From the sequence record NC_073053.1: a stretch of DNA of 41,800 bases; one strand, given 5' to 3'. The stretch comes from Escherichia phage vB_EcoD_Teewinot. The notes under the pieces are model-generated. The model saw nothing but the letters and a program-made list of their open reading frames with translations, did not search any database and was not told where the DNA came from. This document shows positions 1 to 41,800 of the stretch, one piece after another; the first letter of the stretch is position 1, and each line of letters begins with the position of its first letter. The position numbers and the translations under genes are program-made.

Positions 1-31
1 CGGCAGCCAGTAATCCTCCCAGCCTGCCGAT

Positions 32-60
32 TTGGTGGGCTTTTTTGTGCCTGTTATAAT
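32..60 (+). promoter_or_regulatory. sigma70-like promoter upstream of the small terminase gene
   Basis: TTGGTG (32-37), 17-bp spacer, TATAAT (55-60), with TG at 52-53 (extended -10). The track ORF start at 32 is therefore probably an artefactual N-terminal extension. Confidence 0.4.
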
Positions 61-130
61 CCCACTTAGATGGCAGGGCCGTCTCCTATGTTGCCGATGG
101 TCGGCGCATATGAACAAAAGGGCTTATATC

Positions 131-682
131 ATGGCAGAAATCAAAGTTAAGGGCCGACGCGCCAAACTGGACGGACGAGTCGCAGTTACCCCGCGCCGTA
201 AACCAGGAGAGCAAACCGAGCACACCAATCTCGGACCTGAAATCGAGTACGGAAAGCGCCGCAAAGGCGGTAAATGCGGACGCCCTACGGACTACCGATC
301 CGTTTACTGTGACCAGCTTCGCCGCTATTTTGCCGACGCCGACGCCTGGCAGGTAAACTACTCCGATAAAGGCGCTGCGCAAGTAATCCCTCGCAACAAA
401 ATGCCAACCTTCGGTCGATTTGCCGCGGAAATCGGCGTGGGCGTAGCTTGCCTGTATCGCTGGGCGCGTGCGCATGAGGAGTTCGCCGAGGCGATGGCGG
501 ACGCTATGGAGTTGCAGAAAACTTTCCTGATGGAAGCCGGTGGTGTGACCATCGCGGCAGGCTTCGCTACATTCCTGCTTAAAGCGAACCACGGCGTCCG
601 CGACGATGTACCGCTGGATGACGACGAAGATGATAACGGCGACGTAGTTGTCGAACCTTCCGGCAAAGGCCAGGGTGAATAA
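131..682 (+). CDS. terS: terminase small subunit (putative)
   Basis: First gene of the structural block, ATG 131 (alternative ATG 109); stop overlaps the terL start at 682 (ATGA). Small protein with acidic C-terminus. Assigned by position and size, not by a recognised motif. Confidence 0.5.
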   Translation: MAEIKVKGRRAKLDGRVAVTPRRKPGEQTEHTNLGPEIEYGKRRKGGKCGRPTDYRSVYCDQLRRYFADADAWQVNYSDKGAAQVIPRNKMPTFGRFAAEIGVGVACLYRWARAHEEFAEAMADAMELQKTFLMEAGGVTIAAGFATFLLKANHGVRDDVPLDDDEDDNGDVVVEPSGKGQGE

Positions 683-2067
683 TGCGTAACTATGCGGCAG
701 AACACCGCGCCCTCGAACGGGCGATCGCAAAGCGAAATCGACCGCCGCGACCGACACGCGTTGCGCAGGCCGTCCGCCTGTATCAGCCTGATTGCTTGCC
801 GCACCAGGTTGAACTACTGCGCGACACAAAGACTAAAATCCTCGGCCTGTGTTCCGGCTTCGGCGGTGGAAAGTCGTGGGTCGCTGCGCGTAAGGTCATC
901 CAGCTTTTAACCCTGAACCCCGGTCATGACGGCATCGTTACAGAACCGACTATTCCCCTCCTGGTTAAGATCATGTATCCGGAACTGGAGAAGGCATTCG
1001 ACGAGGCAGGCTTCCGGTGGAAGTTCAATAAGCAGGACAAGATCTATAACGTGCTTGTGAAAGGCAAATGGACCCGCGTTATCTGTGAGTCGATGGAGAA
1101 CTACACCCGCCTTATCGGGGTTAACGCCGCGTGGATTGTTGCCGATGAATTCGATACCACGAAGCAAGACGTTGCGCTGGCGGCGTATCACAAATTGCTC
1201 GGTCGTCTGCGTGCAGGCTTTGTACGCCAGTTCGTCATAGTGTCCACCCCGGAAGGCTACCGGGCGATGTACCAGATTTTCGAGGTGGAGAAGGATAGCC
1301 AAAAGCGCCTGATCCGGGCGAAGACCACCGACAACCACCATTTACCGGCAGACTTTATCGACACGCTGCGCAGTCAGTACCCGGCTAACCTTATTGACGC
1401 GTACCTGAACGGCCTGTTTGTCAACCTTACATCGGGCGCGGTATACAAGATGTTTAATCGCGAGGAGAACGCCAGCACCGAAGAAGTACAACCGGAAGAC
1501 ACGCTGATTATCGGTATGGACTTTAACGTCACGAAAATGGCGGCGGTCGTGTATGTAAGACGGCAGCGTACCACCGAGAACAAGGAGTTCCGCGACGAGA
1601 TTCACGCCGTGGATGAATTCGTGGACCTGTTTGATACCCCGGCTATGATTGAAGCGATCGAGGAGCGCTACCCCGATCATTGCGCTGCCGGTCGTGTTGT
1701 CGTGTACCCGGATAGCAGCGGCAAATCCCGCAAAACGGTTAACGCTTCGTCGTCCGATATCGCGCAACTGGAAGATGCGGGCTTCGAGGTGGAATACGAC
1801 AGCGTTAACCCGCCTGTGAAAGACCGATTGATCGCGATGAATACGATGATGTGCAACTCGAAGGGCGTGCGCCAGTATTTTGTCAACCTGGATAAATGCC
1901 CTACACTAGCGAAATGTCTGGAACAGCAGGTTTACGACCTGAAGAAAGGCGAGCCGGATAAAACCGCCGGTGTGGACCACATGAACGATGCCGCGGGTTA
2001 TCCAATTGCGCACCTGTTCCCTGTGATTCGTCCAATCGCCGTTGTTCCTACCGTAGATTTCTACTAA
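682..2067 (+). CDS. terL: terminase large subunit
   Basis: 461 aa; P-loop-like GLCSGFGGGKSW followed by acidic IVADEFD (Walker A/B-like); position directly before the portal gene. Confidence 0.85.
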   Translation: MRNYAAEHRALERAIAKRNRPPRPTRVAQAVRLYQPDCLPHQVELLRDTKTKILGLCSGFGGGKSWVAARKVIQLLTLNPGHDGIVTEPTIPLLVKIMYPELEKAFDEAGFRWKFNKQDKIYNVLVKGKWTRVICESMENYTRLIGVNAAWIVADEFDTTKQDVALAAYHKLLGRLRAGFVRQFVIVSTPEGYRAMYQIFEVEKDSQKRLIRAKTTDNHHLPADFIDTLRSQYPANLIDAYLNGLFVNLTSGAVYKMFNREENASTEEVQPEDTLIIGMDFNVTKMAAVVYVRRQRTTENKEFRDEIHAVDEFVDLFDTPAMIEAIEERYPDHCAAGRVVVYPDSSGKSRKTVNASSSDIAQLEDAGFEVEYDSVNPPVKDRLIAMNTMMCNSKGVRQYFVNLDKCPTLAKCLEQQVYDLKKGEPDKTAGVDHMNDAAGYPIAHLFPVIRPIAVVPTVDFY

Positions 2068-2078
2068 GGAAACCGACC

Positions 2079-3599
2079 ATGACCGTTAACGTTGACAACC
2101 AGCACCCGCTCTATGCGCGCATCGCGCCAGAGTGGAAAATGATCCGTGACTGCGTAGCAGGGGAGCGCGCCGTGAAGGCGTGCGGCCCATTGTACCTGCC
2201 TCATCCCGCCAGTGGCGACAATACTGACCCGAAAGCACGGGCGCGGTATAAGGCGTACAAGCAACGCGCTGTATTCCTGAACGCCACCGCCCGCACACTT
2301 AACGCGCTGTTAGGCGTTGCCTTTGCTAAACCGGTAAGTCTGGACCTTTCCGGGGCGATGGCTGACCTGATTGACGACGTAGACGGCAGCGGTATGCCTC
2401 TGCCGCAACTCCTGCGCGGTGCTATGGCGGAAGTGCTGCAATCAGGACGTGCGGGCTTTATGGTGGACTACGACCGCCAGGCTAACTTTGATGAGCTGGG
2501 TAACGTAGTTCCGCAGACAGCCGCCGAGATGGCGTCACACCGCCCGCTTATACGCCTGTACACGGCAGAACAGATCATCAACTGGCGGCAGACCCACGGC
2601 GTCGATACGCTAATTGTGCTGAAGGAAACGGACGAAATCAGCACCGAAGACCCGGACGACTTCGCAAACCACGAAGTAACAATCTGGACCGAGCTTCGCA
2701 TGATTAATGGTGCGGCACACGCCCGCCGCTGGTACTACAACGCGGACACGTCCGAGGTGCAAATGGATTTGCCGCGTGGATTCACCCGCACCGACCTGGT
2801 GCCGCTGGTGGATGCCTCCGGTAATGCGCTTACACAACTTCCGTTTTGCTGGTGTGGTGCGGTGGACAACAACGCAACGCCTGACGCCGCTCCGCTGGCG
2901 GATATCGCGTCCATCAACATTAAGCACTACAACGCCGAAGCGGACGTCGCCGAGATTGCGCACATCGTGGGCCAACCTACCCTCGTTGCGACGGGCTTGA
3001 CCCAATCATGGGCTGACAAGAACCTGAAGGGCGGCATTGCCCTCGGTGCGACTAAGGGCGTTATCCTGGGCCAGAACATGGACGCTAAACTGATTCAGGC
3101 CGAGGAGCGCAACTTGTCTGTTGCGCTGTGTGAGCGTCGCGAATTGCAAATGGCTAAACTTGGCGCGGCCCTTGTCGAGAAGGGGACCGCACCTAAGACG
3201 GCAACCGAGGCGGCCTACGATGCGCAGACTGATAACAGTATCCTGTCGCTTATCGCCGGTAACGTTGAGACGGCTTTCAACCGTGCGCTGCAAATCGTCC
3301 AGCTATTCACGGGCGACACCGCCGACCAGCGTGTGACGCTGAATAAGTTCTACACCGAAATCACGGTTGATGCTCAGCTTATGACCGCGATGATGTCGGG
3401 GGTGCAGACTGGTACGGTCCGCCTGGCTGACTTCATCAAGTGGATGATGGCGCAGGGCGTCATAGACGACTCGCAAACCGTCGAGCAGGTGGAAGACGAA
3501 TTGCGAAATCAGAATCCATTGCCTCAAATGTCCCCTGATGCGGTAGAATCTACCGAAGAAGACCCGGACAAGGTAGCGGACAATGGCGAAGACAGTTAA
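2079..3599 (+). CDS. portal protein
   Basis: 506 aa ORF immediately after terL with acidic C-terminal tail; conserved gene order terminase-portal-head morphogenesis. Confidence 0.7.
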   Translation: MTVNVDNQHPLYARIAPEWKMIRDCVAGERAVKACGPLYLPHPASGDNTDPKARARYKAYKQRAVFLNATARTLNALLGVAFAKPVSLDLSGAMADLIDDVDGSGMPLPQLLRGAMAEVLQSGRAGFMVDYDRQANFDELGNVVPQTAAEMASHRPLIRLYTAEQIINWRQTHGVDTLIVLKETDEISTEDPDDFANHEVTIWTELRMINGAAHARRWYYNADTSEVQMDLPRGFTRTDLVPLVDASGNALTQLPFCWCGAVDNNATPDAAPLADIASINIKHYNAEADVAEIAHIVGQPTLVATGLTQSWADKNLKGGIALGATKGVILGQNMDAKLIQAEERNLSVALCERRELQMAKLGAALVEKGTAPKTATEAAYDAQTDNSILSLIAGNVETAFNRALQIVQLFTGDTADQRVTLNKFYTEITVDAQLMTAMMSGVQTGTVRLADFIKWMMAQGVIDDSQTVEQVEDELRNQNPLPQMSPDAVESTEEDPDKVADNGEDS

Positions 3600-4686
3600 T
3601 CAATATTTGGCGGATCGAATGATTCGCCGTCACATCTTCACCCAGCGCCTGAGCAATGATCAGGCGCGGAGGGTGCTGGCTATGTGGGAGAAGTTCCGGC
3701 CCACTTTACTTGGTAAGCTGACCGAGTTACTTGATGGCAAAAAGTCCATGAGCAACAAGGCACTTACCACACTGTTAACGCAACTCGACAAGACCGTCAA
3801 AACGGAACTGCGCGCCGAGTTTAAAGTGCTGGCGGAGAGCCTTCAGGAGTTCGCCGACACCGAGGCTGATTATCTCGCGGACACACTAACGGCAGCGATC
3901 CAGCCCGCTGTCGCCGTACCCGCTGTTGAAGTAGTTGGCGTTGTTACCGGCGCGCAGATTGCAGCGACGGCAATGAAAAACCCGTTCCAGGGTAATACTA
4001 TGATGCAATGGCCTGATTCCCTTTCCGAGTGGACCAGGACGCAGATCGGTAATCAGGTGCGCGCTGGCTTCATCCAGGGCAAGCCAACGATGGAAATTAT
4101 CGCGGACGTGAGGCGCGCGCTAGGCGGTCGTAGTGCGCAAGCCATCTCAAGCGTTGTTAAGTCCGCAGTAAACCACTATGCGGCGACTGCCCGCGAACTA
4201 ATGGTAAAAGCAAATGACGATATTCTCGAAGGTCGCCAATGGTTATCTACATTGGACACACATACTTCTCCCATGTGCCAGCTACGCGATCGCCTGTTTT
4301 ATCCGGTTGATGTTACTCCCGACACCAAAGGAAAGCGCGGCGGGAAAGTGGTGGCGGGGTCACAGTATGGCGCTGGCCCAGGCAAGCTGCATTATTGCTG
4401 CCGGTCAACGGAGACGTGGAAAGTCAAAGGCATGGAAGATTGGCCCAGTGGTAAGCGTCCGGCCCTGAAGGCTGACGCGGGTCGGTTGCTGAGTGAGCAG
4501 GTCGACGCGCAGACTGATTTCTTCTCCTGGGTGCAGCGCCAGCCGCGCCACATCCTGGAGGAATTATATGGGGTGCAGCGCGCGGACCAGATTATGCGCG
4601 GCGTGAAAGTGCCGAAGATGTTCACTGATACCGGCGAACTAATGACTGTTGCACAGCTTAAAAACCGGGGGTTATGGCGTGATTAA
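3583..4686 (+). CDS. head morphogenesis / minor head protein
   Basis: 367 aa ORF overlapping the portal stop; position typical of SPP1 gp7/Mu F-like head morphogenesis proteins. Confidence 0.55.
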   Translation: MAKTVNQYLADRMIRRHIFTQRLSNDQARRVLAMWEKFRPTLLGKLTELLDGKKSMSNKALTTLLTQLDKTVKTELRAEFKVLAESLQEFADTEADYLADTLTAAIQPAVAVPAVEVVGVVTGAQIAATAMKNPFQGNTMMQWPDSLSEWTRTQIGNQVRAGFIQGKPTMEIIADVRRALGGRSAQAISSVVKSAVNHYAATARELMVKANDDILEGRQWLSTLDTHTSPMCQLRDRLFYPVDVTPDTKGKRGGKVVAGSQYGAGPGKLHYCCRSTETWKVKGMEDWPSGKRPALKADAGRLLSEQVDAQTDFFSWVQRQPRHILEELYGVQRADQIMRGVKVPKMFTDTGELMTVAQLKNRGLWRD

Positions 4687-5008
4687 ATATGCAGCGATCG
4701 GGGTGGTTATCGGCCTGGCGGTTGGCTTCTGGCTGGGTGATTCCTACCGCGCTGGCGTTGTGGCGAGCGCGGCGCAAGAAGCGCAAGCGAAAGCCCGACG
4801 GCAGCAAACTAAGGTTGTCGAGGGGGCAGTGCAGGCAGAACAGGCCCGCGACGTAGAATACCGGACTATCACGAAAGAGGTTGTAAAATATGTTACGCGT
4901 CCTAACCGTCCTGATTGTAGTTTTGATGCTGAGCGCGTGCGGATCAAGCAACGTGCCGTTGATGCCGCTAACGGAGTCGGCACTGCGACCGCCGTGCAAG
5001 TTCGATAA
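4679..5008 (+). CDS. i-spanin (Rz-like), putative
   Basis: N-terminal TM helix (IKYAAIGVVIGLAVGFWLG) followed by A/Q/E/K/R-rich helical region. GTG 4679 preceded by GGGGGT; the track gives a TTG start at 4649. A lipoprotein ORF is embedded in the +1 frame over its 3' end. Confidence 0.5.
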   Translation: MIKYAAIGVVIGLAVGFWLGDSYRAGVVASAAQEAQAKARRQQTKVVEGAVQAEQARDVEYRTITKEVVKYVTRPNRPDCSFDAERVRIKQRAVDAANGVGTATAVQVR

Positions 5009-5120
5009 CCCGTCCGCGGACCCCGACGAAGATTTGATGATTGACGTGAAAAATATGGAATGCGGCGCGAAGCTAAGGGCGCAAGTGCTGGAGTTGCAGA
5101 AAATAATTCGGGGGCCGTGA
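4890..5120 (+). CDS. o-spanin (Rz1-like outer-membrane lipoprotein), putative
   Basis: Signal peptide with lipobox (VLMLSAC-GSS), proline-containing mature part with a Cys; embedded out of frame in the 3' end of the preceding TM protein gene; stop codon sits in the loop of a terminator. Confidence 0.55.
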   Translation: MLRVLTVLIVVLMLSACGSSNVPLMPLTESALRPPCKFDNPSADPDEDLMIDVKNMECGAKLRAQVLELQKIIRGP

Positions 5121-5134
5121 TGGCCCCTTTTGTT
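5111..5134 (+). terminator. rho-independent terminator
   Basis: GGGGCC-gtgat-GGCCCC followed by TTTTGTT. Confidence 0.6.
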
Positions 5135-5250
5135 AGCGTGGAATACCGCAGATTTCGAGAGTCCATCATGATTGATTTGGCTTCGGTCGCTATTTCGTGG
5201 TCGCGCAGGATGTTAGCCAGAATCTGGTTTTTAATGTCTTTCGTCAGTCT

Positions 5251-5311
5251 CATTAGTGTGTCCTCGTTGTTGGTGTGCAACCAATATATGCAACCAATAC
5301 GAGGATTGCAA
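5251..5311 (-). promoter_or_regulatory. leftward promoter-RBS-ATG cassette (duplicate of the cassette at 38308-38369)
   Basis: On the minus strand: -35 TTGCAA (5311-5306), 17-bp spacer, -10 TATATT (5288-5283), two ATTGGTTGCA copies, GAGGA RBS (5265-5261), ATG (5253-5251). The 28-nt stretch TATATTGGTTGCACACCAACAA(C)GAGGAC is shared with the promoter of the gene at 38367. Confidence 0.45.
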
Positions 5312-5318
5312 GCGAATT

Positions 5319-5346
5319 TTGCGATTATTTTTATCGCTGATAATAT
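5319..5346 (+). promoter_or_regulatory. sigma70-like promoter for the scaffold/capsid genes
   Basis: TTGCGA (5319-5324), 16-bp spacer, TAATAT (5341-5346). Confidence 0.3.
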
Positions 5347-5401
5347 TAGAAGCGTGAAGTCGAGCGGGTGGCCTGCTCTGCCACAATCCCAGGGGGATAG
5401 C

Positions 5402-6106
5402 ATGAAACTTACTAAAGCAGAATATGACGCGTTGCCGGAAGGTATGAAGGCGCTTTTTGTTGCCGATGGCGACGGGTATAAATCAACTTTCATGACCGCA
5501 GAAGAAGTACAGGCGGAAATCAAGGGTCTGAAAGAAAACAACGCGAAGCTGGTGAGCGAGAAGAAAGCAGAAGCCGAACGCCGCGCCGAAGCTGAGCGCC
5601 TTGCGAAAGAGAAAGAGGAAGCCGCCGCGCGCAAAAATGGCGACCTCGAAGCGATCGATAAGTCCTGGAAGGATAAGTTTGCGAAACACGAAGCAGATAC
5701 ATCGGGAAAAATCGAAGCCTACCGCAAGCAGATCCACGACCTAACCATCGGCAGCGCTGCCAAAGACCTGGCATCGAAGCTATTCGGTAAGAATGCGGGC
5801 ATCATGCAACGCCACGTAATGGACCGCCTGACGCTGGAAGACGGCGAAGATGGCAGCTTGAAAGTGCGTGTCTTGCAGGATGGCAAACCGTCCGCGCTGA
5901 CTATGGAAGAGCTTGAAAAAGAGTTCCGTAATAACGCCGATTTTGCATCCGTCCTGGCTGGCACGCCAGCCGGTGGCGCGCCTAGCAAACCGACGCAGGT
6001 TGTCGAAGATGTGAAGTCGAAAATCACTATGGGCCACAGCTTCGGTATCACTGACCTTACGAAACAGGCAGGTGAAATCATCGCTAAGATGGGCGACGAC
6101 GAGTAA
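5402..6106 (+). CDS. scaffolding protein (putative)
   Basis: ATG 5402 preceded by AGGGGGA; 234 aa, charged and helical (KEKEEAAARK-type coiled coil), immediately upstream of the major capsid gene. The track ORF start at 5060 is an upstream extension through the intergenic region. Confidence 0.6.
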   Translation: MKLTKAEYDALPEGMKALFVADGDGYKSTFMTAEEVQAEIKGLKENNAKLVSEKKAEAERRAEAERLAKEKEEAAARKNGDLEAIDKSWKDKFAKHEADTSGKIEAYRKQIHDLTIGSAAKDLASKLFGKNAGIMQRHVMDRLTLEDGEDGSLKVRVLQDGKPSALTMEELEKEFRNNADFASVLAGTPAGGAPSKPTQVVEDVKSKITMGHSFGITDLTKQAGEIIAKMGDDE

Positions 6107-6110
6107 GCAG

Positions 6111-6136
6111 ATTGCCCGCGAAAGCGGGCAATTTTG
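6111..6136 (+). terminator. terminator/attenuator between scaffold and capsid genes
   Basis: ATTGCCCGC-gaaa-GCGGGCAAT followed by TTTT. Confidence 0.45.
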
Positions 6137-6203
6137 CGAGCGCGTAAATCTAAGGTAACATTAACGTCACTGGGCGAATGCTCACAACTCAAAGGATTTC
6201 GAT

Positions 6204-7304
6204 ATGACTTTAACAGTGTTCCAGCGTAAACTCGTTACCGCGGTTACGCAAATGATCCCCGACAACCTGAACGTTTTCAACGCCGCCGCCAATGGCGCTG
6301 TTGTTCTCGGTACTGGTGAAGTGCTGAAGGATGTTATTGAGAAAATGTCCGTAGGCTTGATCGCCAACCTCGTTACCGACCGTAACGCCTACGCCCCTGT
6401 CGGTACTCCGGCAACCGCTAAAGTGCTGGCGCGTATGCTGACCAACTCCGTTAACCTATCCGCGAAAGTGGGTCCGGTAGCGATCACTAAGGCTATGATG
6501 GCTAAGATCGAAACCAACGTTAACAGCGTTGCGGCTGAGATTGCGGCGCAGGCCACTCAAGCGATTATGCTGCACTACCTGAAAGCGGGTATCGGTGCGG
6601 GTAAAGCGGCGATCGAAAGCAACGAAGCGGCAAAATACACCCAACCGGCGCGCGTTGACGGCGTTGGCGGTCGTACCTTCCCGACCCTGGCAGACTTCCC
6701 GCTGGCGGCTTCTAAGTTCGGCGATCAGGCGTCTTTGATTAAGTCCTGGTTTATGGACGGCGTTACCTGGGCAAACTTCATCGCGTACCAGGCACTCCCT
6801 TCCGCTGAACAGGTATTCGCAATTGGCGATCTCCAGGTAATGGGTGATGGCCTGGGCCGTCGTTTCATTATCTCCGATGCCGCTGCCGATGCTATGGGCA
6901 CGGGTAACATGCTGGGTCTGGTCCCTGGCGCGGTTGCCGTTACCACCAACGGCCTCGATATGCTGGCGCAGGAGAAAGGCGGTAACGAGAACATCGAACG
7001 CTGGTGGCAGGGTGAGTTCGACTTCAACGTGGCTGTTAAAGGCTACCGTCTGAAGGCGTCCGCTCGTACCCCGATCGAAGGTGTGCGCTCGTTCAAACTG
7101 GACGATATTACCACTTCCGCTAACTGGGAATTGGATCAGGGCCAGGTAGACAACGCACCGGCAACCGTTCAGGATGTTGGCGCGGTGGGTGATGTCGATA
7201 CTAAAGGTCGTCGTAAGACCCAGGCCGCACAGGCAGTGCCTACCCGTCACATCAAGGAAACCGCTGGCGTACTGGTTACGCTGACGGCGACCACAGCGTC
7301 TTAA
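6204..7304 (+). CDS. major capsid protein
   Basis: 366 aa ORF after the scaffold gene with AAGGA RBS, followed by a strong terminator; position and size typical of an HK97-fold capsid protein. Confidence 0.8.
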   Translation: MTLTVFQRKLVTAVTQMIPDNLNVFNAAANGAVVLGTGEVLKDVIEKMSVGLIANLVTDRNAYAPVGTPATAKVLARMLTNSVNLSAKVGPVAITKAMMAKIETNVNSVAAEIAAQATQAIMLHYLKAGIGAGKAAIESNEAAKYTQPARVDGVGGRTFPTLADFPLAASKFGDQASLIKSWFMDGVTWANFIAYQALPSAEQVFAIGDLQVMGDGLGRRFIISDAAADAMGTGNMLGLVPGAVAVTTNGLDMLAQEKGGNENIERWWQGEFDFNVAVKGYRLKASARTPIEGVRSFKLDDITTSANWELDQGQVDNAPATVQDVGAVGDVDTKGRRKTQAAQAVPTRHIKETAGVLVTLTATTAS

Positions 7305-7322
7305 TCGACGCACATCCCAAAT

Positions 7323-7349
7323 GGGCGGGCTTATGCCCGCCTTTTTTTA
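7323..7349 (+). terminator. rho-independent terminator after the capsid gene
   Basis: GGGCGGGC-ttat-GCCCGCC followed by TTTTTTT. Confidence 0.7.
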
Positions 7350-7363
7350 TAGGAGTGAATAAG

Positions 7364-7864
7364 ATGTATGGCGACCCGCAAACCTTTGTTGTTTATGCCG
7401 CTGCGCGAGGCGTTGAAATTACGCAGAGCGACGCAACGCGACACCTTACCATTGTTAATGACTTCCTTAACGGCATCGACTGGATCGGCGAACAAGCGGA
7501 CCCGACCGGAATTGACGCATGGCCCCGCGTCAACTACCCGTCAGACGGTAAGCCGGTGCAAAACACGCTTACTGAAGATTTGGCAGTAGTTCCCGCTGGG
7601 CAGATTGTAGACTTCGCGTCAATCCCTGTTGCCGTTGAGCAAGCCGTTTACCGGCTGGCTATGCTGGTGGCGGACGATGTTGATATTTCTCCGATCGGGG
7701 ACGGTAAGGAGACTATCCGCGAAACTGTAGGCCCGATCACGATGGAGTATGACCCCGCGACGATTGGTAGCGGGGTGTCGTTCCCGTGGTGGGATGGCTT
7801 GTTAGGCCACTGGGTTGATTCAGGCGGCAACGCCGCAGGCAATTTCGACGTATTCAGGGGGTAA
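7364..7864 (+). CDS. hypothetical head/connector protein
   Basis: ATG 7364 preceded by AGGAG (7351-7355); 166 aa; lies between capsid and tail genes. Confidence 0.5.
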   Translation: MYGDPQTFVVYAAARGVEITQSDATRHLTIVNDFLNGIDWIGEQADPTGIDAWPRVNYPSDGKPVQNTLTEDLAVVPAGQIVDFASIPVAVEQAVYRLAMLVADDVDISPIGDGKETIRETVGPITMEYDPATIGSGVSFPWWDGLLGHWVDSGGNAAGNFDVFRG

Positions 7865-7865
7865 T

Positions 7866-8084
7866 ATGAATCCTGCATTACTCGCGGCTATTATCGCCGC
7901 AAATACTAAACGCCGACAGGAACCGGAACCACCGGTACCAGCGCCAGAACCGGAACCACCGGTACCAGCGCCAGAACCGGAACCACCGGTACCAGCGCCA
8001 GAACCGGAACCACCGGTACCAGCGCCAGAACCGGAACCACCGGAACCAGCGCCAGAACCGGAACCACCGGTACAGGAGGGCTAA
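7866..8084 (+). CDS. small proline/glutamate repeat protein
   Basis: ATG 7866 preceded by AGGGGG; 72 aa, N-terminal hydrophobic segment followed by about five copies of PEPEPPVPA encoded by a 27-bp tandem DNA repeat. Confidence 0.5.
   Translation: MNPALLAAIIAANTKRRQEPEPPVPAPEPEPPVPAPEPEPPVPAPEPEPPVPAPEPEPPEPAPEPEPPVQEG
7920..8076 (+). repeat. 27-bp tandem repeat (about 5.8 copies) inside a coding region
   Basis: Unit GAACCGGAACCACCGGTACCAGCGCCA repeated head-to-tail from 7920; four exact copies, a fifth with one substitution, and a partial sixth. Confidence 0.85.
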
Positions 8085-8088
8085 GAAG

Positions 8089-8442
8089 ATGGCGGGCTTT
8101 AATTACGCAGGATTAAAGCGGAAAGTGAATCCGCTGATTAAAAAATTCGGCATGACCGTTACGGTTACGCGTCCGGGGTCGGTTGACCGTGTAGACGGCG
8201 AAGAAGTGGTCATCCCACCGACCTCGTTTGACGTCATCGGTCTTCGCGAGGAGTACAAGCCGAGCGAGATCGACGGAACGCGTATCGTTGCCGGTGATGT
8301 GAAGTTTTTATGTCGGGCGGTTGAGCAATTGCGGGTGGGCGACCTGGTTAACCTGAACGGTGCTGACTACCGTGTCGTCAATCCTAACCCACTGCAACCG
8401 GCTGGCACTACCATGCTGTTTCAACTACAGCTAAGGGGCTAA
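8089..8442 (+). CDS. hypothetical head-tail connector protein
   Basis: 117 aa ORF with AAGAAG upstream, in the connector region between head and tail genes. Confidence 0.45.
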   Translation: MAGFNYAGLKRKVNPLIKKFGMTVTVTRPGSVDRVDGEEVVIPPTSFDVIGLREEYKPSEIDGTRIVAGDVKFLCRAVEQLRVGDLVNLNGADYRVVNPNPLQPAGTTMLFQLQLRG

Positions 8443-8443
8443 C

Positions 8444-9037
8444 GTGGCTGAAGTCTACTCATTCGCCGCCACTATTGCTACGTGGGTGGACAAGACGAAG
8501 GAGAACAACGACAAGGCGGTGCGGGCGTACGGTATGCAAATACTCGGACGCCTGGTCGAGATCTCCCCAGTGGGCGACCCCCGCCGGTGGAAAATTAACA
8601 GGGCTTACGCGCTCGCCCGCCAGCACGCAAACAAGGTGAACGCCGCACAGCGTCGCAAGAATGGCGGCAAACTGAAGCGCGGGCAGAAAAAGCACGCCAG
8701 CGTGCTGGTATCATTCAAGACTAAAAACGGCAACGTCACGTTCCGCCAGCGTGGCTGGGCTGCGAAGAATTACACCGGCGGACGCTTCCGGGGAAACTGG
8801 CAGGTTACGTTCGACCGCCCGGCTGTTGGCGCTATTGACCGCGTGGACAAGGCCGGAACGGCAACATTAGCCGCTGGGCGTGAAGTGTTAGCGCACTATG
8901 ATTCGAGTGAATACGGGTCGATCTGGTTTACTAACAACGTGCCATACGCGCAGCGACTTGAGTATGGCTGGAGTAAACAAGCGCCAGCGGGGATTGTTCG
9001 CGTCGTAGCGGCAGAAATTAATTCGAAGGTGAAATAA
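8444..9037 (+). CDS. putative head-tail joining protein (HK97 gp10-like, from memory)
   Basis: GTG start after AAGGGGC; 197 aa; C-terminal NNVPYAQRLEYGW resembles the conserved end of HK97 gp10-family proteins as I recall it. Unverified. Confidence 0.4.
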   Translation: MAEVYSFAATIATWVDKTKENNDKAVRAYGMQILGRLVEISPVGDPRRWKINRAYALARQHANKVNAAQRRKNGGKLKRGQKKHASVLVSFKTKNGNVTFRQRGWAAKNYTGGRFRGNWQVTFDRPAVGAIDRVDKAGTATLAAGREVLAHYDSSEYGSIWFTNNVPYAQRLEYGWSKQAPAGIVRVVAAEINSKVK

Positions 9038-9459
9038 TGAGCAATACCGCAATCCGCAAAGCGCTTAACAGCGTGGTTGAAGAGTTATCGGCAAGCCTGA
9101 GCACAAGCCAGCGTCCGATTAGGGTTAACTGGGAGAACGTGAGCGGCGACCACGCAAACGGCAGCGGTGTCTACCTGGAACCGTACCTGCTTCCGGCCCC
9201 TACCCAGTTTGTGGGCTTCCAGCAGAAGGGCCGTATCTATGCCGGTGTGTATCAGGTTGCCGTGGTGTTTCCCGCAGGAACTGGAACACAGTACGCGAGC
9301 GAACTGGCGGACGCCATCGCTACGTCTGATAAGTGGCTGGAGGTGAAGATTTCCGGTGCGTCATTTCAGCTTCAGGACGCGCCATACACCAGTTCAGTGA
9401 TTGAAGACGTTGATCGCGCCCGCATCGTGGTTACAGTGCCCTATTCCTGTTGTGCCTGA
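9037..9459 (+). CDS. hypothetical tail-completion/connector protein
   Basis: 140 aa ORF, start overlaps the previous stop (ATGA); position just upstream of the major tail protein gene. Confidence 0.45.
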   Translation: MSNTAIRKALNSVVEELSASLSTSQRPIRVNWENVSGDHANGSGVYLEPYLLPAPTQFVGFQQKGRIYAGVYQVAVVFPAGTGTQYASELADAIATSDKWLEVKISGASFQLQDAPYTSSVIEDVDRARIVVTVPYSCCA

Positions 9460-9460
9460 T

Positions 9461-9489
9461 TTGGCGCTATTCTGCGCGTGCTGTATCAT
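9461..9489 (+). promoter_or_regulatory. sigma70-like promoter for the major tail protein gene
   Basis: TTGGCG (9461-9466), 17-bp spacer, TATCAT (9484-9489). Confidence 0.35.
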
Positions 9490-9520
9490 TAAACCGTATA
9501 TCTAAACAGGAGCGTTCATT

Positions 9521-10246
9521 ATGGGTTATCAACTCCCCAACGGGTCCAGCGTCCAGATTGGGTCCGTACTGGGCAACGGCATCGCTGTTACGGCAGCTAC
9601 CAACGCCGCCGCGTCGATCTCCGACCTTACGCAAGGTTGCGTAATTACCTGCGCGGAGTCTCACGGTCTGGTTGTTGGCGACGTTGTTATGTTCACTAAA
9701 ACCCCGTGGGTCCGTGCGCTGAACCGCGCGTTCATCGTTGGTAAAGTATCGGGGAACGACGTTACACTGGCGCGCTTCGACACCGAAGACGTCACAAAAT
9801 ACCCGACCGGCGCTTTCAGCGTAGGCACTCCGGGCGAAGTGGTGAAGGTGTCGAGCTTTATCGACTTCCCTTTCATTACTAACGTTGCCGTGTCTGGTGG
9901 CGACCAGCAGACGACTACATTCCAGCCGTTGCAGGTGAACACCGCAATCAGTCTGAACACCACGAAAAACCCGTTGGTTCAGACTTACACCTTCACCCAC
10001 GACGAAGAAGACCCGATCCGCCCAATCCTGGAAGACCTGGACGACACACAGAAAACCACTGTGATTAAGTTCACTAACCCGGCAGCGGCAAGCGGCAAAG
10101 GTGAGATCCGTATTTACCCGGCTAAGGTATCTTTCCAGAAGATTCCGTCCGCTGAAGTAAACAACGTGGAAACAGTACAAGCCACTCTGACCATGCAGTC
10201 TGATATGGTTATCTACCGTAAGGATCTTGTCGAGGCATTGTCTTGA
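9521..10246 (+). CDS. major tail protein (putative)
   Basis: 241 aa ORF with AGGAGCG RBS, followed by a strong terminator and then the G/GT chaperone and tape measure genes. Confidence 0.6.
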   Translation: MGYQLPNGSSVQIGSVLGNGIAVTAATNAAASISDLTQGCVITCAESHGLVVGDVVMFTKTPWVRALNRAFIVGKVSGNDVTLARFDTEDVTKYPTGAFSVGTPGEVVKVSSFIDFPFITNVAVSGGDQQTTTFQPLQVNTAISLNTTKNPLVQTYTFTHDEEDPIRPILEDLDDTQKTTVIKFTNPAAASGKGEIRIYPAKVSFQKIPSAEVNNVETVQATLTMQSDMVIYRKDLVEALS

Positions 10247-10276
10247 TTTGGTCGCTTAAATAGCGAGTGATAATAT

Positions 10277-10300
10277 GGGGCCAGCACGGCCCCTTTTTTA
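10277..10300 (+). terminator. rho-independent terminator after the major tail protein gene
   Basis: GGGGCC-agcac-GGCCCC followed by TTTTTTA. Confidence 0.7.
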
Positions 10301-10315
10301 TTGGAGAATACTACA

Positions 10316-10678
10316 ATGGCTAAAGCACCACTCTTTACACTTGACCCTAAGCCAACCTTTAAGCTGCCGATTGAGATCCCGCGCCCTGGCGAGAACGAAC
10401 CGGGCAAGATGACGTTTACCGTCCGCCACCGCCCGATCGACGAATTTTCGCAAACCATGCAGGAAACTGAACGAAAGCTATCGGAATATGACGACAATGA
10501 CCCGGACGGCTTTAACGTTATGGTCGAGGCCATCATGCACGTCGCAGAAGGCTGGAATCTGCCGGACGAATTTAACGCGGAGAACGTCCGCCGCCTGGTG
10601 GTCAACTATCCGCGCGCGTTTGGCGTGTTCCACACGTCGTACTATCTCGAACTGATGGGGTTGCGTGAAAAAAACTAA
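10316..10678 (+). CDS. tail assembly chaperone (G-like)
   Basis: ATG 10316 preceded by GGAGA; 120 aa, acidic; ends at TAA 10676-10678 directly after an A-run slippery site. Confidence 0.6.
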   Translation: MAKAPLFTLDPKPTFKLPIEIPRPGENEPGKMTFTVRHRPIDEFSQTMQETERKLSEYDDNDPDGFNVMVEAIMHVAEGWNLPDEFNAENVRRLVVNYPRAFGVFHTSYYLELMGLREKN

Positions 10679-10992
10679 TTGAGGCGGCGCGACGCTTTTA
10701 TGGCCCGCCGCCACCCTCCGAAGATTTAGCCGCAAGTTTATGGGGTGCGGCCCCCGAAGATGTTTGTCCGCCTGTTGCGCTATGGCCCGACAACGCGAAG
10801 GTAGTCGCAGTCTTCACAGATTGCTCCACGCAATGGCGCACCGGTTTTGGTGGCGCATACGGCATCGACTACGGCGTGCTGGAGTGGTTATTTAAGATGC
10901 ACGGTATCGAAAACGAGCAGCGCGCGTTTAAAGATATCAAGCTAATGGAGCGAATCGCGCTTGATGAGATGGCGCAGCAGAACCCCGCATAA
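10316..10992 (+). CDS. tail assembly chaperone GT-like fusion made by -1 programmed frameshift
   Basis: The -1 frame is open with no stop from 10675 to TAA 10990-10992 (hand-translated: LIEAARRFYGPPPPSEDLAASLWGAAPEDVCPPVALWPDNAKVVAVFTDCSTQWRTGFGGAYGIDYGVLEWLFKMHGIENEQRAFKDIKLMERIALDEMAQQNPA). It has no ATG of its own. Slippery heptamer A AAA AAC lies at 10669-10675. Confidence 0.55.
10669..10675 (+). promoter_or_regulatory. -1 ribosomal frameshift slippery heptamer (A AAA AAC)
   Basis: X XXY YYZ heptamer in the last codons of the G-like ORF; the downstream -1 frame is open for about 105 codons. Confidence 0.5.
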
Positions 10993-11135
10993 TGAAGCGG
11001 GACAGGCGGGACGTCCCGTTTTGTCCCGCCTCTGTAAAACTGCATATCTACTCACTTCCACTGCATAAACTCAAAACGGGACAAGCGGGACGTCCCGCTT
11101 TGTCCCGCCCTGTAAATGTGCATACCTATGCAGTT
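10993..11135. repeat. pair of 30-bp GGGAC palindromes with TGCATA-containing spacers
   Basis: Two near-identical imperfect palindromes CGGGACAAGCGGGACGTCCCGCTTTGTCCCGCC around 11003-11040 and 11084-11120, each centred on GGGACGTCCC, separated by CTGTAAA(N)TGCATA-type repeats. Confidence 0.7.
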
Positions 11136-11139
11136 TTAT

Positions 11140-11313
11140 TGCATAAAGTAAGCGGGACAAAAAGCGGGACAAACAAGGGGCGGGACAAAGCGGGACAGCA
11201 CCCCGTCCCCGCCAGTGCTGCCGCGGTTTTCAGCCGATCGGGACAGCGGGACAGCACCCCAGTCTTTCAGACTAGACGGGGGTCAATGGCCCCCCTCGTC
11301 TGAGACTGAATAA
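11140..11313. repeat. 174-bp GCGGGACA-array element, copy A
   Basis: Four tandem GCGGGACA units spaced about one helical turn apart, a variable centre, two more GGGACAG units, then a long imperfect hairpin (AGACGGGGG...CCCCCCTCGTCT). Near-identical copy at 37996-38169. Confidence 0.8.
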
Positions 11314-11331
11314 GGTTTGTTTTGAAATCGC

Positions 11332-11340
11332 TGATACAAT
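11332..11340 (+). promoter_or_regulatory. extended -10 promoter element upstream of the tape measure gene
   Basis: TGaTACAAT at 11332-11340; no good -35. Low confidence. Confidence 0.25.
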
Positions 11341-11376
11341 ATCCATCGGCAACTGCATAAAAAAGGGGACTGCATA

Positions 11377-14019
11377 ATGGCAGGTCAGGCAGCAGGCATC
11401 ACGCTAAAGGCTGATGTTGCACAAATCAGAACGGCAAATACTGTGCTGGACTCCTTCGCACAGAAATCCGAGAACACAGAAAACAAGGTTAAGAAATTAA
11501 ACGACACCCTCGGCAAATCCAAAAAGGTGACGAGTGACGCCGCGGGCGGAATGGAAAAGCTGGCAAACGAATCGCAGCGCGCCGCCGATGGCATGACGAA
11601 ACAGGAGCGACTCGCCAACAGGTTAGGCATGTCGACTAAAAACTTGGGCTTTGCCTCGCGTAACGCCGCATTCCAGTTACAGGATATCGCAGTTACGCTT
11701 GAGATGGGGATGCCGGTACACCGCGTTATGCTTCAGCAGTTACCGCAGCTAACTGGGGCGTTCGGTGGATTGGGTAACACTCTGCGTTATGTTGCTGGCT
11801 TCCTCGGTCCAGTTGGGATCGGCCTTGCTGCGGTAACGGCAACGTTAGGCGTGGGCGTAGCAATTACGTCCCGCGCAGAGAACCAGGTCGCAGCGCTTAA
11901 CAAGACGCTGGCGCTGTCAGGTAACATTTCCGGCCTAACGGCAAACCAGATCCTGGTGCTATCCGAGAACGCCGAGCGCATGGGCGGGTCGTTCCGCAAG
12001 ACGCGTGACACAATCCAGGCGCTGGCGGCGGCGGGTGTGAAAGCGGGGGCGGACTTCGGCCCGCTGGCGAAGGTTGTGAATGACTTCGCGAAGGCGTCTA
12101 ATCAGCCGATCCCTGACGTGGTTGAATCCATCTCAAAATTGTCGAACGACCCAGTGGGCGGACTGCGTGCGCTGGCGGATAAGTATCATGTCGTTACCGA
12201 GGCGCAGATCCAGCAGGTGCAATCGCTTGTAGATATGGGGCGTGAAACGGACGCGGTTGCTCTGGCTAACAAAACAGCCGCTGCGTCGTTCTCCAGCATG
12301 ACCGATGAGGTAAAGTCCAACATGGGTACGCTTGAGCGGTCGATGAACGTAGTTACATCGGCAGCTAAATCTATGTGGGATGCCATCCTGGATGTGGGCC
12401 GCGCGCAGTCCTCGAATGAGTCCGAGATGAAAGCGCGTGAGTCCTTGCAGCGCATGACCACGGCGTACTATGCCGAGATGAGGGCGGTAAACGCTGCCGG
12501 TGGGGTAATGACCGAAGCGCAGAAAGCGCGTATTAACATGCTTTACAGCGAACTGGTCGCCCAGGAAAAGGTAGTAGCGTCGCTCACCCTTCGCAACCGT
12601 GCCGAGCGAGACAGCGCCAGCGCCGCGGATGAAGCAGCAAAGGCGAACGAGGAGGCAAACCGCGCCGCCCGCGACCGCTCCGCGTTTGAGAAGGAGTACG
12701 CAACCAACGCGAAGCGGCGAGCCGACGAGATCGCCCGCCTAAATTTGCTGAATAAGCGCGGTGTTATTAACGAGAAAGAACTAGCCGAGGCGGTGAAGCA
12801 GGTCAACGAGCGTTACAAAGACCCCGCGCCGAAGAAAGCGGAGGCAGTTCGAGTCGATGCCGGGCTGAAAATGCTGGAAGTCGCGCGAAGCGAATTAGCC
12901 CAGCTTCGTGAGTCTGGAAAGCAGATCGAAGCCAACGCATCGACGCAGACCCGCACGCAACGCGCGCAAGCGTCCCTGAACAAGCTGATTGCCGATAATG
13001 AGCAGTTAATCACCGCGAGCAAGGAGCGCGCACTCACGGCAGCAGAAAAGCAGCAAACGGCGGCGTTCGAGGCGGTTAAATCGGTACGCGAGCAGATCGT
13101 CGAAGAAGCCAAATTGCTGGACGCGAAAGAGAAGCAGATCAAAGCACACGCCCAGGTCGATGCATTCATCAAGAACCAGAACGCCGAGCTAAAAGCCACC
13201 GCGGCGGGATATGCGCTTTCCACTCGCGAAGCGGCTAACCTGCGCGAAGAATTGCAGCTAATTGATCGCCTGAAGCGGGTGGGCGCTAACGATACCGATA
13301 TTGATCTGGCGGTGTCTAAGCTGCGCGAAGTGCAGGAAGCACAGACCGGTGCTAACGCCTCGCTATGGGATGGCTTCAGCCGCGGGCTTAAGGATAGTGT
13401 TGATGAAATGGGTAACGGCTATACGCAGATGACGTCACTCACAAAATTCACGTTCGGCGCTATGCAGGACACGATGAACGAGTTTTTCGAGACTGGCAAG
13501 CTGAACGCAAAAGATATGGTTAAGTCCATTCTGAGCGAATTAATAAAGCTGGCTACCTCGCAGGCGTTCAAGTCCATCGTTAGCGCTTTCGGCGGTGACG
13601 GCGGCAAAAACGGATTGTTCGGCGCTATTTTCTCCGGCCTCACTAAGAATGCGGACGGCGGAGCGTACGCAGGGGGCAACCTCGCGGCCTATTCGGGGCA
13701 AGTGGTAAGCCAGCCCACCTTTTTCAGTTATGGCGTCCAGGCGTTCGCTAAGGGCGCAGGATTGATGGGGGAGGCTGGCCCCGAGGCCATCATGCCGCTT
13801 AAGCGCGGGCCAGACGGTAAACTTGGCGTTGCCGCGGCAGGCGGTGTCGGGGGAATGATTGTAACGACCAACGTTAACATGGGGACCGGTAAGACGGATA
13901 CCAGTGTTAGCGGTCCAGACCCGCGCACCGCGCAGGCGTTCGGAAAGCAAATCACCGAGTCGGTCAAGGCCGAGATCGTGAAGGCGACGAAACCGGGTGG
14001 TGTACTTTACAAACGATGA
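11377..14019 (+). CDS. tail tape measure protein
   Basis: 880 aa, long helical A/Q/K/E-rich protein with glycine-rich C-terminal part, AAGGGGA RBS; located after the G/GT chaperone and before the tail tip genes. Confidence 0.85.
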   Translation: MAGQAAGITLKADVAQIRTANTVLDSFAQKSENTENKVKKLNDTLGKSKKVTSDAAGGMEKLANESQRAADGMTKQERLANRLGMSTKNLGFASRNAAFQLQDIAVTLEMGMPVHRVMLQQLPQLTGAFGGLGNTLRYVAGFLGPVGIGLAAVTATLGVGVAITSRAENQVAALNKTLALSGNISGLTANQILVLSENAERMGGSFRKTRDTIQALAAAGVKAGADFGPLAKVVNDFAKASNQPIPDVVESISKLSNDPVGGLRALADKYHVVTEAQIQQVQSLVDMGRETDAVALANKTAAASFSSMTDEVKSNMGTLERSMNVVTSAAKSMWDAILDVGRAQSSNESEMKARESLQRMTTAYYAEMRAVNAAGGVMTEAQKARINMLYSELVAQEKVVASLTLRNRAERDSASAADEAAKANEEANRAARDRSAFEKEYATNAKRRADEIARLNLLNKRGVINEKELAEAVKQVNERYKDPAPKKAEAVRVDAGLKMLEVARSELAQLRESGKQIEANASTQTRTQRAQASLNKLIADNEQLITASKERALTAAEKQQTAAFEAVKSVREQIVEEAKLLDAKEKQIKAHAQVDAFIKNQNAELKATAAGYALSTREAANLREELQLIDRLKRVGANDTDIDLAVSKLREVQEAQTGANASLWDGFSRGLKDSVDEMGNGYTQMTSLTKFTFGAMQDTMNEFFETGKLNAKDMVKSILSELIKLATSQAFKSIVSAFGGDGGKNGLFGAIFSGLTKNADGGAYAGGNLAAYSGQVVSQPTFFSYGVQAFAKGAGLMGEAGPEAIMPLKRGPDGKLGVAAAGGVGGMIVTTNVNMGTGKTDTSVSGPDPRTAQAFGKQITESVKAEIVKATKPGGVLYKR

Positions 14020-14028
14020 TAAAATGGC

Positions 14029-14054
14029 CCTCACTACAACGTGGGGGCTTTTTT
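14029..14054 (+). terminator. hairpin plus T-tract (attenuator-like) abutting the next start codon
   Basis: GGCCCTCAC-tacaac-GTGGGGGC (one mismatch) followed by TTTTTT, then ATG 14055 immediately; the only SD-like GGGGG is inside the stem. Confidence 0.35.
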
Positions 14055-14654
14055 ATGGCGCAAGGTACAATCACACTAACTAAGGGAAGTAAGACCATCA
14101 CAGGCGTGGGAACCGCGTTCTTGAGCGAGATCGGGAAGGTCCGCGTATTTACCCGCATCGACGGCAACGACTACACCGGAAAAATTGCGGCATTCAACTC
14201 TAACACCGTCATCACCCTGGCGGATAACTGGGCCGGACCGACAAAAGCCGGTGCAGCTTATGAGCTAATCGAAGCGCACGACCCGCGATCAAACGAATGG
14301 CCCTATTACTGGCACATGCAATTGCAAGGTGGCGGAGACGTGCAGTTGGCTTTCCGGTCCGAGGAATTGCAGTTTGGTAATGGCTACGGACAGAACATCG
14401 CGGACGGCCCGAACGCCGAAACGAAACAGTTCCCCGTGCAATTCGTCGGGCTGACTACGGACAAGTGGTGCAACCCTAAACTGGTTTACAACTTCCTTCG
14501 CGGGCACTTCGTCAAGCCGTTTGTCGTCACCGCGCCGGATGGCGAAACAGGTTTATTCGTGGTCGAGCGTTCGAGCTTGTCGTACACGGACAACGGACAC
14601 CTCACGGCAACCGTATCCGCCACCCTTAAGACTGCTATTGGATTCGTAAGATGA
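14055..14654 (+). CDS. minor tail protein (M position), fibre-like N-terminal domain
   Basis: 199 aa from ATG 14055 (MAQGTITLTKGSKTITGVGTAF...); the N-terminus is paralogous to that of the ORF at 21541. Confidence 0.5.
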   Translation: MAQGTITLTKGSKTITGVGTAFLSEIGKVRVFTRIDGNDYTGKIAAFNSNTVITLADNWAGPTKAGAAYELIEAHDPRSNEWPYYWHMQLQGGGDVQLAFRSEELQFGNGYGQNIADGPNAETKQFPVQFVGLTTDKWCNPKLVYNFLRGHFVKPFVVTAPDGETGLFVVERSSLSYTDNGHLTATVSATLKTAIGFVR

Positions 14655-15439
14655 ATAAACTTTATCGCGAGGCGACGCGCTTTGACCCATCGGGTCGCGT
14701 TCGCCTGATTCACATTGACGCGCAGGACGTGGAACCAGGCGACGGTGCGATCGGCGCGGGCCATCACTATTTCCACTACTGCTTTATTCCGCACACTGCC
14801 GAGGATATTGCTGCCGCCGGTGGTGACGAGGATAAGCTAAAACCTAAATCAATCTTCTTCGGCGGGCAGGAGTTCGAATTTTGGCCCTTCGATTTGTCCG
14901 GCCTTAACTTCTCCACATCGACGGCGGCAGAACCGCAACTAACAATCGTCGATATTGGCGGCATAATAACCCGGCTGTCGCTGAACCACGATCAGCTACT
15001 TGGCGCGAAGGTTGAGATCATTGATACGTTCGCGAAGTTCCTGGATAACGGGACAGATCCAGACCCGACGCAGAAACGAGTTCAGGAGTATTACATCGAC
15101 TCCCAGGTGGGCCGAAATCCGGGCAAGCAAATTACCTTCGCACTATCCTCGCCTGCGGATATGGAAGGGCAGGTCGTTCCCCGTCGCCAAATCATGAACA
15201 TGTGCGAATGGGCGCTCAACGGGAAGTACGCCAGCGGGGACGGGTGCACCTGGAACCTTGCGAAGCCTGGTATAAAGTATTATGACGAGCGAGGTAATGA
15301 AGTCATCGCGATGAACATGGACCGATGCGGCGGCTGTTTGTCAGACTGTTATCTTCGATTTGGGCAAGGGCTTGCGGACCCTAAAGCGGCGGTGCTGGAC
15401 TTCGGCGGCTTTCCGGGGTCCAGATTAATTAAGGGGTAG
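14651..15439 (+). CDS. minor tail protein L-like
   Basis: 262 aa; C-terminal cysteine cluster (C..C...CGGCLSDC), as in the Fe-S-binding C-terminus of lambda gpL; position after the M-position gene. Confidence 0.6.
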   Translation: MNKLYREATRFDPSGRVRLIHIDAQDVEPGDGAIGAGHHYFHYCFIPHTAEDIAAAGGDEDKLKPKSIFFGGQEFEFWPFDLSGLNFSTSTAAEPQLTIVDIGGIITRLSLNHDQLLGAKVEIIDTFAKFLDNGTDPDPTQKRVQEYYIDSQVGRNPGKQITFALSSPADMEGQVVPRRQIMNMCEWALNGKYASGDGCTWNLAKPGIKYYDERGNEVIAMNMDRCGGCLSDCYLRFGQGLADPKAAVLDFGGFPGSRLIKG

Positions 15440-15441
15440 TT

Positions 15442-16182
15442 ATGTTAACGAGAAAGGTTAAAAGCGATATCGCCGCACACGTTGCGGCGTGTCTGCCGGA
15501 AGAAGCCTGTGGGCTGGTCGTCATGGTGGGTCGTAAGCAAGTATTCGTACCATGTCAGAACGTATTCGAAGACCCGACCGGCGTGCGCTCCCGCAAAGAC
15601 GCTTTTACGATTAGTGATATGGCCTGGATGGATGCCGAGGATATGGGCGACGTCGTGCGCGTAGTCCACTCACACCCGGGTCAGCGCGAGTTAACCCCCT
15701 CACTGGGCGACGTTAACGGATGCAACGGCAGCGGCGTAGTGTGGACCATCACTAACGAATATGGCGACTTTATTGAGATTGACCCGGAAGACCCGCCGCT
15801 GGTAGGCCGCCGATTTGTTCTCGGAATTACGGATTGTTACGGCCTCGTCATGGACTGGCACAAAAAGCAGGGAGTAAATTTGCCAGACTTCCGCGTGCCG
15901 TATAACTGGTGGGAGACAGGCGAAAATCTGTATATGGATAACTGGTACGGCGCTGGATTCAGGGAATGCGAGGAGAATACGCCGGGGGCGATGGTCATCA
16001 TGCAGATTAGCGCGCCAGTGCCTAACCACGCCGGGATATTCCTTCCGGGCAACCAACTCCTACACCATATCTACGGCAGTCTGTCGAGCGTGATACCCTT
16101 CCGGTCAGGATTTTTCCGGGACAATGTGGTTAAATGGGTACGTCATAAAGACCTACCGGGGAATATAACAGAATGGCAATGA
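15442..16182 (+). CDS. tail assembly protein K-like (JAB/MPN plus NlpC/P60-type)
   Basis: 246 aa; VVHSHPGQRELTPSLGD resembles the JAMM metal-binding motif, offset by one residue; position between L-like and I-like genes. Confidence 0.65.
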   Translation: MLTRKVKSDIAAHVAACLPEEACGLVVMVGRKQVFVPCQNVFEDPTGVRSRKDAFTISDMAWMDAEDMGDVVRVVHSHPGQRELTPSLGDVNGCNGSGVVWTITNEYGDFIEIDPEDPPLVGRRFVLGITDCYGLVMDWHKKQGVNLPDFRVPYNWWETGENLYMDNWYGAGFRECEENTPGAMVIMQISAPVPNHAGIFLPGNQLLHHIYGSLSSVIPFRSGFFRDNVVKWVRHKDLPGNITEWQ

Positions 16183-16790
16183 CCACATTTAAATTATACG
16201 GCGTTTTAGGACGTCGATTCGGTAAAGTGCATAAGCTGGACTGCTTCACACCGGGCGAGGGTATCACCGGCCTGTGCGTGAAGTTACCCGGCTTACAGGA
16301 CTTTCTAATGTCGGCCCACCTGGACAATATGATGTTCAAGGTGCGCAAAGGCGACCACACGATGACCGGCTATGATGAGCTGGGCGAGTTCCACGGCAAC
16401 CGCGTAGTTACCATCGCGCCGGTTATGACGGGCGCAAAAAGCGGGTTGGGACAATTGCTGGCGGGTGTCGCGATCGTAGTGGCGTCGTTCTATACGGGCG
16501 GACTTGCTGCTGCCGCTTTCGGGGCTTCGGCTGCAACCGCTGCCGCTATCGGGACGGCGACGTTTTCGTTCGGGATGTCGATGGCGCTGGGTGGCGTTAT
16601 GCAATTGCTGTCGCCACAACCGAAAGGATTGCAGACAAGGCAGGACGTGGATAACAAAGCGTCGTACGCGTTCGGCGGGCCAGTGAATACAACAGCGCAA
16701 GGCACGGCGCTTGGTGTATTATGGGGCGAGCGTGAGATCGGCGGCGCTATTATTTCAGCCGGAATCGTAACCGAGGACTTGAACGAATGA
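16173..16790 (+). CDS. tail assembly protein I-like
   Basis: 205 aa with glycine/alanine-rich hydrophobic central segment, overlapping the K-like stop and the J-like start. Confidence 0.55.
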   Translation: MAMTTFKLYGVLGRRFGKVHKLDCFTPGEGITGLCVKLPGLQDFLMSAHLDNMMFKVRKGDHTMTGYDELGEFHGNRVVTIAPVMTGAKSGLGQLLAGVAIVVASFYTGGLAAAAFGASAATAAAIGTATFSFGMSMALGGVMQLLSPQPKGLQTRQDVDNKASYAFGGPVNTTAQGTALGVLWGEREIGGAIISAGIVTEDLNE

Positions 16791-19700
16791 CGATTATCTA
16801 CGACGTCACTGGGCATAAAGGCGGCGGCGGCAAACAGCACACCCCGCAGGAAACGCCGGATAGCCTGCATTCCCTGGCTAAAATCCGCATCTTGCTTGCG
16901 CTAGGGGAAGGGGAATTCGAAAGTATTACCAGCGCCAGCGAATTACGGCAGCGCGTATATCTGGACGGAACACCGATCCAGAACGCCGACCTATCGGAAA
17001 ACTTCCCCGGCGCGCGCGTGGAGTTCCGCCCCGGCACACAGCACCAGGATGTGATCCACGGATTTTCAGCGGTGGAAAGTGAGCAATCTGTCGGCGTAAA
17101 ACTGGAAAACGGTACGCCGTGGGTACGCCAGATTAACGATACCAGTCTGGACGCCGTTCGCATTCGCATCGGAATTCCGGCCCTGTACACTACCGAAGAT
17201 AATGGCGACCTGGTTGGCGGACGCATTGACTATAAGATCGTTGTGTATACGGATAACGCCGACCCGCGTGAGTTCAGATTCGCCGCCGTTGGTAAAACAA
17301 TATCGCTGTATGAGCGCGACCACCGCATCGAATTACCGCCGAACGTGAATACCGGCTGGCGCGTGGAGGTGCACCGCATAACGGCAGACTCCACATCGGC
17401 GAAAGTGGTTAATGATATCCGGGTGCAGTCCATCACTGAGATTATTGACGCCCGCCTGCGTTACCCGCTAACCGCGCTGTTGTTTGTGGAGTTCGACGCC
17501 AAAGCGTTCCAGAACATCCCGCGCGTGTCCATCAAGTGCAAAGGTCGCAAAGTTCTAATACCGAACAACTACGACCCGATCAATCATACCTATTCCGGGG
17601 ACTGGGACGGCACGTTTAAACGCGCATGGACGGATAACCCTGCGTGGCACTGGTACGATATTTGTATTACTGAGCGCTTCGGCCTCGGTCGGCGTATCAA
17701 ACCGCAAATGCTAAACCGATACGCGCTCTACCAGATTGCGCAGCGCTGCGATCAGTTGGTCAGCGACGGCAACGGTGGTCGAGAAATCCGCTTTAAGAAT
17801 GATATGTACATTCAGTCACAGACGGATGCCTGGACCGTGCTTAAGGATTTAGCCGCCATCTTCGCCGGAATGACCTGGTGGGGCAACCAGATGTTGAATA
17901 TCGTCAGTGACCAACCGGTCGCAGCAGTGTCGCACACTATCACCAACGCCTCGGTTATTGATGGGCGCTTCGACTACGCGTCCGGTAGCCAGAAAACTCG
18001 GTACTCCACGTTCGCAGTAGCATACGGCAACCCGAAGAACCACTATGAAGATGCTATCGCAACGGGGCAACGTGTCGAACTGGTACGCCGCCATAAGATT
18101 AACCGTCTCGATATTACGGCGATCGGCTGTACGCGTGAATCTGAAGCGCAGCGTCGCGGGCACTGGGCGCTAATTTCCAACCAGCTTGACCAGCAAGTTA
18201 GCTTTAAAGTTGGCATGGAAGGGTTATTCTTTATTCCCGGTAGCGTAGTCGCGATCGCGGATACAAACATTTCTGGCGGTTTTGAGACGCGCGGCGGTCG
18301 ACTGTTGTCGGACCCCGGAACTCGTACCGTGCTGAACACGGACAGCGAAATCACATTCCGCCCTGGCGATAAGTTCCTGGTACGCACCGATAGCGGTAAT
18401 GTGGAGACTCGCGAGATCGCCAGCGTCAACGGCAACAAGGTAACGCTAAAAACCGCACTGGACGCCAACCCTATTCCTGACCAGCCGTTTTGCGTTGATG
18501 GCGACGATATCCAGTTGCAGAAATTCCGCATCACCGACCTGGAGTATGACGACTCTACGAGCACTTTCTCGGTGCGCGGGATTGAGTACAACGATAGCAA
18601 GTATGATGCCGTTGATAATGGCGCGCGCCTTGATCCGGGTATCTTTACGCAAGTGCCTGACGGGGTAATGAAGGGGCCGGAATCCGTGACCATCACCCCG
18701 TCGCAGATTTCATCGCAAGGGCAGCTAATCACCAACGTGGATATTGTATTCCCTCCGGTGAAGGATGCCGTGGTGTATGAAATCCAGTGGAGGCGTACCA
18801 GCCTTCAGAATATGGAAATCCAGTGGGGTAACGACTGGGTGAATATCCCACGCACGGCGTCGAATGGGGCGCACATCCCTAACGTGTTCTCCGGTAACTA
18901 CCAGGCACGCGTCCGCGCGATCGGTATGGGCGAGATTTCATCTCCGTGGGTGTCGTCCGCCATCACGCCGGTGGAAGGTCGTCTCGGTGGGCTTAACGCA
19001 CCAATCATCACCAACGCTATTTCGGGCCTTCACCAGATCTTGTGGAAGTGGAACCACAACAACGCCGCTACTGATATCTCGTACACCGAGCTTGAAGTGC
19101 GCAAGACCGGTGAGACTGAATGGAAATTCCTTACCAACGTCCCATATCCGGGGGCGGAGTATGCGCAAACATCGCTGGAGTTCGGAATTTACCAGCAGTT
19201 GCGCGCCCGTGTAGCGGATAAAATCGGCAACCTGTCGGACTGGTCGGCCCCGTTTGAAGGGCAGGTGAGTGACAAAGTTGACGAGTACATGAAGGGGCTT
19301 GATAACGAGTTCTTGACTTCCGAGGATGGTAAACGCTTCCAGGAAGCAATCAACACGATCCCGCAGGGTATTTACGAGGCGATGCTCACCGACGCGCATC
19401 AATTGTTCAACGCCCGCGCCGAGTACAAGGGTATTTATGCGGAAATCTCGGTCGCGTATAACGTGGCGGCGGACGCCCACAAGGCGGTCTCTCAACTGGA
19501 GACGTTGATCGGCACGCGACTTGATGACGCGGAAGCTGCGATCCACACGTTGCAGACCGCGCAGAGCACACATGAACAAGCGTTCGCCCAGTACCAGCAA
19601 ACTGTTGCCGCTAAGTTCAGGGAACAGGAAGCCGCCATCCAGCAGGTACAAACGGCAACCGCAGACGTGGCGGGAGCGCTGGCGGAATATAAGACCCAGG

Positions 19701-20206
19701 TCGCTACACAGTTCGGTCAGCAGTCCGCCGCTATCGAGCAGAAGATGACGTCCTCGTTTAACCACTCTGGTGGTAGCGCCACGTATAGCCTTAAGGCTGG
19801 CGTGACATATAACGGGACTTATTATGATGCGGGTATGCAGCTTTCCGTTGTGACGTCTGGCAACGCGGTTAAATCGCGTATTGCGTTCAAGGCGGACCAG
19901 TTCTACATCATGCATCCGTCCAATGGGACGCTGTCGTCTGCGTTTATTGTGGACGGTGGCGCGGTGTATATCGACACGGCACGCATCAAGAACGCGTCCA
20001 TCAACTTCGCGCATATAACAGACACGCTGCAATCGAATAACTACGACGGCAGCACGCGCGGCTGGCGCTTAGGGAAAGATGGAACGTTTATCAACCTGGG
20101 CACCGGTAGCGGCGGCGGGATGAAACAGACGAACACAAGAATCAGCGTGAAGGACGGAAACGGCGTTCTCCGCGTGCAGATTGGTGAGCTTACTGGTAGC
20201 TGGTAG
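16787..20206 (+). CDS. central tail fibre / host specificity protein J-like
   Basis: 1139 aa, by far the largest ORF; follows the M/L/K/I-like genes in lambda order. C-terminal third is Q/A-rich helical then a probable receptor-binding region. Confidence 0.8.
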   Translation: MTIIYDVTGHKGGGGKQHTPQETPDSLHSLAKIRILLALGEGEFESITSASELRQRVYLDGTPIQNADLSENFPGARVEFRPGTQHQDVIHGFSAVESEQSVGVKLENGTPWVRQINDTSLDAVRIRIGIPALYTTEDNGDLVGGRIDYKIVVYTDNADPREFRFAAVGKTISLYERDHRIELPPNVNTGWRVEVHRITADSTSAKVVNDIRVQSITEIIDARLRYPLTALLFVEFDAKAFQNIPRVSIKCKGRKVLIPNNYDPINHTYSGDWDGTFKRAWTDNPAWHWYDICITERFGLGRRIKPQMLNRYALYQIAQRCDQLVSDGNGGREIRFKNDMYIQSQTDAWTVLKDLAAIFAGMTWWGNQMLNIVSDQPVAAVSHTITNASVIDGRFDYASGSQKTRYSTFAVAYGNPKNHYEDAIATGQRVELVRRHKINRLDITAIGCTRESEAQRRGHWALISNQLDQQVSFKVGMEGLFFIPGSVVAIADTNISGGFETRGGRLLSDPGTRTVLNTDSEITFRPGDKFLVRTDSGNVETREIASVNGNKVTLKTALDANPIPDQPFCVDGDDIQLQKFRITDLEYDDSTSTFSVRGIEYNDSKYDAVDNGARLDPGIFTQVPDGVMKGPESVTITPSQISSQGQLITNVDIVFPPVKDAVVYEIQWRRTSLQNMEIQWGNDWVNIPRTASNGAHIPNVFSGNYQARVRAIGMGEISSPWVSSAITPVEGRLGGLNAPIITNAISGLHQILWKWNHNNAATDISYTELEVRKTGETEWKFLTNVPYPGAEYAQTSLEFGIYQQLRARVADKIGNLSDWSAPFEGQVSDKVDEYMKGLDNEFLTSEDGKRFQEAINTIPQGIYEAMLTDAHQLFNARAEYKGIYAEISVAYNVAADAHKAVSQLETLIGTRLDDAEAAIHTLQTAQSTHEQAFAQYQQTVAAKFREQEAAIQQVQTATADVAGALAEYKTQVATQFGQQSAAIEQKMTSSFNHSGGSATYSLKAGVTYNGTYYDAGMQLSVVTSGNAVKSRIAFKADQFYIMHPSNGTLSSAFIVDGGAVYIDTARIKNASINFAHITDTLQSNNYDGSTRGWRLGKDGTFINLGTGSGGGMKQTNTRISVKDGNGVLRVQIGELTGSW

Positions 20207-20210
20207 TATA

Positions 20211-20229
20211 GGGGCTTCGGCCCCTTTTT
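20211..20229 (+). terminator. rho-independent terminator after the J-like gene
   Basis: GGGGC-ttcg-GCCCC followed by TTTTT. Confidence 0.7.
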
Positions 20230-20242
20230 AACGAGGTTATTT

Positions 20243-20545
20243 ATGGCATTCGGTATCGCAACGTGGGACGAGCAAGGACGCCCAAACAACTACGGCATTA
20301 AACCGGTAAGCGTGATCGGAAGGATTCATCTTGCGGAAGGACAAAAATCAGGCGCATGGTCATTCCCTGTACCGGCGGGGATGAAGGTCGGATACGTGGT
20401 CGCACTGGATAACGGCGCGGTCGGGCCAGGCCGCAGAATAACCGCCAGCGGGAACACTATCACGGTTTCCGCGGCAAGTGCGGTAGGTGGCGGGGTTTAC
20501 TCCGCATCTGAATGTGACGTTATTGTTTTTGTGGAGCGAGCATAA
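20243..20545 (+). CDS. hypothetical tail-associated protein
   Basis: 100 aa ORF with GAGG RBS after the J-gene terminator. Confidence 0.45.
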   Translation: MAFGIATWDEQGRPNNYGIKPVSVIGRIHLAEGQKSGAWSFPVPAGMKVGYVVALDNGAVGPGRRITASGNTITVSAASAVGGGVYSASECDVIVFVERA

Positions 20546-21219
20546 TGGCTAATTACGGCGCGTTGATTGACTTACCAAACGGCAACCCGTTTATCACACC
20601 AGAATCGACGCCGTTTTGTCTATTCCGCCGTGTGGTTGTTGGGTCTTCGGCTAACGGCACTATGCAGTCGGCGGCTGCCGATATTAATTTGGGTGGTGAC
20701 TACCCTGCAATAGCGTTTGTGAAAACTACGCACACCGCCCAGCCGACCGTCGTAGGGTCTTCTCGCGTTGGTAATGTGGTGAAGGTGAGCGCCAGCAATC
20801 CATTCGGGCAAGGCTTCACGATGACGGCTTACATCTTTGCCATATTCCCACAGACCCTTCCGCGGTGGGGCTTCGCTATTTGGGATAAGACGGGGAAGCT
20901 AGTGCTTACTAATGAGAGTCGCGTACTAAGCGATTTAGTTACCGTCGGATCGCCAGGCGCTAACGGGGGGATTAACATTGACCAGACGCTAAATGGCAGC
21001 TACGCCGTCGCTCCGGGCATATTGGGGTCTACGCTGATCCGGTTTTTTGTGCAGGGCCAGCCGCAAGTAATATCGATAACGGCGTACACGGGGGCCAGAT
21101 TTGATGGGTCGCGAACGCGTATATCGGCAGCGTCGGCGGGGAGAGCCACGGGGGGTGTGGTGGGGTATACTAACAACGGCAACGCGATTATGGCGATTAA
21201 CACGGCCAATTATGATTGA
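20545..21219 (+). CDS. hypothetical tail fibre accessory protein
   Basis: 224 aa ORF, start overlaps the previous stop (TAATG), glycine-rich; followed by a bidirectional terminator. Confidence 0.5.
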   Translation: MANYGALIDLPNGNPFITPESTPFCLFRRVVVGSSANGTMQSAAADINLGGDYPAIAFVKTTHTAQPTVVGSSRVGNVVKVSASNPFGQGFTMTAYIFAIFPQTLPRWGFAIWDKTGKLVLTNESRVLSDLVTVGSPGANGGINIDQTLNGSYAVAPGILGSTLIRFFVQGQPQVISITAYTGARFDGSRTRISAASAGRATGGVVGYTNNGNAIMAINTANYD

Positions 21220-21221
21220 AG

Positions 21222-21245
21222 AAAATCCCCTTTCGGGGATTATTC
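21222..21245. terminator. bidirectional terminator between convergent genes
   Basis: ATCCCC-tttc-GGGGAT flanked by an A-run on one side and T-rich sequence on the other; sits between the + gene ending 21219 and the - gene ending 21240. Confidence 0.55.
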
Positions 21246-21458
21246 GCAGGTGGTGTTTTTGAAATGGTCTACCGACACGTACTGGAAGCTAAACGGATAA
21301 CCCGCCCTTAGCATTTTATGCCCGGAGAAGTCCGCAACACCATACACAGGGACCACATAATCCATGCCGCTATTCTGGTATGTGGCGTCGCAGACTTTAG
21401 CGGGCATGTCGGCACAACCTGACAAAAGAACCGCACAAATCATAATTAAAGTTTTCAT
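21240..21458 (-). CDS. small lipoprotein (candidate Cor-like superinfection exclusion protein)
   Basis: 72 aa, signal peptide with lipobox (AVLLSG-C), GAGGA RBS, own promoter; only minus-strand gene inside the tail gene block. Confidence 0.55.
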   Translation of the reverse strand: MKTLIMICAVLLSGCADMPAKVCDATYQNSGMDYVVPVYGVADFSGHKMLRAGYPFSFQYVSVDHFKNTTCE

Positions 21459-21491
21459 GGTATCATCCTCTATATATTTGGTTGAGTTTTA

Positions 21492-21519
21492 GTATTACAC
21501 CGCTCAACCAGGATTGCAA
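21492..21519 (-). promoter_or_regulatory. sigma70-like promoter for the lipoprotein gene
   Basis: On the minus strand: ATTGGTTGCAA supplies -35 TTGCAA (21519-21514), 16-bp spacer, -10 TAATAC (21497-21492). Confidence 0.4.
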
Positions 21520-21540
21520 CCAATTTATGGGGATTTAGCT

Positions 21541-22281
21541 ATGGCAGCGGGTACGCTATCCGTAACGAACAATAGCACGGCGGTAGTAGGAGTCGGCACA
21601 ACGTTTACCGCGTTTAAAGCTGGCGACTTCTTAACGCTGGTGGTAGGACAAGTGCCTTACACAGTGGCGATCGCATCAATCGAAAGTAACACGGCGCTTA
21701 CGCTGGTGTTGCCGTTCGACGGCCCAACGGCAACCGGCCTTGCTTGGGATGGTGTTAAGCGCGATACCATGTCGCTGGCAACGATGGGCGTTACCGTACA
21801 GGCACAGAAAGCGTTGCGATTGATGATTGCAGATGAAAACAACTGGCGTGCGATCTTCGGCGACGCTGAAGAAATTACCGTGACGTTACCTAACGGGCAA
21901 GTCATGCAGGGTATGTCATGGGGCTATCTGTCGAAATTGCTTAAGAACGTAGATCTGGTTGAGATGCGCGACCTCGCAGCGCAAGCCGAAGCATCAAAAT
22001 TGGCAGCGCAGGGATTCCGCGATCAGGCTGAGGAGTGGGCCCGCCAGCGCTTCGGTATTATCGCCGAGGAAGCGGAGCTAATTGCGCCGCAGTACGTTAA
22101 ACACCACGAGTTCCCGATCGAGGATATTCTCGACGAAGACGGCAACAAGATCGGGGAGAAGATGACGGACCGCCCATCCATCGACGTTAACCCGATCGTA
22201 ATGGACTTGATGGGATGTGTTCAATATCTCAATAAGCAGGTGGAGGAGTTGAAGGCCGAGATCGCGGCGTTGAAGAAATAA
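21541..22281 (+). CDS. tail fibre-like protein with C-terminal coiled coil
   Basis: ATG 21541 (the track start at 21514 is a TTG inside the promoter motif); N-terminus MAAGTLSVTNNSTAVVGVGTTF... is paralogous to the ORF at 14055; C-terminus ends in a heptad-like EELKAEIAALKK. Confidence 0.5.
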   Translation: MAAGTLSVTNNSTAVVGVGTTFTAFKAGDFLTLVVGQVPYTVAIASIESNTALTLVLPFDGPTATGLAWDGVKRDTMSLATMGVTVQAQKALRLMIADENNWRAIFGDAEEITVTLPNGQVMQGMSWGYLSKLLKNVDLVEMRDLAAQAEASKLAAQGFRDQAEEWARQRFGIIAEEAELIAPQYVKHHEFPIEDILDEDGNKIGEKMTDRPSIDVNPIVMDLMGCVQYLNKQVEELKAEIAALKK

Positions 22282-22288
22282 ATAGAAG

Positions 22289-22310
22289 GGGCCATACGGC
22301 CCCTTTTTCT
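22289..22310. terminator. bidirectional terminator between convergent blocks
   Basis: GGGGCC-atac-GGCCCC with an A-run upstream and T-run downstream; separates the plus-strand late block from the minus-strand block. Confidence 0.6.
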
Positions 22311-22884
22311 AGTTTGAGTTTTCCCAGGCCATTTTGCGCCGCACCAACGGGCTTTCGTAATACTCCTTTCCCTCCACTTCCACTAAGGGCCAGTCATTAA
22401 CAATGACGTATGGTTCCGCGATATCTTCAATAACGCCGTGCGCGCTTTGTGGCCCGAACGATACGCCCACCAGGATAACACCGGCAACTCTACGGGTGAG
22501 ATACTCGCGAGCGCAACGTGCTTCCACCAATCCGCGACGGATGCCGCTGGTGGCCTTAACCTCGTAGGTCCAGACGGCATCGATCACATGCTCGCGGAAG
22601 TCGGGGCCGGATTTAACCTTGCGCTTACCGACCATGATGATATCGCCGCGGTCGATGGTATTGGCGCTGAACAAGCCGGTACGCATGAGCAAGCCTTGCG
22701 GGATACAACTGCGCCCGCCTGCGTGCCCTTCTAGGTACATGCCCGCAAACATTTCGCCCAGCACACCGACCAGTCGGCTTTGCTTGCACGAGTCGGACGT
22801 TAAGCGCCATTGATCAAACTCGATGCTTGCTATCATTGCCGCCAGGTGGAATTGTTTACCTGATATTTCATATTCGCCGTACAT
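22309..22884 (-). CDS. hypothetical protein, possible PD-(D/E)xK nuclease
   Basis: 191 aa; contains GPDFREHVIDAVWTYEVK, i.e. a literal PD...ExK arrangement. Function is inference only. Confidence 0.4.
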   Translation of the reverse strand: MYGEYEISGKQFHLAAMIASIEFDQWRLTSDSCKQSRLVGVLGEMFAGMYLEGHAGGRSCIPQGLLMRTGLFSANTIDRGDIIMVGKRKVKSGPDFREHVIDAVWTYEVKATSGIRRGLVEARCAREYLTRRVAGVILVGVSFGPQSAHGVIEDIAEPYVIVNDWPLVEVEGKEYYESPLVRRKMAWENSN

Positions 22885-22926
22885 CGTGTGGTCCTCATTG
22901 ATGCGGGCCGAAGCCCGCGATTAGAG

Positions 22927-23448
22927 TTATTTAAGTGCGCCCGTCACCAGTGTTTTTTCCATGTTACGGAAGTCTTCCGGCGTCATGAGGATTTTCGTTC
23001 CGTCCTCGCCAGTGAGCACTACCATCGGCTGGACGTCCTTGGATACGACGCCGAAATTGGCGGCTTTGACAGTCTTGCCCGCCGATGCCGAAGGATGCCA
23101 CGTTCCGCCGGTGGCGATGGGCCAACCTTTAAGGCTGTCGTATTGCGCTGCCGTTGTATCGACCTGAATCTCGTCGTGTACGGTCATGTACGACTCGCCC
23201 AGCAAGGCCGCATACGCTACCAGGTCGACGATATTGTCTTCCTGGTGCTTACGGTGCTGGCGAACCAGCTTCAGGCAGATCAAGAAGGTCCAGGCTTCTT
23301 GCTCGGTCAGGTCGCGCCCGGTAAGCGCGTTAAACACGTCAGCGATTTGTTTAGCGCTGCGTTCTTCTTTCGCGTTGTCATAGCCGTTTTCTTTCCCGCG
23401 CTGCTCCATAGTGGTGGCGGCGTTTTTGCAGTATTCGTATGCTTTCAT
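22927..23448 (-). CDS. hypothetical protein
   Basis: 173 aa from the ATG at 23448 (AAGGA RBS). The track start at 23472 lies in the loop of a GGGGC/GCCCC hairpin. N-terminal helical region with EQEAWTFLICLKLVR; not confidently recognised. Confidence 0.5.
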   Translation of the reverse strand: MKAYEYCKNAATTMEQRGKENGYDNAKEERSAKQIADVFNALTGRDLTEQEAWTFLICLKLVRQHRKHQEDNIVDLVAYAALLGESYMTVHDEIQVDTTAAQYDSLKGWPIATGGTWHPSASAGKTVKAANFGVVSKDVQPMVVLTGEDGTKILMTPEDFRNMEKTLVTGALK

Positions 23449-23496
23449 TATGTGGTCCTTTTTAGGGGCCATATCGCCCCGACGCGTTAACTATAG

Positions 23497-23518
23497 TGCA
23501 ACCAACCTATTGGTTGCA
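23497..23518. promoter_or_regulatory. perfect inverted repeat of the ATTGGTTGCA motif (operator-like)
   Basis: TGCAACCAA-ccta-TTGGTTGCA; the TAG stop of the HAD gene lies in the 4-bp spacer. Confidence 0.5.
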
Positions 23519-23977
23519 AGTAAATTTTGCAACATTTATTGCGTAAATTTTCGGTACCAGATCGCTGCACGCCCGACGAATTGCCGCGATGTTATTCTCG
23601 CAATCTTCAATGATGACCAGTTCCGACACGTCTGCATAGCAGACCATTTTGAATACAGCGCACGCCTTAAACTCCGGCGGCGGGGTGTCGTCCAGCATGT
23701 GGCGCATAAACAACCGGCCTACGGGGAATACTTCCAATTGCTCGACGGTAGTCTCCCAGCATTCTCGCTGCCGGTTTGTCAGATACGCGATCTCGAAGCC
23801 TTGCTCTTTGTACATGCGCAACAGCGGCAGCATATCCATGTTCAGGTCTTCGCGTACATGCGCTTTGTGCCACTTTGCCCAAAAGGTTGATTTCGTTTTT
23901 ATCCCCGGCACCAGGTCGGCACGCGCATCGCTTGAACCGTTAATAACGCCATCCAGATCGCAAATCAGTAATTTCAT
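23507..23977 (-). CDS. HAD-superfamily phosphatase (putative nucleotidase)
   Basis: 156 aa beginning MKLLICDLDGVI, the DxDG(T/V) nucleophile motif of HAD hydrolases. Confidence 0.6.
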   Translation of the reverse strand: MKLLICDLDGVINGSSDARADLVPGIKTKSTFWAKWHKAHVREDLNMDMLPLLRMYKEQGFEIAYLTNRQRECWETTVEQLEVFPVGRLFMRHMLDDTPPPEFKACAVFKMVCYADVSELVIIEDCENNIAAIRRACSDLVPKIYAINVAKFTCNQ

Positions 23978-24198
23978 TTCAACTCCTCGATCAGATTCAT
24001 ACGAACAACACGGGCAGAAAAAGCGTCACACACAAGATGACAACGGGCGGTCATTACAAGCCAGCCGGTGAGGTCAAGGCCCATGATGTATTCGGGGCGA
24101 GACGCGCGCACCACACGATTGCGTCGCGGGTCAATACAGTAGTATTTTTGCATTTGGTCTACTACCGCGGGGTCGCGGTCAACGATTAAGATATTCAA
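23974..24198 (-). CDS. hypothetical protein
   Basis: 74 aa ORF, start and stop overlap neighbouring genes (translational coupling). Confidence 0.4.
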   Translation of the reverse strand: MNILIVDRDPAVVDQMQKYYCIDPRRNRVVRASRPEYIMGLDLTGWLVMTARCHLVCDAFSARVVRMNLIEELK

Positions 24199-24664
24199 GG
24201 AGTTCTCCTTCGCTCATTATTTCAATTTGTGCGCTGCCGATGGGTGGCGCTTCGTCAAAGATTATCAATTGCTGGCACTTGTTATTGCGAGGCCCGACTT
24301 CGCCGGTGACGGCGTGAATGAATCTAATCCGCCAGTCCAGAAGAATTATCAGGTTTGCAGTCTTCCTGGCCAGCTTCGCCCACTTCGTCGACGTGTCCTG
24401 ATTCAGTAGCATGACAGTCCGGCGTCCGTGCGCTGCACACTCGACCCACGGCAGCGGATCGGAATACGGCGGATTGCACCACTTCCACCCTTTCAACTCT
24501 GACCAGTCCACATCAAGCGCGCTGTGCTCTGCCGTGAAGTAACGCGGTAGCAGATGGTTGGCGTAGCTTGCCGCCATATCGTAACGGAATCGGAACTTAC
24601 GGCGCAGCGGTTTAAATAAAGCTGGCGGCGTGCGCCAGCTATCTTTCTGCTCACTCTTCTGCAT
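24179..24664 (-). CDS. DNA N6-adenine methyltransferase (phage Dam-type)
   Basis: 161 aa with DSWRTPP near the N-terminus and WCNPPYS (NPPY catalytic motif). Confidence 0.7.
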   Translation of the reverse strand: MQKSEQKDSWRTPPALFKPLRRKFRFRYDMAASYANHLLPRYFTAEHSALDVDWSELKGWKWCNPPYSDPLPWVECAAHGRRTVMLLNQDTSTKWAKLARKTANLIILLDWRIRFIHAVTGEVGPRNNKCQQLIIFDEAPPIGSAQIEIMSEGELLEYLNR

Positions 24665-25094
24665 AGTCTGGATCTATCGCATACAGGGCGGTTTTCTTGC
24701 TGCTGGATAGCACGCGTTGGACTCTGGACATCTCCTCCTTACTGAGCTGTCGGCTATCGGAATAGTAGCTGCCGTTTGCACGCCACGCTATACGCACCAG
24801 TCCTTTCAGCGGTATCGAAGACTTGCGACCTTTGGGGCGCACGTACGCCTCGGCCCGTTTGCAATGCTCGCGCAAACCTTCTGCTGTGAGTCGATTTAGT
24901 GCGACGGTGCGCTGCATAATACCCATCAACTCATACAGCAGATCGAAGCGCTCCTCTAATTCCTTGCGCGCCTTCTCCTCGCCTTCATAGCTCGCCAGAT
25001 AGGTGTCTGCCAGCGCGCTAACACGTTCGGCCTGTTCGCGGGCTTCGAGGCATTGCGCGGCCCAGTAATTTTTCTCTTCTTGTAAAATTTTCAT
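24651..25094 (-). CDS. hypothetical protein
   Basis: 147 aa, helical charged N-terminal half; GGAG RBS. Confidence 0.45.
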   Translation of the reverse strand: MKILQEEKNYWAAQCLEAREQAERVSALADTYLASYEGEEKARKELEERFDLLYELMGIMQRTVALNRLTAEGLREHCKRAEAYVRPKGRKSSIPLKGLVRIAWRANGSYYSDSRQLSKEEMSRVQRVLSSSKKTALYAIDPDYAEE

Positions 25095-25337
25095 TTATTT
25101 AATCTCCGTAGTGCGGATTTCCTTGCGCGGAATAAATTTGCCGTCTTTCTCGACCCAGCAAGTTCCGAAACGCCATTGGGTATTACGGCCTGTTTGCTCG
25201 GCATATACGGTCTTGCATTCGTAGCGTTCCGTATAGTAAATAGCCGCGGTAGGTACGAAAATACAAACGGCAAACATGAGGGTGAGTATCACCCAAAATC
25301 GAAGGTCGCCGTCGTAGTCGAAAAATAATGATCTCAT
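25095..25337 (-). CDS. small membrane protein
   Basis: 80 aa with one clear TM helix (FWVILTLMFAVCIFVPTAAIYY). Confidence 0.45.
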   Translation of the reverse strand: MRSLFFDYDGDLRFWVILTLMFAVCIFVPTAAIYYTERYECKTVYAEQTGRNTQWRFGTCWVEKDGKFIPRKEIRTTEIK

Positions 25338-25351
25338 CGTGTTGTCTCCAG

Positions 25352-25383
25352 GTATTAAAAAGGGCGTCCAAACAGGACACCCT
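25352..25383 (-). terminator. minus-strand terminator
   Basis: On the minus strand AGGGTGTCC-tgttt-GGACGCCCT followed by TTTTAAT; the mismatch is a G-U wobble only in the minus-strand RNA. Confidence 0.5.
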
Positions 25384-25401
25384 TAATGTAATGCAACCAA
25401 T

Positions 25402-25725
25402 TTACGCATAAAAGTTTGGGTCGCGTGCAACGTCTACCAGGTAAAGGTTGCTTATGCGGTTGCCGTAGTGCCCTGGAGTGCGCTGGCGGCACACAACGGC
25501 GAAGCCTGGAGGGATTGTATTGCCCGTCTCAATAATCCATGCCACGCGTGCGCCAGACAGCGTCTTGCCGTTGCATTCGATGCGTGTCCCACCATCGGCA
25601 GTATTGATGTTGCCAATCTTGCATCCGGTGGACTTCAGACGGATGACTCCGGTTTTGCTGTCGTAGGTGAATAGCTGGTTAGTCATTGCGACCGAAAAAT
25701 CGATTGGTTCGTATGTAGCGTTCAT
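25402..25725 (-). CDS. HNH_3-like protein with degenerate catalytic motif
   Basis: 107 aa; ARVAWIIETGNTIPPGFAVVCRQRTPGHYGNRISNLYLV aligns by eye to the HRLVWE...G.IP.G..IDHINGD..DNR..NL pattern of HNH_3 homing endonucleases, but the DH of IDH is replaced by VC. Confidence 0.45.
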   Translation of the reverse strand: MNATYEPIDFSVAMTNQLFTYDSKTGVIRLKSTGCKIGNINTADGGTRIECNGKTLSGARVAWIIETGNTIPPGFAVVCRQRTPGHYGNRISNLYLVDVARDPNFYA

Positions 25726-25907
25726 TTTAAATTTTCCTCGTTAACCGCTATCGCGAAGCCGCGCGGAGTGAGCGACCGGATTAATTTTGTGCGGGCTGAT
25801 TTACCACCGAGGCGACTATACTGTTTCGAGTACCCTTTTTCAACGAAAACAGGTTTCTTCTCTGGCATACGGAAGCCGCTGCCGTCAAACAATGGCCAGA
25901 TTATCAT
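25722..25907 (-). CDS. hypothetical protein
   Basis: 61 aa ORF tightly packed between helicase and HNH-like gene with overlapping start/stop codons. Confidence 0.35.
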   Translation of the reverse strand: MIIWPLFDGSGFRMPEKKPVFVEKGYSKQYSRLGGKSARTKLIRSLTPRGFAIAVNEENLK

Positions 25908-27328
25908 TTGCGCGCCTTCTTAGCTTTCATGTATTCCATCAAGTCGTCCTGAATGTCTCGCTTACTGTCGCGACGCTCGGCGACCAATTCGTCCAGTGTC
26001 CCGCGAGCCTGGATAATGTAGACGAATACTGGTCGAGGGTGTCCGGCTTGCATCTGGCGAACCGGCCCGATACGTTCAACGATCTGCGAAAAGTGTTCAA
26101 AGTTCCAGGTGTCGGAGAAGATTGCCAGGTGATGACCGCCGTCCTGCAAGTTAAGGCCGTGGCCCGCCGATGCCGGGTGTGCAAACATGATGGGGATCTC
26201 GCCCCTGTTCCATGCTTCCATATCCTTATTGCCCTGCTTACCTTTACCCAACGCAACGCCGTGCGGGAATTTCTTCTTGAGACGTGCCAGATCATGCTTG
26301 TACTGGTAGGCAACGAGCAACGGTGCGCCGTTCAACTCCTCCACGATACTTTCCAGCGCGTCCAGTTTAGCGTCGTGAATTTTCACCCATTCGTCGGTGC
26401 GCTCGCCGTCTTCGTCGACCTTATACACGGCCCCGGAAGCAAGCTGAAGGCACTTAATAGTCTTCGAAGCAGCGTTCGCCGCCTCCACCGTTCCGCTTTC
26501 CAGTTCGGCAAATAGCTCCGCTTCGAATTGGTCATAAATCTTGCGGGCTTTTTTCGGCAGGTCCACAACAACCGGCGTATAGATTGGCTTGTCACACCCG
26601 AAGTATTCAGCCGCATCAACGGTTAGCGACACGTCGGACAGTCGTTGTTGTATTTCTTTCTCGGAGTTCTTAAGCGGGGCGTGCTGCATCGTGAAGCTGC
26701 CAGGCTTAACAGGCTTGCTAATAAACCAGCGGTCCGTGAACGCCTTATAGCTACTGCCGAGACGTTCGCCGCCGTCGACAAACCACGTCTGACCCCATAG
26801 GTCTTTCAGCCCGTTCGGTGCGGGTGTGCCAGTCAGGTTAATCCAGCGCTTGACGTGCTTATGTGCGATCGCTGCCAGCGCACGGGCGCGCTTACTTCCC
26901 TGCTTGCTTCTATAGCCTTTCAGCTTAGTCGATTCATCGGCAACAACGACCGTAAAGGGCCACTCGTCGCCGTAATAGTCGACCAGCCACTCAACCACAT
27001 CGTAGTTAACACAAACCACGTTAGCGTCGCTCTCAAGCGCCGCAATACGGTCCTTCTCCGGCCCGGTGCCGTCTACTACCAGCAAGGCTGGGAAGCGCCA
27101 TTTCTCCTGTTCCGGGGGCCATGTACCGGACGCAACGCGCAGCGGGGCCAGCACCAGTACGCGGTCATCCTGGTTGGACAGGATGCCAGTCTGGAACATT
27201 TTATTCAGCGCCCACATGGTCGCGCCGGTTTTACCCGACCCCATTGTCGCCCAAATATTGCAGCGCTTATGCTTGAGGATGAACGCGGTTATCAACTTCT
27301 GATATTCGCGACGTCGGAAACGTGCCAT
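25904..27328 (-). CDS. SNF2-family helicase
   Basis: Walker A TMGSGKTG, DExx box VVADESTK, C-terminal helicase domain. Start placed at ATG 27328 (MARFRRREYQ); the alternative ATG 27418 has no RBS. Confidence 0.75.
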   Translation of the reverse strand: MARFRRREYQKLITAFILKHKRCNIWATMGSGKTGATMWALNKMFQTGILSNQDDRVLVLAPLRVASGTWPPEQEKWRFPALLVVDGTGPEKDRIAALESDANVVCVNYDVVEWLVDYYGDEWPFTVVVADESTKLKGYRSKQGSKRARALAAIAHKHVKRWINLTGTPAPNGLKDLWGQTWFVDGGERLGSSYKAFTDRWFISKPVKPGSFTMQHAPLKNSEKEIQQRLSDVSLTVDAAEYFGCDKPIYTPVVVDLPKKARKIYDQFEAELFAELESGTVEAANAASKTIKCLQLASGAVYKVDEDGERTDEWVKIHDAKLDALESIVEELNGAPLLVAYQYKHDLARLKKKFPHGVALGKGKQGNKDMEAWNRGEIPIMFAHPASAGHGLNLQDGGHHLAIFSDTWNFEHFSQIVERIGPVRQMQAGHPRPVFVYIIQARGTLDELVAERRDSKRDIQDDLMEYMKAKKARK

Positions 27329-27514
27329 ATCTTTATTCCGCCTTTTTCCAGACTTCTGTTTCACTGTTCCAGTTCCTTTTTGTGGCGTCGTAGTTGGTGG
27401 CGTGTCCGATGTGCACACCGGTAGCCCGGTTTACATTCGCCCAGCTTGGTGAGTCGGTAGTGTTCTTTCATCGTCATGTCTCCCAAAAATGGCGGGACAA
27501 GCCCGCCGTATTAA

Positions 27515-27690
27515 TTATTTTTGTTCTGCACGGTAGCGGCGCTGCCGTTCGCGCTCTTTCTTATTGCGGCACGATTTGCACTCTGCCCGATACCCGTCTG
27601 GACTGCGCGCAGTCTTACCGGTGTATTTGTGGAACTGGGATAGCGGCTTTACACAGCCGCAATTACTACAACGTTTTTCTTCAATCATCT
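27515..27690 (-). CDS. small zinc-ribbon protein
   Basis: 58 aa from ATG 27690 (GAGGA RBS): CSNCGCVKPL...ECKSCRNKKERERQRRYR; the same module occurs twice in the N-terminus of the HNH protein at 28004-28606. Confidence 0.4.
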
Positions 27691-27728
27691 CTAAAATCCT
27701 CGATATGGCTAACCGGCACACTATACCG

Positions 27729-28007
27729 CTATGCGACCAATTCAGCAACCAATAAATCGCAGTCGGCTATGTTGTCGATAACGCGAACGTCCGCACCGCG
27801 GCGGGCCATTCGATCATGTTCACGTACTTGGTGCGGCTTCGGTTTTCCTCCGGGGCGCTTCACTTCGACGAACACTATTTTGCCGTTGATGATAATAATC
27901 AGGTCGGGAGCACCTGCGCGCCCCTCCCATGCCAGTTTTCTGCAGAATCCGCCGACCTCTTTAACCCGTTTCATAAGGTGACGCTGCACCTTGCCTTCTG
28001 GTGTCAT
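27729..28007 (-). CDS. VRR-NUC domain nuclease
   Basis: 92 aa from ATG 28007; DLIIIINGKIVFVEVKRPGGKPKPHQ is the characteristic D...E.K core with downstream Q; start overlaps the HNH stop (ATGA). Confidence 0.6.
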   Translation of the reverse strand: MTPEGKVQRHLMKRVKEVGGFCRKLAWEGRAGAPDLIIIINGKIVFVEVKRPGGKPKPHQVREHDRMARRGADVRVIDNIADCDLLVAELVA

Positions 28008-28606
28008 TGTCGGCTTTTCCTTACGGCAGCGATGGCAGGTCCGATAAACTTCTTCATTTCGTCCGGGGTAAACCGGTCTCCGCGGGCTATGTTGCACTCT
28101 ACGCAGCACGGCACGCAGTTATCTTTCGTATGGCCTACTGCGTTGTCGAGTCGGTCCGCGCCATTGTCGCCGGTGAATCCGCAGTATGCGCATGGTTGAG
28201 AAGTAAGGCGTAGCACGTCCTCGGTGGTTAGGTCGGTGTTTAACCCCTTCCTTTCGTCCGCCTTACGGTACTGAAAGAGCTTATAGTAAGCTCGGATCTC
28301 TGGTGTCCGGCGGTTGTACTCACGGCGGGACTTATTAGCGCACGACCGGCATTCTTTACGAATGTGTGACTGGCTTGCCAGGTTTCCGGGCCGGAAGTTT
28401 TCCGGCGTAAGCGGCTTACGTTCCCCGCACTGACGGCACGTTACGATCTCCCCGGTATACTCTCGCCATACTTCGCGCGGCGGCGCTCCTCTTTCCTTAT
28501 CTCGTCTCTCTTTCTTATACGCCGCCATGCATTTGGCGCACCACGACTGACCCTTGTTGAAAGCGGACTCATCTTTATCCGTATTACAACGCCCACAATG
28601 TTTCAT
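28004..28606 (-). CDS. HNH endonuclease with two N-terminal zinc-ribbon modules
   Basis: 200 aa from ATG 28606 (GGGGGGT RBS); C-terminal CAYCG...GHTKDNCVPCCVECNIARGD HNH motif; inserted between the polymerase and VRR-NUC genes. Confidence 0.65.
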   Translation of the reverse strand: MKHCGRCNTDKDESAFNKGQSWCAKCMAAYKKERRDKERGAPPREVWREYTGEIVTCRQCGERKPLTPENFRPGNLASQSHIRKECRSCANKSRREYNRRTPEIRAYYKLFQYRKADERKGLNTDLTTEDVLRLTSQPCAYCGFTGDNGADRLDNAVGHTKDNCVPCCVECNIARGDRFTPDEMKKFIGPAIAAVRKSRQ

Positions 28607-28673
28607 ATACCCCCCCGAAAAATAAAACGCCAGACAATATTGCCCGACGTTTCCGCTAAAAGCAACATTTCCG

Positions 28674-30965
28674 CTACTTGCGGTAGCGATACATACAATC
28701 ACCTTCTGCGGCAAGTGGGAAGCCTTTCGCCCAAATAGGCAGGTCGCACATCAGCGCGCAAAGCTCCTCTGTCGTGTAGTCGTCGGTGTCCGGCACTTCT
28801 GTGATCAATTCATCATGCACCGATAGAACGATTTCATATCCGGCGGCTTCAACGCCAGGCATGGACCACGCGAGAATATCGCGGCACAACGCCTGTACGA
28901 TGTTCTCCGTCAGTTTGCCGCCGTAGGTATACTGGAAGCCCCACTGGCGCGTCGTCTGATTCTCGCCCTGATATTTAATGCGTGTGCTGGTGCGCTTCTT
29001 GCCGGTGTCCTCGTCGATCTCGGTCGTGACCGACAGCGCGATGCCCGGGTAGCTCATGATGCGCCCGGACGGCAACTCAATTTTCAACCACCACCCCGCG
29101 GCGTTCGGATCGTCGCGCTCCTCGTCGAAGGTTGGGTCGTGCTTCGCCTTCGTGCGCACAATCTTGAGCGCTTTCCTACCGTCCGGGCGAACGTTAGCGC
29201 CAGCCCAGTATGCTTTGCCCGGATTGCGGATTGCACACAACACCGCGTCCTCAAGCTCGGCCCAAAAGGCGACCGTCTTCGGGTGAGCCTCGCGCCACAT
29301 GCGTTTGATTGCGTCACAAGTCAGCCATACGTTTTTCGGAAGTATGTATGTTGGGCGCTCGTCTTTCTTGCCTGGCTTCGGTGGGCGTTTCGCTTCGTTA
29401 ATACGAGCGTACTCATAACCGCGTTTAGCTGCCGCCCAAATGTGATCGGGGAATGTACCCTTCATCACGTCCGCCATAGCGTAAAGGTCGAGGCCCAGGT
29501 TTTTAGCGAACTGCAAGAACGCCGCGACGCCGCCACCATAGCCCAGTCCCAATTCACACGCCTTACCGATCTGGCGCAAGTCTTTGCGGTTGGCTTTAAT
29601 GTAGTCCGGGTCCAGGCCGAACATCTTACCGGCAGTCTCACAATAGATATCGCGACCGGCCCTAAACACCATTAGCGCGGTTTTCTCGCCCGCGATCCAG
29701 GCAAGTCCACGCCCTTCCACGTTGGAGTAGTCCGCTACGACAAACTTCTTGCCCTTAGCCGGGATAATGCACCCGCGAACGGTAGAGGCTGTTAGCTTAG
29801 ATATGTCATACGCCCAGTGCGCGGTCCCGCGTAACAGGGAATTGATGCCGTTGGTGAGCATGTGCGACCGGACCCAAAACGAGACGTCGCTTTCACCCTC
29901 GCGGCGTTTAATCTTCCCTTCGTGGTCGTCGCTGTACTCGCCACGTGCCAGGTTTTGAGGCTGGAAGCCTTTACCCGCCCAGCGCAGCGTGCGCTTTGCG
30001 CCACCATACTGAAGACACCCACGGCGGCGACCATCTGCGGATAAGCCGTTAACTAGCGGATTGTACTTAGTCGATGCCGTTGATGACGCACCGAGGCGCA
30101 TTTCGATAAGCGCTTTGCCTTCGTCGGGGAAGTCCGGGTCTTCAAGCAGGTCGTTAAGTGTGGATTTCTGCGCGTTGTGGATTGTGAACGCCGGGGCGAT
30201 ATCACGCAGGATTGGCAGGAAGTCATTGCCTGTCAGTTTACCACCAAATCGCTCCCAGGCTTCCTCCTTCAATTCTTCCTTATGCGCCTGCACCGCTTTG
30301 ATCGCGGCGTTCGCCAGGTCAACGTCCACATAGAAGCCGCGGTCGTTGATCAACTGGTCGATAAGCAGGATTTCATCTTCCTTCGGAGTATTACCCCAGT
30401 CCGGTATGCGCCAGTAGACCTCACGCATCGCGATAATATCCAGCGCGGCATATCGCAAAAATTTGGCCCATTCTTCAGGGTGAGTCTCGCGAGTGTAGCG
30501 GCGGATTTTGTAAGTCTTAGGGGTTGGCTTACAGAAGCGTTTGATCAGCGCCTTGCCAGCCTTATCCTTCGCGTGTTCTGCGTCAACGCCCAGCACCTGG
30601 CATTGCATGTCGAGACTACCGGGCAGCGCGTGGCGAAAGGCCATAATCATGGTGTCTTCGATCTGGCTTACCGGCAGGTCAATACCCCACTTCTCGCGAA
30701 TAACCAGGCGGTCAAACAGGAGGCCGTTAGCCATCACTATTTTTGCTTTCTTGCGGGAAACATGGCGGAGCGCCTTGCGCAGTTCACGCGGCATTGTGGG
30801 GGATTCAGTGCAATCCCATGTCTGCACGCGGCCCTCGTCGATGGCGTATGTGCAAATCATAATCTCGGTGGTTGGGTGCTCTGCGTAGGCGTACGCCCCA
30901 ACTTTCTTCAGGTCCACCCCGCTAAATGTCTCGGTGTCGAGAAACAGACGTTCGAAGTCTTTCAT
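28674..30965 (-). CDS. DNA polymerase, family A, with 3'-5' exonuclease domain
   Basis: 763 aa; N-terminal LFLDTETFSG (exo motif I-like), C-terminal SVHDELITEV (motif C) and K...YG region; GAGGATAAAG RBS. Confidence 0.85.
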   Translation of the reverse strand: MKDFERLFLDTETFSGVDLKKVGAYAYAEHPTTEIMICTYAIDEGRVQTWDCTESPTMPRELRKALRHVSRKKAKIVMANGLLFDRLVIREKWGIDLPVSQIEDTMIMAFRHALPGSLDMQCQVLGVDAEHAKDKAGKALIKRFCKPTPKTYKIRRYTRETHPEEWAKFLRYAALDIIAMREVYWRIPDWGNTPKEDEILLIDQLINDRGFYVDVDLANAAIKAVQAHKEELKEEAWERFGGKLTGNDFLPILRDIAPAFTIHNAQKSTLNDLLEDPDFPDEGKALIEMRLGASSTASTKYNPLVNGLSADGRRRGCLQYGGAKRTLRWAGKGFQPQNLARGEYSDDHEGKIKRREGESDVSFWVRSHMLTNGINSLLRGTAHWAYDISKLTASTVRGCIIPAKGKKFVVADYSNVEGRGLAWIAGEKTALMVFRAGRDIYCETAGKMFGLDPDYIKANRKDLRQIGKACELGLGYGGGVAAFLQFAKNLGLDLYAMADVMKGTFPDHIWAAAKRGYEYARINEAKRPPKPGKKDERPTYILPKNVWLTCDAIKRMWREAHPKTVAFWAELEDAVLCAIRNPGKAYWAGANVRPDGRKALKIVRTKAKHDPTFDEERDDPNAAGWWLKIELPSGRIMSYPGIALSVTTEIDEDTGKKRTSTRIKYQGENQTTRQWGFQYTYGGKLTENIVQALCRDILAWSMPGVEAAGYEIVLSVHDELITEVPDTDDYTTEELCALMCDLPIWAKGFPLAAEGDCMYRYRK

Positions 30966-31132
30966 TGCTTTATCCTCACTACGGCGTCAGCGCTGCCGAT
31001 CATGGAGAAGATGCCGTCTGACAGGGCGATCTCTTCGCCGTTGTTGCGAATCTCGGCAACTGTGAAATATTCCCCCAGTAGCTTGGACCATACTTGCATT
31101 CCGACTTTTACTTCGCTGGCTTTAATACGCAT
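30962..31132 (-). CDS. small hypothetical protein (absent from the ORF track)
   Basis: 56 aa (MRIKASEVKVGMQVWSKLLGEYFTVAEIRNNGEEIALSDGIFSMIGSADAVVRIKQ) with AGGA RBS; its stop overlaps the polymerase start (ATGA). Confidence 0.35.
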   Translation of the reverse strand: MRIKASEVKVGMQVWSKLLGEYFTVAEIRNNGEEIALSDGIFSMIGSADAVVRIKQ

Positions 31133-31144
31133 TTTTCATTGTCC

Positions 31145-31171
31145 TATTAAAAAGCCCGCATTAAGCGGGCT
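31145..31171 (-). terminator. minus-strand terminator after the SSB-like gene
   Basis: On the minus strand AGCCCGC-ttaat-GCGGGCT followed by TTTTAAT. Confidence 0.55.
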
Positions 31172-31190
31172 TGAATAGTGGGCTTTGCCC

Positions 31191-31973
31191 TTAACGGCGG
31201 CGACGTTTACGTGGCGCTTCGTCTTCGTCGTCGTCCTCATCTTCGTCATCGCGTGGCTTACGACGTTTGCGAGGTTTTTCATCTTCCTCATCGTCGTCGT
31301 CATCGCGGCGCTTGGATTTCTTGGACTTGCGCGGCTTGTCATCTTCATCATCGTCATCACGACGTTTTGACTTTTTGGACTTGCGCGGTGCTTCGTCTTC
31401 GTCGTCGTTGTCCAGGTCTTCATCGGAGCAAGAAGACCCGCCACCTCCGAAGGCTTCGCCGTCTTCACGGAATCGCAGACCCAGCAAGCCAGCCCCGAGA
31501 CCCTTGCCGTTGGTATTGTTCCATGCCCAAATATCAAGGGACACGTTGCAATAACAACCGGAGTAGATCTCCTGGCCTTCAATCTCGTCGCCGTCGATGG
31601 TCAGACCTTGTTCAGTCTGCTTCTCGCCGAGTGACGTTTGAATGATCGGCTGTTTGAACGATTTGGCGTTGATGTACAACATGCCTTCGAATTCTTCGGT
31701 TACTTCGTCGCGCTCGTCACCGTCGCGAACTGCGCATTCCTTAGAATCCTGGGCGTAGTGGCGGTCCATCCACTTATCAGCATTCTTCTCGGATTTCAGC
31801 TTGTCGGTGAGCACTGCGCGCGCTGCCGCTTCCACTTTGTCCACCTGCGGATCTTCTTTATCAAGGAGAATCACTGCACGGTATGCCGGTTTTTGTCCAT
31901 CCTGTTTAGGGGTATCACGTTCCCAAATTTTCAGGAAGCATACGCGCACATTTTTCAGGTTGACTTTAGCCAT
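31191..31973 (-). CDS. ssDNA-binding protein (T7 gp2.5-like/DUF2815-like, from memory) with charged repeat tail
   Basis: 260 aa from ATG 31973 (GAGGA RBS), beginning MAKVNLKNVRVCFLKIWE; the C-terminal third is a DDDEDDKPRKSKKSKRR-type repeat ending in RKRRRR; sits between polymerase and Cas4-like nuclease genes. Confidence 0.5.
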   Translation of the reverse strand: MAKVNLKNVRVCFLKIWERDTPKQDGQKPAYRAVILLDKEDPQVDKVEAAARAVLTDKLKSEKNADKWMDRHYAQDSKECAVRDGDERDEVTEEFEGMLYINAKSFKQPIIQTSLGEKQTEQGLTIDGDEIEGQEIYSGCYCNVSLDIWAWNNTNGKGLGAGLLGLRFREDGEAFGGGGSSCSDEDLDNDDEDEAPRKSKKSKRRDDDDEDDKPRKSKKSKRRDDDDDEEDEKPRKRRKPRDDEDEDDDEDEAPRKRRRR

Positions 31974-32063
31974 TTTCCAATTCCTCATTTTCACATGTAT
32001 CGGGGTTATTGTGAGCCACCCCGTCCGGCTTGGTTGCTAATTTACTTGGTTGCGCTTAAGCGG

Positions 32064-32306
32064 TCAAGCATTTTCATTAAAAAGATTTCTGGTAACGTAG
32101 TCGGTAGCGTTCTCGATCCAGCTTAATGGCGGGCGGTCGATATTCTTCGCCACCCAATCGGCGGCAGCTTTGCTATAACCGTCATCCCGCCAGCGGGTCG
32201 GATGCCGAATCATCCACGCCACCATTAACACGCCATGCACACAATGCAGGATAAAGCCCAGCGCGCCGATAACAAACATCAATAATATTGCGAATACTTT
32301 ATTCAT
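32064..32306 (-). CDS. small membrane protein
   Basis: 80 aa with two hydrophobic helices (FAILLMFVIGALGFILHCV and GVLMVAWMI). Confidence 0.45.
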   Translation of the reverse strand: MNKVFAILLMFVIGALGFILHCVHGVLMVAWMIRHPTRWRDDGYSKAAADWVAKNIDRPPLSWIENATDYVTRNLFNENA

Positions 32307-33729
32307 TGCTTAAGTCCTCGTCAGTAGCTACAGACCACGCAGGGCGCGGGTCGTCGATGGGTGCTAATACCGGTTTAGCCGGTGCGCGCGTTATTATATC
32401 ACACAACTTTGCCCACACTTTCGGCTTCTCGTCCTTCAGTACCTTCTCGGCATCAGTAGGGCTGAGTAATGTTTCTTTGTACATAACATCGCGCTTGATC
32501 CGGGCCTTCGTGAAGATTTCAATCACTTCGCTTTCGTCCGCCCACTTGCGGATCCCTTCCTTACCGGCAACCATTTTGAGGCCCAGCGATTCGCCTTCGC
32601 CAGCCATAACCGCCTTGAATACCGCGGACTCTATAGCCTTGATGTGCTGGCGCATTGCGTCTAAACCTTCATATGCCTTGCGCAGTTCTGCGGCGGTCAT
32701 AGCGCCTGGGGCCGCTTCTTTCTTACCACGCTTCGCACGTCGTGCCGCTTTGCGGGCTTCGCGGGTCATATTGCGATCGTGATTGGCGCATTCTTCCTCT
32801 GTCGCAATACTCACGTCGTCGCCCAGGTCTTCGTCTGTTGCCGTTGGTGGGGTCATCGTGTCGATTGCGGCCTTAGCGCGGGCGCTACACTGATCCGCAA
32901 ATCGGCACCACTGACACGCATCAACGCTCGGTCTGAAGTCGGCACGGGTGAGTCCCTTTTTGCCGCGGGCGTACGCTTCCAGGGCGGCGATAGCACGCTT
33001 GGACGCAAACTTCGCGAATATCTCCAGGGCTTCTACCGAAATATCCCACTCCGACGCCCCGCCGCAATACGGCTGGAAGATAACCAGGCGCACGGTCGTA
33101 ATGTCGTACATAGTTTTCAGCTTGCGCAGCAGGCCGAGCGCGTACAACATAAGCTGTTTGTTTTCTTTCGCCTCGACCTTATGTCGTCCCGTCTTCAGGT
33201 CGCCAACAATCAGCATGTACGTGCCGTCGGTCTTCTTCATGACCATAACCATATCGGCAGTACCGAACGTCTTAACCAGGTTGCCGTCGATCTCGAAGCC
33301 TGAGTGAAGGACGCGGGTCAGATCGGCGCGCATCTCAAGCTGAACAAACTCCGCCACTTCGAGGAGCGGTCGCCAGTGGTCGATGTACGCGTCGCACTGT
33401 TTCACCATGTCGTCGTTGACCAGTACGCCGCCTTTCGGTGCTTTCGGGTGGGCCTTTACTGGCCCCTTGCCTTCGTTCTCGACGTAGCACCCTTTATACG
33501 TCTTCGCGGTTATCAGCTTCTCACCGGCGATAATGCGGTTTAGCACGACCTCTGATACGGTGTGCATACTCGTACCGTTAATCGCCGCTTGCCCGGATTC
33601 GTTCGGGATATCTTTTTCCACCACCAGGGCGGCAGGGCAACCCATCCATTTTTTAGCACCGGACGGCCCGAGTAATGAGTGTTCCGTGTTGCTACCGGAT
33701 TGCGTTTTACGTTTTGGTTTAATCGCCAT
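32299..33729 (-). CDS. Cas4/RecB-like PD-(D/E)xK nuclease (DUF2800-like)
   Basis: 476 aa; central GDLKTG...K region and a C-terminal cysteine cluster (C-x2-C-x5-C in SVDACQWCRFADQCS) as in Fe-S-containing Cas4-like nucleases; conserved neighbourhood with SSB-like and polymerase genes. Confidence 0.6.
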   Translation of the reverse strand: MAIKPKRKTQSGSNTEHSLLGPSGAKKWMGCPAALVVEKDIPNESGQAAINGTSMHTVSEVVLNRIIAGEKLITAKTYKGCYVENEGKGPVKAHPKAPKGGVLVNDDMVKQCDAYIDHWRPLLEVAEFVQLEMRADLTRVLHSGFEIDGNLVKTFGTADMVMVMKKTDGTYMLIVGDLKTGRHKVEAKENKQLMLYALGLLRKLKTMYDITTVRLVIFQPYCGGASEWDISVEALEIFAKFASKRAIAALEAYARGKKGLTRADFRPSVDACQWCRFADQCSARAKAAIDTMTPPTATDEDLGDDVSIATEEECANHDRNMTREARKAARRAKRGKKEAAPGAMTAAELRKAYEGLDAMRQHIKAIESAVFKAVMAGEGESLGLKMVAGKEGIRKWADESEVIEIFTKARIKRDVMYKETLLSPTDAEKVLKDEKPKVWAKLCDIITRAPAKPVLAPIDDPRPAWSVATDEDLSNE

Positions 33730-33896
33730 TATTCCACCCGTGTAAACTTGACAATTACATATTTCACATTAGCCAGGCCCGCTTTTTCGACTCGGCGCTT
33801 AACTTCATTTTGCGCGTCCACAAAGCAATTGCTTGCGAACAATAAAAGAAGTGTGATCGTTTAATTCGTGGCAAGTTGCCATGACGAAGAATTTCA

Positions 33897-34148
33897 TTAT
33901 TTTGTCTCCCAGCGGTCGATTGTTTTTGCTTCGGATGCAACTGCGAAGCGAACATATTCCAGATTGGAATCCGCCCAAATATAAAAGTCGGGGTTAGTAA
34001 AGGTGGTGCGCTTAATTTGCGCGGGGGTGTTACGGCGTTTATCTATTACGGCAACGCGTGACTGAAAGCTGCCGATGCGTTCGAATAGCCAATAGTACGG
34101 GCGCTGGTCGCGGGAGTCCACCGCCTCGATTAGCGTGAAGCGTGCCAT
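33897..34148 (-). CDS. hypothetical protein
   Basis: 83 aa ORF with GAGGACGAG RBS immediately downstream of a terminator. Confidence 0.5.
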   Translation of the reverse strand: MARFTLIEAVDSRDQRPYYWLFERIGSFQSRVAVIDKRRNTPAQIKRTTFTNPDFYIWADSNLEYVRFAVASEAKTIDRWETK

Positions 34149-34159
34149 TGTCTCGTCCT

Positions 34160-34190
34160 CTAAAAATAGGCCCGCAGATTAGCGGGCCGG
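34160..34190 (-). terminator. minus-strand terminator after the acidic protein gene
   Basis: On the minus strand GGCCCGC-taatct-GCGGGCC followed by TATTTTTAG. Confidence 0.5.
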
Positions 34191-34196
34191 AATACA

Positions 34197-34640
34197 TTAA
34201 TCTTCCAGTTCGAAATAGGTTTCGACGATTTCTTTTAAATCTTTGTGGAAGTCTTCAACGTCGTCGTCTTCCAGCTTGGCGATGGATTTAATTTCGAACG
34301 CTTCCAGCAGATCATCAAATTCGTCGTTCGCGTCGTCATCGTCACCACCGGCAATAATCGCGGCATACTGTTTGATTTCGTCGCGCATCTCTGCCAGCGG
34401 ATCGGCATCTTTCTTACCTTTGCCTTTCGCCGGTGCTTTTTTAGACTTAGCCGGTTTTTCGTCGTCGTCATCTTCTACGACTTCTTTTTTAGCCGGTTTT
34501 TCGTCGTCATCTTCGACAACTTCTTTTTTGGCCTTAGACGGCTTCTTGTCTTCCTGCTTACCAACGGTTTCATAATGCTTAGCGATGGTTTCCAGTGCTA
34601 CTACTCCGCGAGTGATCAGGTTTACGATTTGCTCAAACAT
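34197..34640 (-). CDS. acidic repeat protein (candidate early anti-defence/DNA-mimic protein)
   Basis: 147 aa from ATG 34640 (GGAG RBS); runs of D/E (EDDDE, EDDDDE, GGDDDDANDEFDD, EDDDVED) and a duplicated KKEVVEDDD(D)EKPAK unit; first gene after the leftward promoter, with its own terminator. Confidence 0.6.
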   Translation of the reverse strand: MFEQIVNLITRGVVALETIAKHYETVGKQEDKKPSKAKKEVVEDDDEKPAKKEVVEDDDDEKPAKSKKAPAKGKGKKDADPLAEMRDEIKQYAAIIAGGDDDDANDEFDDLLEAFEIKSIAKLEDDDVEDFHKDLKEIVETYFELED

Positions 34641-34836
34641 GGTATATCTCCGATTGGTTAAGTTTAGGTGTCGGCAGTTAACTTCGTCGGTGGCCTTAAC
34701 ATATTGCCAGGTTACGCGTTCTCCCGTTCGGGTAGTGGACCTGGTTATATAATCACGGTTGGGAATCCTGACACTTCGATCCGGCCCCTGCGTTGCCCCT
34801 CTCCAGTTTGCGTCCTGCATCCTGTCGACGGAGTGA

Positions 34837-34866
34837 ATGATAGATTGGTTGCAGGATGGGTGTCAA
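34837..34866 (-). promoter_or_regulatory. leftward sigma70-like promoter with ATTGGTTGCA in the spacer
   Basis: On the minus strand TTGACA (34866-34861), 18-bp spacer containing the motif, TATCAT (34842-34837). Confidence 0.4.
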
Positions 34867-34877
34867 CAACTAATTTC

Positions 34878-34913
34878 AAAAAAAAAAGCGCCGAGGCAAA
34901 ATGCACCGGCGCT
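34878..34913 (-). terminator. strong minus-strand terminator inside the divergent control region
   Basis: On the minus strand AGCGCCG-13 nt loop-CGGCGCT followed by a T10 run. Confidence 0.55.
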
Positions 34914-34943
34914 AACCAATAAGAGACAATGAGACGGGAATTA

Positions 34944-34971
34944 TTATTACACGCGTGCGCGCCCGTTTCAA
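34944..34971 (-). promoter_or_regulatory. leftward promoter candidate for a short terminated transcript
   Basis: On the minus strand TTGAAA (34971-34966), 16-bp spacer, TAATAA (34949-34944); the terminator at 34878-34913 lies about 30-60 nt downstream. Confidence 0.3.
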
Positions 34972-34983
34972 TATCCAAAGGAC

Positions 34984-35012
34984 TTGACACCTTGTGGTTT
35001 TAGGTGTAGTTT
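34984..35012 (+). promoter_or_regulatory. rightward sigma70-like promoter for the HTH/primase operon
   Basis: TTGACA (34984-34989), 17-bp spacer, TAGTTT (35007-35012); followed by inverted repeat TTGGT-cattA-ACCAA (35015-35029) and AGGAGA RBS. Confidence 0.45.
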
Positions 35013-35043
35013 CATTGGTCATTAACCAACAGGAGACTGAATT

Positions 35044-35373
35044 ATGAATATCAAAGAAGCAATTGAAGTGTTATCTAATGCAATCCGCGGCGAAGCGGGT
35101 AAATCCTGGTATTACACAAATGCGGTGGATACTCTGTTATTTGAAGTGTCCAGATTATCGCGTGCTGAGAAGGAGCTTACCGCGAAGCTGGAATTGCTCA
35201 ACGGCACGGCAGCAAGCAAGCTGCAAAAGCACAATGAAGAAATGGAAGAATACAAAAAACAGGTTATCCGTTTGCGCGCCGAGGGCAAATCCTGGGCGAT
35301 GATTGCCGAGTTGACCGGAATTAATCAGAGCACAGTGCGCTCCTGGGTACGCAATAATAAAACTTCTAAGTAA
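35044..35373 (+). CDS. HTH DNA-binding regulator
   Basis: 109 aa; C-terminal GKSWAMIAELTGINQSTVRSWV is a typical helix-turn-helix; first gene of the rightward operon. Confidence 0.65.
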   Translation: MNIKEAIEVLSNAIRGEAGKSWYYTNAVDTLLFEVSRLSRAEKELTAKLELLNGTAASKLQKHNEEMEEYKKQVIRLRAEGKSWAMIAELTGINQSTVRSWVRNNKTSK

Positions 35374-35383
35374 GGCCACGGCA

Positions 35384-37648
35384 ATGAACTTAATTAAATT
35401 CGCTGTAACACGACCCGCTAAAAAAGGCGAAAAAGCCAGGGCGGAAAACTTCCAGATGACCACCGATGAGTTTTTCGAATTTATTAATGATGCGAAAGAA
35501 ATATCCTCGGTGCATATCAACAAGACGGAAGATAAAGCGGAGTATGCGCGCCGCAAGCGTAAGGCTGATGGTATTGTGGCTTATACCCGTGACGGCTTAC
35601 GCCGCAAGACCAGTGCCGTGGACCGCTCGATCCTGTTCTTCGATATCGACCGTACCGACACCCGCACCCTGCGCCGCTGCCGTAAGGCTTTCATCGACGC
35701 GGGGCTGGAGCACGTATTTCACACCACAACCGGCGACCGCCACCCGCTGAAAGGCGGCACGCGTTGCGCTCGATTCCTGGTACTCACGGACAAGCCTGTA
35801 CCGGCTGAAGACCTGGGCCGTGTCCAGTATGCGCTATTACACCAACTGGGTCTGTCAGATGTGGACTTCGACGATTGCACGAAAGACACAAACCGCCTGA
35901 TGTACCTGCCACACCAGCAGTCTGTCGTTAAGTGCCACTACGGCAAGCGCGCCCGCGTCCGTCGTCTGCTCCGCCTGGCTGACAAGCTGGGAGTCGAGAA
36001 AGAGGAAGTACGCCGCGAACTGACCCAGGGCGATGATGGTGTGGCGGACGGTATTCTGGATTGGTGCTTCCAGGCGGGATTCGAACCGCTGTCGTCTGGT
36101 CGTGGTTATGAAGTGCCATGCCCGAACGAACACCTGCACAGCGGCGAAGGGTCCACCGCTATCTTGGTTAAGGATGGCGAGATCCGTTTCAAGTGTATGC
36201 ACACCGGCAACGAGTGTTGCTCGGAGCTGAACAGACACCAGCACCTGGCGCTACGTCTTATCGGGATCCCGGACCACCTGAACGTCGAGCCACACAACAT
36301 GTCCCGTAAGCAAATCGCCGCCATCCTCCCCGGACTGGACGACGAGGAAGTGGAATCGTGCTATGAACATATCGTTGATGCGGTCGGAGACGGCGACGAG
36401 TACGGCGTGTGTACTGATGCAGACCTGGACAACGAGCCGGTCGCACTGTTCAGTAAGCACGACCCGATCATCGAAGGCCTGGTCAACTTCAAATCGACCT
36501 GGTATCTCGCCGGTGAGTCGAACATCGGTAAATCGTTCTACGTGCTGGGGCAAATGGGTGCGGTTGCCGCGGGGATTCCGTTCGGCGGTGCGAAGGTCGT
36601 CCAGTCCCATTGCTTCTATTTCGACGCGGAAGGTGGCGAAGCCTCCAACCAGCGTAAGGAAGCATTGCAGATCAAATACGAGCACGACCTCGACAAGCTG
36701 CACATTATCGATCTGCAATCACGCGGCTGGGATATCACCAGCAAATCCGGCTTGCGTGAAGTTATCAGCTTCATCAACCGCACCGCTAACGGCGAACCGG
36801 TTGGCCTGGTGGCGTTCGACTCACTCAACCAGACGGTTGCGCTGCGGTCCGCCGATGCTAAACCGTTCGACGAGAACAACGCCAGCGATATGGGTGAAGT
36901 GGTCAAAGCGCTGAAGGCCATCGCGGAAAATACAGGCGGCAGTGCTGGCGTCATCCACCACCCGGCGAAGGGTGCAAACGGCAGCAGATCCCCCCGCGGG
37001 TCCGGCGCGCTGCATGGTGCTGTAGATTCCGCGTTCTTCCTGGAGCAACCGGACGACAATCAGCCCGGACAACTTAACCTGTATCACGAGAAGGCACGTA
37101 ACGGCATCAAGCAAGCGCCGCGCGGCTTCGTCCTGCTCAAGTGCAAGGTTAAGGTGGATCTCCGCAAGTCCGAGGCGTTCGAGGCGCACCAGTCCACCAG
37201 CACCGGGCCAGACTTCGGCGACGTGGTTGCCGGATGGGACGTCAAGCCGATTGCCTCCACGCCACGCGACGAGACTCTCTACCTCGTACCGGTCGCCCTG
37301 GCACCGTTCGCTATAGAACAGGCGAAGGCGGCTGGCAAGGCCGCGGTTAAGGACGAGAATGCCGCAGGACCGCGCAACGAAAAAGAGAAAGTGCTTTATG
37401 CGGCACTGGAAAAACTGATGGAAGATAACCCGGACCATACCGGATTCAGCAAATCGGCAATTGTCCGCCAGGCGGGATTGGCAAAAGGTGGAACATCTAC
37501 GAAGGCAATAGACGATATGGTTGAGCGCGGAGTGTTAGGTTTTTATACCGATCCGCACACCGGGGCCATCTATGGGTCGTCGAATATAGTCATCAAAACG
37601 AATATACCCATCACGCTTTCTGCGACCGATGACGACCTGAAAGATTAA
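35384..37648 (+). CDS. primase-helicase (AEP-type primase domain plus P-loop ATPase)
   Basis: 754 aa; N-terminal SILFFDIDRTD (hhhDhD primase-polymerase motif) and DDCTKDTNRLMYLP, a Cys/His zinc-binding segment, then Walker A GESNIGKS. Confidence 0.7.
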   Translation: MNLIKFAVTRPAKKGEKARAENFQMTTDEFFEFINDAKEISSVHINKTEDKAEYARRKRKADGIVAYTRDGLRRKTSAVDRSILFFDIDRTDTRTLRRCRKAFIDAGLEHVFHTTTGDRHPLKGGTRCARFLVLTDKPVPAEDLGRVQYALLHQLGLSDVDFDDCTKDTNRLMYLPHQQSVVKCHYGKRARVRRLLRLADKLGVEKEEVRRELTQGDDGVADGILDWCFQAGFEPLSSGRGYEVPCPNEHLHSGEGSTAILVKDGEIRFKCMHTGNECCSELNRHQHLALRLIGIPDHLNVEPHNMSRKQIAAILPGLDDEEVESCYEHIVDAVGDGDEYGVCTDADLDNEPVALFSKHDPIIEGLVNFKSTWYLAGESNIGKSFYVLGQMGAVAAGIPFGGAKVVQSHCFYFDAEGGEASNQRKEALQIKYEHDLDKLHIIDLQSRGWDITSKSGLREVISFINRTANGEPVGLVAFDSLNQTVALRSADAKPFDENNASDMGEVVKALKAIAENTGGSAGVIHHPAKGANGSRSPRGSGALHGAVDSAFFLEQPDDNQPGQLNLYHEKARNGIKQAPRGFVLLKCKVKVDLRKSEAFEAHQSTSTGPDFGDVVAGWDVKPIASTPRDETLYLVPVALAPFAIEQAKAAGKAAVKDENAAGPRNEKEKVLYAALEKLMEDNPDHTGFSKSAIVRQAGLAKGGTSTKAIDDMVERGVLGFYTDPHTGAIYGSSNIVIKTNIPITLSATDDDLKD

Positions 37649-37960
37649 ATTTTGCGCGCATTGGGAATTCCCATATCGCTAAAGATTAAATTTTGCGCGC
37701 ATTGGTTGCCATTTTGGGAATTCCCATATCGCTAAAGATTAAATTTTGCGCGCATTGGTTGCCGATATGGGAATTCCCATATCGCTAAAGATTAAATTTT
37801 GCGCGCATTGGTTGCCATTTTGGGAATTCCCATATCGCTAAAGATTAAATTTTGCGCGTATTGGTTGCCATTTTGGGAATTCCCATATCGCTAAAGATTA
37901 AATTTTGCGCGTATTGGTTGCCATTTTGGGTGTTTTTAACTGGTCGTATTGGTTGCCGTG
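37640..37960. repeat. iteron array, about six tandem 53-bp repeats (candidate origin of replication)
   Basis: Unit AAAGATTAAATTTTGCGCGCATTGGTTGCCATTTTGGGAATTCCCATATCGCT at 37681, 37734, 37787, 37840, a 41-bp first copy at 37640 (12-bp deletion) and a degenerate sixth; each has the palindrome TGGGAATTCCCA, extended to GATATGGGAATTCCCATATC in the third copy. Starts in the last codons of the primase-helicase gene. Confidence 0.75.
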
Positions 37961-37995
37961 TAGGGTGATTATTATGAATAGTTATGCAATAAAAC

Positions 37996-38169
37996 TGCAT
38001 AAAGTAAGCGGGACAAAAAGCGGGACAAACAAGGGGCGGGACAAAGCGGGACAGCACCCCCGTCCCGCCCCGGATGGCGCGGCTTTCAGAGGAGCGGGAC
38101 AGCGGGACAGCACCCCAGTCTTTCAGACTAGACGGGGGTCAGTGGCCCCCCTCGTCTGAGACTGAATAA
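37996..38169. repeat. 174-bp GCGGGACA-array element, copy B
   Basis: Same length as copy A (11140-11313); identical over the first 60-odd bp and the last 70-odd bp except one A/G difference, with a diverged roughly 40-bp centre. Confidence 0.8.
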
Positions 38170-38307
38170 AATCCCAATACACGGCAGCATAGTGAAAATT
38201 GCGTCGAGGGTAGAACTCGGCAACCAATGCGGGTTGGATAATGGAGAGTGGGAAATGCAGCCACCGCGGATAGCGATCAACTTTTTCATGCGCATGATTA
38301 ATATTGG

Positions 38308-38336
38308 TTGCATTCGTGCCAGCACCCTGCTATATT
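38308..38336 (+). promoter_or_regulatory. sigma70-like promoter built from two ATTGGTTGCA copies
   Basis: TTGCAT (38308-38313, from motif copy 1), 17-bp spacer, TATATT (38331-38336), then motif copy 2 (38334-38343), GAGGA RBS and ATG 38367. Confidence 0.45.
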
Positions 38337-38366
38337 GGTTGCACACCAACAAGAGGACTGCACAAA

Positions 38367-38708
38367 ATGAAATTTCCAGTAACTATCACCGGCAACGACC
38401 ACGGCACTTACGAGAGTACCAAAATGAAAGCATTAATCTGGAATTACACAATGGCGATGGCAAAGCTGAACGAAGCGAAAGCGCTGAACGGCAACATCGA
38501 CCGCGCGGCACATATCGTAATACTGGCACAGCAGGCAATCATGTGCGCGCTCGACGGCATGGATGAACTGGCGAAGGCAATTCACGAATACGCGCAGGCA
38601 TTCTCCCGTGAGCGCCTGGCATATCGCTTCGGGATCGGCGAGACGGCAGTGACAAACGTCGCCCGGATTAAAGCCCAGCGCGAACTATTCGCCCAGCTTG
38701 CGAAATAA
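38367..38708 (+). CDS. hypothetical protein
   Basis: 113 aa from ATG 38367 (GAGGA RBS); the track start at 38304 lies inside the promoter. Confidence 0.55.
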   Translation: MKFPVTITGNDHGTYESTKMKALIWNYTMAMAKLNEAKALNGNIDRAAHIVILAQQAIMCALDGMDELAKAIHEYAQAFSRERLAYRFGIGETAVTNVARIKAQRELFAQLAK

Positions 38709-38717
38709 GGGGTCAAA

Positions 38718-38987
38718 ATGGGCCGTAGGCGAGCAAAACAGCTTTCGTGGCATATTCCCCTGCATTGCATACGAATATGGGCTCAGAATGCGACTGAGGG
38801 CGATTCTGTGTCCTGGAGCTATCGCGATGATGTGAAGCCGCTGACGCAGACTCGCTACTTGCACCAGTTCGCAGCGCAACACGATTTCAGGGTGCGGACT
38901 TCCTTGCGACCAATGGGAATACGTATTACATTACGCAAGAAGCCCGCCATTGAGCGGGTGGGCAAACACTGGAGACTGAGCAAATGA
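38718..38987 (+). CDS. hypothetical protein
   Basis: 89 aa, basic, AAGGGG RBS. Confidence 0.5.
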   Translation: MGRRRAKQLSWHIPLHCIRIWAQNATEGDSVSWSYRDDVKPLTQTRYLHQFAAQHDFRVRTSLRPMGIRITLRKKPAIERVGKHWRLSK

Positions 38988-39076
38988 CACCAATGCAAAG
39001 AGCGCTAATGGCGGGATTCTCGCAGAAGTTTATTTCGGTAGGCGACTATAAGACTGTTGAGGAGACTGAGCAATGA
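38984..39076 (+). CDS. small hypothetical protein (absent from the ORF track)
   Basis: 30 aa (MTPMQRALMAGFSQKFISVGDYKTVEETEQ); start overlaps the previous stop and its stop overlaps the next start, both in GGAGACTGAGCAA(A)TGA contexts. Confidence 0.3.
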   Translation: MTPMQRALMAGFSQKFISVGDYKTVEETEQ

Positions 39077-39318
39077 GATTACTATTCCGCCGCATACTGA
39101 CCTGGATTCCTAAGTCCGCTTGCACCACGCGGCAAGCGATCGGGTATTCCGCGCATCGAAGGGCACATTGCCGCAGTTCTTCGAAGTCCTCACACACGAT
39201 ATTGAGCGCGGCGATGTGTTGCGTGATATTCGCGACGGGCAGCTATGGATCGTGGAGCACCCCACCAGGTTGCGCATGTGGTGGCTATGGTATCGGCAAG
39301 TGGTCCATTTTCGATTAA
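39073..39318 (+). CDS. hypothetical protein (frame uncertain)
   Basis: 81 aa ORF with coupled ATG and GGAGA RBS. Composition is odd (Cys/Ser/Arg-rich); the overlapping frame at 39120-39332 reads more protein-like but has no ATG/GTG start and no RBS. Confidence 0.3.
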   Translation: MRLLFRRILTWIPKSACTTRQAIGYSAHRRAHCRSSSKSSHTILSAAMCCVIFATGSYGSWSTPPGCACGGYGIGKWSIFD

Positions 39319-39336
39319 ATACGCAAGCGTGATATA

Positions 39337-39371
39337 GTCCCAGTGAGCTAAAACTTACTGGGACTTTTTTA
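39337..39371 (+). terminator. terminator abutting the holin start codon
   Basis: AGTCCCAGT-12 nt loop-ACTGGGACT followed by TTTTTT, then ATG 39371 immediately. Confidence 0.55.
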
Positions 39372-39661
39372 TGGATAAGCTAAACGAGTGGTTATTCGCC
39401 CTTGCGTGTCTTGCTGGTGGCTTCGTGGGCGCACGCATTCACGGCGAGGCAACGAAAGGGCCGTTGAACTTCGTTTTATATGTCGTAGTTGGCTTCCTGT
39501 GCGCCATATTTGGTGCGCCAGCCATTGCCGAGTGGTCTGGTTTGTCTGGCGAGCGCACTGTCGCCGGTTTGGGCTTCGTAACTGCAATCTTCTGGATGCC
39601 AATAGCCGCCCGGATCAGGGAGACTATTGAGTCGTTCCGACTTCCGGGGGGCGCAAAATGA
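39371..39661 (+). CDS. holin (putative, three TM helices)
   Basis: 96 aa with three hydrophobic helices (WLFALACLAGGFVGA; LNFVLYVVVGFLCAIFGAPAI; VAGLGFVTAIFWMPIAA) and a charged C-terminus; two genes upstream of the endolysin. Confidence 0.55.
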   Translation: MDKLNEWLFALACLAGGFVGARIHGEATKGPLNFVLYVVVGFLCAIFGAPAIAEWSGLSGERTVAGLGFVTAIFWMPIAARIRETIESFRLPGGAK

Positions 39662-39903
39662 TTATCTCCGTCCTGTTGTTTGTTATCATAGGGGCTTCGT
39701 CCCTGTTTAACGTGTATGCGCCGTCCGTCCAGGATGGCATTTTAGGCCGGGTGTTATATCTGCTAACGGCGATGATCTGCGTTATCGGATTGTTGCAAAC
39801 AGGAGACGTATCTGACACCACCTGGACCGCGTTAATCTGGTTGTTTGCATTGCGCACGCTGCGTAATGCTGTTTTGAATGGGGTAAAACATGCGATTCAG
39901 TGA
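39658..39903 (+). CDS. second holin-like membrane protein (holin/antiholin partner?)
   Basis: 81 aa with two to three TM helices, GGGGGG RBS, overlapping start/stop codons with its neighbours. Confidence 0.5.
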   Translation: MIISVLLFVIIGASSLFNVYAPSVQDGILGRVLYLLTAMICVIGLLQTGDVSDTTWTALIWLFALRTLRNAVLNGVKHAIQ

Positions 39904-40381
39904 CAACGGTCTACGATTTACGGCAGCATGGGAGACTTTCAGCCCAGTGCCGTATTTCGCGACTAAGAAAGAGCAGGCCCGCGGCCTGTACACCTGGGGT
40001 TATGGTCATACCGGCACTAACCCGCCTCGAAGCATTACCCGCGCGGAAGCGCTGGAGCTACTCAAGCGCGATGTGGCGTATGCTGAGGACCGGGTGAACA
40101 AATACGCACATCCGAGCATTAACCAGGCGCAATTCGACGCGCTGGTGGACCTGGTGATCAATGCTGGTCCCGGTCCGATCGTACCGGACGACGTAGCCGG
40201 TGACTTCGATGATGCGGTGCGACTGGGTGACTGGGCGAAGGTCCGTGCTACTCTGCCGCAGTTCCGCAAGCAAGGTGGGGAGGTGCTTAAGGGTCTGGTC
40301 CGTCGAGCAATCGGCAGGCAAGCGCTATTCGATGGAAAGCAGTGGGACGTTGCCGAGAAAATCGGTCGTAACGCAGCATAA
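39890..40381 (+). CDS. endolysin, GH24 lysozyme type
   Basis: 163 aa; recalled P22-type lysozyme landmarks match: SDNGL near the N-terminus, catalytic E (WETF), YTWGYGHTG, INQAQFDALVDLVINAG, C-terminal RRAIGRQALF. Confidence 0.8.
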   Translation: MRFSDNGLRFTAAWETFSPVPYFATKKEQARGLYTWGYGHTGTNPPRSITRAEALELLKRDVAYAEDRVNKYAHPSINQAQFDALVDLVINAGPGPIVPDDVAGDFDDAVRLGDWAKVRATLPQFRKQGGEVLKGLVRRAIGRQALFDGKQWDVAEKIGRNAA

Positions 40382-40397
40382 TACGAGGTAACACAGT

Positions 40398-40565
40398 ATG
40401 CTAAAAAGTATTCTTGATCATAACGCCGACGCGCTCGCCGCGCTGGCTAAAACCGAAGACCCAGGCGCACGCGCCATTATCGCGGACACAATCAGTCATG
40501 CGGGTGTCTTTGATGCGAAGCTGCCGAGTCCGCCACCGCAGGAGGAATCTGGTCCTGCAGCGTAA
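40398..40565 (+). CDS. small hypothetical protein in the lysis cassette (absent from the ORF track)
   Basis: 55 aa (MLKSILDHNADALAALAKTEDPGARAIIADTISHAGVFDAKLPSPPPQEESGPAA) with GAGGTAA RBS, followed by a clean terminator. Confidence 0.45.
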   Translation: MLKSILDHNADALAALAKTEDPGARAIIADTISHAGVFDAKLPSPPPQEESGPAA

Positions 40566-40572
40566 ACAATCA

Positions 40573-40597
40573 AGCCCGGAATTATCCGGGCTTTTTA
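40573..40597 (+). terminator. rho-independent terminator
   Basis: AGCCCGGA-atta-TCCGGGCT followed by TTTTT. Confidence 0.65.
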
Positions 40598-40657
40598 TTG
40601 CTTGACTCGGGACCGTGGTATATTGTCCTCTGACCAATAACCAGGAAGTTAATTAAT

Positions 40658-41800
40658 ATGCACCCGCAAACTAAAATCACCGACGAGCAATTGATCGCCG
40701 AGTTGCAATCCGGCACTACCTCGAAAGATATTGCGAAGAAATACGGCCTTTCCCTCCGAAATGTCTACATGCGAAAAGCCCGCCTGTCGAAGAAAGGGAT
40801 TGGACACGGCAATGATGCCGTAATCCGTAAGCGCGTTGCCGATGGATTTGGCGTTAAGCGTGTATCCGCCCTGGTGCGCGGCAATGGCGAAGAGGTCATG
40901 TCGTGGGTTATCACTGAGCAGGACAAGGAGCGCCAGCTTGAGGCGATGCGCGCAGTGCTGGATGGCATGAACAGCGAAATCACACCGGCAGCACCAGTTA
41001 GCGCCCCGCCAGTACCGATCCAGGCGCTCGACTTGCTCAACCTGTACACCGTGTCAGACTTCCACCTGGGCATGTTGGCATGGGGCGAGGAGACTGGCGA
41101 AGACTGGGATATGGCGATCGCCGAAGACCTGTTCTACCGCTGGTTTGTCGAAGCCTTCGCACGCGCCCCGGACGCAGGCACTGCCGTAATTAATATCCTC
41201 GGTGATATGGCCCACTTTGATAGCCTCGATGCTGTCACTCCGGCAAGTGGTCACATACTGGACGCCGACACCCGCTACCAGAAACTGGTCCGATACATGA
41301 TTCGCATGGTGCGCAACGTCGTCGAACTGGCGCTGCAAAAACACCACAAAGTCAAACTGCTAATCGTCCAGGGAAATCATGACGAGTCGGGTATGATTTG
41401 GCTGGCTGAGATGTTCAATACTCTGTACGAGAACGAGCCGCGCGTCGATGTGGATACGTCCCCGGACGTCTACAAAATGGTGCAGCACGGTAAGACCACG
41501 CTATTCTTCCACCACGGGCACAAAGCGCGATTCGATGCTATCGAGCAGGTTATGATTTCTAAATTCAGACAGGCTTTCGGATCCAGTGAGTACAGCTACG
41601 CGCACGTAGGCCACTTGCACCACCAGAAGATTGTAGAATCCCGCAACATGATTGTTGAACAGCACCGGACGCTCGCAGCGAAAGACGCCTACGCCAGTCG
41701 TGGCGGTTGGATGTCCGGTCGCAGCGCAAACGTCATTACCTACAGCGCCAACTACGGCGAAGTAGCGCGCTTAACCATTAGCCCGGAAATGTTGAAGTAA
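40658..41800 (+). CDS. SbcD/Mre11-like metallophosphoesterase nuclease with N-terminal HTH
   Basis: 380 aa; N-terminal HTH-like TTSKDIAKKYGLSLRNVYMRKARL; phosphoesterase motifs VSDFHLG, ILGDMAHFD, VQGNHDE, HHGH, GHLHH. Complete ORF ending at the window edge. Confidence 0.6.
   Translation: MHPQTKITDEQLIAELQSGTTSKDIAKKYGLSLRNVYMRKARLSKKGIGHGNDAVIRKRVADGFGVKRVSALVRGNGEEVMSWVITEQDKERQLEAMRAVLDGMNSEITPAAPVSAPPVPIQALDLLNLYTVSDFHLGMLAWGEETGEDWDMAIAEDLFYRWFVEAFARAPDAGTAVINILGDMAHFDSLDAVTPASGHILDADTRYQKLVRYMIRMVRNVVELALQKHHKVKLLIVQGNHDESGMIWLAEMFNTLYENEPRVDVDTSPDVYKMVQHGKTTLFFHHGHKARFDAIEQVMISKFRQAFGSSEYSYAHVGHLHHQKIVESRNMIVEQHRTLAAKDAYASRGGWMSGRSANVITYSANYGEVARLTISPEMLK

What the first reader, a model, noticed from the sequence alone, without database searches (positions are those of the whole stretch)
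21240..21519. Opposite-strand lipoprotein with its own promoter inside the tail gene block
This is the only minus-strand gene in 22 kb of plus-strand structural genes. It has a promoter, RBS, lipoprotein signal peptide and a bidirectional terminator. Position and form match moron-type superinfection exclusion lipoproteins (Cor-like) that block the receptor used by the neighbouring tail fibre genes.
Basis: inference. Interest (0 to 1): 0.5.

Follow-up and report, generated by a model that had tools for sequence, protein, structure and literature searches.

The report
Cor receptor-blocking lipoprotein gene, already known
The small opposite-strand gene is a genuine member of the well-known Cor family, through which phages that enter via the FhuA iron transporter switch that receptor off in the infected cell; it is already annotated as such in the public record of this phage, so the finding is correct but ordinary.

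Summary
The window is the complete 41,800-bp genome of Escherichia phage vB_EcoD_Teewinot, a virulent Dhillonvirus. ORF 21240-21458 (-) encodes a 72-aa lipoprotein precursor with lipobox LSGC. It scores 56.3 bits against NCBIfam NF047972 "phage exclusion lipoprotein Cor" (cut-off 31) and E=3e-26 against PHROG 1119. It is 47% identical to T1 Cor and 42% to phi80 Cor, under purifying selection (dN/dS 0.07-0.20), and already deposited as "super-infection exclusion protein" UGO51146.1.

It closes the conserved J / gp22-like / gp23-like / cor cassette of FhuA-dependent siphophages, and Teewinot needs FhuA experimentally (PMC10373560). The predicted fold weakly resembles T5 Llp, solved bound to FhuA.

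Three corrections:
- The blocked receptor serves the tail tip and the locus upstream, not the lateral fibre downstream.
- The phage has no lysogeny genes, so this is lytic conversion rather than a prophage moron.
- The promoter is conserved but below the scan threshold, and the terminator has a good U-tract only on the cor strand.

No exclusion phenotype has been measured for this protein. Novelty: already known. Interest: low.

The parts
21240..21458 (-). cor gene. 72-aa precursor of a 58-aa (about 6.5 kDa) lipoprotein, Cor superinfection-exclusion family.
   Evidence: ORF. PHROG 1119 E=3e-26. NCBIfam NF047972 56.3 bits against cut-off 31. Identical to UGO51146.1 of phage Teewinot. dN/dS 0.07-0.20.
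21414..21458 (-). Codons 1-15: signal peptide with lipobox LSGC. Cys15 is the predicted lipidated N-terminus. Ala at +2 predicts sorting to the outer membrane.
   Evidence: Rule-based lipobox match. G14 and C15 are invariant in 56 homologues. The +2 sorting rule is established knowledge, applied by inference.
21466..21470 (-). Shine-Dalgarno sequence GAGGA, about 8 nt upstream of the ATG.
   Evidence: Read from the sequence. A purine-rich GGAG or GGGG core is kept in all 8 relatives.
21491..21519 (-). Putative sigma-70 promoter: -35 TTGCAA (21519-21514), 17-nt spacer, extended -10 TGt (21499-21497) and -10 AATACT (21496-21491).
   Evidence: By eye. Both hexamers are kept in 6 of 8 Dhillonvirus relatives and differ by one base in KarlBarth and SM_A8. 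At 8/12 it is below the 9/12 threshold of the scan. Function is inferred.
21216..21241 (-). Intrinsic terminator of cor: hairpin 21224-21241 overlapping the TAA stop, then a UUUUCUUC tract. The same hairpin lies 5 nt after the stop of the convergent gp23-like gene but has a poor U-tract in that direction.
   Evidence: Fold -12.8 kcal/mol, z -2.9. Compensatory stem change in relatives and an equivalent GCCCC/GGGGC hairpin in T1, annotated there as a terminator. Not called by the scan.
20545..21219 (+). gp23-like gene (224 aa, PHROG 425), convergent with cor. Part of the FhuA-associated locus downstream of J.
   Evidence: Described as a bona fide RBP locus in PMC8594841 and as the cor cassette in PMC13164509.
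20243..20545 (+). gp22-like gene (100 aa, PHROG 557), first gene of the same locus.
16787..20206 (+). J-like central tail fibre / tail tip protein (1139 aa).
   Evidence: 98.6% identical to Envy gp23 'tail protein'. Treated as the RBP of Teewinot in PMC10373560.
21541..22281 (+). Lateral tail fibre gene (246 aa), divergent from cor. Not the FhuA-binding component.
   Evidence: PHROG 1980. UGO51147.1 'putative tail fiber protein'. An internally deleted version of the 805-aa Envy gp19.

Best explanation
This is the cor gene of the virulent Dhillonvirus phage Teewinot.

Proposed mechanism:
1. After infection, host RNA polymerase transcribes the gene from its own weak sigma-70-type promoter, on the strand opposite to the tail genes.
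2. The 72-aa precursor is exported. It is lipidated on Cys15 and cleaved by signal peptidase II.
3. [quoted passage not shown]
4. The 58-aa mature protein is a small beta-sheet domain, probably clamped by a Cys23-Cys71 disulfide. It binds FhuA, the phage's own terminal receptor. By analogy with T5 Llp, binding is most likely at the periplasmic face, and it forces the extracellular loops, including loop 8, which Teewinot needs, into a conformation the tail tip cannot bind.
5. As a result, the infected cell no longer adsorbs further FhuA-dependent phages, and progeny are not wasted on FhuA in cell debris after lysis.

What is shown and what is inferred:
- Shown here: the gene, its family membership, the lipobox, the synteny and the fold prediction.
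- Shown by others: Teewinot depends on FhuA; Cor of lambdoid phages inactivates FhuA; Llp binds periplasmic FhuA.
- Inferred: that this particular protein does the same, its timing of expression, the disulfide, and the binding site.
For: - Identity of the window. Its proteins are exactly those of phage Teewinot, whose contig is 41,800 bp, and the ORF is deposited as 'super-infection exclusion protein'.
- Family. NCBIfam NF047972 equivalog 56.3 bits against 31. PHROG 1119 E=3e-26 over the full length. BLASTP to T1 Cor E=1e-22 at 47% identity. 151 homologues, many named 'phage exclusion lipoprotein Cor'. G14, C15, C23, A52, G53, P55 and C71 are invariant.
- Synteny. The order J / gp22-like / gp23-like / cor is the same in Envy, T1 and phi80. 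This cassette was reported in BASEL Drexlerviridae and Dhillonvirus phages that all use FhuA (PMC13164509).
- Receptor. Teewinot is FhuA-dependent and needs loop 8 (PMC10373560).
- Mechanism by analogy. [quoted passage not shown] Cor and Llp models share an architecture (bioRxiv 10.64898/2026.03.26.714494). An AF3 model docks KanT1 Cor at periplasmic FhuA.
- Tested here. The AF2 model has pLDDT about 95 over the mature part. The PDB hit with the lowest rmsd and highest identity is Llp 8a60_B: rmsd 3.1 A, 24% identity, TM 0.48/0.54. BFVD hits after the Dhillonvirus Cor are Llp-type lipoproteins of T5-like phages. A Cor profile finds 8a60_B as the best PDB sequence hit, E=0.016.
- Real coding gene: dN/dS 0.07-0.20.
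Against: - No experiment exists on this protein or on any Dhillonvirus Cor in the papers I could search.
- The links to Llp are weak statistically. Foldseek gives E=0.11, and Tudor-like small barrels score similarly. The profile hit at E=0.016 covers mostly the signal peptide and the first Cys.
- The promoter is sub-threshold and the time of expression is unknown.
- From my own recollection of Arguijo-Hernandez et al. 2018, of which I saw only the title, Cor exclusion may involve other outer-membrane proteins. A simple one-to-one Llp-like mechanism is therefore not certain.
- Some Cor-like proteins accompany BtuB-using phages, so family membership alone does not fix the target.
Confidence: 0.85

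Rival explanations
1. The protein has the same target, FhuA, but does not act as a periplasmic allosteric clamp like Llp. It would need or act through other outer-membrane proteins, or would occlude FhuA directly.
For: The mechanism of Cor 'has not yet been elucidated'. [quoted passage not shown] The structural match to Llp is only moderate here, at E=0.11 and TM about 0.5.
Against: The lipobox with Ala at +2 places the protein in the periplasmic leaflet of the outer membrane. Among PDB hits, Llp has the lowest rmsd and the highest identity. Published AF3 modelling docks a T1-type Cor at the periplasmic face of FhuA.
Confidence: 0.15
2. This is a Cor-fold lipoprotein that blocks a different outer-membrane transporter, such as BtuB or another TonB-dependent transporter, rather than FhuA.
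For: Cor/Llp-like proteins occur in phages that use BtuB. The protein is only 42-47% identical to the characterised Cor proteins.
Against: The phage itself depends on FhuA. The complete three-gene cassette was reported in BASEL phages that all use FhuA. J is 98.6% identical to that of Envy, which is FhuA-dependent. Blocking a receptor the phage does not use would have no obvious benefit.
Confidence: 0.04
3. It is a lysis component, specifically an outer-membrane spanin (Rz1-type lipoprotein).
For: It is a small outer-membrane lipoprotein encoded by a phage, which is the general description of an o-spanin.
Against: The genome already has a spanin pair at 4649-5008 and 4890-5120, the latter with lipobox LSAC, matching Envy's Rz-like spanins. 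No i-spanin partner is adjacent to cor. The mature protein has only 3 Pro in 58 residues and a confidently predicted beta-sheet fold. It passes the curated Cor model.
Confidence: 0.01
4. It is a virion or tail-assembly protein encoded within the tail block.
For: Only its position among the tail genes.
Against: It lies on the opposite strand, carries a lipoprotein export signal, and belongs to a family whose prophage copies confer exclusion in lysogens (PMC3594210). In phi80 and T1 it sits at the same place without being annotated as structural.
Confidence: 0.01

Closest known systems
Cor of phage T1 (YP_003915.1) and other virulent T1-like and Dhillonvirus phages
   Same: 47% identity over the full length. 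Same lipobox, the same two extra cysteines and the same RAGYPFSF motif. Same position after J / gp22-like / gp23-like. Same convergent orientation, sharing a GC-rich hairpin with the gp23-like gene. The phage is virulent and FhuA-dependent.
   Different: A different phage lineage (genus Dhillonvirus, not Drexlerviridae). It is three residues shorter. In T1 the gene on the promoter side of cor is a recombination gene, whereas here it is the lateral tail fibre gene.
Cor of temperate phages phi80, HK022, N15 and mEp167 (the experimentally characterised members)
   Same: About 40-42% identity. Passes the NCBIfam 'lamb_exclu_cor' equivalog model built on this group. Same cassette downstream of J. 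Those proteins inactivate FhuA functions, including phage entry, ferrichrome uptake and colicin M (PMC3594210).
   Different: In phi80, cor is on the same strand as the tail genes and is followed by its own terminator. Those phages are temperate and express cor from the prophage as a moron. Teewinot has no lysogeny genes by annotation transfer. The lambdoid proteins carry a 3-residue insertion (KQEP) before the first conserved Cys.
Llp, the lytic conversion lipoprotein of phage T5 (PDB 8A60 chain B)
   Same: A small outer-membrane lipoprotein of a virulent, FhuA-dependent siphophage, encoded next to the receptor-recognition genes. It has an intramolecular disulfide and a similar small beta fold: rmsd 3.1 A over 51 columns, 24% identity. 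It is the best PDB sequence hit of the Cor profile. Published work treats Cor and Llp as one structural family.
   Different: Sequence similarity is marginal (E=0.016, N-terminal part only), and the Foldseek E-value of 0.11 is not significant on its own. T5 uses a different RBP (pb5), and T5 infection is TonB-independent. Family membership in the strict sense was not established here.
Rtp45 of phage Rtp and SE(Oeko) of the Dhillonvirus Oekolampad (LptD-blocking lipoproteins)
   Same: A small periplasm-facing lipoprotein encoded right after the RBP locus downstream of J in small siphophages, including members of the same genus. It blocks the phage's own terminal receptor from inside by changing the extracellular loops (PMC12685063).
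   Different: The target is LptDE, not FhuA. No sequence match to the window's protein was seen in any search here, and I did not compare the structures directly.

Membership tests
Cor superinfection-exclusion lipoprotein (NCBIfam NF047972 / PHROG 1119) | Sequence match to the curated family model above its cut-off, over the full length | tested here: met
   NF047972 equivalog: 56.3 bits against cut-off 31, residues 2-72 on model positions 2-77 of 78. PHROG 1119: E=3.1e-26, residues 1-72 on model positions 1-75 of 78.
Cor superinfection-exclusion lipoprotein (NCBIfam NF047972 / PHROG 1119) | Lipoprotein signal peptide with a lipobox cysteine | tested here: met
   LSGC at residues 12-15. G14 and C15 are invariant in 56 family members. 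Actual lipidation cannot be tested here.
Cor superinfection-exclusion lipoprotein (NCBIfam NF047972 / PHROG 1119) | Conserved core: two further cysteines near the ends of the mature protein, and the (R/K)AG(Y/D)PF motif | tested here: met
   C23, A52, G53, P55 and C71 are invariant and F56 nearly so.
Cor superinfection-exclusion lipoprotein (NCBIfam NF047972 / PHROG 1119) | Position at the end of the J / gp22-like / gp23-like cassette of FhuA-dependent siphophages | tested here: met
   Same gene order in the window, Envy, T1 and phi80. The association with FhuA use is reported in PMC13164509.
Cor superinfection-exclusion lipoprotein (NCBIfam NF047972 / PHROG 1119) | The encoding phage uses FhuA as its terminal receptor | tested here: met
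   The window was identified as phage Teewinot by exact protein look-up. Teewinot's FhuA and loop-8 dependence was shown experimentally in PMC10373560. This is literature evidence, not a computation.
Cor superinfection-exclusion lipoprotein (NCBIfam NF047972 / PHROG 1119) | Expression excludes FhuA-dependent phages and impairs FhuA functions | not testable with these tools
   Needs expression and plating assays. I found no such data for any Dhillonvirus Cor in the papers searched.
T5 Llp (lytic conversion lipoprotein) | Detectable sequence homology to Llp | tested here: inconclusive
   The single sequence gives no PDB hit at E<=10. A 56-sequence profile finds 8a60_B as the top hit, but at E=0.016 and over profile positions 1-45 only.
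T5 Llp (lytic conversion lipoprotein) | Same fold as the solved Llp structure | tested here: inconclusive
   Foldseek against 8a60_B: E=0.11, TM 0.48/0.54, rmsd 3.1 A, 24% identity, rank 9 behind Tudor domains with rmsd above 6 A. Llp-like lipoproteins of T5-like phages appear in BFVD at E=1e-3 to 1e-2. This is consistent with published claims but not decisive alone.
Moron (independently transcribed accessory gene expressed from a prophage) | Own promoter and terminator flanking a gene inserted among late genes | tested here: inconclusive
   The terminator hairpin is supported. The promoter is conserved but scores only 8/12 plus a TG and was not called by the scan.
Moron (independently transcribed accessory gene expressed from a prophage) | Base composition different from its neighbours | tested here: met
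   GC is 47.0% against 54.5% for the genome, which is the 6.7th percentile of 219-bp windows. The neighbouring genes are at 54-56%. The deviation is modest.
Moron (independently transcribed accessory gene expressed from a prophage) | Carried by a temperate phage and expressed in the lysogen | tested here: not met
   No integrase or repressor is annotated among the 62 genes of the close relative Envy, nearly all of which map onto the window. Virulent phages are described as using Cor or Llp to disable their porin receptors (PMC11990801).
o-spanin (Rz1-type lysis lipoprotein) | Gene embedded in, overlapping or adjacent to an i-spanin gene | tested here: not met
   The neighbours are the gp23-like gene and the lateral tail fibre gene. 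The spanin pair is at 4649-5120.

The most novel reading that the evidence does not exclude
The most novel reading not excluded concerns regulation by gene arrangement. cor converges on the tail-tip genes over a shared hairpin that terminates well only in the cor direction. The conserved arrangement in Dhillonvirus and T1 could therefore act as a built-in timing switch. Once late tail transcription starts, read-through across the weak plus-strand terminator would run antisense through cor and its promoter on the way to the lateral fibre gene, shutting cor off or tuning it. If so, orientation, rather than a dedicated regulator, would restrict cor to early expression. A second, smaller possibility is that this divergent Cor (42-47% identical to the studied ones) has a different exclusion spectrum among FhuA phages, because Teewinot-type phages depend on loop 8 while T1 depends on loop 4.
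Probability: 0.12. Interest if true: 0.3.

Novelty: already known. Interest (0 to 1): 0.08.

Why it matters
It matters little for discovery. The gene is already deposited under the right name, the family has been known for decades, and the three-gene cor cassette of FhuA-targeting Dhillonvirus and Drexlerviridae phages has been described in recent papers.

Its practical value is as a marker. A cor gene after J / gp22-like / gp23-like predicts FhuA as the terminal receptor. It also warns that cells infected by such a phage, and their debris, stop adsorbing other FhuA-dependent phages. That is relevant when designing phage cocktails.

Cor's binding mode on FhuA remains unsolved experimentally. 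This 58-residue Dhillonvirus variant would be one more candidate for a FhuA-Cor structure.

Tried and rejected
- Pfam gave no hit for Cor or for its two upstream neighbours. A single-sequence search of PDB sequences also gave nothing.
- The consensus promoter/terminator scan called neither the cor promoter nor its terminator. I located both by eye and checked them by alignment and folding.
- The inverted repeat GGTTGAG...CTCAACC (21509-21481) over the -10 region could have been an operator or a leader hairpin. I rejected it: 5 of 8 relatives carry single uncompensated changes in one arm, and the fold is not unusual (z -1.7).
- The plus-strand promoter-like site inside cor (CTGACA-16-CATAAT, 21419-21446, 10/12) could have been a promoter for the fibre gene. 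Its -35 hexamer is changed in most relatives at a synonymous codon position, so it is probably chance.
- The first homologue search with the single protein returned only 6 close relatives. A second search with a 4-sequence alignment was needed to reach 151.
- OK499993, the presumed source record, is not in the annotated phage collection. I established identity through an exact protein look-up instead.
- The proteomics paper on the related phage EE09 does not report Cor detection in the text I could search. Wietzorrek et al. 2006 is not held. I found no Dhillonvirus transcriptome.
- Rfam and tRNA scans of the whole window found nothing.
- The o-spanin and virion-protein readings were considered and rejected (see the rival explanations).

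Full report
**What the window is.** An exact-sequence look-up places the three proteins encoded at 20545-22281 in Escherichia phage vB_EcoD_Teewinot. Two of them are on record only from a contig of 41,800 bp, which is the length of the window. A paper on FhuA-dependent coliphages lists Teewinot as a Dhillonvirus of 41,800 bp, accession OK499993 (PMC10373560). That record is not in the annotated collection I could query. The closest annotated genomes there are Opt212, Envy/Sloth and JLBYU37, at 96-97% identity over the region.

**The observation.**
- ORF 21240-21458 on the minus strand encodes 72 aa: MKTLIMICAVLLSGCADMPAKVCDATYQNSGMDYVVPVYGVADFSGHKMLRAGYPFSFQYVSVDHFKNTTCE.
- It starts with ATG, preceded by GAGGA about 8 nt upstream, and ends with TAA.
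- Residues 1-15 form a textbook lipoprotein signal: Lys2, a hydrophobic core, and the lipobox LSGC. The mature protein has 58 residues and about 6.5 kDa.
- A simple lipobox rule run over all six frames finds only this ORF and the o-spanin at 4890-5120.
- The frame is under purifying selection, with dN/dS 0.07-0.20 against seven Dhillonvirus relatives.
- I mapped all 62 annotated proteins of phage Envy onto the window.
- One qualification: relatives carry a second opposite-strand gene in the head module (Envy gp39, 254 aa). The window keeps only a 5' remnant of it at 5080-5253 (-), after a deletion of about 636 bp.

**Promoter and terminator.**
- The consensus scan found no minus-strand promoter of 9/12 or better upstream of the gene, and no terminator at its end.
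- Reading the minus strand gives TTGCAA (21519-21514), a 17-nt spacer ending in TGt, and AATACT (21496-21491). That is an 8/12 match with an extended -10 TG.
- Both hexamers are kept in 6 of 8 Dhillonvirus relatives and differ by one base in KarlBarth and SM_A8. That says little, because these genomes are very similar overall.
- Geometry also argues for an own promoter. The gene upstream in the cor direction is the oppositely oriented fibre gene, and the next co-oriented gene ends at 22309.
- The hairpin AATCCCC-GAAA-GGGGATT (21241-21224 on the cor strand) overlaps the stop codon, folds at -12.8 kcal/mol (z -2.9), and is followed by UUUUCUUC.
- Relatives have GCCCC-N4-GGGGC at the same place. 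That is a compensatory change, and T1 has an equivalent hairpin annotated as a terminator.
- On the plus strand the same hairpin is followed only by AUUAUUC. 'Bidirectional' is therefore only half supported, and late tail transcripts may well read through towards the fibre gene. That last point is inference.

**What it is.**
- The protein matches PHROG 1119 'Cor superinfection exclusion protein' over its full length, E=3.1e-26.
- It passes the curated cut-off of the NCBIfam equivalog NF047972 'phage exclusion lipoprotein Cor', 56.3 against 31 bits.
- tblastn finds full-length homologues in 241 phage records, including T1 Cor at 47% and phi80, mEp and HK140 Cor at 40-42%.
- A profile search returned 151 proteins, many named Cor by NCBI.
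- In an alignment of 56 of them, G14, C15, C23, A52, G53, P55 and C71 are invariant.
- The gene closes a conserved cassette: the J-like tail tip protein (16787-20206), a 100-aa gp22-like protein (PHROG 557), a 224-aa gp23-like protein (PHROG 425), and then cor. The same order is seen in Envy, T1 and phi80.
- In T1, cor is convergent as here. In phi80 it is co-directional.
- The GenBank record of this phage already calls the protein 'super-infection exclusion protein', UGO51146.1.

**How it most likely works.**
- Teewinot is FhuA-dependent and loses infectivity when FhuA loop 8 is deleted (PMC10373560).
- Cor proteins of HK022, N15 and phi80 protect lysogens against FhuA-dependent phages by inactivating the receptor, and they reduce ferrichrome uptake (PMC3594210).
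- Virulent porin-targeting phages are described as using Cor (T1) or Llp (T5) to stop progeny adsorbing to debris (PMC11990801).
- For T5 Llp the mechanism is solved. [quoted passage not shown] The authors expect Cor to act similarly (PMC9586334).
- Two 2026 reports find that predicted Cor structures share the Llp architecture. One of them docks a T1-type Cor at periplasmic FhuA by AF3.
- I tested the fold link for this protein. An AlphaFold2 model built from the 56-sequence alignment has pLDDT about 95 over the mature domain, which consists of four beta strands.
- Against the PDB, no match is significant by E-value. Even so, Llp (8a60_B) is the hit with by far the lowest rmsd (3.1 A) and the highest identity (24%), with TM 0.48/0.54.
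- Against BFVD, the hits after the Dhillonvirus Cor itself are lipoproteins of T5-like phages, including one named 'receptor-blocking protein'.
- A Cor profile finds Llp as the best PDB sequence hit, at E=0.016.
- The Llp-like mechanism is thus plausible and consistent, but not proven. Ala at +2 predicts outer-membrane sorting, and the invariant C23 and C71 suggest a disulfide like that of Llp. Both points are inference.

1. The receptor that is blocked serves the tail tip. The J-like protein and the two small genes directly upstream of cor form what the BASEL authors call the bona fide RBP locus with its cognate exclusion gene (PMC8594841). The gene on the other side of cor is the lateral fibre gene, thought to bind surface glycans.
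2. The phage is virulent. No integrase or repressor is annotated in Envy, and nearly all of its genes map onto the window. Testing 'expression in lysogens' is therefore moot, and 'moron' applies only loosely. The GC content is 47.0% against 54.5% for the genome.
3. The spanin pair is elsewhere, at 4649-5120, and cor has no i-spanin partner.

**Verdict.** This is a real feature, correctly interpreted in the main, and already known and annotated. What remains unknown is experimental: the exclusion phenotype and spectrum of a Dhillonvirus Cor, its time of expression, and the actual FhuA-Cor interface.

Noticed in passing
window 21541-22281 (+): The lateral tail fibre gene encodes only 246 aa. It equals residues 1-164 plus about 686-805 of the 805-aa Envy homologue, an in-frame loss of about 1.67 kb with the junction near 22025-22031. 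The distal receptor-binding part is missing, perhaps a sign of propagation on rough K-12 hosts where the fibre is dispensable.
   Followed up: partly
window 5080-5253 (-): This is a remnant of a second opposite-strand gene in the head module. Envy gp39 (254 aa, unknown function) is reduced here to its first 35-60 codons by a deletion of about 636 bp. Together with the fibre deletion, this accounts for about 2.3 kb of the roughly 3.4 kb by which this genome is shorter than Envy's.
   Followed up: partly
window 10997-11313 and 37975-38169 (+): A 195-bp direct repeat (89% identity) is present in two copies 26.9 kb apart. One copy lies just upstream of the tape-measure gene and the other lies after the primase-helicase gene. 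Each copy holds 5-6 of the 16 GCGGGACA octamers in the window (1.8 expected by chance), followed by a GC-rich stem-loop. It looks like a binding-site array for a phage regulator. No sigma-70-like promoter was called in the scanned region around the second copy.
   Followed up: partly
window 37608-37983: A tandem array of about six 53-bp units lies immediately after the primase-helicase gene and runs straight into the second copy of the 195-bp repeat. It may be an origin or iteron region.
   Followed up: no
window 7893-8100 (+): A 27-bp tandem repeat (GAACCGGAACCACCGGTACCAGCGCCA, about 7 units) lies between the head-tail adaptor and head-closure genes. Its reading frame and coding status were not checked. 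Envy aligns poorly across it, with a blastn break at 7965-8042, so copy number probably varies between phages.
   Followed up: no
window 4649-5120 (+) and 39371-40381 (+): The spanin pair sits in the head-morphogenesis module: an i-spanin at 4649-5008 and an overlapping o-spanin lipoprotein at 4890-5120. That is about 34 kb from the holin and endolysin genes, so the lysis cassette is split.
   Followed up: no
window 20243-21219 (+): [quoted passage not shown] By eye their sequences show no signal peptide or hydrophobic segment. They have no Pfam or NCBIfam match. Recent papers disagree on whether they are the FhuA-binding proteins or part of the exclusion system. This is the genuinely open question at this locus.
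   Followed up: partly

Follow-up and report, generated by a model that had tools for sequence, protein, structure and literature searches.

The minus-strand genes at positions 22309 to 24664 of the window, by which we mean the whole stretch of 41,800 nucleotides analyzed, are best read as five genuine accessory genes that belong to two expression units, that is, as a co-located set for host interaction and nucleic acid processing and not as one machine; we put the probability of this reading at roughly 0.6. The set appears to comprise an orphan Dam-family N6-adenine DNA methyltransferase (Dam), a homolog of Ksap1, a HAD-superfamily phosphatase, a DUF6378 protein (here called gpB), and, as the last gene (gpA), a nuclease. 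This last gene, hitherto "hypothetical," is predicted from its modeled fold and conservation pattern to code for a PD-(D/E)xK nuclease whose catalytic tetrad can be specified. None of these results overturns current understanding.

The source is a Dhillonvirus-type Escherichia coli phage. At 88 to 92% nucleotide identity, matches to the block occur in 156 GenBank phage records, and in 149 of these the match covers 80% or more of the query; SECphi18, whose genome belongs to the same genus, is 90% identical to it, with the gene order unchanged. The order Dam, small gene, HAD, DUF6378, and gpA is kept even in relatives in which gpA is 55 to 56% identical. SECphi18 escapers in which ksap1 and part of the upstream gene are deleted remain viable (PMC11564622), and, judged by gene order, that upstream gene is Dam. 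In phage GeorgBuechner (Bas16), residues 1 to 99 of the HAD protein are naturally missing and only residues 100 to 156 are kept. Such phages can thus dispense with Ksap1 and with at least a portion of the neighboring Dam and HAD genes. The first-pass annotation had placed four to five minus-strand genes here, and all five reading frames are present at its coordinates; it had considered them accessory and not core replication, a view that the viable deletions and the truncated Bas16 gene bear out. The block is the distal, dispensable end of a leftward DNA metabolism transcription block and carries an ordinary accessory set.

Two expression units are apparent from the layout. The first would run from p147 (24651 to 25094, 147 amino acids [aa]) through Dam (24179 to 24664, 161 aa) and the Ksap1 homolog (23974 to 24198, 74 aa) to the HAD gene (23507 to 23977, 156 aa), all on the minus strand. 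Its successive reading frames overlap by 14 nt (p147 with the start of Dam), 20 nt (Dam with Ksap1), and 4 nt (Ksap1 with HAD), so these genes are probably translationally coupled. The second unit consists of gpB (22927 to 23448, 173 aa) and gpA (22309 to 22884, 191 aa), the last gene of the operon, both also on the minus strand, and we infer that it starts from its own promoter at 23490 to 23519. This minus-strand promoter-like site (TTGCAA-18-TATAGT) lies in the gap between HAD and gpB and contains a perfect 9-bp inverted repeat (23497 to 23518). It occurs once in the window, against a chance expectation of 0, and is identical in all three aligned genomes (this window, SECphi18, and Oekolampad); across the whole scanned region, matches to the promoter consensus are no commoner than in shuffled sequence. 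The site is followed by a GGGGC/GCCCC hairpin (23464 to 23480), and the same hairpin is found again at 22287 to 22303. The minus-strand block is closed by a bidirectional intrinsic terminator (22284 to 22307), a GC-rich hairpin that has T-runs on either strand (its stem measures 10 bp, including 6 G-C pairs, on the plus strand and 8 bp on the minus strand), which separates gpA from the convergent tail fiber gene on the plus strand.

Dam is clearly assigned by its sequence to the phage Dam-family methyltransferases, in agreement with the initial annotation. It matches Pfam PF05869 with an E value of 4.6e-35 (121.2 bits, against a gathering cutoff of 28.1), and the catalytic (D/N)PPY motif is present as NPPY at residues 64 to 67. 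Homologs were found in 1,243 phage records, and the orphan methyltransferase models of PADLOC also match it, with no other defense-type match; a sequence search returned no solved-structure relatives. The target would be GATC, as inferred from the family, with a score against NCBIfam TIGR01712 (83.6 bits) that is under the equivalog cutoff of 97.05. There are 153 GATC sites (observed/expected, 0.81 to 0.95) and 140 CCWGG sites (0.93), so neither motif is avoided and many targets would be available for methylation. Dam would methylate replicating phage DNA, and protection would extend only to enzymes blocked by that mark.

A second methylase, Dcm, has been inactivated in this phage by an in-frame deletion. 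Where relatives carry a Dcm-like gene of 696 to 711 bp, the window has a 61-aa remnant of a Dcm-like C5-cytosine methyltransferase (25722 to 25907, minus strand). The BLAST junction and a C-terminal match to phrog_757 indicate that about 510 bp was lost from within the gene with the reading frame preserved, and in each of the top relatives the locus is matched in two pieces over a span of about 810 bp. Searches with Pfam, PHROG, and NCBIfam models found no base-modifying, glycosyl transfer, transglycosylase, or deoxynucleoside monophosphate (dNMP)-hydroxymethylase enzymes in the block, and the BASEL study reported Dhillonvirus phages to be sensitive to type I and II restriction-modification (RM), unlike the deazaguanine-modified Nonagvirus and Seuratvirus phages. 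The sensitivity of the group, the lack of a hypermodification enzyme, and the loss of Dcm all argue against the broad protection from restriction that had been proposed for these genes. What experiments have revealed about this locus is in fact the opposite of protection. Ksap1 of SECphi18 was found experimentally to bind the immune sensor KpAvs2 and activate it (Bechon et al. 2024, PMC11564622); the literature also describes Dam and Dcm enzymes of phages as triggers of retrons. This detection of phage methylases by retrons may be the reason for the loss of Dcm here.

The fifth gene, which the first-pass annotation left unnamed, is by sequence the Ksap1 homolog. Its product is 73% identical to SECphi18 Ksap1 over all 74 residues and 78% identical to the Oekolampad copy, and it matches phrog_10685 with an E value of 1.5e-44. 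In SECphi18, ksap1 is located between the methyltransferase and the phosphatase (PMC11564622), which matches the position found here. We also considered whether the gene could be a fragment or paralog of the adjacent HAD gene, with which it shares a start of the type hhhhDxD, and rejected this as BLASTP detected no similarity and Pfam gave no match.

The HAD protein can still be described as a phosphatase, as originally proposed: it matches phrog_415 with an E value of 5.4e-37, and all 5 sequences compared, the most distant at 28% identity, share its catalytic residues D7, D9, S/T67-N68-R69, and D125 without change. Motif I (DLDGV) is at residue 7, the motif III lysine (K104 here) is absent from some homologs, and the minimal cap contains three invariant residues, W33, W36, and H37. 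Every Pfam and NCBIfam match is under its cutoff, the NCBIfam ones far under and that to Pfam Acid_phosphat_B just short (25.2 bits against 27). No P-loop was found by motif search and no solved-structure relatives by sequence search. In N4-like phages, a homolog has DNA polymerase I on one side and a DNA methylase on the other. The protein is predicted to be a phosphomonoesterase that looks active and has a small aromatic cap, most likely a phosphatase of nucleotides or nucleic acid ends.

Profile and structure searches, which the first-pass annotation had called for on both gpA and gpB, lead to a PD-(D/E)xK fold for the former and to DUF6378 for the latter. The score of gpB against the Pfam DUF6378 model (PF19905) is 39 bits (gathering cutoff, 27.1), and the model matches all 50 aligned homologs. 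The AlphaFold model contains four long helices within residues 3 to 92 (pLDDT of >90), in line with the helical protein described earlier, followed by a variable, partly repetitive, disordered linker (approximately residues 100 to 140) and a small conserved hairpin and helix at the C terminus; gpB would then consist of a helical DUF6378 bundle with a small domain attached at its C-terminal end. Its start at 23448, also as annotated before, is confirmed by a good AAGGA ribosome-binding site upstream, and the alternative ATG at 23472 is not kept in relatives. Searches of PDB sequences with a gpB profile found nothing, structural comparison gave no informative match, and gpB has no detectable sequence similarity or specific structural similarity to the Nmad1/MazG-like all-alpha nucleotide enzymes. 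In unrelated phages, DUF6378 genes are found next to Metallophos and RNA ligase genes, DHHA1 and dUTPase_2, dUTPase, dGTP_diPhyd_N, Nmad5/YAcAr, or Dam and Nmad5. Together with the DNA methylases and phosphoesterases that adjoin DUF6378 and HAD homologs in such phages, these neighborhoods lend weight to the link to nucleotide metabolism suggested in the first-pass annotation.

These neighborhoods also speak for a single integrated module, in which Dam, the HAD protein, the DUF6378 protein, and the nuclease would jointly alter the phage DNA or its deoxynucleoside triphosphate (dNTP) pool to escape restriction. Dam is a true modification enzyme, DUF6378 occurs elsewhere beside the "nucleotide modification associated" domains Nmad5/YAcAr and Dam, RefSeq names the SECphi18 ortholog of gpB "Nucleotide modification associated protein," HAD homologs of N4-like phages have DNA methylases nearby, and the gene order is kept in divergent relatives, so that what we regard as co-location could hide a real functional link. 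We consider such a module unlikely, as the block lacks all the modification enzyme classes searched for above, none of 50 DUF6378 proteins matches PF07659 (Nmad1) or other nucleotide enzyme models even at E values of up to 1, Dhillonvirus phages were reported as RM sensitive in BASEL, the genes fall into two expression units, phages lacking parts of the block stay viable, and Dcm is lost here. From the earlier proposal of a DNA modification or nucleotide pool module, the modification enzyme is supported and the joint module is not.

The model of gpA matches the restriction endonuclease-like alpha/beta core of PD-(D/E)xK nucleases. Four residues, E44 (in helix 34 to 53), D81 (which opens strand 81 to 87), and E108-x-K110 (in strand 101 to 112), are invariant across 16 homologs, down to 23% identity, and form the candidate catalytic tetrad of what would be a metal-dependent endonuclease. 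The nuclease-like character had already been claimed on the basis of a literal PD...ExK motif, and the conclusion survives on other grounds than those given. The letters are there (P94-D95 and E108-V-K110), but "E.K" occurs in 7 of 9 neighboring proteins, which is chance level, and P94-D95 falls in a variable, unconserved stretch modeled with a mean pLDDT of 55 to 68 (residues 81 to 100) and of <50 at residues 89 to 91. Pfam and NCBIfam models do not match gpA, and a PDB sequence search with its profile found nothing. The family is small (15 representatives among 1.8 billion proteins). It is present in essentially all Dhillonvirus genomes, at the same position and with 92 to 98% protein identity, as well as in divergent relatives, and homologs have been found so far only in Dhillonvirus-like and a subset of T1-like siphophages; beyond T1-like phages, three single-protein scans were empty, and a profile scan recovered only Webervirus- and T1-like contigs of 43 to 47 kb. 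Within the preferred reading of a co-located set, the substrates of the phosphatase and the nuclease can only be suggested. The two may process nucleotides or DNA, in the turnover of host DNA or of branched replication DNA, and not take part in base modification, a working guess that we hold with low confidence.

A rather improbable variant treats gpB-gpA as an autonomous cassette, with its own promoter/operator and bracketed by the same GC hairpin, whose nuclease acts in the phage-host arms race. There, gpA could destroy a nucleic acid of host defense, retron msDNA for example, and thereby be the trigger of Retron-Eco7, which has been given for a Dhillonvirus only as a "protein of unknown function" (PMC12640716). 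Alternatively, gpA and the phage methylases could jointly tell DNA apart by how it is methylated.

The position of gpA relative to methyltransferases suggests a pair resembling an RM system, in which gpA would cut DNA without phage marks while Dam, plus Dcm in relatives, shields phage DNA. In four T1-like lineages, one or two DNA methyltransferase genes precede the gpA homolog by one to three genes, but these lineages are related to each other, so the linkage is not independent evidence either way and shared ancestry explains it. E. coli K-12 DNA already bears Dam and Dcm marks, and a nuclease blocked by them could not attack host DNA. Leaving aside the state of gpA in the SECphi18 escapers, those with a partial loss of Dam (by gene order) are viable. 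Here gpA is retained despite the Dcm deletion, and many T1-like phages have Dam-family genes, whereas gpA homologs were found only in Dhillonvirus and in some of the T1-like phages. We therefore give this pairing very little credence.

Equally slim are the chances of an end-healing set like T4 PseT plus ligase, with the HAD protein removing 3'-phosphates from the cuts of host anticodon nucleases or other defense nucleases and its neighbors finishing the repair. It would account for the label "polynucleotide kinase" of phrog_415, for weak HAD_PNKP and HAD_SAK_2 matches of divergent orthologs, for the PHROG label "DNA ligase" on p147, and for the one DUF6378 gene that elsewhere has an RNA ligase and a Metallophos phosphoesterase as neighbors. 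Against it, P-loop kinase and KxDG ligase motifs were found in 0 of 9 neighboring proteins, and the HAD_PNKP and HAD_SAK_2 matches are far under their cutoffs. The only match of p147 is to phrog_10530, from which the ligase label comes; it has no Pfam or NCBIfam match and no KxDG motif, and the label is not supported. Last, an HNH homing-type gene 2.5 kb upstream might suggest that gpA is a free-standing homing endonuclease, a selfish element, a reading that we reject in view of its uniform presence at a fixed position in Dhillonvirus with 92 to 98% identity and its occurrence in divergent relatives, as homing genes are sporadic.

Read as a co-located accessory set, the block gains a better annotation, which applies to about 150 sequenced coliphages, including SECphi18 and Bas14 to Bas18 of the BASEL collection, workhorses of defense system research. 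The database labels "DNA ligase," "phosphofructokinase," and "polynucleotide kinase" are not supported. Phage methylases and small accessory proteins of this kind are double-edged, as they may help against restriction yet are detected by Avs2 and retrons.

Comparison with known systems places each component. Dam resembles the phage Dam family (PF05869; orphans of T1-like and Stx phages) in its strong HMM match, small size, NPPY motif, and orphan state, with no cognate restriction enzyme annotated here, and is only 30 to 37% identical to the T1-like and Stx phage proteins. The HAD protein shares DxDxV, S/T-N-R, and a C-terminal acidic motif with HAD subfamily III (class B acid phosphatases/e(P4) nucleotidases and the polynucleotide kinase [PNK] phosphatase domain), with weak matches to Acid_phosphat_B, lipo_e_P4, HAD-IIIA, and HAD_PNKP that are all under curated cutoffs; it differs in having only 156 residues, no kinase domain, and neither the signal peptide nor the lipobox that periplasmic and outer membrane enzymes carry. 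Like Nmad1 (PF07659/DUF1599), gpB is a small all-helical phage protein near nucleotide metabolism genes, but it matches PF19905 instead of PF07659, and kinship with Nmad1 is unproven. The minimal-core PD-(D/E)xK nucleases (I-Ssp6803I, archaeal Hjc, the DpnI catalytic domain, and influenza PA-N) are 8 to 16% identical to gpA, which differs from them by an extra N-terminal strand and helix and by a C-terminal subdomain with invariant P158, I161, and W165. The Ksap1 homolog has the same 74-aa length as SECphi18 Ksap1 and keeps F60 as well as the two residues mutated in escapers, L47 and T50, but carries V30 and M39, which are SECphi6-type residues. The triple mutant K30V L39M F60V abolished KpAvs2 activation (PMC11564622), and the variant here has two of these three substitutions, so its recognition by KpAvs2 is uncertain. 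Compared with SECphi18 and other Dhillonvirus phages, the phage studied here differs in lacking a functional Dcm and in carrying a short tail fiber allele.

The block is a repeatedly sequenced stretch of DNA. A nucleotide search with the 2.6 kb around it matched 156 GenBank phage records, 149 of which cover 80% or more of the query, with 88 to 92% nucleotide identity. Almost all of them are Dhillonvirus phages of Escherichia or Shigella (for example, Opt212, Envy, SECphi18, and Oekolampad/Bas18), and the gene order of the window is that of its annotated relatives; the block has therefore been sequenced many times, yet it is mostly annotated as "hypothetical protein." All five minus-strand reading frames of the first-pass annotation were recovered at the same positions: gpA, the last gene of the block (22309-22884, 191 aa), gpB (22927-23448, 173 aa), the HAD phosphatase (23507-23977, 156 aa), a fifth gene (23974-24198, 74 aa), and the adenine methyltransferase Dam (24179-24664, 161 aa). 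That description holds overall, with the catalytic motif of gpA corrected and the fifth gene now named Ksap1.

The product of gpA is a predicted PD-(D/E)xK nuclease, although not by the motif first proposed. The literal PD...ExK string does occur in the protein, but as a mere string it means little, because E.K is found in 7 of 9 neighboring proteins, and P94-D95 can be ruled out as the catalytic motif, as it lies in a variable, unconserved stretch of low model confidence. Nine residues (G40, E44, G64, R68, D81, E108, K110, I161, and W165) are invariant in 16 family members down to 23% identity. In the AlphaFold model (pLDDT 82, pTM 0.79), a long helix carries E44, a strand begins at D81, and E108-x-K110 lies on the next strand; these predicted positions are those that the fold requires. 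The family is small: 5.8 billion proteins yielded 7 clusters of it, and 1.8 billion yielded 15 representatives at 50% identity. Homologs at 30 to 38% identity are present in T1-like phages of Klebsiella, Enterobacter, E. coli, and Pectobacterium, always as the last gene of an operon made up of primase, methyltransferase(s), small ORFs, and gpA, with the lysis genes next; in three of the four T1-like lineages, a DUF6378-containing protein is coded within ~2 kb on the other strand.

The "unknown helical protein" gpB could be given a family, as it matches DUF6378 in Pfam, and its model shows a confident four-helix bundle (residues 3 to 92), a disordered linker that varies in length and repeats among relatives (giving proteins of 130 to 223 aa), and a small conserved hairpin and helix at the C terminus. 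Its start at 23448 had been placed correctly, since the upstream ATG is unconserved and AAGGA lies 7 nt ahead of 23448. Across seven contigs from unrelated phages, the genes found near DUF6378 code for a Metallophos phosphoesterase with an RNA ligase, a DHHA1 phosphoesterase in two contigs (one of them also with a dimeric dUTPase), a dUTPase, dGTP_diPhyd_N, Nmad5/YAcAr, and Dam with Nmad5. These neighbors lean to nucleotide and nucleic acid metabolism, which is suggestive only, because phage early regions are generally rich in such genes. In two metagenomic contigs from unrelated phages (L010, 2179-4360; L017, 936-4285), an Nmad5-domain protein is followed by an unannotated ~245-aa protein and then by DUF6378; a Dam-family methyltransferase is part of one of these gene strings, and a YAcAr domain protein is part of the other. 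The Nmad5 protein, the ~245-aa protein, and DUF6378 may form a conserved trio.

Dam matches Pfam PF05869 (E value of 4.6e-35) and carries NPPY at residues 64 to 67; its score falls below the NCBIfam equivalog cutoff. The HAD protein matches phrog_415 (E value of 5.4e-37) and, only weakly, models of HAD subfamily III. Its catalytic residues (D7, D9, S/T67-N-R, and D125), as well as W33, W36, and H37 in the small cap, are invariant in homologs down to 28% identity. Distant homologs, with 28 to 30% identity over a full-length alignment, are found in N4-like Cbunavirus phages just downstream of DNA polymerase I (L022, 2495-2962; L023, 2495-2968), and HAD homologs in N4-like phages lie between this polymerase and a DNA methylase. 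In phage Possum the homolog is ~0.8 kb upstream of a DNA methylase, a second operon that pairs a phosphatase with a methylase. As for their roles, Dam would methylate replicating phage DNA, the HAD protein would be a nucleotide or nucleic acid end phosphatase, and gpA would cut host or replicative DNA as a metal-dependent endonuclease; only the gene identities are well supported, and we infer the substrates of all three.

The region reads as two expression units, p147-Dam-Ksap1-HAD and gpB-gpA. The reading frames of the first overlap by 14, 20, and 4 nt, as expected for translational coupling. Its first gene, p147 (24651-25094, minus strand, 147 aa), overlaps the start of Dam and falls in phrog_10530, the "DNA ligase" label of which looks wrong, as the protein lacks a KxDG motif and matches nothing in Pfam or NCBIfam. 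HAD is followed by a 58-nt gap (23449-23506) that does not vary among the window, SECphi18, and Oekolampad, a degree of conservation above that of the coding DNA on either side. Within the gap, a promoter-like site (TTGCAA-18-TATAGT) encloses a perfect 9-bp inverted repeat and precedes a GC hairpin; promoter activity is predicted from these motifs. Both gpB and gpA have the start context AGGACCACAnnATG. A bidirectional terminator (22284-22307) ends the block against the convergent tail fiber gene, and a near-copy of its hairpin is found just upstream of gpB, so that the GC hairpin AGGGGCCATAcGGCCCC brackets the gene pair.

The proposal that these genes are a DNA modification or nucleotide pool module is partly supported, as an accessory set of DNA modification and nucleic acid-processing genes. 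The order Dam, small gene, HAD, DUF6378, and gpA is kept in relatives with gpA at 55 to 56% identity, and the gene links in T1-like and N4-like phages are compatible with a functional connection, with most of the linkage evidence coming from related lineages. [quoted passage not shown]

A restriction-modification-like system of gpA with Dam and Dcm is unattractive, because an E. coli K-12 host already carries the same marks, the loss of Dcm is tolerated in Teewinot with gpA intact, and SECphi18 tolerates the partial loss of the gene upstream of ksap1. A single restriction evasion module is also not supported by the evidence, as the suggested protection could extend only to enzymes blocked by the Dam mark, and Dhillonvirus phages were reported in BASEL to be sensitive to type I and II restriction-modification, in contrast to deazaguanine-modified phages. 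The genome has 153 GATC and 140 CCWGG sites, near expectation. CTAG is strongly depleted in the whole window, with 11 sites (observed/expected ratio, 0.23 under a Markov model and 0.07 from base composition).

A methylase is also a liability to a phage: Retron-Sen2 is triggered by Dam, and retron Ec86/Eco1 by a Dcm-like enzyme from a T1-like phage, with escapers from the latter retron deleting dcm. In the window, the Dcm-like C5-cytosine methyltransferase is a remnant of 61 aa (25722-25907, minus strand) left by an in-frame internal deletion of ~510 bp, compared with a gene of 696 to 711 bp in relatives. It retains LFDGSG at the N terminus as well as the C-terminal part of the protein, with residues 10 to 59 matching the C-terminal end of phrog_757, the methyltransferase model. 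Judging by sequence comparison, the deletion looks private to Teewinot, because each of the 15 best-matching relatives listed aligns to the junction as two pieces, and by analogy with the retron escapers it could be the scar of an escape from defense.

Between the remnant and the block lie an HNH homing endonuclease-like gene (25402-25725, minus strand; phrog_99, E value of 3.8e-16) and a gene of 80 aa (25095-25337) present in Oekolampad and not in SECphi18. On the other side, the lateral tail fiber gene (21514-22281, plus strand) codes for 255 aa with no Pfam match, compared with ~600 aa in SECphi18 and Oekolampad, and only about its first 500 nt resemble relatives; either the allele is a short one, or its distal receptor-binding part has been deleted. 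A predicted lipoprotein of 72 aa (21240-21458, minus strand), with an LSGC lipobox and no Pfam match, is coded between tail genes on the opposite strand, at the place where SECphi18 has an annotated "Cor superinfection exclusion protein."

The fifth gene is, by sequence, a homolog of ksap1, with 73% identity to the SECphi18 protein over its full length. The SECphi18 protein, also of 74 aa and likewise coded between a methyltransferase gene and a phosphatase gene, was shown to bind the Klebsiella pneumoniae Avs2 sensor and to activate it, and phages escaping KpAvs2 carry ksap1 point mutations (L47R and T50P) or deletions (Bechon et al., PMC11564622). The authors of that study found no function for Ksap1, and only a marginal receiver domain-like structure (PMC11564622); we sought similarity between Ksap1 and the adjacent HAD gene and found none. 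Sensing of Teewinot by KpAvs2 would be uncertain, because its Ksap1 shares V30 and M39 with the nonactivating variant of SECphi6, while F60, L47, and T50 are as in SECphi18 Ksap1.

Follow-up and report, generated by a model that had tools for sequence, protein, structure and literature searches.

In the lambdoid phages, copies of a short site that is recognized by Cro and CI lie over the -35, the spacer and the -10/+1 of the early sigma-70 promoters at OR/PR and OL/PL; these sites are 17-bp pseudo-palindromes bound by dimers in a fixed geometry. The gp71 repressor of the temperate phage L5 has about 30 stoperators of 13 bp, most of which lie away from promoters. In iteron plasmids the Rep protein binds direct repeats at the origin of replication together with an inverted repeat at its own promoter, and the sites of NarL-type regulators occur singly, as direct copies or as inverted copies. 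The PeSL elements of T4-like myoviruses join a sigma-70-like early promoter to a stem-loop, at several loci beside variable accessory genes and indels (PMC4122927, PMC2839356). The palindrome at 23497-23518 that is considered here is read, with a probability of roughly 55%, as the core of an internal promoter of the sigma-70 type, a core that bears the operator in the form of two 9-mer sites for a phage protein.

The window (the whole stretch of 41,800 nucleotides of phage vB_EcoD_Teewinot DNA that was analysed) comes from a Dhillonvirus, an HK578-like virulent E. coli siphovirus; Dhillonviruses are common coliphages that are used therapeutically and serve as model phages in present research on anti-defence. 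The 5 kb surrounding the palindrome match 156 phage records at 80-95% identity, nearly all of them Dhillonvirus Escherichia phages, and the gene order of the window parallels that of phages KS_S9 and Bas84. Structural and tail genes on the plus strand extend to ~22.3 kb, and the DNA-metabolism genes form a long block on the minus strand from ~34.8 kb down to ~22.3 kb. Rightward from 35.0 kb come the genes for an HTH protein and a helicase-primase, followed by small genes and those for lysis. The searchable literature yielded nothing on Dhillonvirus promoters or transcription starts, or on the motif, its binding or its expression, and the literature searched holds no description of a transcription programme for the genus.

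The palindrome, TGCAACCAA-CCTA-TTGGTTGCA, has perfect 9-nt arms and a 4-nt spacer, as the preliminary description stated, and it lies, also as stated, between two minus-strand genes. The upstream gene (23507-23977, minus strand) encodes a HAD-family phosphatase or polynucleotide-kinase-phosphatase-like protein, and its TAG stop, the complement of cta at 23507-23509, falls within the spacer (23506-23509; minus-strand sequence TAGG). The 9-mer copy at 23510-23518 (copy 1) reads TTGGTTGCA on the plus strand and TGCAACCAA on the coding minus strand, where it doubles as the last codons (C-N-Q) of the upstream gene; copy 2 (23497-23505) reads TTGGTTGCA on the minus strand. Nowhere else in the window do two exact copies of the motif form an inverted pair. 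By itself a 9-nt inverted repeat is not significant, since 10 perfect repeats with loops of 0-12 nt are found in the window and first-order Markov simulations give 3.3 ± 2.6 (maximum 11). The weight of the observation lies in the 9-mer word, not in its symmetry. TTGGTTGCA occurs nine times in the window versus 0.44 expected, a count reached in 0 of 100 shuffles, and the core word ATTGGTTGC occurs 16 times versus 0.54 expected. All exact copies are intergenic or within the last codons of a gene, and eight of the nine are oriented towards the downstream gene. The claim that the arms are copies of a recurrent motif thus holds: the word is strongly over-represented and conserved and appears to behave like a protein-binding site. 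It has the properties of an operator in the broad sense, i.e. it is over-represented, occupies regulatory or non-coding positions and is better conserved than its flanks.

A predicted promoter lies over the palindrome and reads, 5' to 3' on the minus strand, GCAAAATTTAC-TTGCAA-CCAATAGG-TTGGTTGCA-C-TATAGT-taacgcgtc-GGGGCgatatgGCCCC-taaAAGGAccacataATG. Copy 1 together with T23519 gives the predicted -35 hexamer TTGCAA (23514-23519), which is invariant in 18 relatives, and copy 2 lies in the 18-bp spacer, with a single nucleotide between it and the predicted -10 hexamer TATAGT (23490-23495). In a consensus scan TTGCAA-18-TATAGT at 23519-23490 (minus strand) has 9 of 12 matches, a score that alone is at chance level, and promoter-like matches in the window are not above shuffled controls. 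In the 18-sequence alignment T15, T16, G17, C18, A19 and A20 and T39, A40, A42 and T44 are invariant and their neighbours vary, so that the TAnAnT positions are kept in TATAGT, TATATT and TACATT. The -10 hexamer ends 41 nt before the ATG at 23448 of the DUF6378 gene, whose Shine-Dalgarno sequence AAGGA and start codon occupy 23446-23461; relatives do not share the in-frame ATG further upstream, at 23472. A GC stem-loop (GGGGC-loop-GCCCC; 23465-23480, minus strand) begins about 9 nt past the -10 hexamer and so close to where the transcript is predicted to start; it is kept in all relatives with stems of 5-8 bp and is followed by no U-tract. The Shine-Dalgarno sequence and the start codon, too, are present behind it in every relative. 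RNAalifold gives five pairs for the stem-loop, none with double changes, and the only compensatory hint is an A-U for G-C swap seen by eye in the stem of the Bas84 clade. The sequence features expected of a sigma-70-type promoter are present at 23.5 kb: hexamer spacing, conservation at the key positions, and a same-strand gene with a leader and a Shine-Dalgarno sequence. An alternative promoter further upstream (TTGCAA at 23533-23528, 17 bp, TAGGTT) was rejected; it is not conserved in Bas84-type or LM40P1-type relatives. The DUF6378 gene (phrog_9871; 22927-23448, minus strand) would be the first gene of the predicted transcription unit, and a gene with no function assigned (phrog_10558; 22309-22884, minus strand) its second and last. 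A terminator-like hairpin with a T-run on both strands (22286-22305) closes this leftward unit as well as the rightward tail-fibre gene.

For comparison the orthologous region was taken from 14 IMG/VR contigs, four GenBank genomes and three more distant contigs. The distant contigs L144, L149 and L152 came from an IMG/VR scan for TTGGTTGCA-N6-9-TTGGTTGCA with at least 119 matches, which was discarded as a measure of distribution, nearly all matches being 9-bp coding tandem repeats in unrelated or giant viruses. A search of IMG/VR for the palindrome gave 13 Dhillonvirus contigs and five unrelated contigs; the latter have no similarity to the window and were treated as chance. Conservation of the palindrome, which the preliminary description had proposed as a check, stands in part: the 35-nt palindromic module is present in 141 of ~154 Dhillonvirus records, and five relatives have their two copies in the same orientation. 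Most genomes have the inverted pair at the orthologous site. Bas84, JLBYU60 and L014 instead have TGCAACCAA-taa-TGCAACCAA, with both copies reversed, and LM40P1 and L152 have TTGGTTGCAa-N7-TTGGTTGCA-N-TATATT or TATCTT, with both copies direct. All three layouts keep TTGCAA 17-18 bp from a TAnAnT hexamer. The suggested dimer operator defined by the palindrome does not agree with these direct and reversed orthologous pairs. The TAG, to which a role in the design had been given, fares no better: the phages of the Envy/Gluttony/Sloth group have the 4-nt spacer flipped, to CCTA when read on the coding strand, and lack the stop, and their phosphatase ORF runs on to a TAA 15 codons later. In contig L149 both the phosphatase (HAD) gene and the module are missing and the DUF6378 gene directly follows the preceding gene, so that the promoter is dispensable. 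Since the layouts differ, the spacer flips and L149 lacks the module, the hairpin and the stop codon are, as far as the aligned sequences tell, ruled out as conserved features, and the predicted promoter hexamers and the 9-mer words are what remains conserved. On the preferred reading, the inversion of the pair and the TAG between its arms would be accidents of particular lineages, which came about as two copies were packed into one promoter.

The same comparison bears on the idea that the element acts as an RNA or DNA hairpin, whether as a terminator or attenuator, as a site for RNase processing or for stability of the polycistronic mRNA, or as a recombination cruciform. The stem does form in the predicted minimum-energy fold, a scan flags it as terminator-like on the plus strand, and the flipped spacer of the Envy-type phages shows that pairing of the arms, or recombination between them, has happened on one occasion or more. 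Like a Rho-independent terminator, it is a perfect 9-bp stem with a 4-nt loop between co-oriented genes; unlike one, it has only four G-C pairs and no U-tract on the transcribed strand, where the tail is CUAUAGUUAAC, and it is missing in several relatives. The z-score of the fold is only -1.65, the stem is not listed on the minus strand, and the plus strand, on which alone it is flagged, is here the antisense strand of the genes and is situated past a strong terminator. LM40P1, L152, Bas84, JLBYU60 and L014, in which the two copies have the same orientation, cannot form the stem and yet keep the words. A hairpin function is therefore given very little credence.

The 9-mer is also found at the -35, in the spacer or at the +1 of five other promoter regions, all preceding non-structural genes. 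At 5.3 kb two direct copies (5276-5297, minus strand) lie in a sister promoter predicted to drive the remnant of an Nmad5 gene; the site reads, on the minus strand, GCAAAATTcgc-TTGCAA-tcctcgta-TTGGTTGCA-TATATT-GGTTGCAcaccaacaacGAGGAcacactaATG, i.e. TTGCAA, 17 bp that include one copy, and TATATT, with the second copy over the -10/+1. Nmad5 has been reported to be the trigger of the Tmn defence (PMC11846954). A 9-mer at 21515-21523 (minus strand) gives TTGCAA upstream of the gene of a 72-aa lipoprotein that is superinfection-exclusion-like (21240-21458), and LM40P1 has a full two-copy module with TATATT at this position. At 25392-25400 (minus strand) a copy stands 1 nt before TACATT, which is followed by a terminator hairpin; relatives have TTGGTTGCA-N8-TTGGTTGCA-t-TATATT before the terminator hairpin, and the window has lost one copy through a 17-bp deletion of one period. 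Two of the LM40P1 sites share the layout TTGGTTGCA-N8-TTGGTTGCA-N-TATATT. The copy at 34845-34853 (plus strand) is reversed relative to transcription and lies in the spacer of a predicted minus-strand promoter, TTGACA-18-TATCAT, which scores better than any other in the window and heads the leftward replication operon. Two direct copies at 38304-38349 (plus strand) precede the gene at 38367-38708 in the sequence TTGGTTGCAt-17-TATATT-GGTTGCAcaccaacaaGAGGAc...ATG, where the first copy gives TTGCAT at the -35 and the second overlaps TATATT and the +1 and forms a dyad, TTGGT-N5-ACCAA. Such dyads number three in the window versus 0.05 expected, and each closely follows a -10 hexamer. In the 23.5 kb and 25.4 kb modules, and in one that relatives have at 21.9 kb, a GC hairpin comes after the -10 hexamer.

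Among 20 distinct two-copy modules, 35 of the 40 9-mers are exact and the remainder are one base off; the 8-nt stretch between the copies occurs in 16 distinct versions among the 20 sequences, and the -10 hexamers (TATAGT, TATATT, TACATT, TATCTT) are also more variable than the 9-mer. Because the 9-mers are near-exact while the inter-copy stretch and the -10 hexamers vary, the reader of the 9-mer is probably more specific than sigma-70. Host factors were considered as readers: the consensus sites of CytR (GTTGCATT), NtrC, FNR and IHF resemble parts of the word. They leave the invariant TTGG and the variable base after GCA unexplained, and the 35-nt module has no match (E ≤ 10) in 5,426 complete E. 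coli genomes; the idea was dropped as a lead only.

The word could also belong to the promoter itself, as a phage-specific extended element that RNA polymerase reads, or be the site of a positive factor, a phage protein that activates or appropriates polymerase in the manner of the T4 MotA box; it would then mark a class of early or middle promoters and not be a repressor's operator. TTGGTTGCA includes the -35-like TTGCA, copy 1 is the -35 hexamer in most modules, all of the sites are followed by non-structural genes with eight of nine copies pointing downstream, and the HTH protein of the window has a match to Sigma70_r4_2. What makes this account rather unlikely, although it deserves to be taken seriously, is that the 9-mer occupies three positions relative to the -10 hexamer (-35, spacer or +1) in both orientations, whereas an activator or a contact with polymerase normally needs a fixed position. 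Copies over the +1 and abutting the -10 fit occlusion better, and the core word is also found in a tandem array that has no promoter-like context. Tolerance of both orientations and of three footprint positions would thus fit occlusion of the promoter better than its activation. As a separate observation, the 9-mers at the -35 could equally serve an activator.

The preliminary description had the palindrome control read-through into the distal accessory genes. In its strict form, a protein on the palindrome would act as a stoperator-like roadblock, so that less transcription from the upstream replication operon reaches the two distal genes, and there would be no promoter. The site does lie between co-oriented genes with no terminator between them, and, like the sites of L5 gp71, the word is a short asymmetric sequence with several copies in intergenic DNA; contig L149, moreover, shows that the distal genes can be expressed through read-through alone. 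A roadblock leaves unexplained the invariant -35 and -10 at correct spacing, the 5' hairpin and the Shine-Dalgarno sequence, and the modules at 5.3, 21.5, 34.85 and 38.3 kb head divergent or isolated genes where there is no read-through to limit. We hold it to be decidedly unlikely. The conserved -35 and -10, the 5' hairpin, the Shine-Dalgarno sequence and the start codon look instead like a promoter for the distal genes, and a protein bound at 23497-23518 could additionally block read-through.

An HTH protein, the kind of regulator with which binding was to be checked, is encoded in the window, at 35044-35373 on the plus strand. The protein has 109 aa, with a long predicted helix and a C-terminal HTH (HTH_23, Sigma70_r4_2, HTH_28), and is the only one with a Pfam-detectable HTH among 30 non-structural ORFs scanned. 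Its family comprises 24 clusters from Dhillonvirus-like phages only; in 24 homologues residues 47-106 are almost invariant and the first 45 are hypervariable. The AlphaFold (AF2) model (mean pLDDT 86.8) has a 59-residue helix and then a compact HTH, for which Foldseek finds local matches only, to LuxR/GerE/NarL-type and recombinase HTHs and none of them significant (E at least 0.48); a phmmer search against the PDB likewise gives nothing significant (E at least 0.0045). A dyad, TTGGTCATTAACCAA (35015-35029), is found in the 5' leader of the HTH gene itself, behind TTGACA-17-TAGTTT; it is invariant in 18 relatives and overlaps the start region of that gene's promoter. On this evidence the 109-aa protein is a reasonable but unproven choice as the best candidate for the protein that binds the 9-mer. 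Its recognition helix and the 9-mer word are both invariant in all 24 homologues, which leaves no covariation to be read, and the putative link between the two is drawn from their co-invariance and position. A dimer held together by a parallel coiled coil should favour a single dyad geometry; the copies are both direct and inverted, with centre-to-centre distances of 12, 13, 17 and 31 bp, which counts against the model.

A further set of copies lies outside promoters. A 53-bp tandem array of 5.1 units plus one further copy (37661-37957, plus strand) follows the helicase-primase gene; every unit has the variant word ATTGGTTGCC, which is the core word ending consistently in C rather than A (cATTGGTTGCC). 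The window has six copies of the 53-bp unit and relatives have three. No promoter-like context was found at the array. Its place beside the helicase-primase gene is one of the points in favour of seeing the 9-mers as recombination or replication sites, either a homology cassette for swaps of accessory genes or an iteron of the replication initiator that is scattered outside the origin. Gene content does differ beside the modules: the upstream gene is a different one in LM40P1, a small ORF is added in L152, JLBYU60 carries one more gene after its 5.3 kb-type promoter, and in Bas84 the 21.8 kb module is followed by a moron for a membrane protein, in addition to the losses in L149. Several indels adjoin modules at the individual loci compared, the one-period deletion at 25.4 kb is of this sort, and the PeSLs are composite promoter/stem-loop elements that are tied to indels (PMC4122927). 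An invariant 9-mer that occurs within a promoter in either orientation is, on the other hand, more than recombination requires, and array copies that end in C rather than A may be read differently. Such a function has real support in the gene-content differences and in the likeness to PeSLs, would be compatible with a regulated promoter and is probably secondary to that role; as the explanation of the 9-mers it is highly improbable.

These observations can be joined in a more far-reaching proposal, which we think unlikely, although not to be dismissed: one coiled-coil/HTH protein would read ATTGGTTGC everywhere, in the 53-bp array, in the +1 dyads and in the 9-mer pairs, and so couple an origin to shut-off, with the cassettes also serving to swap anti-defence genes. 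If true, the 53-bp array would be a putative origin, and the logic of a plasmid Rep protein with iteron and operator would operate in a virulent siphovirus; the dyads at the +1 of three promoters would include that of the HTH protein's own, and origin activity would be coupled to shut-off of the whole set of early and accessory promoters.

The reading preferred here, an operator-bearing internal promoter at 23.5 kb, is narrower. Host RNA polymerase would start there and drive the last two genes of the leftward block up to the terminator at 22286-22305. A phage-encoded, sequence-specific protein, for which the 109-aa coiled-coil and HTH protein is the best candidate, would occupy the 9-mers and compete with polymerase, and this competition would lead to coordinated repression or shut-off of the set of promoters. 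The anatomy of the sequence, its conservation and the recurrence of the architecture are observed and support both the promoter and a selective constraint on the word; from these we infer promoter activity, the binding of a protein, the sign of the regulation and the identity of the binder. The gain is in annotation and in a regulon hypothesis, and no new mechanism is proposed. The 9-mer would provide a map of about six co-regulated promoters, mostly of accessory or nucleotide-metabolism genes and one of the replication operon. It also suggests a candidate regulator, as well as a compact promoter/operator cassette of possible use in phage engineering.

The palindrome element is thus undescribed and yet of a well-known kind, the promoter/operator principle being textbook. 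The lambdoid operators share with it the placing of short-site copies over the -35, spacer and -10/+1 of early sigma-70 promoters and, by analogy, a phage HTH protein, coordinated shut-off and autoregulation of the regulator's own promoter. They differ in that the site here is an asymmetric 9-mer in direct, inverted and reversed arrangement with several spacings rather than a pseudo-palindrome of fixed geometry, and in that the phage is virulent, has no lysogeny module, and its operator binding is predicted. The PeSLs are likewise composite elements of promoter and stem-loop that are repeated in the genome; the modules here belong to a siphovirus genus, have two extra invariant 9-mers besides the -35 and -10, and are far fewer (about six per genome). 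With the L5 stoperators the word has in common that it is asymmetric, short, multi-copy and intergenic, with an orientation mostly tied to transcription, but its exact copies are all in promoter-like context and both orientations occur at 23.5 kb and at 34845, which sets it apart from the stoperator class. The phased 53-bp array by the helicase-primase gene together with an inverted pair over a promoter resembles the iteron plasmids, except that the inverted pair is not at the promoter of the replication gene and the last letter of the array copies is C where the 9-mer has A; no protein of a Rep family was identified. Among regulators of the NarL and GerE-LuxR type, finally, are the best local matches of the candidate (RhlR, SdiA, LiaR, GerE and NarL; 34-46 residues, ~1 Å rmsd, non-significant), which itself has no receiver or ligand domain and carries instead a long helix and a hypervariable N-terminus.

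Three TTGGT-N5-ACCAA dyads are present in the window, against an expectation of 0.05, and a -10 hexamer lies shortly upstream of each of them (5270-5284, 35015-35029 and 38335-38349). The second of these stands ahead of the gene for the HTH protein (35044-35373), the candidate binder of the recurrent 9-mer, and its sequence is unchanged in 18 relatives; this invariance suggests that the HTH gene is autoregulated through the dyad. Across all 24 known homologues of the protein, the N-terminal 45 residues are hypervariable and the C-terminal 60 almost invariant, a distribution of sequence change suggesting that the N-terminus is a partner-binding end under diversifying pressure.

The 9-mer-bearing sites themselves display structural variation. 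In about seven records of related phages (L013/L015, the Envy/Gluttony type) the 4-nt spacer of the palindrome, orthologous to 23506-23509, is inverted, with the result that the stop codon is lost and the HAD-family phosphatase is 15 residues longer. If the two inverted 9-mers recombine with each other, or template switching takes place between them, an inverted spacer of this kind is the expected outcome. The promoter module at 25.4 kb (25355-25400) has lost its first 9-mer copy through a 17-bp deletion, equal to one repeat period, and in this module a terminator hairpin with a T-run begins 2-3 nt past the -10 hexamer. Transcripts from the 25.4 kb promoter may begin inside the stem and evade the terminator that stops upstream transcripts.

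Accessory gene content varies next to the promoter cassettes among the genomes compared (L149, L152, L017, L018, L016); e.g. L149 is without both the phosphatase gene and the module, and L152 has an additional 22-aa membrane ORF beside the module. The upstream gene beside the module differs in phage LM40P1, JLBYU60 has an additional gene behind the 5.3 kb-type promoter, and in Bas84 the 21.8 kb module is followed by a membrane-protein moron.

Directly after the helicase-primase gene is a 53-bp tandem array (37661-37957) of 5.1 units and one extra copy, each unit containing the perfect palindrome GGGAATTCCC, AAAGATTAAATTTTGCGCGC and cATTGGTTGCC. Relatives have just 2-3 units of the array, a possible origin or iteron region that is expanded in vB_EcoD_Teewinot. 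Repeats of AAGCGGGACAAA / GCGGGAC(A) form two separate clusters, one (38006-38110) situated after the 53-bp array and before the 38.3 kb promoters and the other (10998-11197) within the tail-gene block ahead of the tape-measure gene. A 27-bp tandem repeat, GAACCGGAACCACCGGTACCAGCGCCA, present in 5.7 copies of 98% identity (7920-8073), has the head-tail adaptor gene on one side and the next structural gene on the other.

Overlapping plus-strand ORFs at 4649-5008 and 4890-5120, the second with the lipobox signal LSAC, constitute an i-spanin/o-spanin (Rz/Rz1-like) pair that is unannotated in the KS_S9 record. The pair is located after the head-morphogenesis gene, distant from the holin and endolysin genes (39.4-40.4 kb).

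A remnant of the Nmad5 gene lies within 5120-5260, with a junction near 5156/5157. Relative to Bas84, 642 bp are deleted and ~40 N-terminal codons remain; the upstream promoter and SD of this minus-strand remnant (start 5253) are still intact. Since, in Dhillonviruses, Nmad5 is the reported trigger of the Tmn defence system (PMC11846954), the deletion may be an escape deletion.

What the first reader, a model, noticed from the sequence alone, without database searches (positions are those of the whole stretch)
25402..25725. HNH_3-like protein with the catalytic histidine motif replaced
The protein matches the HNH_3 homing-endonuclease pattern on both sides of the active site, but the metal-binding DH is replaced by VC-R-Q. 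It may be an inactivated endonuclease retained as a DNA-binding protein.
Basis: partly seen in the sequence, partly recalled or inferred. Interest (0 to 1): 0.4.

Follow-up and report, generated by a model that had tools for sequence, protein, structure and literature searches.

The report
Dead HNH nuclease kept by phage
A small, strongly conserved gene of an E. coli phage (genus Dhillonvirus) encodes a relative of HNH homing endonucleases that has lost its catalytic residues, so the usual database label "HNH/homing endonuclease" is probably wrong about what it does.

Summary
Window 25402..25725 (minus strand) encodes a 107-aa protein that is a true homologue of the HNH_3 / I-HmuI-type nuclease module. 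Evidence: PHROG 99 at E 3.8e-16, hhalign against 19 canonical modules at 99.4% (E 1e-21), and I-HmuI as the top PDB fold match.

Where all 19 canonical modules have the Asp-His dyad, this protein has Val78-Cys79. It also lacks the upstream His (Ala59). It ends 9 residues after the second beta-strand, so the helix that carries the metal-binding Asn is missing. Only the structural Asn (Asn93-Leu94) survives.

It is not a decaying or mobile homing endonuclease:
- It occurs in every dhillonvirus record that matches this region (about 156) and in eiAU-like phages.
- It always lies just downstream of the SNF2-family helicase gene.
- It is under strong purifying selection (median dN/dS 0.06).

The most likely reading is a domesticated, non-catalytic nucleic-acid-binding accessory protein of the phage replication module. 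DNA binding and any partnership with the helicase are inferred, not shown.

An invariant, subfamily-specific His86 leaves a small chance of a rewired active site.

This is a new variant of a known kind and of modest interest.

The parts
25402..25725 (-). Gene for the 107-aa HNH_3-like protein that lacks the catalytic residues
   Evidence: ORF list and sequence; PHROG 99 E 3.8e-16; hhalign 99.4% to canonical HNH_3 modules; I-HmuI is the top PDB fold match; median dN/dS 0.06
25483..25494 (-). Codons V78-C79-R80-Q81, which occupy the place of the canonical I-D-H-I-N active-site strand (D-H aligns with V78-C79)
   Evidence: MAFFT and hhalign registers; codons read directly; D-H is present in 19/19 canonical modules
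25549..25551 (-). Codon A59, in place of the conserved His of the 'aHRlaW' helix (H56 of I-HmuI)
   Evidence: Alignments (His in 17/19 canonical modules; A, P or L in the subfamily); I-HmuI numbering
25468..25470 (-). Codon H86, a subfamily-specific invariant His in or next to a 2-residue insertion in the loop between the two finger strands (motif GHY[GA][NQ]R)
   Evidence: Invariant in all 10 subfamily sequences down to 37% identity; absent from canonical modules
25444..25449 (-). Codons N93-L94, the retained structural Asn of the HNH motif (equivalent to I-HmuI N87)
   Evidence: Invariant in all 17 aligned sequences; I-HmuI numbering; role of N87 from PMC2816704
25735..25739 (-). Ribosome-binding site GAGGA, 9 nt upstream of the ATG
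   Evidence: Read from the sequence
25722..25907 (-). 61-aa remnant of the Dcm-like C5 cytosine methyltransferase gene. Its stop overlaps the start of the HNH-like gene (ATGA) and its start overlaps the helicase stop.
   Evidence: Alignment to phage Oekolampad dcm; same deletion junction in phage Opt212
25904..27418 (-). SNF2-family helicase gene, the constant upstream neighbour of the HNH-like gene in all four lineages examined. The ORF is listed from a GTG; relatives annotate 1425 bp.
   Evidence: Pfam SNF2-rel_dom E 8.4e-11; synteny in Maverick and Oekolampad, eiAU, and L021 and L022
25357..25384 (-). Terminator-like hairpin (GGGUGUCC-UGUUU-GGACGCCC followed by U5) just downstream of the stop codon
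   Evidence: RNA fold -21.9 kcal/mol, z -2.67; not listed by the consensus terminator scan, so tentative

Best explanation
The gene encodes a domesticated, catalytically dead copy of the HNH_3 (I-HmuI-type His-Me finger) nuclease module.

What it keeps: the N-terminal beta-sheet, the 'RvAW' helix, the two strands of the finger and the structural Asn.

What it has lost: the metal-binding Asp, the general-base His, the upstream His, and the C-terminal helix with the second metal ligand.

It is no longer a mobile homing endonuclease. It is a fixed core gene of the leftward DNA-replication/modification gene block of dhillonviruses and their relatives, and it is translationally coupled to the genes behind the SNF2-family helicase.

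Shown here: homology, loss of the catalytic residues, predicted fold, fixation, synteny and purifying selection.

Inferred: it acts without cutting, by binding nucleic acid through the surface that I-HmuI uses to hold DNA, as an accessory factor of phage DNA replication or recombination, possibly together with the adjacent SNF2 helicase.
For: Homology:
- PHROG 99, E 3.8e-16.
- The exhaustive profile search returns canonical HNH_3(+AP2) proteins as the only distant relatives.
- hhalign 99.4%, E 1e-21.
- The AF2 model has pLDDT 85.9; its top PDB hit is I-HmuI at probability 0.99; 55 phage HNH-type matches in BFVD.

Loss of the catalytic apparatus:
- D-H aligns with V78-C79, and with T/R-C, R-P or T-L in other subfamily members.
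- The first His aligns with A, P or L.
- There is no helix after strand 94-98, and the chain ends at residue 107.
- Canonical modules keep D-H in 19/19, the first His in 17/19, and Asn at +9 in 18/19.
- The roles of D74, H75, N87 and the metal-binding Asn of I-HmuI come, and from my own knowledge of Shen et al. 2004.

Function is retained:
- Median pairwise dN/dS is 0.06 over 120 pairs.
- tblastn finds the gene in 160 phage records: all ~156 dhillonvirus records matching this region plus 4 eiAU-like phages.
- It is kept even where the neighbouring dcm gene is deleted.

Context:
- It always lies 0-1 genes downstream of an SNF2-family helicase.
- No other HNH gene is annotated in the related genome Oekolampad.

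Precedent:
- His-Me fingers that lost catalysis but kept DNA or substrate binding are known: Smad MH1 and ENPP (PMC5714182).
- The same pattern of loss recurs in the N-terminal modules of tandem HNH_3-AP2 proteins.
Against: - No biochemical or genetic data exist for this gene. Literature searches found none.
- DNA binding is only inferred. The pI is only mildly basic (6.6-10.1 across the subfamily).
- H86, R90 and N93 are invariant, and a D/N lies 8-9 residues after N93 in every complete member. A minimal rewired His + Asn/Asp metal site cannot be excluded, because model coordinates could not be inspected.
- Synteny with the helicase may simply reflect the shared genome plan of related phages rather than a functional partnership.
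- The AF2 model was built on an alignment that includes canonical HNH_3 proteins, so the fold match is not fully independent of the sequence homology.
Confidence: 0.6

Rival explanations
1. It is still an active nuclease with a rewired active site. The subfamily-specific invariant His86 in the finger loop would act as the general base. Asn93 and/or the Asp/Asn found 8-9 residues later (D102 in the window) would hold the metal, as in minimal His-Me enzymes that use a single Asn ligand.
For: - H86, R90 and N93 are invariant down to 37% identity.
- A D or N occurs at +8/+9 after N93 in every complete subfamily member.
- I-PpoI and Serratia nuclease need only one Asn metal ligand. In HpyAV, the general-base mutant H295A kept about 1% of activity (PMC2816704).
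- Strong purifying selection on the 75-98 segment: 295 non-synonymous versus 990 synonymous differences.
Against: - H86 lies mid-loop, not at the end of strand 1 where every known His-Me general base sits.
- N93 is homologous to the structural Asn, not the metal-binding one.
- The alpha-helix that positions the metal ligand and lies in the minor groove is absent, and D102 is followed by Pro.
- The positions corresponding to D and H vary freely within the subfamily: V/T/R and C/L/P.
Confidence: 0.15
2. It is a non-catalytic protein that works mainly through protein-protein contacts rather than DNA binding. Examples: a regulator or specificity factor of the neighbouring Dcm/Dam methyltransferases, or a decoy or inhibitor aimed at a host defence or at a competitor's HNH nuclease.
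For: - Translational coupling (ATGA) to the upstream dcm gene.
- Methyltransferase genes lie next to it in dhillonviruses and in eiAU.
- Tandem proteins pair a dead module with a live one, which suggests that module-module contacts exist.
Against: - The gene is kept under the same constraint where dcm is deleted (the window and Opt212).
- It is also kept in a phage contig with no methyltransferase nearby (L021).
- Relatives carry extra DNA-binding-type stretches (NUMOD-like, HTH), not protein-interaction domains (sub-threshold scores).
Confidence: 0.17
3. It is a decaying remnant of a homing endonuclease with no function of its own, kept only by chance or by constraints from overlapping signals.
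For: - The catalytic residues are lost, and the protein is short compared with the 383-position PHROG 99 profile.
- One orthologue (phage SSL-2009a) is frameshifted.
Against: - Median dN/dS is 0.06, with dS up to 1.6.
- The full-length ORF is intact in about 159 of 160 records and across genera at 37-41% identity.
- The position is fixed rather than sporadic, as a mobile element would be.
Confidence: 0.03
4. The resemblance to HNH_3 is a chance or compositional match, and the protein belongs to an unrelated fold.
For: - The Pfam HNH_3 hit is below threshold (13 bits, E 0.08).
- No NCBIfam hit and no PDB sequence hit.
- The first, shallow AF2 model gave no PDB match.
Against: - PHROG 99 at E 3.8e-16.
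- hhalign at E 1e-21 over 86 columns.
- The exhaustive HMM search recovers only HNH_3 proteins as distant hits.
- I-HmuI is the top fold match, with 55 BFVD matches.
Confidence: 0.01

Closest known systems
I-HmuI (PDB 1U3E), the HNH homing/nicking endonuclease of Bacillus phage SPO1 and the structural prototype of Pfam HNH_3 / His-Me finger group 2
   Same: The predicted fold of the first ~100 residues matches: N-terminal antiparallel sheet, the 'HRlva' helix and the two strands of the finger. It is the top PDB match (Foldseek probability 0.99, 87 columns, 23% identity). The structural Asn (I-HmuI N87) is kept as N93.
   Different: The equivalents of H56, D74 and H75 are A59, V78 and C79. There is a 2-residue loop insertion with an invariant His. 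There is no finger alpha-helix (the I-HmuI N96 region) and no C-terminal NUMOD or HTH domains. The gene is a fixed core gene, not intron-encoded or mobile.
Phage/prophage HNH_3 (+AP2) endonucleases of the 'YDpeTG...aHRlaW...DHiNg..DNR..NLR..t.sqN' type (PF13392, PHROG 99)
   Same: These are the closest sequence relatives outside the subfamily. The whole ~90-residue module aligns, including the YD-x-TG hairpin, GK-x-(5)-R-x-AW and (D)NR-x-x-NL.
   Different: They keep D-H in 19/19, the first His in 17/19 and the +9 Asn in 18/19, and most continue into an AP2 DNA-binding domain. The window protein has none of these.
Degenerate N-terminal modules of tandem HNH_3 proteins
   Same: They show the same pattern of loss: first His, D-H and the +9 Asn are gone while the NL Asn is kept. 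Similarity to the window subfamily equals that of the live modules (hhalign 99.3%).
   Different: Those modules are covalently linked to a live module (except in P0017) and use an aromatic residue where the His was (F/Y-x-[ND]-G-[ND]). The window protein stands alone and has its own GHY[GA][NQ]R loop signature. It is therefore probably an independent inactivation.
Inactivated His-Me fingers: the Smad MH1 domain and the nuclease-like domain of ENPP1-3/autotaxin
   Same: Members of the same superfamily that lost the catalytic His and were kept for DNA or substrate binding (PMC5714182). This is a precedent for the proposed mode of action.
   Different: They are eukaryotic, belong to different His-Me groups (16 and 21), are embedded in larger proteins, and have no detectable sequence similarity to this protein.
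ZRANB3 (SNF2-family annealing helicase with an HNH endonuclease domain)
   Same: It pairs an SNF2-family motor with an HNH-type module (listed in PMC5714182). That resembles the constant helicase/HNH-like gene pair seen here.
   Different: In ZRANB3 the HNH domain is fused to the motor, is active, and belongs to a different His-Me group. Here the module is a separate polypeptide and apparently dead. The analogy is a lead only.

Membership tests
Pfam HNH_3 (PF13392) | Score at or above the curated gathering cut-off (24.8 bits) | tested here: not met
   13 bits, E 0.082, only residues 60-77 matched to profile positions 5-21 of 46
Pfam HNH_3 / I-HmuI-type His-Me finger | Asp-His dyad at the end of finger strand 1 (I-HmuI D74 metal ligand, H75 general base) | tested here: not met
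   Aligns with V78-C79 (hhalign and MAFFT), or with R80-Q81 in a gap-free register. D-H is present in 19/19 canonical modules.
Pfam HNH_3 / I-HmuI-type His-Me finger | Structural Asn before strand 2 (I-HmuI N87, the 'NL' motif) | tested here: met
   N93-L94 are invariant in all 17 aligned sequences. Role of N87 from PMC2816704.
Pfam HNH_3 / I-HmuI-type His-Me finger | Alpha-helix after strand 2 that carries the second metal ligand (Asn 9 residues after the NL Asn; I-HmuI N96) | tested here: not met
   The chain ends 14 residues after N93. No helix is predicted after strand 94-98. Position +9 is D102, followed by Pro. Canonical modules have Asn at +9 in 18/19. Whether D102 could still bind metal is open.
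Pfam HNH_3 / I-HmuI-type His-Me finger | Overall fold of the N-terminal sheet plus finger | tested here: met
   Foldseek: 1u3e_M ranks first (probability 0.99, E 0.023, TM 0.49 normalised to the query). BFVD phage HNH proteins give TM 0.6-0.7. This is a predicted model, not a solved structure.
PHROG 99 (HNH endonuclease) | Significant match to the family profile | tested here: met
   E 3.8e-16, 60.7 bits, residues 9-99 to profile positions 108-198 of 383. This is sequence-family membership only and says nothing about activity.
Free-standing homing endonuclease gene | Sporadic presence/absence among closely related genomes, with insertion between conserved genes | tested here: not met
   Present at the same position in all ~156 dhillonvirus records that match the region, and in eiAU-like phages
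Free-standing homing endonuclease gene | Site-specific DNA cleavage or nicking activity | not testable with these tools
   Needs a nuclease assay. The sequence predicts inactivity.
Inactivated (non-catalytic) His-Me finger proteins | Loss of the catalytic His (or its Tyr counterpart) while the protein stays under selection | tested here: met
   No His or Tyr at the catalytic position in any subfamily member (C, L or P). Median dN/dS 0.06.
Inactivated (non-catalytic) His-Me finger proteins | Retained nucleic-acid or substrate binding | not testable with these tools
   Indirect hints only: homology to the DNA-contacting part of I-HmuI, pI 8.9, and NUMOD-like or HTH-like extensions in relatives at sub-threshold scores

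The most novel reading that the evidence does not exclude
A stand-alone HNH_3 module that lost the canonical Asp-His has been fixed as an obligatory partner of the phage SNF2-family helicase. It would act either as a dead DNA-structure sensor that directs the motor to forks or junctions, or as a nuclease with a relocated general base (His86 in the finger loop). The second option would be a previously undescribed active-site geometry for the His-Me finger.
Probability: 0.15. Interest if true: 0.55.

Novelty: new variant of a known kind. Interest (0 to 1): 0.35.

Why it matters
Roughly 150 deposited dhillonvirus genomes label this gene 'HNH endonuclease' or 'homing endonuclease'. Several of these phages belong to widely used collections such as BASEL and the SECphi phages. 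The evidence here says it is neither mobile nor likely to cut DNA.

Correcting the label matters for three reasons:
- Counts of mobile elements and nucleases in phage genomes would change.
- Phages with a 'nuclease' annotation are sometimes flagged during safety screening of therapeutic candidates.
- Phage nucleases are often suspected as triggers of bacterial defence systems.

It also gives a clean, small (107 aa) natural example of a nuclease module turned into a non-catalytic core replication-module protein. The same kind of loss recurs inside tandem HNH_3-AP2 proteins. The constant pairing with an SNF2-family helicase offers a directly testable hypothesis about accessory factors of phage fork-remodelling motors.

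Tried and rejected
- The Pfam hit alone is too weak to decide: 13 bits, and it does not cover the active site.
- NCBIfam gave no hit.
- PDB sequence searches gave only noise, both with the protein and with the subfamily profile.
- The first AF2 model, from a 6-sequence alignment (pLDDT 73, loop 82-91 below 50), gave no meaningful Foldseek match. It was replaced by a model from a 17-sequence alignment.
- Word-index homologue searches found only the small subfamily: 6 clusters, then 11. The link to canonical HNH_3 proteins came only from the exhaustive profile search.
- Literature searches for dhillonvirus or SECphi18 HNH, for I-HmuI catalytic residues and for 'inactive/degenerate HNH' found no study of this gene. 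A Retron-Eco7 escape locus in a dhillonvirus (phage98) is described only as a protein of unknown function and could not be tied to this gene.
- I considered a Zn site involving C35, C51 or C79 and rejected it, because none of these Cys is conserved in the subfamily.
- The promoter-like site inside the dcm remnant (25843..25815) is not above chance: 1 found against 2.3 expected.
- I considered a functional dependence on Dcm and rejected it as obligatory, because the gene persists where dcm is deleted or absent.
- Model coordinates are not exposed by the tools, so the distance of H86 to the former active site could not be measured.

Full report
**What the window is.** The 3.5 kb around the finding matches 156 phage records at 80-95% identity. 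Nearly all are Escherichia phages of the genus Dhillonvirus (HK578-like siphophages). In annotated relatives the region belongs to the leftward block of DNA-metabolism genes. The order is PD-(D/E)XK nuclease, SSB, DNA polymerase I, three small genes, helicase, Dcm-like C5 methyltransferase, the gene in question, two small genes, Dam-like methyltransferase, phosphatase. Pfam confirms the window's own SNF2-family helicase (25904..27418), Dam (24179..24664) and family-A polymerase.

**Checking the observation.** It has a GAGGA ribosome-binding site and an ATGA overlap with the upstream ORF.

Pfam alone would not settle the matter. HNH_3 scores 13 bits (E 0.08, cut-off 24.8) and covers only residues 60-77. 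NCBIfam and PDB sequence searches are empty. Stronger tests are clear:
- PHROG 99 ('HNH endonuclease') matches residues 9-99 at E 3.8e-16.
- An exhaustive profile search of 1.8 billion representatives finds only 24 proteins. The nearest few share the odd motif. All the distant ones are canonical HNH_3 proteins, often with an AP2 domain.
- I cut 19 canonical modules out of those hits and compared them with the 10-member subfamily by hhalign. The result was 99.4% probability, E 1.1e-21, 86 aligned columns running across both sides of the active site.
- An AlphaFold2 model built on a 17-sequence alignment reached pLDDT 85.9. [quoted passage not shown] It also matches 55 phage HNH, AP2 or homing-endonuclease models in BFVD at E <= 1e-3.

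The homology is therefore real and well above chance.

**State of the catalytic residues.** The I-HmuI numbering can be read: H56-R57 in the helix, D74-H75 at the end of finger strand 1, N87-L88 before strand 2, and N96 in the following helix.
- The Asp at the position before the general base is a metal ligand, and N87 hydrogen-bonds to the general-base His (PMC2816704).
- That H75 is the general base, and that D74 and N96 hold the metal, is my own knowledge of Shen et al. 2004.

| Position (I-HmuI) | Canonical modules | Window protein |
|---|---|---|
| First His (H56) | 17/19 | A59 |
| Asp-His dyad (D74-H75) | 19/19 | V78-C79 |
| Structural Asn (N87) | 19/19 | N93 (kept) |
| Asn at +9 (N96) | 18/19 | D102, followed by Pro; no helix |

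After V78-C79 come R80 and Q81, where Q81 aligns with the N/D of 'DHiN'. A 2-residue insertion follows, in or next to which sits H86, and then G88-N89-R90 for 'DNR'. A gap-free count back from N93 would put D-H on R80-Q81 instead. No register supplies a His or Asp at the dyad.

The chain stops 14 residues after N93. The model shows no helix after strand 94-98, and position +9 is D102 followed by Pro. So the first three of the five tracked positions are clearly lost, the helix that carries the fifth is missing, and only the structural Asn remains.

Across the subfamily the former D and H positions drift freely (V/T/R and C/L/P). H86, R90 and N93 are invariant.

**The gene is functional.** I extracted 16 orthologous coding sequences (the window plus 15 viral-contig loci). 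I computed Nei-Gojobori distances for all 120 pairs. Median dN/dS is 0.06, with dS up to 1.65.

tblastn finds the protein in 160 phage records. These are all the dhillonvirus records that match the region plus four Edwardsiella eiAU-like phages at 41% identity. Only the SSL-2009a copy is frameshifted.

A fixed position in every genome and strong purifying selection are the opposite of what a mobile or decaying homing endonuclease shows.

**Context.** In dhillonviruses, in eiAU, and in two metagenomic phage contigs whose proteins are 40% and 58% identical, the gene lies 0-1 genes downstream of an SNF2-family helicase.
- Methyltransferase genes are frequent neighbours but not constant ones. L021 has none.
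- In the window the dcm gene is reduced to a 61-aa in-frame remnant.
- A hairpin followed by a U-run lies directly after the stop codon. It was missed by the consensus scan, so it is tentative. If it is a terminator, the gene closes the helicase transcription unit.
- The eiAU orthologue has an N-terminal stretch resembling the NUMOD-like domain of I-HmuI. P0009 has a C-terminal HTH-like tail. Both score below the curated cut-offs.
- No other HNH gene is annotated in the related genome Oekolampad.

**A wider pattern.** Many of the distant HNH_3-AP2 proteins carry two or three tandem modules. In these, the N-terminal copies have lost the first His, the D-H dyad and the +9 Asn, but keep the NL Asn. 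This is the same pattern of loss as in the window protein. P0017 has three such modules and no intact one.

The window subfamily is as similar to these dead modules as it is to live ones (hhalign 99.3% against 99.4%). However, it has its own loop signature, GHY[GA][NQ]R, so it probably represents an independent inactivation.

Inactivated His-Me fingers kept for binding are already known elsewhere in the superfamily: Smad MH1 and ENPP (PMC5714182).

**Most likely mechanism.** Shown here: this is a member of the HNH_3 lineage by descent, with the catalytic apparatus dismantled, fixed in the replication module and under strong constraint.

Inferred: it acts without cutting. It would bind nucleic acid through the sheet-plus-finger surface that I-HmuI uses on DNA, as an accessory factor in replication or recombination, possibly with the SNF2 helicase encoded just upstream. 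ZRANB3, an SNF2 motor fused to an HNH domain, is a loose analogy. I put this at about 0.6.

**Rivals.**
- A rewired active nuclease using invariant H86 together with N93 and/or the D/N at +8/+9 (about 0.15). Some His-Me enzymes need only one Asn ligand. Against it: H86 is mid-loop, N93 is the structural Asn, and the helix is missing.
- A protein-protein adaptor, regulator or decoy rather than a DNA binder (about 0.17).
- A functionless remnant (about 0.03), contradicted by the selection analysis.
- A chance resemblance (about 0.01), contradicted by the homology tests.

**Membership.** The protein belongs to the HNH_3 / PHROG 99 sequence lineage by homology and predicted fold. It fails the Pfam cut-off and three defining catalytic features. 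It also fails the distribution criterion for a homing endonuclease. It should not be filed as an 'HNH endonuclease' or 'homing endonuclease'. 'HNH_3-like protein, catalytic residues absent' is the defensible name.

**Novelty and score.** Loss of catalysis in His-Me fingers is a known theme, and the gene family is already in databases under a misleading name. What is new is a stand-alone dead HNH_3 module fixed as a core phage gene next to an SNF2 helicase, with an invariant new His. I rate it a new variant of a known kind, interest about 0.35. Nothing here is surprising enough to rank high without biochemical evidence, but the mis-annotation is widespread and the hypothesis is cheap to test.

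Noticed in passing
window 25722..25907 (minus strand): The Dcm-like C5 cytosine methyltransferase gene (711 bp in phage Oekolampad) is reduced here to a 61-aa in-frame remnant. The deletion lies between imperfect direct repeats GGCAGCGGCTT / GGCAACGGCTT. Both ATGA overlaps, with the helicase stop and with the start of the HNH-like gene, are preserved. Phage vB_EcoD_Opt212 has the identical junction, while 148 of 151 matching records keep at least 80% of dcm. One paper states that a phage-encoded cytosine methyltransferase activates retron Eco1 (PMC12916289 introduction), so loss of dcm could be an escape from such defences. That link is speculation.
   Followed up: partly
window 25357..25384 (minus strand): A hairpin GGGUGUCC-UGUUU-GGACGCCC followed by U5 lies right after the stop codon of the HNH-like gene (fold -21.9 kcal/mol, z -2.67). 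It looks like an intrinsic terminator closing the helicase/dcm/HNH-like unit, but the consensus terminator scan did not list it. The flanking sequence differs in Oekolampad.
   Followed up: partly
P0013-P0019, P0021, P0024-P0026 (distant homologues): Many HNH_3(+AP2) proteins contain two or three tandem modules. The N-terminal copies lack the first His, the D-H dyad and the +9 Asn. They have an aromatic residue where the His was, with the motif F/Y-x-[ND]-G-[ND]..[ND]L[RK]..NL. P0017 has three such modules and no intact one. This recurrent 'dead + live' architecture did not turn up in the literature searches run here.
   Followed up: partly
L003 3866..4321 (Edwardsiella phage eiAU gp31) and P0008 / P0009: The eiAU/eiDWF orthologue has an N-terminal extension resembling the NUMOD-like domain of I-HmuI (PF22083, 20.7 bits, below the cut-off of 27). 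The eiDWF cluster representative is 181 aa, while the eiAU record annotates 151 aa, so the start codon is uncertain. P0009 has a C-terminal HTH-like tail (E 0.04-0.1).
   Followed up: partly
NC_012223.2 (Escherichia phage SSL-2009a), P0006: This orthologue is frameshifted after about residue 75. The deposited protein has an unrelated C-terminus, and tblastn needs two pieces to cover it. This is either a sequencing error or the only natural knockout of the gene among ~160 records.
   Followed up: no
records listed (e.g. MG065648.1 Campylobacter phage A144, GQ502199.1 Sodalis phage SO-1): Records named after Campylobacter, Acinetobacter, Salmonella and Sodalis hosts carry DNA about 90% identical to E. 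coli dhillonviruses over this region. The host labels may reflect contamination or mis-assignment.
   Followed up: no
window 25095..25337 (minus strand): The next gene downstream is an 80-aa ORF with a hydrophobic stretch (WVILTLMFAVCIFVPTAAIYY) and no Pfam match. It is conserved as a 'hypothetical protein' in relatives. It looks like a small membrane protein in the middle of a DNA-metabolism operon.
   Followed up: no

Follow-up and report, generated by a model that had tools for sequence, protein, structure and literature searches.

A PacI-like endonuclease gene forms an optional cassette between polA and the VRR-NUC gene of Escherichia phage vB_EcoD_Teewinot and its Dhillonvirus relatives

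The window analyzed here is the 41,800-nucleotide sequence of Escherichia phage vB_EcoD_Teewinot (NC_073053.1), and all of the features described below lie on its minus strand. The locus comprises, in this order, the family A DNA polymerase gene polA, an ORF for a 200-aa nuclease, a VRR-NUC gene and an ORF for a 57-aa zinc-ribbon protein. The polymerase gene (28674..30965; 763 aa) is uninterrupted, matches Pfam DNA_pol_A (E 3.6e-16) and is annotated as DNA polymerase in relatives. The 200-aa gene occupies 28004..28606, with its ATG at 28606 preceded by a G-rich Shine-Dalgarno sequence, and encodes a PacI-like endonuclease of the His-Me finger (HNH) superfamily. Its downstream neighbor at 27729..28007 encodes a VRR-NUC nuclease (PHROG 93 and 5702), a putative Holliday-junction resolvase whose match to Pfam VRR_NUC (PF08774) reached 27.5 bits against a gathering cut-off of 23.8; the dN/dS of this gene was 0.118 across 23 genomes. 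The nuclease and VRR-NUC genes overlap by ATGA, seen as TCAT at plus-strand positions 28004-28007, and VRR-NUC is thus translationally coupled. The stand-alone zinc-ribbon gene, a homologue of SO-1 gp35 that lies outside the cassette, spans 27515..27688 when read from its ATG. Right after it comes an intrinsic terminator at 27491..27507 (GGCGGGCTTGTCCCGCC, then a T-run), and the record of phage PTXU06 labels this element a terminator. The ORF layout and the ATGA overlap were as an earlier note on this DNA had described them; of the limits given there for the small ORF, 27690 was 2 nt off.

The nuclease and its relationship to PacI

Scans of the 200-aa protein against Pfam and NCBIfam returned no match (none at E <= 0.1 in Pfam), and a single-sequence phmmer search of the PDB gave marginal matches only (PacI at E 4.3), so that a profile search was needed. 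The profile search matched PacI (PDB 3ldy/3m7k; group 20 of the His-Me finger classification, PMC5714182) at E 9.6e-14 over PacI residues 3-137, that is, over nearly the whole chain including the N-terminal zinc motif. The protein also matched PHROG 1035 (E 1.3e-42), and its relatives numbered 10 in a word-indexed protein search and 16,483 clusters in an exhaustive one. Altogether, the identification is based on PHROG 1035, PacI homology, structure prediction and the comparisons given below. The nuclease is homologous to full-length PacI, carries one further zinc-ribbon module at its N-terminus and has its zinc and metal ligands intact.

The two CxxC...CxxC modules that had been noticed earlier at the N-terminus were confirmed, each of them followed by a basic helix. 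In the structure prediction, module 1 (aa 1-45; 28472..28606) carries C4/C7/C23/C26 and a basic helix at 24-39, and it is missing from many members of the nuclease family. Module 2 (aa 50-105; 28292..28459), with C57/C60/C86/C89 and a basic helix at 87-98, keeps its cysteines in 59-62 of 63 family members and is the counterpart of the PacI N-terminal zinc motif, aligning with PacI residues 3-30. The catalytic ββα-Me core (aa 139-176; 28079..28192) has a Cys4 site (C139/C142/C168/C171) together with D151-R152, H159, N163 and N172, and is predicted to form strands at 149-152 and 164-167 and a helix at 169-175. All 63 family members are invariant at C139, Y141, C142, D151, N163, C168, C171 and N172.

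Common to PacI and the phage protein are a Cys4 zinc motif in the N-terminal part, a helical linker and a ββα-Me core that contains another Cys4 site (CxYC...CxxCN); both also have Asp-Arg in place of Asp-His at the end of β1. By alignment, D151 and N172 correspond to PacI D92 and N113, the Asp and Asn that bind its metal (PMC4081073), and R152, which sits at the position of the β1-end general-base His, is Arg in 62 of the 63 members and corresponds to R93 of PacI. Unlike PacI, the phage protein has the additional zinc module at aa 1-45, is encoded as an optional cassette rather than as a bacterial restriction gene, and carries His159 at the position aligned with PacI Y100. The catalytic tyrosine of PacI has been placed in the omega loop (PMC5714182); from this secondary literature and from the lack of any other Tyr between β1 and the structural Asn, we infer that Y100 is that residue. 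Position 159 is His in 52 and Tyr in 11 of the 63 family members.

The predicted ββα-metal fold, the metal-binding Asp/Asn pair and the structural Asn are those of the His-Me finger (HNH) superfamily. The β1-end His (the first H of H-N-H) is replaced here, and membership in the superfamily comes through the PacI branch only. Assignment to that branch follows from sequence and fold homology over the full chain, with the N-terminal zinc motif and the CxYC...CxxCN site included, in a protein that has His159 rather than a tyrosine as the candidate omega-loop general base. The name HNH given to the gene earlier therefore holds at the level of the superfamily and does not hold for a canonical HNH enzyme, with R152 in place of the His and no Pfam or NCBIfam match.

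T4 endonuclease VII, the name carried by PHROG 1035 and by the GenBank label, was considered and rejected. No Pfam match was found at E <= 0.1, the core reads DRLDN...GH...N...CxxCN, and the closest solved structure is that of PacI. The Endonuclease_7 family has a histidine-containing catalytic motif. The endonuclease VII label looks like annotation carry-over.

The stand-alone zinc-ribbon gene

The 57-aa protein has one Cys4 module (C7/C10/C37/C40) and a basic C-terminal helix. In BLASTP its match within the nuclease was to module 2, at 44% identity across 45 aa (E 3e-6). A profile of the module, assembled from module 2 of 60 distant family members with the Teewinot phage excluded, scored 49.1 bits for nuclease module 2, 44.8 for the small ORF and 16.3 for module 1, compared to 7.8 for the best of 200 shuffles. 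The small ORF also matched PHROG 5558 (E 6.5e-17) and PHROG 1035 (E 6.5e-10), and had three relatives in a word-indexed protein search. The suggestion that the nuclease's own module is encoded a second time on its own was therefore borne out as to the domain family, which the three modules share, and failed as to copying: the small ORF belongs to that family and is not a copy of the nuclease's own module.

An AF2 model of the protein (pLDDT 76.5) has two beta-hairpin knuckles and a helix at 38-56. Foldseek with this model and a profile search of the PDB gave no significant match, and the fold is for this reason described here as no more than a zinc knuckle or ribbon with a helix. In Pfam, any Lar model included, nothing matched at E <= 0.1 except DUF6510 at E 0.062, below the cut-off, and the only NCBIfam match was HVO_0649 (17 bits against a cut-off of 70).

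The earlier note had offered a remnant of another endonuclease as one explanation of this ORF. By tblastn, 156 phage records, with or without the nuclease, contain a match at 90% identity or higher, and this is also the number of records holding this Dhillonvirus region. The ORF is intact at 57 aa in 23 of 23 genomes, with a dN/dS of 0.041 at a pS of 0.26. Because it is near-universal in the genus and intact under such constraint, it is not a remnant in any recent sense. A broader form of that explanation, in which the gene derives from a second, degraded endonuclease gene or else encodes, as annotated in some records, a Lar-like restriction alleviation protein, draws on its membership in a zinc-ribbon family that usually occurs in fusion with phage nucleases, PacI-like ones among them, on the Lar-like label of PHROG 5558, and on stand-alone DNA-binding domains from homing endonucleases such as CapR (PMC10448857). 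We consider this improbable. Apart from its constant length and wide occurrence, the gene has a 65% homologue directly after polA in a distant phage lineage that lacks the nuclease, the terminator 8 nt past its stop leaves no vestige of a nuclease domain, and the Lar name is borne only by PHROG 5558, with no curated model behind it. The small ORF is thus an independent, selectively maintained gene of the same zinc-ribbon domain family. Its product probably serves the replication module as a DNA-binding accessory, and the gene may go back to an ancient domestication.

The cassette and the polA terminus

Besides the nuclease ORF, the cassette comprises a recoded polA terminus, a hairpin resembling a terminator and a Shine-Dalgarno sequence; it ends exactly at the VRR-NUC ATG. 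The 67 nt that separate the polA stop from the nuclease ATG (28607..28673) form a spacer that empty-site alleles lack; it contains a 19-nt direct duplication (missing in BF9 and JLBYU60), the hairpin with its U-run, and the Shine-Dalgarno sequence. The hairpin at 28624-28653 has a 14-pair consensus stem (-19.3 kcal/mol); pairing at its three variable positions is kept via one-sided changes, with no compensatory double changes among them. A scan for sigma-70 promoters gave none for the cassette.

The nuclease gene was found in 26 of 156 Dhillonvirus records (~17%) and was missing from the other ~130; since these counts take in RefSeq/GenBank duplicates and near-identical isolates, the carriers amount to ~17 distinct phages. 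In the empty allele (EP23, EE09, jat, SD276 and bov11C2) polA and VRR-NUC overlap by 1 nt as TAATG, which confirmed the proposal that the two genes are otherwise adjacent. The same site can instead hold an unrelated 63-aa gene (ORF63), and it also shows deleted-ORF63, spacer-footprint and chimeric alleles, such as that of phage bob, a chimera without the catalytic core. ORF63 has the same ATGA overlap with VRR-NUC as the nuclease gene. Given this and the TAATG of the empty allele, the overlap, which had been taken as a sign of a homing gene, is not diagnostic of one and is simply the operon's mode of translational coupling. A literature search returned no earlier description of this polymorphism in Dhillonvirus.

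Close relatives thus differ in whether they have the gene, which always occupies a single site and is not part of an intron or intein; its distribution is incongruent with the phylogeny of the flanks, in phages that recombine heavily anyway. Four of the five flank segments showed no excess mutual similarity of carriers (permutation p 0.20-0.44), and the final 300 nt of polA showed a marginal one (p 0.046). Carriers and non-carriers have identical flanks in common, and the Teewinot VRR-NUC matches that of the non-carrier Oekolampad at 100% identity. Comparison with insertion-free relatives, as the earlier note had proposed, therefore revealed an insertion polymorphism at the polA/VRR-NUC site; the finding named there as contrary, presence of the gene in all relatives with no empty-site variants, does not apply, with most relatives lacking it. 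The gene itself is intact and under purifying selection (dN/dS 0.115 across 10 intact copies). Synonymous diversity among its copies is substantial (pS 0.16), so that the gene is a long-standing resident and not the product of a recent sweep.

The last 27 nt of polA (28674..28700) form a haplotype, here called type C (GAT TGT ATG TAT CGC TAC CGC AAG TAG), that always accompanies the cassette. It differs at 9 nt and one amino acid from the type I end (GAC ATT ATG TAC AGG TAC AGG AAG TAA). All 26 carrier records have type C, and ~120 other records have type I; type C also occurs without the nuclease gene in EP23, PTXU06, Zar3M, PS2 and SM_W22, and YD-2008.s is a C/I hybrid. By junction and polA end together, jat and EE09 are empty with type I, PaulFeyerabend has ORF63 with type I, EP23 is empty with type C, and PTXU06 has a footprint with type C. 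Pattern scans of IMG/VR, in which the 16-base patterns matched mostly by chance and were filtered by context, added only a handful of Dhillonvirus contigs and contained no type I end joined to the cassette. Cutting of a short palindromic site by a homodimer is characteristic of the PacI-like branch. The repeat TGTAC-AG-GTACA is present in the type I terminus and missing from type C; repeats of this kind are not uncommon by chance alone.

Among 733 variable flank sites, nine were associated with presence of the gene at p < 0.005, and all nine lie in the last 25 nt of polA. On the polA side the association extends for ~25 nt, on the other it stops at the VRR-NUC ATG, and no site downstream is associated. 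In five of six carrier/non-carrier pairs, the polA terminus was the most divergent 27-nt window in the ~2.6 kb of flanks. The sharp drop in association was considered as strong evidence of a recombination hotspot or an immunity block and rejected as such. Background linkage between SNPs decays within ~25-50 nt comparably everywhere and, under 25 nt, is comparably high to the link between the gene and the polA end, so that the hotspot or immunity reading was downgraded to suggestive. The tight link could reflect plain physical proximity and not target-site immunity. Two features stand out from this background: how densely the changes lie in the polA terminus, and that linkage toward VRR-NUC is close to zero. 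The type C end is a candidate for a target-immunity or co-converted block.

Homing and other readings of the nuclease gene

Free-standing HNH homing genes are common in phages. The comparisons favor reading the 200-aa gene as a free-standing homing endonuclease gene of the PacI-like branch, to which we assign a probability of about 0.6. The distribution fits what had been proposed earlier, with the gene optional at a fixed site and carriers and non-carriers sharing flanks. A 49% homologue lies directly after polA in phage Bas72, which is not classified in Dhillonvirus, and is likewise preceded by a hairpin and a T-run. Other homologues lie between conserved genes, just upstream of the portal gene in Murrayvirus and between minor tail genes in Rogunavirinae.

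Several known systems bear on this reading. The PacI-like HNH endonucleases of the lactococcal Skunavirus phages, classed as presumptive homing endonucleases, are also phage-encoded and variably present at one fixed location, and tblastn aligned them with the Teewinot family at ~31% identity over the core; they belong to another phage group, are inserted in the morphogenesis module and have no reported recoded flanking block (PMC12724721). The one such enzyme that was tested gave no marker exclusion (PMC12724721), which counts against homing. The long residence of the gene, the type C ends in phages that lack it and the rapid decay of background linkage weigh against homing as well. The T4-like mobE (PMC2790892) and F-CphI (PMC6083498) are intron-less genes with a patchy distribution between conserved genes, mobilized by cleavage of the gene-free allele with co-conversion of flanking DNA. 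They differ in that their motif is canonical HNH or Endo VII and that their cleavage and homing have been demonstrated, compared to the presumed activity of the PacI-like Teewinot enzyme. The repeated Zn-finger DNA-binding domains of T5orf172 homing endonucleases are a precedent for tandem zinc fingers in phage homing endonucleases, and CapR for a stand-alone single-module protein with its own function (PMC10448857). These proteins belong to another zinc-finger family (no Pfam DUF723 or DUF4397 match was found here) and another nuclease class.

By homing, the enzyme would cut or nick cassette-free genomes in mixed infections at or next to the polA/VRR-NUC junction, with the type I polA terminus as a candidate cut site and the zinc-ribbon modules providing DNA binding. 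Recombinational repair from a carrier genome would then copy in the cassette along with the last ~25 nt of polA, whose nine mostly synonymous changes would protect carriers from self-cleavage. A more far-reaching combination of claims can be put forward only tentatively, the odds being against all of its parts holding together. The recoded last 27 nt of polA would be the immunity determinant, the enzyme cutting the type I terminus or junction and bringing its own resistant gene end; most members of the PacI branch would use the omega-loop His as the general base; and the 57-aa protein would be an anciently domesticated DNA-binding module of a homing endonuclease, now in the replication module.

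An alternative that we judge rather unlikely is that the gene is an accessory nuclease benefiting the phage, acting by PacI-like sequence-specific restriction against competing phages, host DNA or host defense, and spread by ordinary recombination and selection. In its favor, PacI is itself a restriction enzyme, and viral proteins homologous to it have been proposed to act as viral restrictases (PMC5714182). The Teewinot gene evolves under purifying selection and is built into the operon's translational coupling, and background recombination is high enough to shuffle any cassette. However, the gene is found in only ~17% of records and always at one site, where it alternates with other occupants. 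Its homologues lie at the same polA-proximal site in another phage group or between essential genes, and the recoded block lies exactly at the cassette border. Altogether, low frequency, a single site, homologue placement and a recoded border are the usual signature of a homing gene. The accessory and homing readings overlap, in that marker exclusion belongs to homing.

A housekeeping role in replication, recombination or packaging, either with VRR-NUC or in the manner of the cos/terminase-associated HNH enzymes of HK97-like phages, would fit the position in the replication module and the coupling to VRR-NUC. Zinc-ribbon HNH enzymes beside terminase genes are known packaging factors with one or two zinc-ribbon sites and an HNH core with its own [CxxC]2 site (PMC3592412). 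Those enzymes are conserved, packaging-associated and canonical His-Asn-His, whereas the Teewinot gene is optional, lies in the replication module, does not adjoin the terminase gene and encodes a PacI-like protein without the β1 histidine. With ~130 of 156 related records, from viable isolates, lacking the gene, we regard such a role as very improbable. Equally low odds apply to a catalytically dead DNA-binding protein, whether a domesticated or a decaying nuclease, which could be argued from R152 in place of the first HNH His, from the missing Pfam HNH match and from the core-less chimera of phage bob. Active PacI has the same substitution and uses an omega-loop residue (PMC5714182, PMC4081073), the aligned position is only His or Tyr in the family, and the invariant D151, N163, N172 and Cys4 site in a gene under purifying selection likewise argue against loss of catalysis.

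This is an ordinary kind of finding in a well-resolved case, and it leaves current understanding unchanged. It offers a clean system for homing studies in a well-sampled group of small coliphages, with carriers and non-carriers already present in the BASEL and Sorek-laboratory collections (SECphi18 vs SECphi4 or Oekolampad), and homing as read here would predict specifically which DNA is cut and which residues matter. For the small zinc-ribbon gene, the misleading annotations as Lar-like, KilA or HNH are corrected. A very large phage protein family, now labeled endonuclease VII or hypothetical and without a Pfam match, is placed in the PacI branch, and an alternation of His and Tyr is suggested at its catalytic omega-loop position. 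If the omega-loop His is indeed the general base, the tyrosine of PacI would be the exception in a family of more than 16,000 sequence clusters without a Pfam model.

A PacI-like nuclease gene between polA and VRR-NUC

Every gene of this region lies on the minus strand. The family A DNA polymerase gene (polA, 28674-30965; Pfam DNA_pol_A) is followed by a 67-nt spacer, the 200-aa nuclease ORF (28004-28606), the gene for the 92-aa VRR-NUC protein (27729-28007), whose ATG shares ATGA with the preceding stop (plus-strand 28004-28007 = TCAT), a 57-aa small ORF (27515-27688) and an intrinsic terminator (27491-27507). The coordinates of the earlier note were correct overall, apart from the start of the small ORF, which is at 27688 and not at 27690. 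Dhillonvirus coliphages (e.g., Sodalis phage SO-1, SM_A8 and SECphi18) match the region at 93-97% identity, and the SO-1 counterparts of the 200-aa ORF, VRR-NUC and the 57-aa ORF are gp37, gp36 and gp35. The best match to the window, 'Campylobacter phage A144' (MG065648.1), is 100% identical in the nuclease protein and in the polA terminus; its host label looks wrong, because this 35-kb record, which has no annotation, plainly belongs to a Dhillonvirus coliphage. Coliphage-like matches also came from further 'Campylobacter phage' records, among them A143 and A113.

The 200-aa protein had no match in Pfam or NCBIfam scans and was covered end to end by PHROG 1035 (E 1.3e-42). At E <= 0.001, an exhaustive HMMER search with this protein returned 16,483 representative clusters, of which 1,792 also passed E <= 1e-10; the family is thus very large. 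A profile built from 63 family members matched residues 3-137 of the restriction endonuclease PacI (3ldy; E 9.6e-14), a stretch containing the N-terminal CxxC...CxxC motif of PacI. Residues C139, Y141, C142, D151, N163, C168, C171 and N172 were invariant in the alignment of these 63 members, with D151 and N172 aligned to PacI D92 and N113; the metal ligands of PacI are an Asp and an Asn (PMC4081073). Both proteins carry an Arg at the position of the canonical HNH general-base His. The general base of PacI is instead an omega-loop tyrosine (PMC5714182, PMC4081073), whereas the phage nuclease has His159 aligned with the sole tyrosine of that loop (Y100, numbering by alignment); across the family this position is His (52/63) or Tyr (11/63) and no other residue. 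The profile match and the residue pattern assign the protein to the PacI-like His-Me finger nucleases, with an additional N-terminal zinc module that PacI lacks. The 'HNH' label of the earlier note therefore holds for the superfamily and is otherwise loose, and the PHROG 1035 label 'endonuclease VII' is especially so. Among ten intact Dhillonvirus copies dN/dS was 0.115 at a pS of 0.16, which argues that the gene is functional and no recent arrival.

In phage Bas72, which its record does not assign to Dhillonvirus, a homologue (49% identity) directly follows polA, and more distant homologues were found just upstream of the portal gene in Murrayvirus sortsyn and between minor tail genes in Rogunavirinae MM01. 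Between its nuclease homologue and VRR-NUC, Bas72 also has two tiny ORFs (locus L003, 4814-4912), one encoding a 32-aa peptide with CxxC...C (MKIYWFYEEDCRICPRCGTEHTKREGCIDEYA) that may be a further very small zinc-binding protein.

Alleles at the site and the borders of the cassette

The cassette comprises a polA terminus block, the spacer and the nuclease ORF. Within its spacer, a U-run follows a 14-pair hairpin (28624-28653), and a hairpin and T-run likewise precede the Bas72 homologue. The three variable stem positions stay paired through one-sided changes, and no compensatory double changes were seen among them. The nuclease ATG is preceded by a G-rich Shine-Dalgarno sequence, and a promoter scan found no sigma-70-like promoter for the cassette.

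The nuclease gene was present in only 26 of the 156 phage records matching the region (about 17 distinct phages, as RefSeq/GenBank duplicates are counted). Sequence-level comparison of 23 genomes defined the insertion site and bore out the proposal that polA and VRR-NUC are otherwise adjacent: in the empty allele (EP23, EE09, jat, SD276 and bov11C2), the stop of polA overlaps the start of VRR-NUC in the sequence TAATG. Another allele holds an unrelated 63-aa gene, ORF63 (PHROG 1222, without assigned function; PaulFeyerabend, UDS3lw, SSL-2009a and YD-2008.s), and Oekolampad has an internally deleted remnant of it. ORF63 also ends in ATGA; the ATGA overlap, previously read as a sign of a homing gene, therefore characterises this operon rather than homing genes. 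The cassette allele occurs with or without a 19-nt spacer duplication. A footprint allele keeps about 24 nt from the start of the cassette spacer inside a 27- to 31-nt spacer, directly before VRR-NUC in PTXU06 and PS2 and before ORF63 in SM_W22. Phage bob joins nuclease residues 1-154 to the ORF63 C-terminus at a 7-nt microhomology, a chimera without the catalytic core. The footprint alleles and the bob chimera, like the hybrid polA end of YD-2008.s, are recombinants of the nuclease and ORF63 cassettes. In local coordinates of other Dhillonvirus loci, the 63-aa gene and recombinant junctions lie at L004 1745-1936, L006 1745-1936, L007 1785-1976, L019 3245-3436, L012 3245-3850 and the L056/L057 junctions.

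Across about 1.2 kb of polA and 1.4 kb of downstream sequence in 21 genomes, 733 variable sites were tested for association with gene presence. Only nine sites reached p < 0.005, all within the last 25 nt of polA, and none lay downstream of the VRR-NUC ATG. Carriers end polA with GAT TGT ATG TAT CGC TAC CGC AAG TAG (type C), as opposed to GAC ATT ATG TAC AGG TAC AGG AAG TAA (type I), a difference of nine nucleotides and one amino acid (Cys/Ile). Type C was found in 26/26 carrier records and type I in about 120 records of the whole collection. Ten records without the gene also had type C or near-type C ends; five of these retain the spacer footprint, and two, both of YD-2008.s, have a C/I hybrid end. 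In five of six carrier/non-carrier pairs, this 27-nt end was the most divergent window of the 2.6-kb flanks (9-10 differences; other windows reached at most 5-8 and averaged 1-2). Only in the last 300 nt of polA were carriers marginally closer to one another than to non-carriers (p 0.046); the other flank segments showed no such excess. The VRR-NUC gene of the window shares 100% identity with its counterpart in Oekolampad, a non-carrier.

SO-1 polA (L001 4454-7642) is interrupted by a group I intron that contains an HNH gene, and an intein is annotated in Pubbukkers, making polA a repeated mobile-element target in the genus; polA of the window is uninterrupted (763 aa). The 61-aa ORF at 25722-25907 (minus strand) is only a C-terminal fragment of a Dcm-like C5 cytosine methyltransferase (PHROG 757 positions 167-218 of 247), so that most of this gene, which SO-1, Oekolampad and others have in full (696-711 nt), has been lost; Shigella phage 1b carries the same remnant (186 nt). 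A second nuclease-like gene (25402-25725, minus strand; 107 aa; PHROG 99 'HNH endonuclease', E 3.8e-16; no Pfam match) is homologous to SO-1 gp31, bears the label of a putative homing endonuclease in relatives and, unlike the PacI-like gene, is annotated in every fetched Dhillonvirus locus reaching its position. The gp34 homologue (27361-27477, minus strand) is disrupted, with about 80 nt missing relative to SO-1 (225 nt), and its remaining 38-aa ORF matches only the first 19 positions of PHROG 9291.

The stand-alone zinc-ribbon ORF

Alignment supported the observation that the small ORF and the nuclease share a zinc-ribbon module. The small ORF was 44% identical to module 2, the second zinc module of the nuclease (BLASTP, E 3e-6), matched PHROG 1035 positions 62-109 (E 6.5e-10) and, with a module profile built without this phage, scored 44.8 bits. 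Module 2 itself reached 49.1 bits with this profile, and 200 shuffles gave at most 7.8. The suggestion that it is an endonuclease remnant was not upheld. The small ORF has matches at 90% identity or higher in 156 phage records, as many as contain the Dhillonvirus region, irrespective of nuclease carriage; the ORF is exactly 57 aa in 23/23 genomes (dN/dS 0.041 at pS 0.26) and is directly followed by the terminator. A more distant 46-kb phage contig, with neither VRR-NUC nor a PacI-like gene at this site, also carries a 65% homologue immediately downstream of polA. In that contig (L059), polA and the zinc-ribbon gene are flanked by two HNH_3-family genes (1196-1717 and 4270-4755), possibly a 'HEG island' as described in PMC10448857.

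The predicted structure (pLDDT 76.5) combines two zinc knuckles with a long basic helix, and searches by structure and against PDB sequences gave no significant match. GenBank labels for this gene (Lar-like restriction alleviation, KilA anti-repressor, HNH endonuclease, 'meiotic chromosome segregation protein') had no support from Pfam or NCBIfam curated models. The small ORF is best read as encoding an independent putative DNA-binding zinc-ribbon protein of the replication module, one that shares its domain family with the DNA-binding modules of phage nucleases. CapR, likewise a stand-alone module, provides a precedent (PMC10448857).

Probable homing and alternative explanations

The nuclease gene is most likely a free-standing homing endonuclease gene, because it has one fixed site, a patchy presence, exchange bounded by breakpoints at the cassette edges, a recoded border block, decay products, and relatives wedged between essential genes. 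The nuclease would cut or nick cassette-less genomes at or near the polA/VRR-NUC junction, and repair would copy in the cassette along with a resistant polA terminus. The recoded terminus is thus a candidate immunity block, and the symmetry TGTAC-AG-GTACA in the type I terminus, which a PacI-like dimer might use, is a weak lead. SNP-SNP linkage decays within about 25-50 nt throughout these phages, so that tight linkage at the polA end is by itself no proof of such a block, and the sole PacI-like phage enzyme tested so far gave no marker exclusion (PMC12724721). An accessory 'restriction' nuclease spread by ordinary recombination is an unlikely alternative that deserves some weight; a housekeeping role for a gene so patchily present, or an inactive protein encoded at so low a dN/dS, would both be very surprising.

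The nuclease cassette is a real, well-defined and ordinary feature. Beyond correcting the 'remnant' idea for the small gene, this analysis places the nuclease in the PacI branch, points out the His that takes the place of the PacI Tyr, and maps precisely a site with several alleles and a candidate immunity block.

Follow-up and report, generated by a model that had tools for sequence, protein, structure and literature searches.

The question raised by this locus is why the gene encoding an SSB (single-stranded DNA-binding protein) should end in a long tail of alternating acidic and basic runs, and whether this tail is connected with an acidic protein that is encoded nearby and is written in a similar style. 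The window analysed here is the whole 41,800-nucleotide stretch from Escherichia phage vB_EcoD_Teewinot (NC_073053.1), the relevant features of which are collected in Table 1. The gene product, described as 'SSB-like' in a sequence-only reading of this DNA, is established as a phage SSB of the T7 gp2.5/Enc34 type: it matches PF10991 (Enc34_ssDNA-bd, formerly DUF2815) over residues 10–200 (E = 1.6e-31), scoring 109.8 bits where the cutoff lies at 26, it matches phrog_112 (Gp2.5-like SSB and annealing protein) at 1.5e-57, and its sequence matches PDB entries 4jg2, 4klk and 5odj with E values of about 1e-11, Enc34 ORF6 being among these solved DUF2815 structures. In an AlphaFold2 model built from a 57-homologue alignment, an OB domain spanning residues 9–182 is predicted, with high confidence over residues 9–180 (pLDDT 89–97 per 10-residue block), and a Foldseek search with this model retrieved 4klk (1.9e-12), Enc34 5odl (7e-12) and T7 gp2.5 1je5 (1.6e-6). 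No match to the bacterial SSB family PF00436 was obtained at E <= 0.01, and Foldseek comparison with bacterial SSBs gave E > 1. In the alignment with Enc34, W156 corresponds to the DNA-stacking Trp150 and N160 corresponds to Asn154, while the position of Tyr156 is occupied by Asn162. Stacking on the 5' bases is the task of an aromatic residue with which strand beta-4 begins, Trp150 in Enc34 and Tyr158 in T7 (PMC5686142). Within the PF10991/T7-type SSBs, a preference for ssDNA and strand annealing have been demonstrated biochemically for Enc34 ORF6 and T7 gp2.5 only.

Over the 1.1 kb that surrounds the SSB tail, the window is 96–98% identical to some 150 genomes of Escherichia phages in the genus Dhillonvirus, among them HK578, SSL-2009a, mckay, bob and SECphi18, and the SSB gene itself shares 97.7% DNA identity with those of mckay and bob. 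The orthologues in SECphi4, SECphi6 and SECphi18, the last of which falls within these Dhillonvirus records, are predicted SSBs, and their mutants escape Retron-Eco8. Along the (−) strand, in the 5'->3' direction of the transcript, the order is acidic protein, small ORF, exonuclease, small ORF, SSB, small ORF and polymerase, which includes the duf2800-gp2.5-polA module that has already been reported (PMC8093625), and the helicase-primase gene is divergent from these replication genes. Directly 3' of the SSB stop codon lies a hairpin which reads AAGCCCGC-TTAAT-GCGGGCTT on the (−) strand and is followed by TTTAA; it was not flagged by a consensus terminator scan, and a 'terminator' is annotated beneath the match to this region in LR999870.1.

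Table 1. Features of the window that bear on the SSB tail.
Feature	Position	Strand	Basis or remark
SSB, T7 gp2.5/Enc34 ORF6 type (PF10991, DUF2815), 267 aa	31191..31994	−	Pfam, PHROG and PDB matches
OB-fold ssDNA-binding domain, SSB residues 9–182	31449..31970	−	AlphaFold2 and Foldseek
Proximal tail motif S190-D-E-D-L-D-N-D197 of the SSB	31404..31427	−	Conservation in 57 homologues; common to enzymes
Mixed-charge part of the SSB tail, from residue 198	31194..31403	−	Charge analysis, Tandem Repeats Finder, pLDDT, dN/dS
Basic blocks of the SSB tail, between acidic ones	31359-31391, 31305-31337, 31251-31277, 31194-31217	−	
Terminator-like G+C-rich hairpin and T run, directly 3' of the SSB stop	31150..31172	−	Sequence inspection
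DUF2800 PD-(D/E)XK exonuclease, 476 aa	32299..33729	−	PF10926 (6e-67), phrog_69
Exonuclease C-terminal ATDEDLSNE	32302-32328	−	Six-frame motif scan
Exonuclease internal-linker copy TATDEDLGDD	D-E-D-L at 32824-32835	−	Six-frame motif scan
Helicase-primase, 754 aa, AAA_25	35384..37648	+	C-terminal SATDDDLKD at 37619-37645
Acidic protein (protein X), 147 aa, phrog_3127	34197..34640	−	PHROG match, synteny, hhalign
Family A DNA polymerase, 763 aa	28674..30965	−	PF00476 (3.6e-16); third duf2800-gp2.5-polA member

The 81 residues from 187 to 267 (nt 31194–31436) begin SSCSDEDLDNDDEDE and continue as APRKSKKSKRR-DDDDEDD-KPRKSKKSKRR-DDDDDEEDE-KPRKRRKPR-DDEDEDDDEDE-APRKRRRR, so that the alternating tail with KPRKSKKSKRR blocks and an RKRRRR end that had been described from the sequence is confirmed. 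It contains 36 D/E and 28 K/R residues (net charge −8) arranged as four acid/base modules, and its charge segregation is approximately 0.61 of the possible maximum (delta ratio); when the residues were shuffled 5000 times, no shuffle reached the observed value, which lies at z = 10. The tandem repeats were also recovered at the DNA level by Tandem Repeats Finder, as a row at 31283–31408 (period 54, 2.3 copies, 73% matches, score 147) and short-period rows at 31217–31251 and 31339–31359, and the two copies of PRKSKKSKRR differ at six of 30 nucleotides, every change being synonymous. In the AlphaFold2 model, residues 183–267 have pLDDT values of 44–61 and are without secondary structure, and the tail is therefore predicted to be disordered; it is left undocked from the OB domain, which is uninformative about partners. 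The tail is interpreted as a disordered two-part appendage, with a docking peptide followed by a polyampholyte extension.

To what extent this tail departs from those of its family was assessed using a survey that was free of tail bias because the OB domain alone served as the query, against 1.84 billion representatives, which gave 148 usable sequences. As had been supposed, typical tails are acidic: 132 of the 148 representatives carry an ordinary tail with medians of 27 residues, nine acidic residues, one basic residue and a net charge of −8, the last residue of which is mostly F, A, I, L or V. Tails with at least six K/R residues were found in 16 of the 148, including all eight representatives nearest to the window. 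The window's SSB lacks the short, purely acidic, hydrophobic-ended tail that is the norm in PF10991, and it retains the net charge of −8 and the proximal acidic motif of ordinary tails. In a neighbour-joining tree the window falls in one clade of eight representatives, all of them mixed-tailed, and six further mixed lineages are isolated, while the distant mixed-tail sequences P0115–P0120 adjoin ordinary-tail representatives; from this scatter and the placement of P0115–P0120 it follows that mixed-charge tails arose at least three times.

A word-indexed search yielded 120 homologue clusters, nearly all with tails of acid/base blocks, 114 of which were usable. Far from being absent from all homologues, the mixed tail was thus seen in more than 110 clusters and at least five phage genera. 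The 114 tails vary from 31 to 170 residues and contain 1–9 basic blocks, and the number of acidic residues follows the number of basic residues as 1.09 x basic + 6.3 (r = 0.92) with a median net charge of −8, equal to that of ordinary tails, which indicates that modules have been gained as near-neutral pairs above a constant acidic excess. Of the 319 basic blocks in these homologues, 285 open with x-P-[KR]. In 72 of the 114 the final six residues carry a net basic charge, and in 33 the tip is acidic instead, relatives ending for example in NYEDDEE or NRDED instead of poly-Arg. Among the tails of Dhillonvirus there are two, three or four modules, with whole-module insertions and deletions that are always in frame, and the end DEDEAPRKRRRR is invariant; since the number of modules varies within the genus, the exact length of the tail is not required. 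Among 12 Dhillonvirus sequences dN/dS is 0.074 for the tail versus 0.049 for the OB domain. Conservation of the tail is established by these comparisons, as is purifying selection, which is read from the sequences.

A trivial explanation would be that the tail is an artefact of annotation or frame and that the true protein ends near the Gly linker. This could be prompted by the entries P0005 (phage vB_EcoS-22664B1) and P0008, in which the tail is in a different frame; however, both are single-member clusters, all 12 Dhillonvirus loci and more than 110 clusters keep the frame of the tail open and conserved, its indels are multiples of three and its dN/dS is low, and such an artefact is extremely improbable. 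Alternatively, the repeats may be a tolerated low-complexity stretch, expanded by replication slippage, that serves as an inert spacer whose particular sequence is unimportant, the OB domain and the proximal DEDL carrying out all function. The tail is indeed predicted to be disordered, the number of modules varies from two to four among phages whose OB domains share more than 90% identity, and in P0115 (...DDDDDLV) and P0193 (...SDLVD) the repeats are preceded by the proximal motif and followed by a canonical tip that has been retained, an arrangement that would suit a spacer. An inert spacer would nevertheless hardly be expected to show a dN/dS at aligned positions that is almost down to the level of the folded domain, copies of PRKSKKSKRR that differ at synonymous sites only, or an acid/base balance and an x-Pro-basic boundary that are maintained in 114 homologues; moreover, the style has originated repeatedly and the same blocks co-occur in protein X, and the spacer explanation is regarded as unlikely, although it retains some weight.

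The proximal motif is the part of the tail that the SSB has in common with other proteins. Across the alignment of 57 homologues, conservation of D193, L194 and D197 reaches at least 90%, a level comparable with that of core residues. A search of all six frames of the window found five occurrences of D[DE]DL, four of which are in replication proteins and are each preceded by Ser or Thr: CSDEDLDND in the SSB, ATDEDLSNE directly before the stop codon and TATDEDLGDD internally in the exonuclease, and SATDDDLKD directly before the stop codon in the helicase-primase. The fifth, D-E-D-L at 5025–5036 (+), has its counterpart in a region of SETP3 that is annotated with Rz-like spanin genes, and it was discarded as a replication motif for this reason. 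From composition, the probability that [ST]D[DE]DL should fall by chance within the final nine residues was calculated as 1.5e-5 and 3e-5 in the two enzymes, with the motif patterns having been composed after the sequences had been seen. The sharing of the peptide also occurs in Jerseyvirus SETP3, Kagunavirus K1G, Eiauvirus eiAU-183 and phiEap-2, and is conserved over five genera. The C-terminal motif of the exonuclease is present in 117 of the 120 homologue clusters, and the helicase-primase ends, as judged by eye, in an acidic residue, D-L and 1–5 further residues in nearly all 120 (103 by a strict pattern). A literature search found no report of exonuclease or helicase-primase ends that copy an SSB tail peptide, and a 2026 preprint on DUF2800 as a retron trigger mentions just a disordered C-terminal region. 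The suggestion that the tail is a partner-recruitment module is only partly supported, the piece that is common to the partner proteins being the proximal S-D-E-D-L and not the repeats.

The presence of one peptide on several proteins implies a single receptor. In T7, both gp2.5 and gp4 bind the polymerase gp5 at basic patches through their acidic tails (PMC12593628), and the gp2.5 tail also competes for the DNA cleft of its own protein, while in crystals of Enc34 the tail occupies the groove of a neighbouring molecule. By analogy with these systems, the hub for the shared peptide would be the polymerase and/or the core of the SSB; possible candidates are the polymerase, the SSB cleft and a host protein.

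The same relationship between the SSB and the exonuclease was found in phages with ordinary tails, sampled as 80 IMG/VR loci together with APSE-7, a Vibrio phage and Bacillus phage Wes44. In these phages the SSB tail has the form ...S-E-D-[DE]-F-D-D-[ILV]-(5–7 residues)-D-D-L-[VAI]-stop and the exonuclease encoded at the same loci ends in ...A-D-[DE]-F-x-D-V-(5–8 residues)-[DE]-D-L-[VAI]-stop, so that both motifs of the SSB tail are copied at the C-terminus of the exonuclease. At the central hydrophobic position the SSB and the exonuclease agree with each other, both having Phe in ordinary-tail phages and both having Leu in the window's clade. The tips correspond locus by locus, the SSB and exonuclease tips being AESLI and AESLI in L076, GEFV and AEFI in L088, EGLV and EGLV in L093, DDLA and DDLA in L038, and EELA and DELA in L027. 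For 66 non-redundant loci, the BLOSUM score of the last four residues was 5.5 for true pairs versus 2.1 +/- 0.55 for permuted pairs, and the identity over the last three residues was 1.49 versus 0.93 (z = 6.3 and 7.7, respectively); no permuted pairing out of 10,000 reached the observed values. These data establish that the motifs are shared and that they co-vary. Gene conversion as the source of the matching tips was ruled out by differing codons, the SSB and exonuclease of L076 sharing one of five, and because identical tips use different codons their likeness must be maintained by selection at the protein level. The same tail or tip is also borne by small HTH regulators in some lineages (L061/L074/L077, L100 and L104).

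Many ordinary DUF2815 tails end in DDIPF, DDDLPF or DNDIPF, and tails of the DDIPF type resemble the tip of E. coli SSB. This bacterial-SSB-like ending would be expected if the D-L peptides and the tail targeted a host protein, mimicking the C-terminus of the host SSB in order to recruit or block SSB-interacting enzymes. However, the tips vary from phage to phage, in step with the exonuclease tip of the same phage, which fits a co-evolving phage partner better than a conserved pocket of the host, and the window's SSB, unlike the bacterial SSBs of the DDDIPF type, is without any hydrophobic tip; host mimicry is accordingly considered to be very unlikely.

The second connection that had been drawn from the sequence, that the SSB tail is related to the acidic protein, concerns the protein which is here termed protein X. 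Its true start is most likely to be the ATG at 34640, which has a GGAG 8 nt upstream and is preferred because the PHROG match spans just residues 61–207 of the long ORF. Protein X consists of an N-terminal helix, a K/P/D/E linker with two DDDEKPAK blocks and a small acidic helical C-terminal domain. As had been noted, the protein repeats the D-rich, KP-K-K style of the SSB tail, with KKEVVEDDDEKPA as acid and K-P-x-K blocks occurring twice (Tandem Repeats Finder 34447–34533, period 39). A tblastn search with the acidic protein gave matches in Dhillonvirus records only, and the resulting supposition that it is not co-distributed with mixed tails was dropped after orthologues had been recognized by synteny in other genera, namely SETP3 (gp42, BLASTP 3e-7), K1G, eiAU and phiEap-2. 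These share the N-terminal helix (MFEQIVNLI / MLEQFIKLF ...) and the acidic helical C-terminal domain, and the hallmark of the family is a helix beginning M-x-[LF]-E-... and a variable linker, encoded upstream of duf2800. A chain of hhalign comparisons through intermediates from mixed-tail loci leads to the ORF that precedes duf2800 at ordinary-tail loci (87% and 96.8%), whereas direct comparison of main-clade X with ordinary-locus X is weak (7% over the full length and 46% on the C-termini). From the orthologues and this chain, protein X is a fourth conserved member of the replication module. No Pfam family was found for protein X or its relatives, and the match of the acidic protein to BUD22 (17.4 bits versus a threshold of 37 bits) is attributable to alike composition.

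Homology between the SSB tail and protein X was rejected. BLASTP aligns them with E = 2e-4 over 37 residues that are low-complexity blocks only, the repeat DNAs are 63% identical without sign of a shared origin, and none of the hallmark domains of the protein X family, which is a separate conserved family, is present in the SSB tail. What stood of the proposed relationship is a co-occurrence of style. The block pattern [DE][DE]-x-P-[KRAST]-[KR]-(0-2)-[KR], which was defined after the fact, occurs four times in the SSB tail, twice in protein X and nowhere else in the window; in SETP3, where the complete genome was covered, it is confined to the SSB and to gp42, in the K1G and phiEap-2 stretches that were fetched it is confined to the SSB and protein X, and in the eiAU stretch it is found in protein X only, the SSB blocks there (EPRSVSRRR) being outside the pattern. 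In L100, L102, L104 and L105, which carry mixed tails and belong to a separate part of the SSB tree, blocks are also present in X, while the contigs of P0138 and P0193 end too early to include protein X. Overall, acid-x-Pro-basic blocks are present in the X linker of nine of nine mixed-tail phages versus none of 16 ordinary-tail phages, a contrast that covers only about two or three independent lineages, and the sequences are thus suggestive of a linker style in protein X that tracks the tail style of the SSB.

These observations bear on a further explanation, in which the polarity is inverted and the basic blocks, chiefly the terminal APRKRRRR, dock on an acidic phage protein such as the C-terminal domain of X. 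The invariance of the terminal sequence in the genus, the net basic last six residues in the majority of the homologues and the encoding of a strongly acidic protein X within this module in every mixed-tail genus examined would fit such docking; against it, a substantial minority of the homologues have an acidic tip instead, and homologues of protein X are present in ordinary-tail phages too, so a basic SSB tip is not required. This explanation appears doubtful. A broader reading is that two sets of motifs join the replication and recombination module: D-L (or F...D-L-V) peptides that dock on a hub, borne by the SSB, the exonuclease, the helicase-primase and the HTH regulators of some lineages, and acid/x-Pro-basic blocks of the SSB tail and protein X that would drive a condensate-like heterotypic electrostatic co-assembly on ssDNA, concentrating the motif-bearing enzymes at intermediates. 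It is entertained as a tentative and rather improbable extension.

The explanation towards which we lean, with slightly more than even confidence, is that the protein is a replication/recombination SSB which combines a shared docking peptide with multivalent acid/base modules. Residues 190–197 would represent the family-wide tail motif, with Leu replacing the usual Phe, and since the same peptide stands at the ends of the exonuclease and the helicase-primase, all three proteins could plug into one common site, which by analogy with T7 may be a basic patch of the polymerase and/or the SSB's own ssDNA cleft. Residues 198–267 would be lineage-specific modules that take the place of the short, acidic, hydrophobic-ended tip and were probably born by tandem duplication of an 18-residue unit. 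Because each module is nearly charge-neutral the tail stays at a net charge of about −8, and with the net charge preserved the role of the tail in ssDNA mimicry and selectivity can persist. The modules would most likely act as a blocky polyampholyte linker, in which the x-Pro-Arg/Lys blocks may bind weakly and multivalently to DNA and to the acidic blocks of their own tail, of neighbouring SSB tails and of the protein X linker, and such binding might tune cooperativity, strand annealing and the co-assembly of replication and recombination proteins. The basic blocks could equally, being placed beside an acidic tail that mimics ssDNA, weaken the ssDNA selectivity that the Enc34 tail gives. The variable number of modules within the genus and the relatives with an acidic tip also speak against this explanation.

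Comparison with known systems places this arrangement more precisely. Enc34 ORF6 (Enterobacter/Hafnia phage Enc34; PDB 5odj/5odl) shares with the window's SSB the family, the fold, the stacking Trp and a disordered C-terminal tail that opens with an acidic motif around a hydrophobic residue; however, Enc34 has a short tail with acidic charge only (D/E at 16 of its last 29 positions, ending in WDEDEV), whereas that of the window's SSB has 81 residues, 28 of them K/R in four blocks, and a poly-Arg end. T7 gp2.5, which is about 12% identical to the window's SSB, is likewise an OB-fold SSB of the annealing type with a disordered tail, which contacts the replisome, and the binding of the acidic tail of the T7 helicase-primase to the polymerase parallels the sharing of the motif between the SSB and the helicase-primase of the window. 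The T7 gp2.5 tail is nevertheless purely acidic with a terminal Phe, while the shared peptide is internal in the window's SSB, and in the window a PD-(D/E)XK exonuclease also bears the peptide, for which no T7 case is known. E. coli SSB similarly consists of an OB domain, a disordered linker and a docking peptide, with the length and composition of the linker tuning cooperativity; its OB domain belongs to another family, its linker is Gly/Gln/Pro-rich rather than highly charged, and the order is reversed in the window's SSB, where the docking peptide precedes the repeats. In T4 gp32 a basic N-terminal LAST motif (KRKST), which is responsible for cooperativity, is combined with an acidic C-terminal domain that binds partners; gp32 is unrelated in sequence, and its two elements are at opposite ends, whereas those of the window's SSB are interleaved in one tail. 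The x-Pro-basic blocks resemble DNA-contacting elements of the H1/SPKK type and the basic cooperativity motif of T4 gp32, resemblances that serve as leads only. Alternating acidic and x-Pro-Lys/Arg blocks also occur, without homology, in eukaryotic mixed-charge regions (the nucleolin N-terminus, Nopp140 and BUD22-like proteins) and in H1/SPKK repeats. A literature search for a mixed-charge or polyampholyte SSB tail found nothing relevant.

In conclusion, SSB tails organise replisomes, and by the accepted rule they are acidic and end in a hydrophobic tip; a large and abundant group of coliphage and Salmonella-phage SSBs departs from this rule in a manner that is conserved and selected. This group includes the SECphi phages of defence-system work, in which the SSB triggers Retron-Eco8, and the natural variants with two, three and four modules provide a ready allelic series. 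The tail mimicry by the exonuclease and the helicase-primase is a by-product of more value than the SSB tail itself, and these co-varying tail copies offer a concrete wiring diagram, open to testing, of the duf2800-gp2.5-polA module, which is very widespread but uncharacterised.

A second copy of the docking peptide, PPTATDEDLGDDVS, is located inside the DUF2800 exonuclease, in a linker with the nuclease core on one side and the C-terminal region on the other. In the lineage of the related locus L108, the SSB tail is built from D-rich and RGSRSRSR repeats and the exonuclease C-terminus past the shared KFEDLS motif is likewise basic (SGRRKEDQSLRMRRSM), which hints that exonuclease tails are able to adopt a mixed-charge style when the SSB tail does. 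The coordinates of these and the other features are collected in the table.

Features in the window and in related loci
Feature	Location	Strand	Detail
27-bp repeat unit	window 7920-8073		5.7 copies, 98% identity
GCGGGAC(A) repeat arrays (two)	window 10998-11285 and 37996-38141		about 27 kb apart
Alternative SSB frame	window 31136-31582	-	see P0005 and P0008 below
GC-rich hairpin and T run	window 31150-31172	-	past the SSB stop codon, ahead of the small ORF that starts at 31132
Internal docking-peptide copy	window 32824-32835	-	within the exonuclease gene
Terminator-like hairpin	window 34169-34188	-	directly after the acidic protein
Sigma-70-like promoter	window 34837-34866	-	upstream of the acidic protein; near-consensus TTGACA-18-TATCAT, 11/12
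53-bp direct repeats	window 37661-37930		five near-perfect, 96% matches; directly 3' of the helicase-primase gene
Exonuclease	L108 3-1400
SSB	L108 1404-2222
85-aa HTH_3/HTH_31 protein	L061, L074, L077		end ...QFASEDDFEDLTQEENAE; same tail/tip as the phage's SSB
Small putative regulator	L100 3728-4075		end ...CDWDDLI vs SSB ...DDDDDLV
Small putative regulator	L104 1090-1395	-	end ...GDDKY vs SSB ...DDDEY

Two database versions of the SSB, P0005 (from Escherichia phage vB_EcoS-22664B1) and P0008, each the only member of its cluster, shift frame within or just past the Gly linker and terminate in ...GKAHYSSPL.AGFL.GQ. Sequencing errors in the homopolymer and repeat DNA, or frameshift mutations there, probably account for both. 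At the contig end of another related locus, L011 (IMG/VR contig 3300045988_003101), the SSB frame continues into ...AVSYTHLRAHET, which we take to resemble the translation of a sequencing adapter, and the contig end would then be adapter contamination. The SSB of MG065648.1 (Campylobacter phage A144) and the acidic protein of OQ221563.1 (Acinetobacter phage NJ01) are 93-98% identical to those of this Dhillonvirus despite their non-Escherichia host labels, and these are likely to be mislabelled records or to derive from a contaminated phage stock.

Downstream of the SSB gene, the GC-rich hairpin could attenuate transcription ahead of the polymerase gene; LR999870.1 carries a terminator annotation at the corresponding position. 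The acidic protein is preceded by the promoter and followed by the terminator-like hairpin, and the longer version of its ORF, which begins at 34820, is unlikely to be translated.

The 53-bp unit includes the 3' end of the helicase-primase gene, AAAGATTAAATTTTGCGCGCATTGG, and a partial first copy (approximately 37637-37660) overlaps the last codons and the stop codon of this gene. The repeats look like an iteron array, which would make them a candidate replication origin. The two GCGGGAC(A) arrays, which are approximately 90% identical across 121 bp (109/121) and the first of which additionally holds 2.1 copies of a 79-bp unit, may be regulatory or protein-binding sites. The 27-bp unit would encode a nine-residue repeat, which is GSGSGAGTG, TGTTGTSAR or PEPEPPVPA depending on the frame.

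In related modules, small putative DNA-binding regulators carry a C-terminal tail or tip matching the SSB of their own phage; the HTH assignment was checked by Pfam for the 85-aa protein only. Since these putative regulators end like the SSB of their own phage, the shared-peptide network may extend to transcription regulators.
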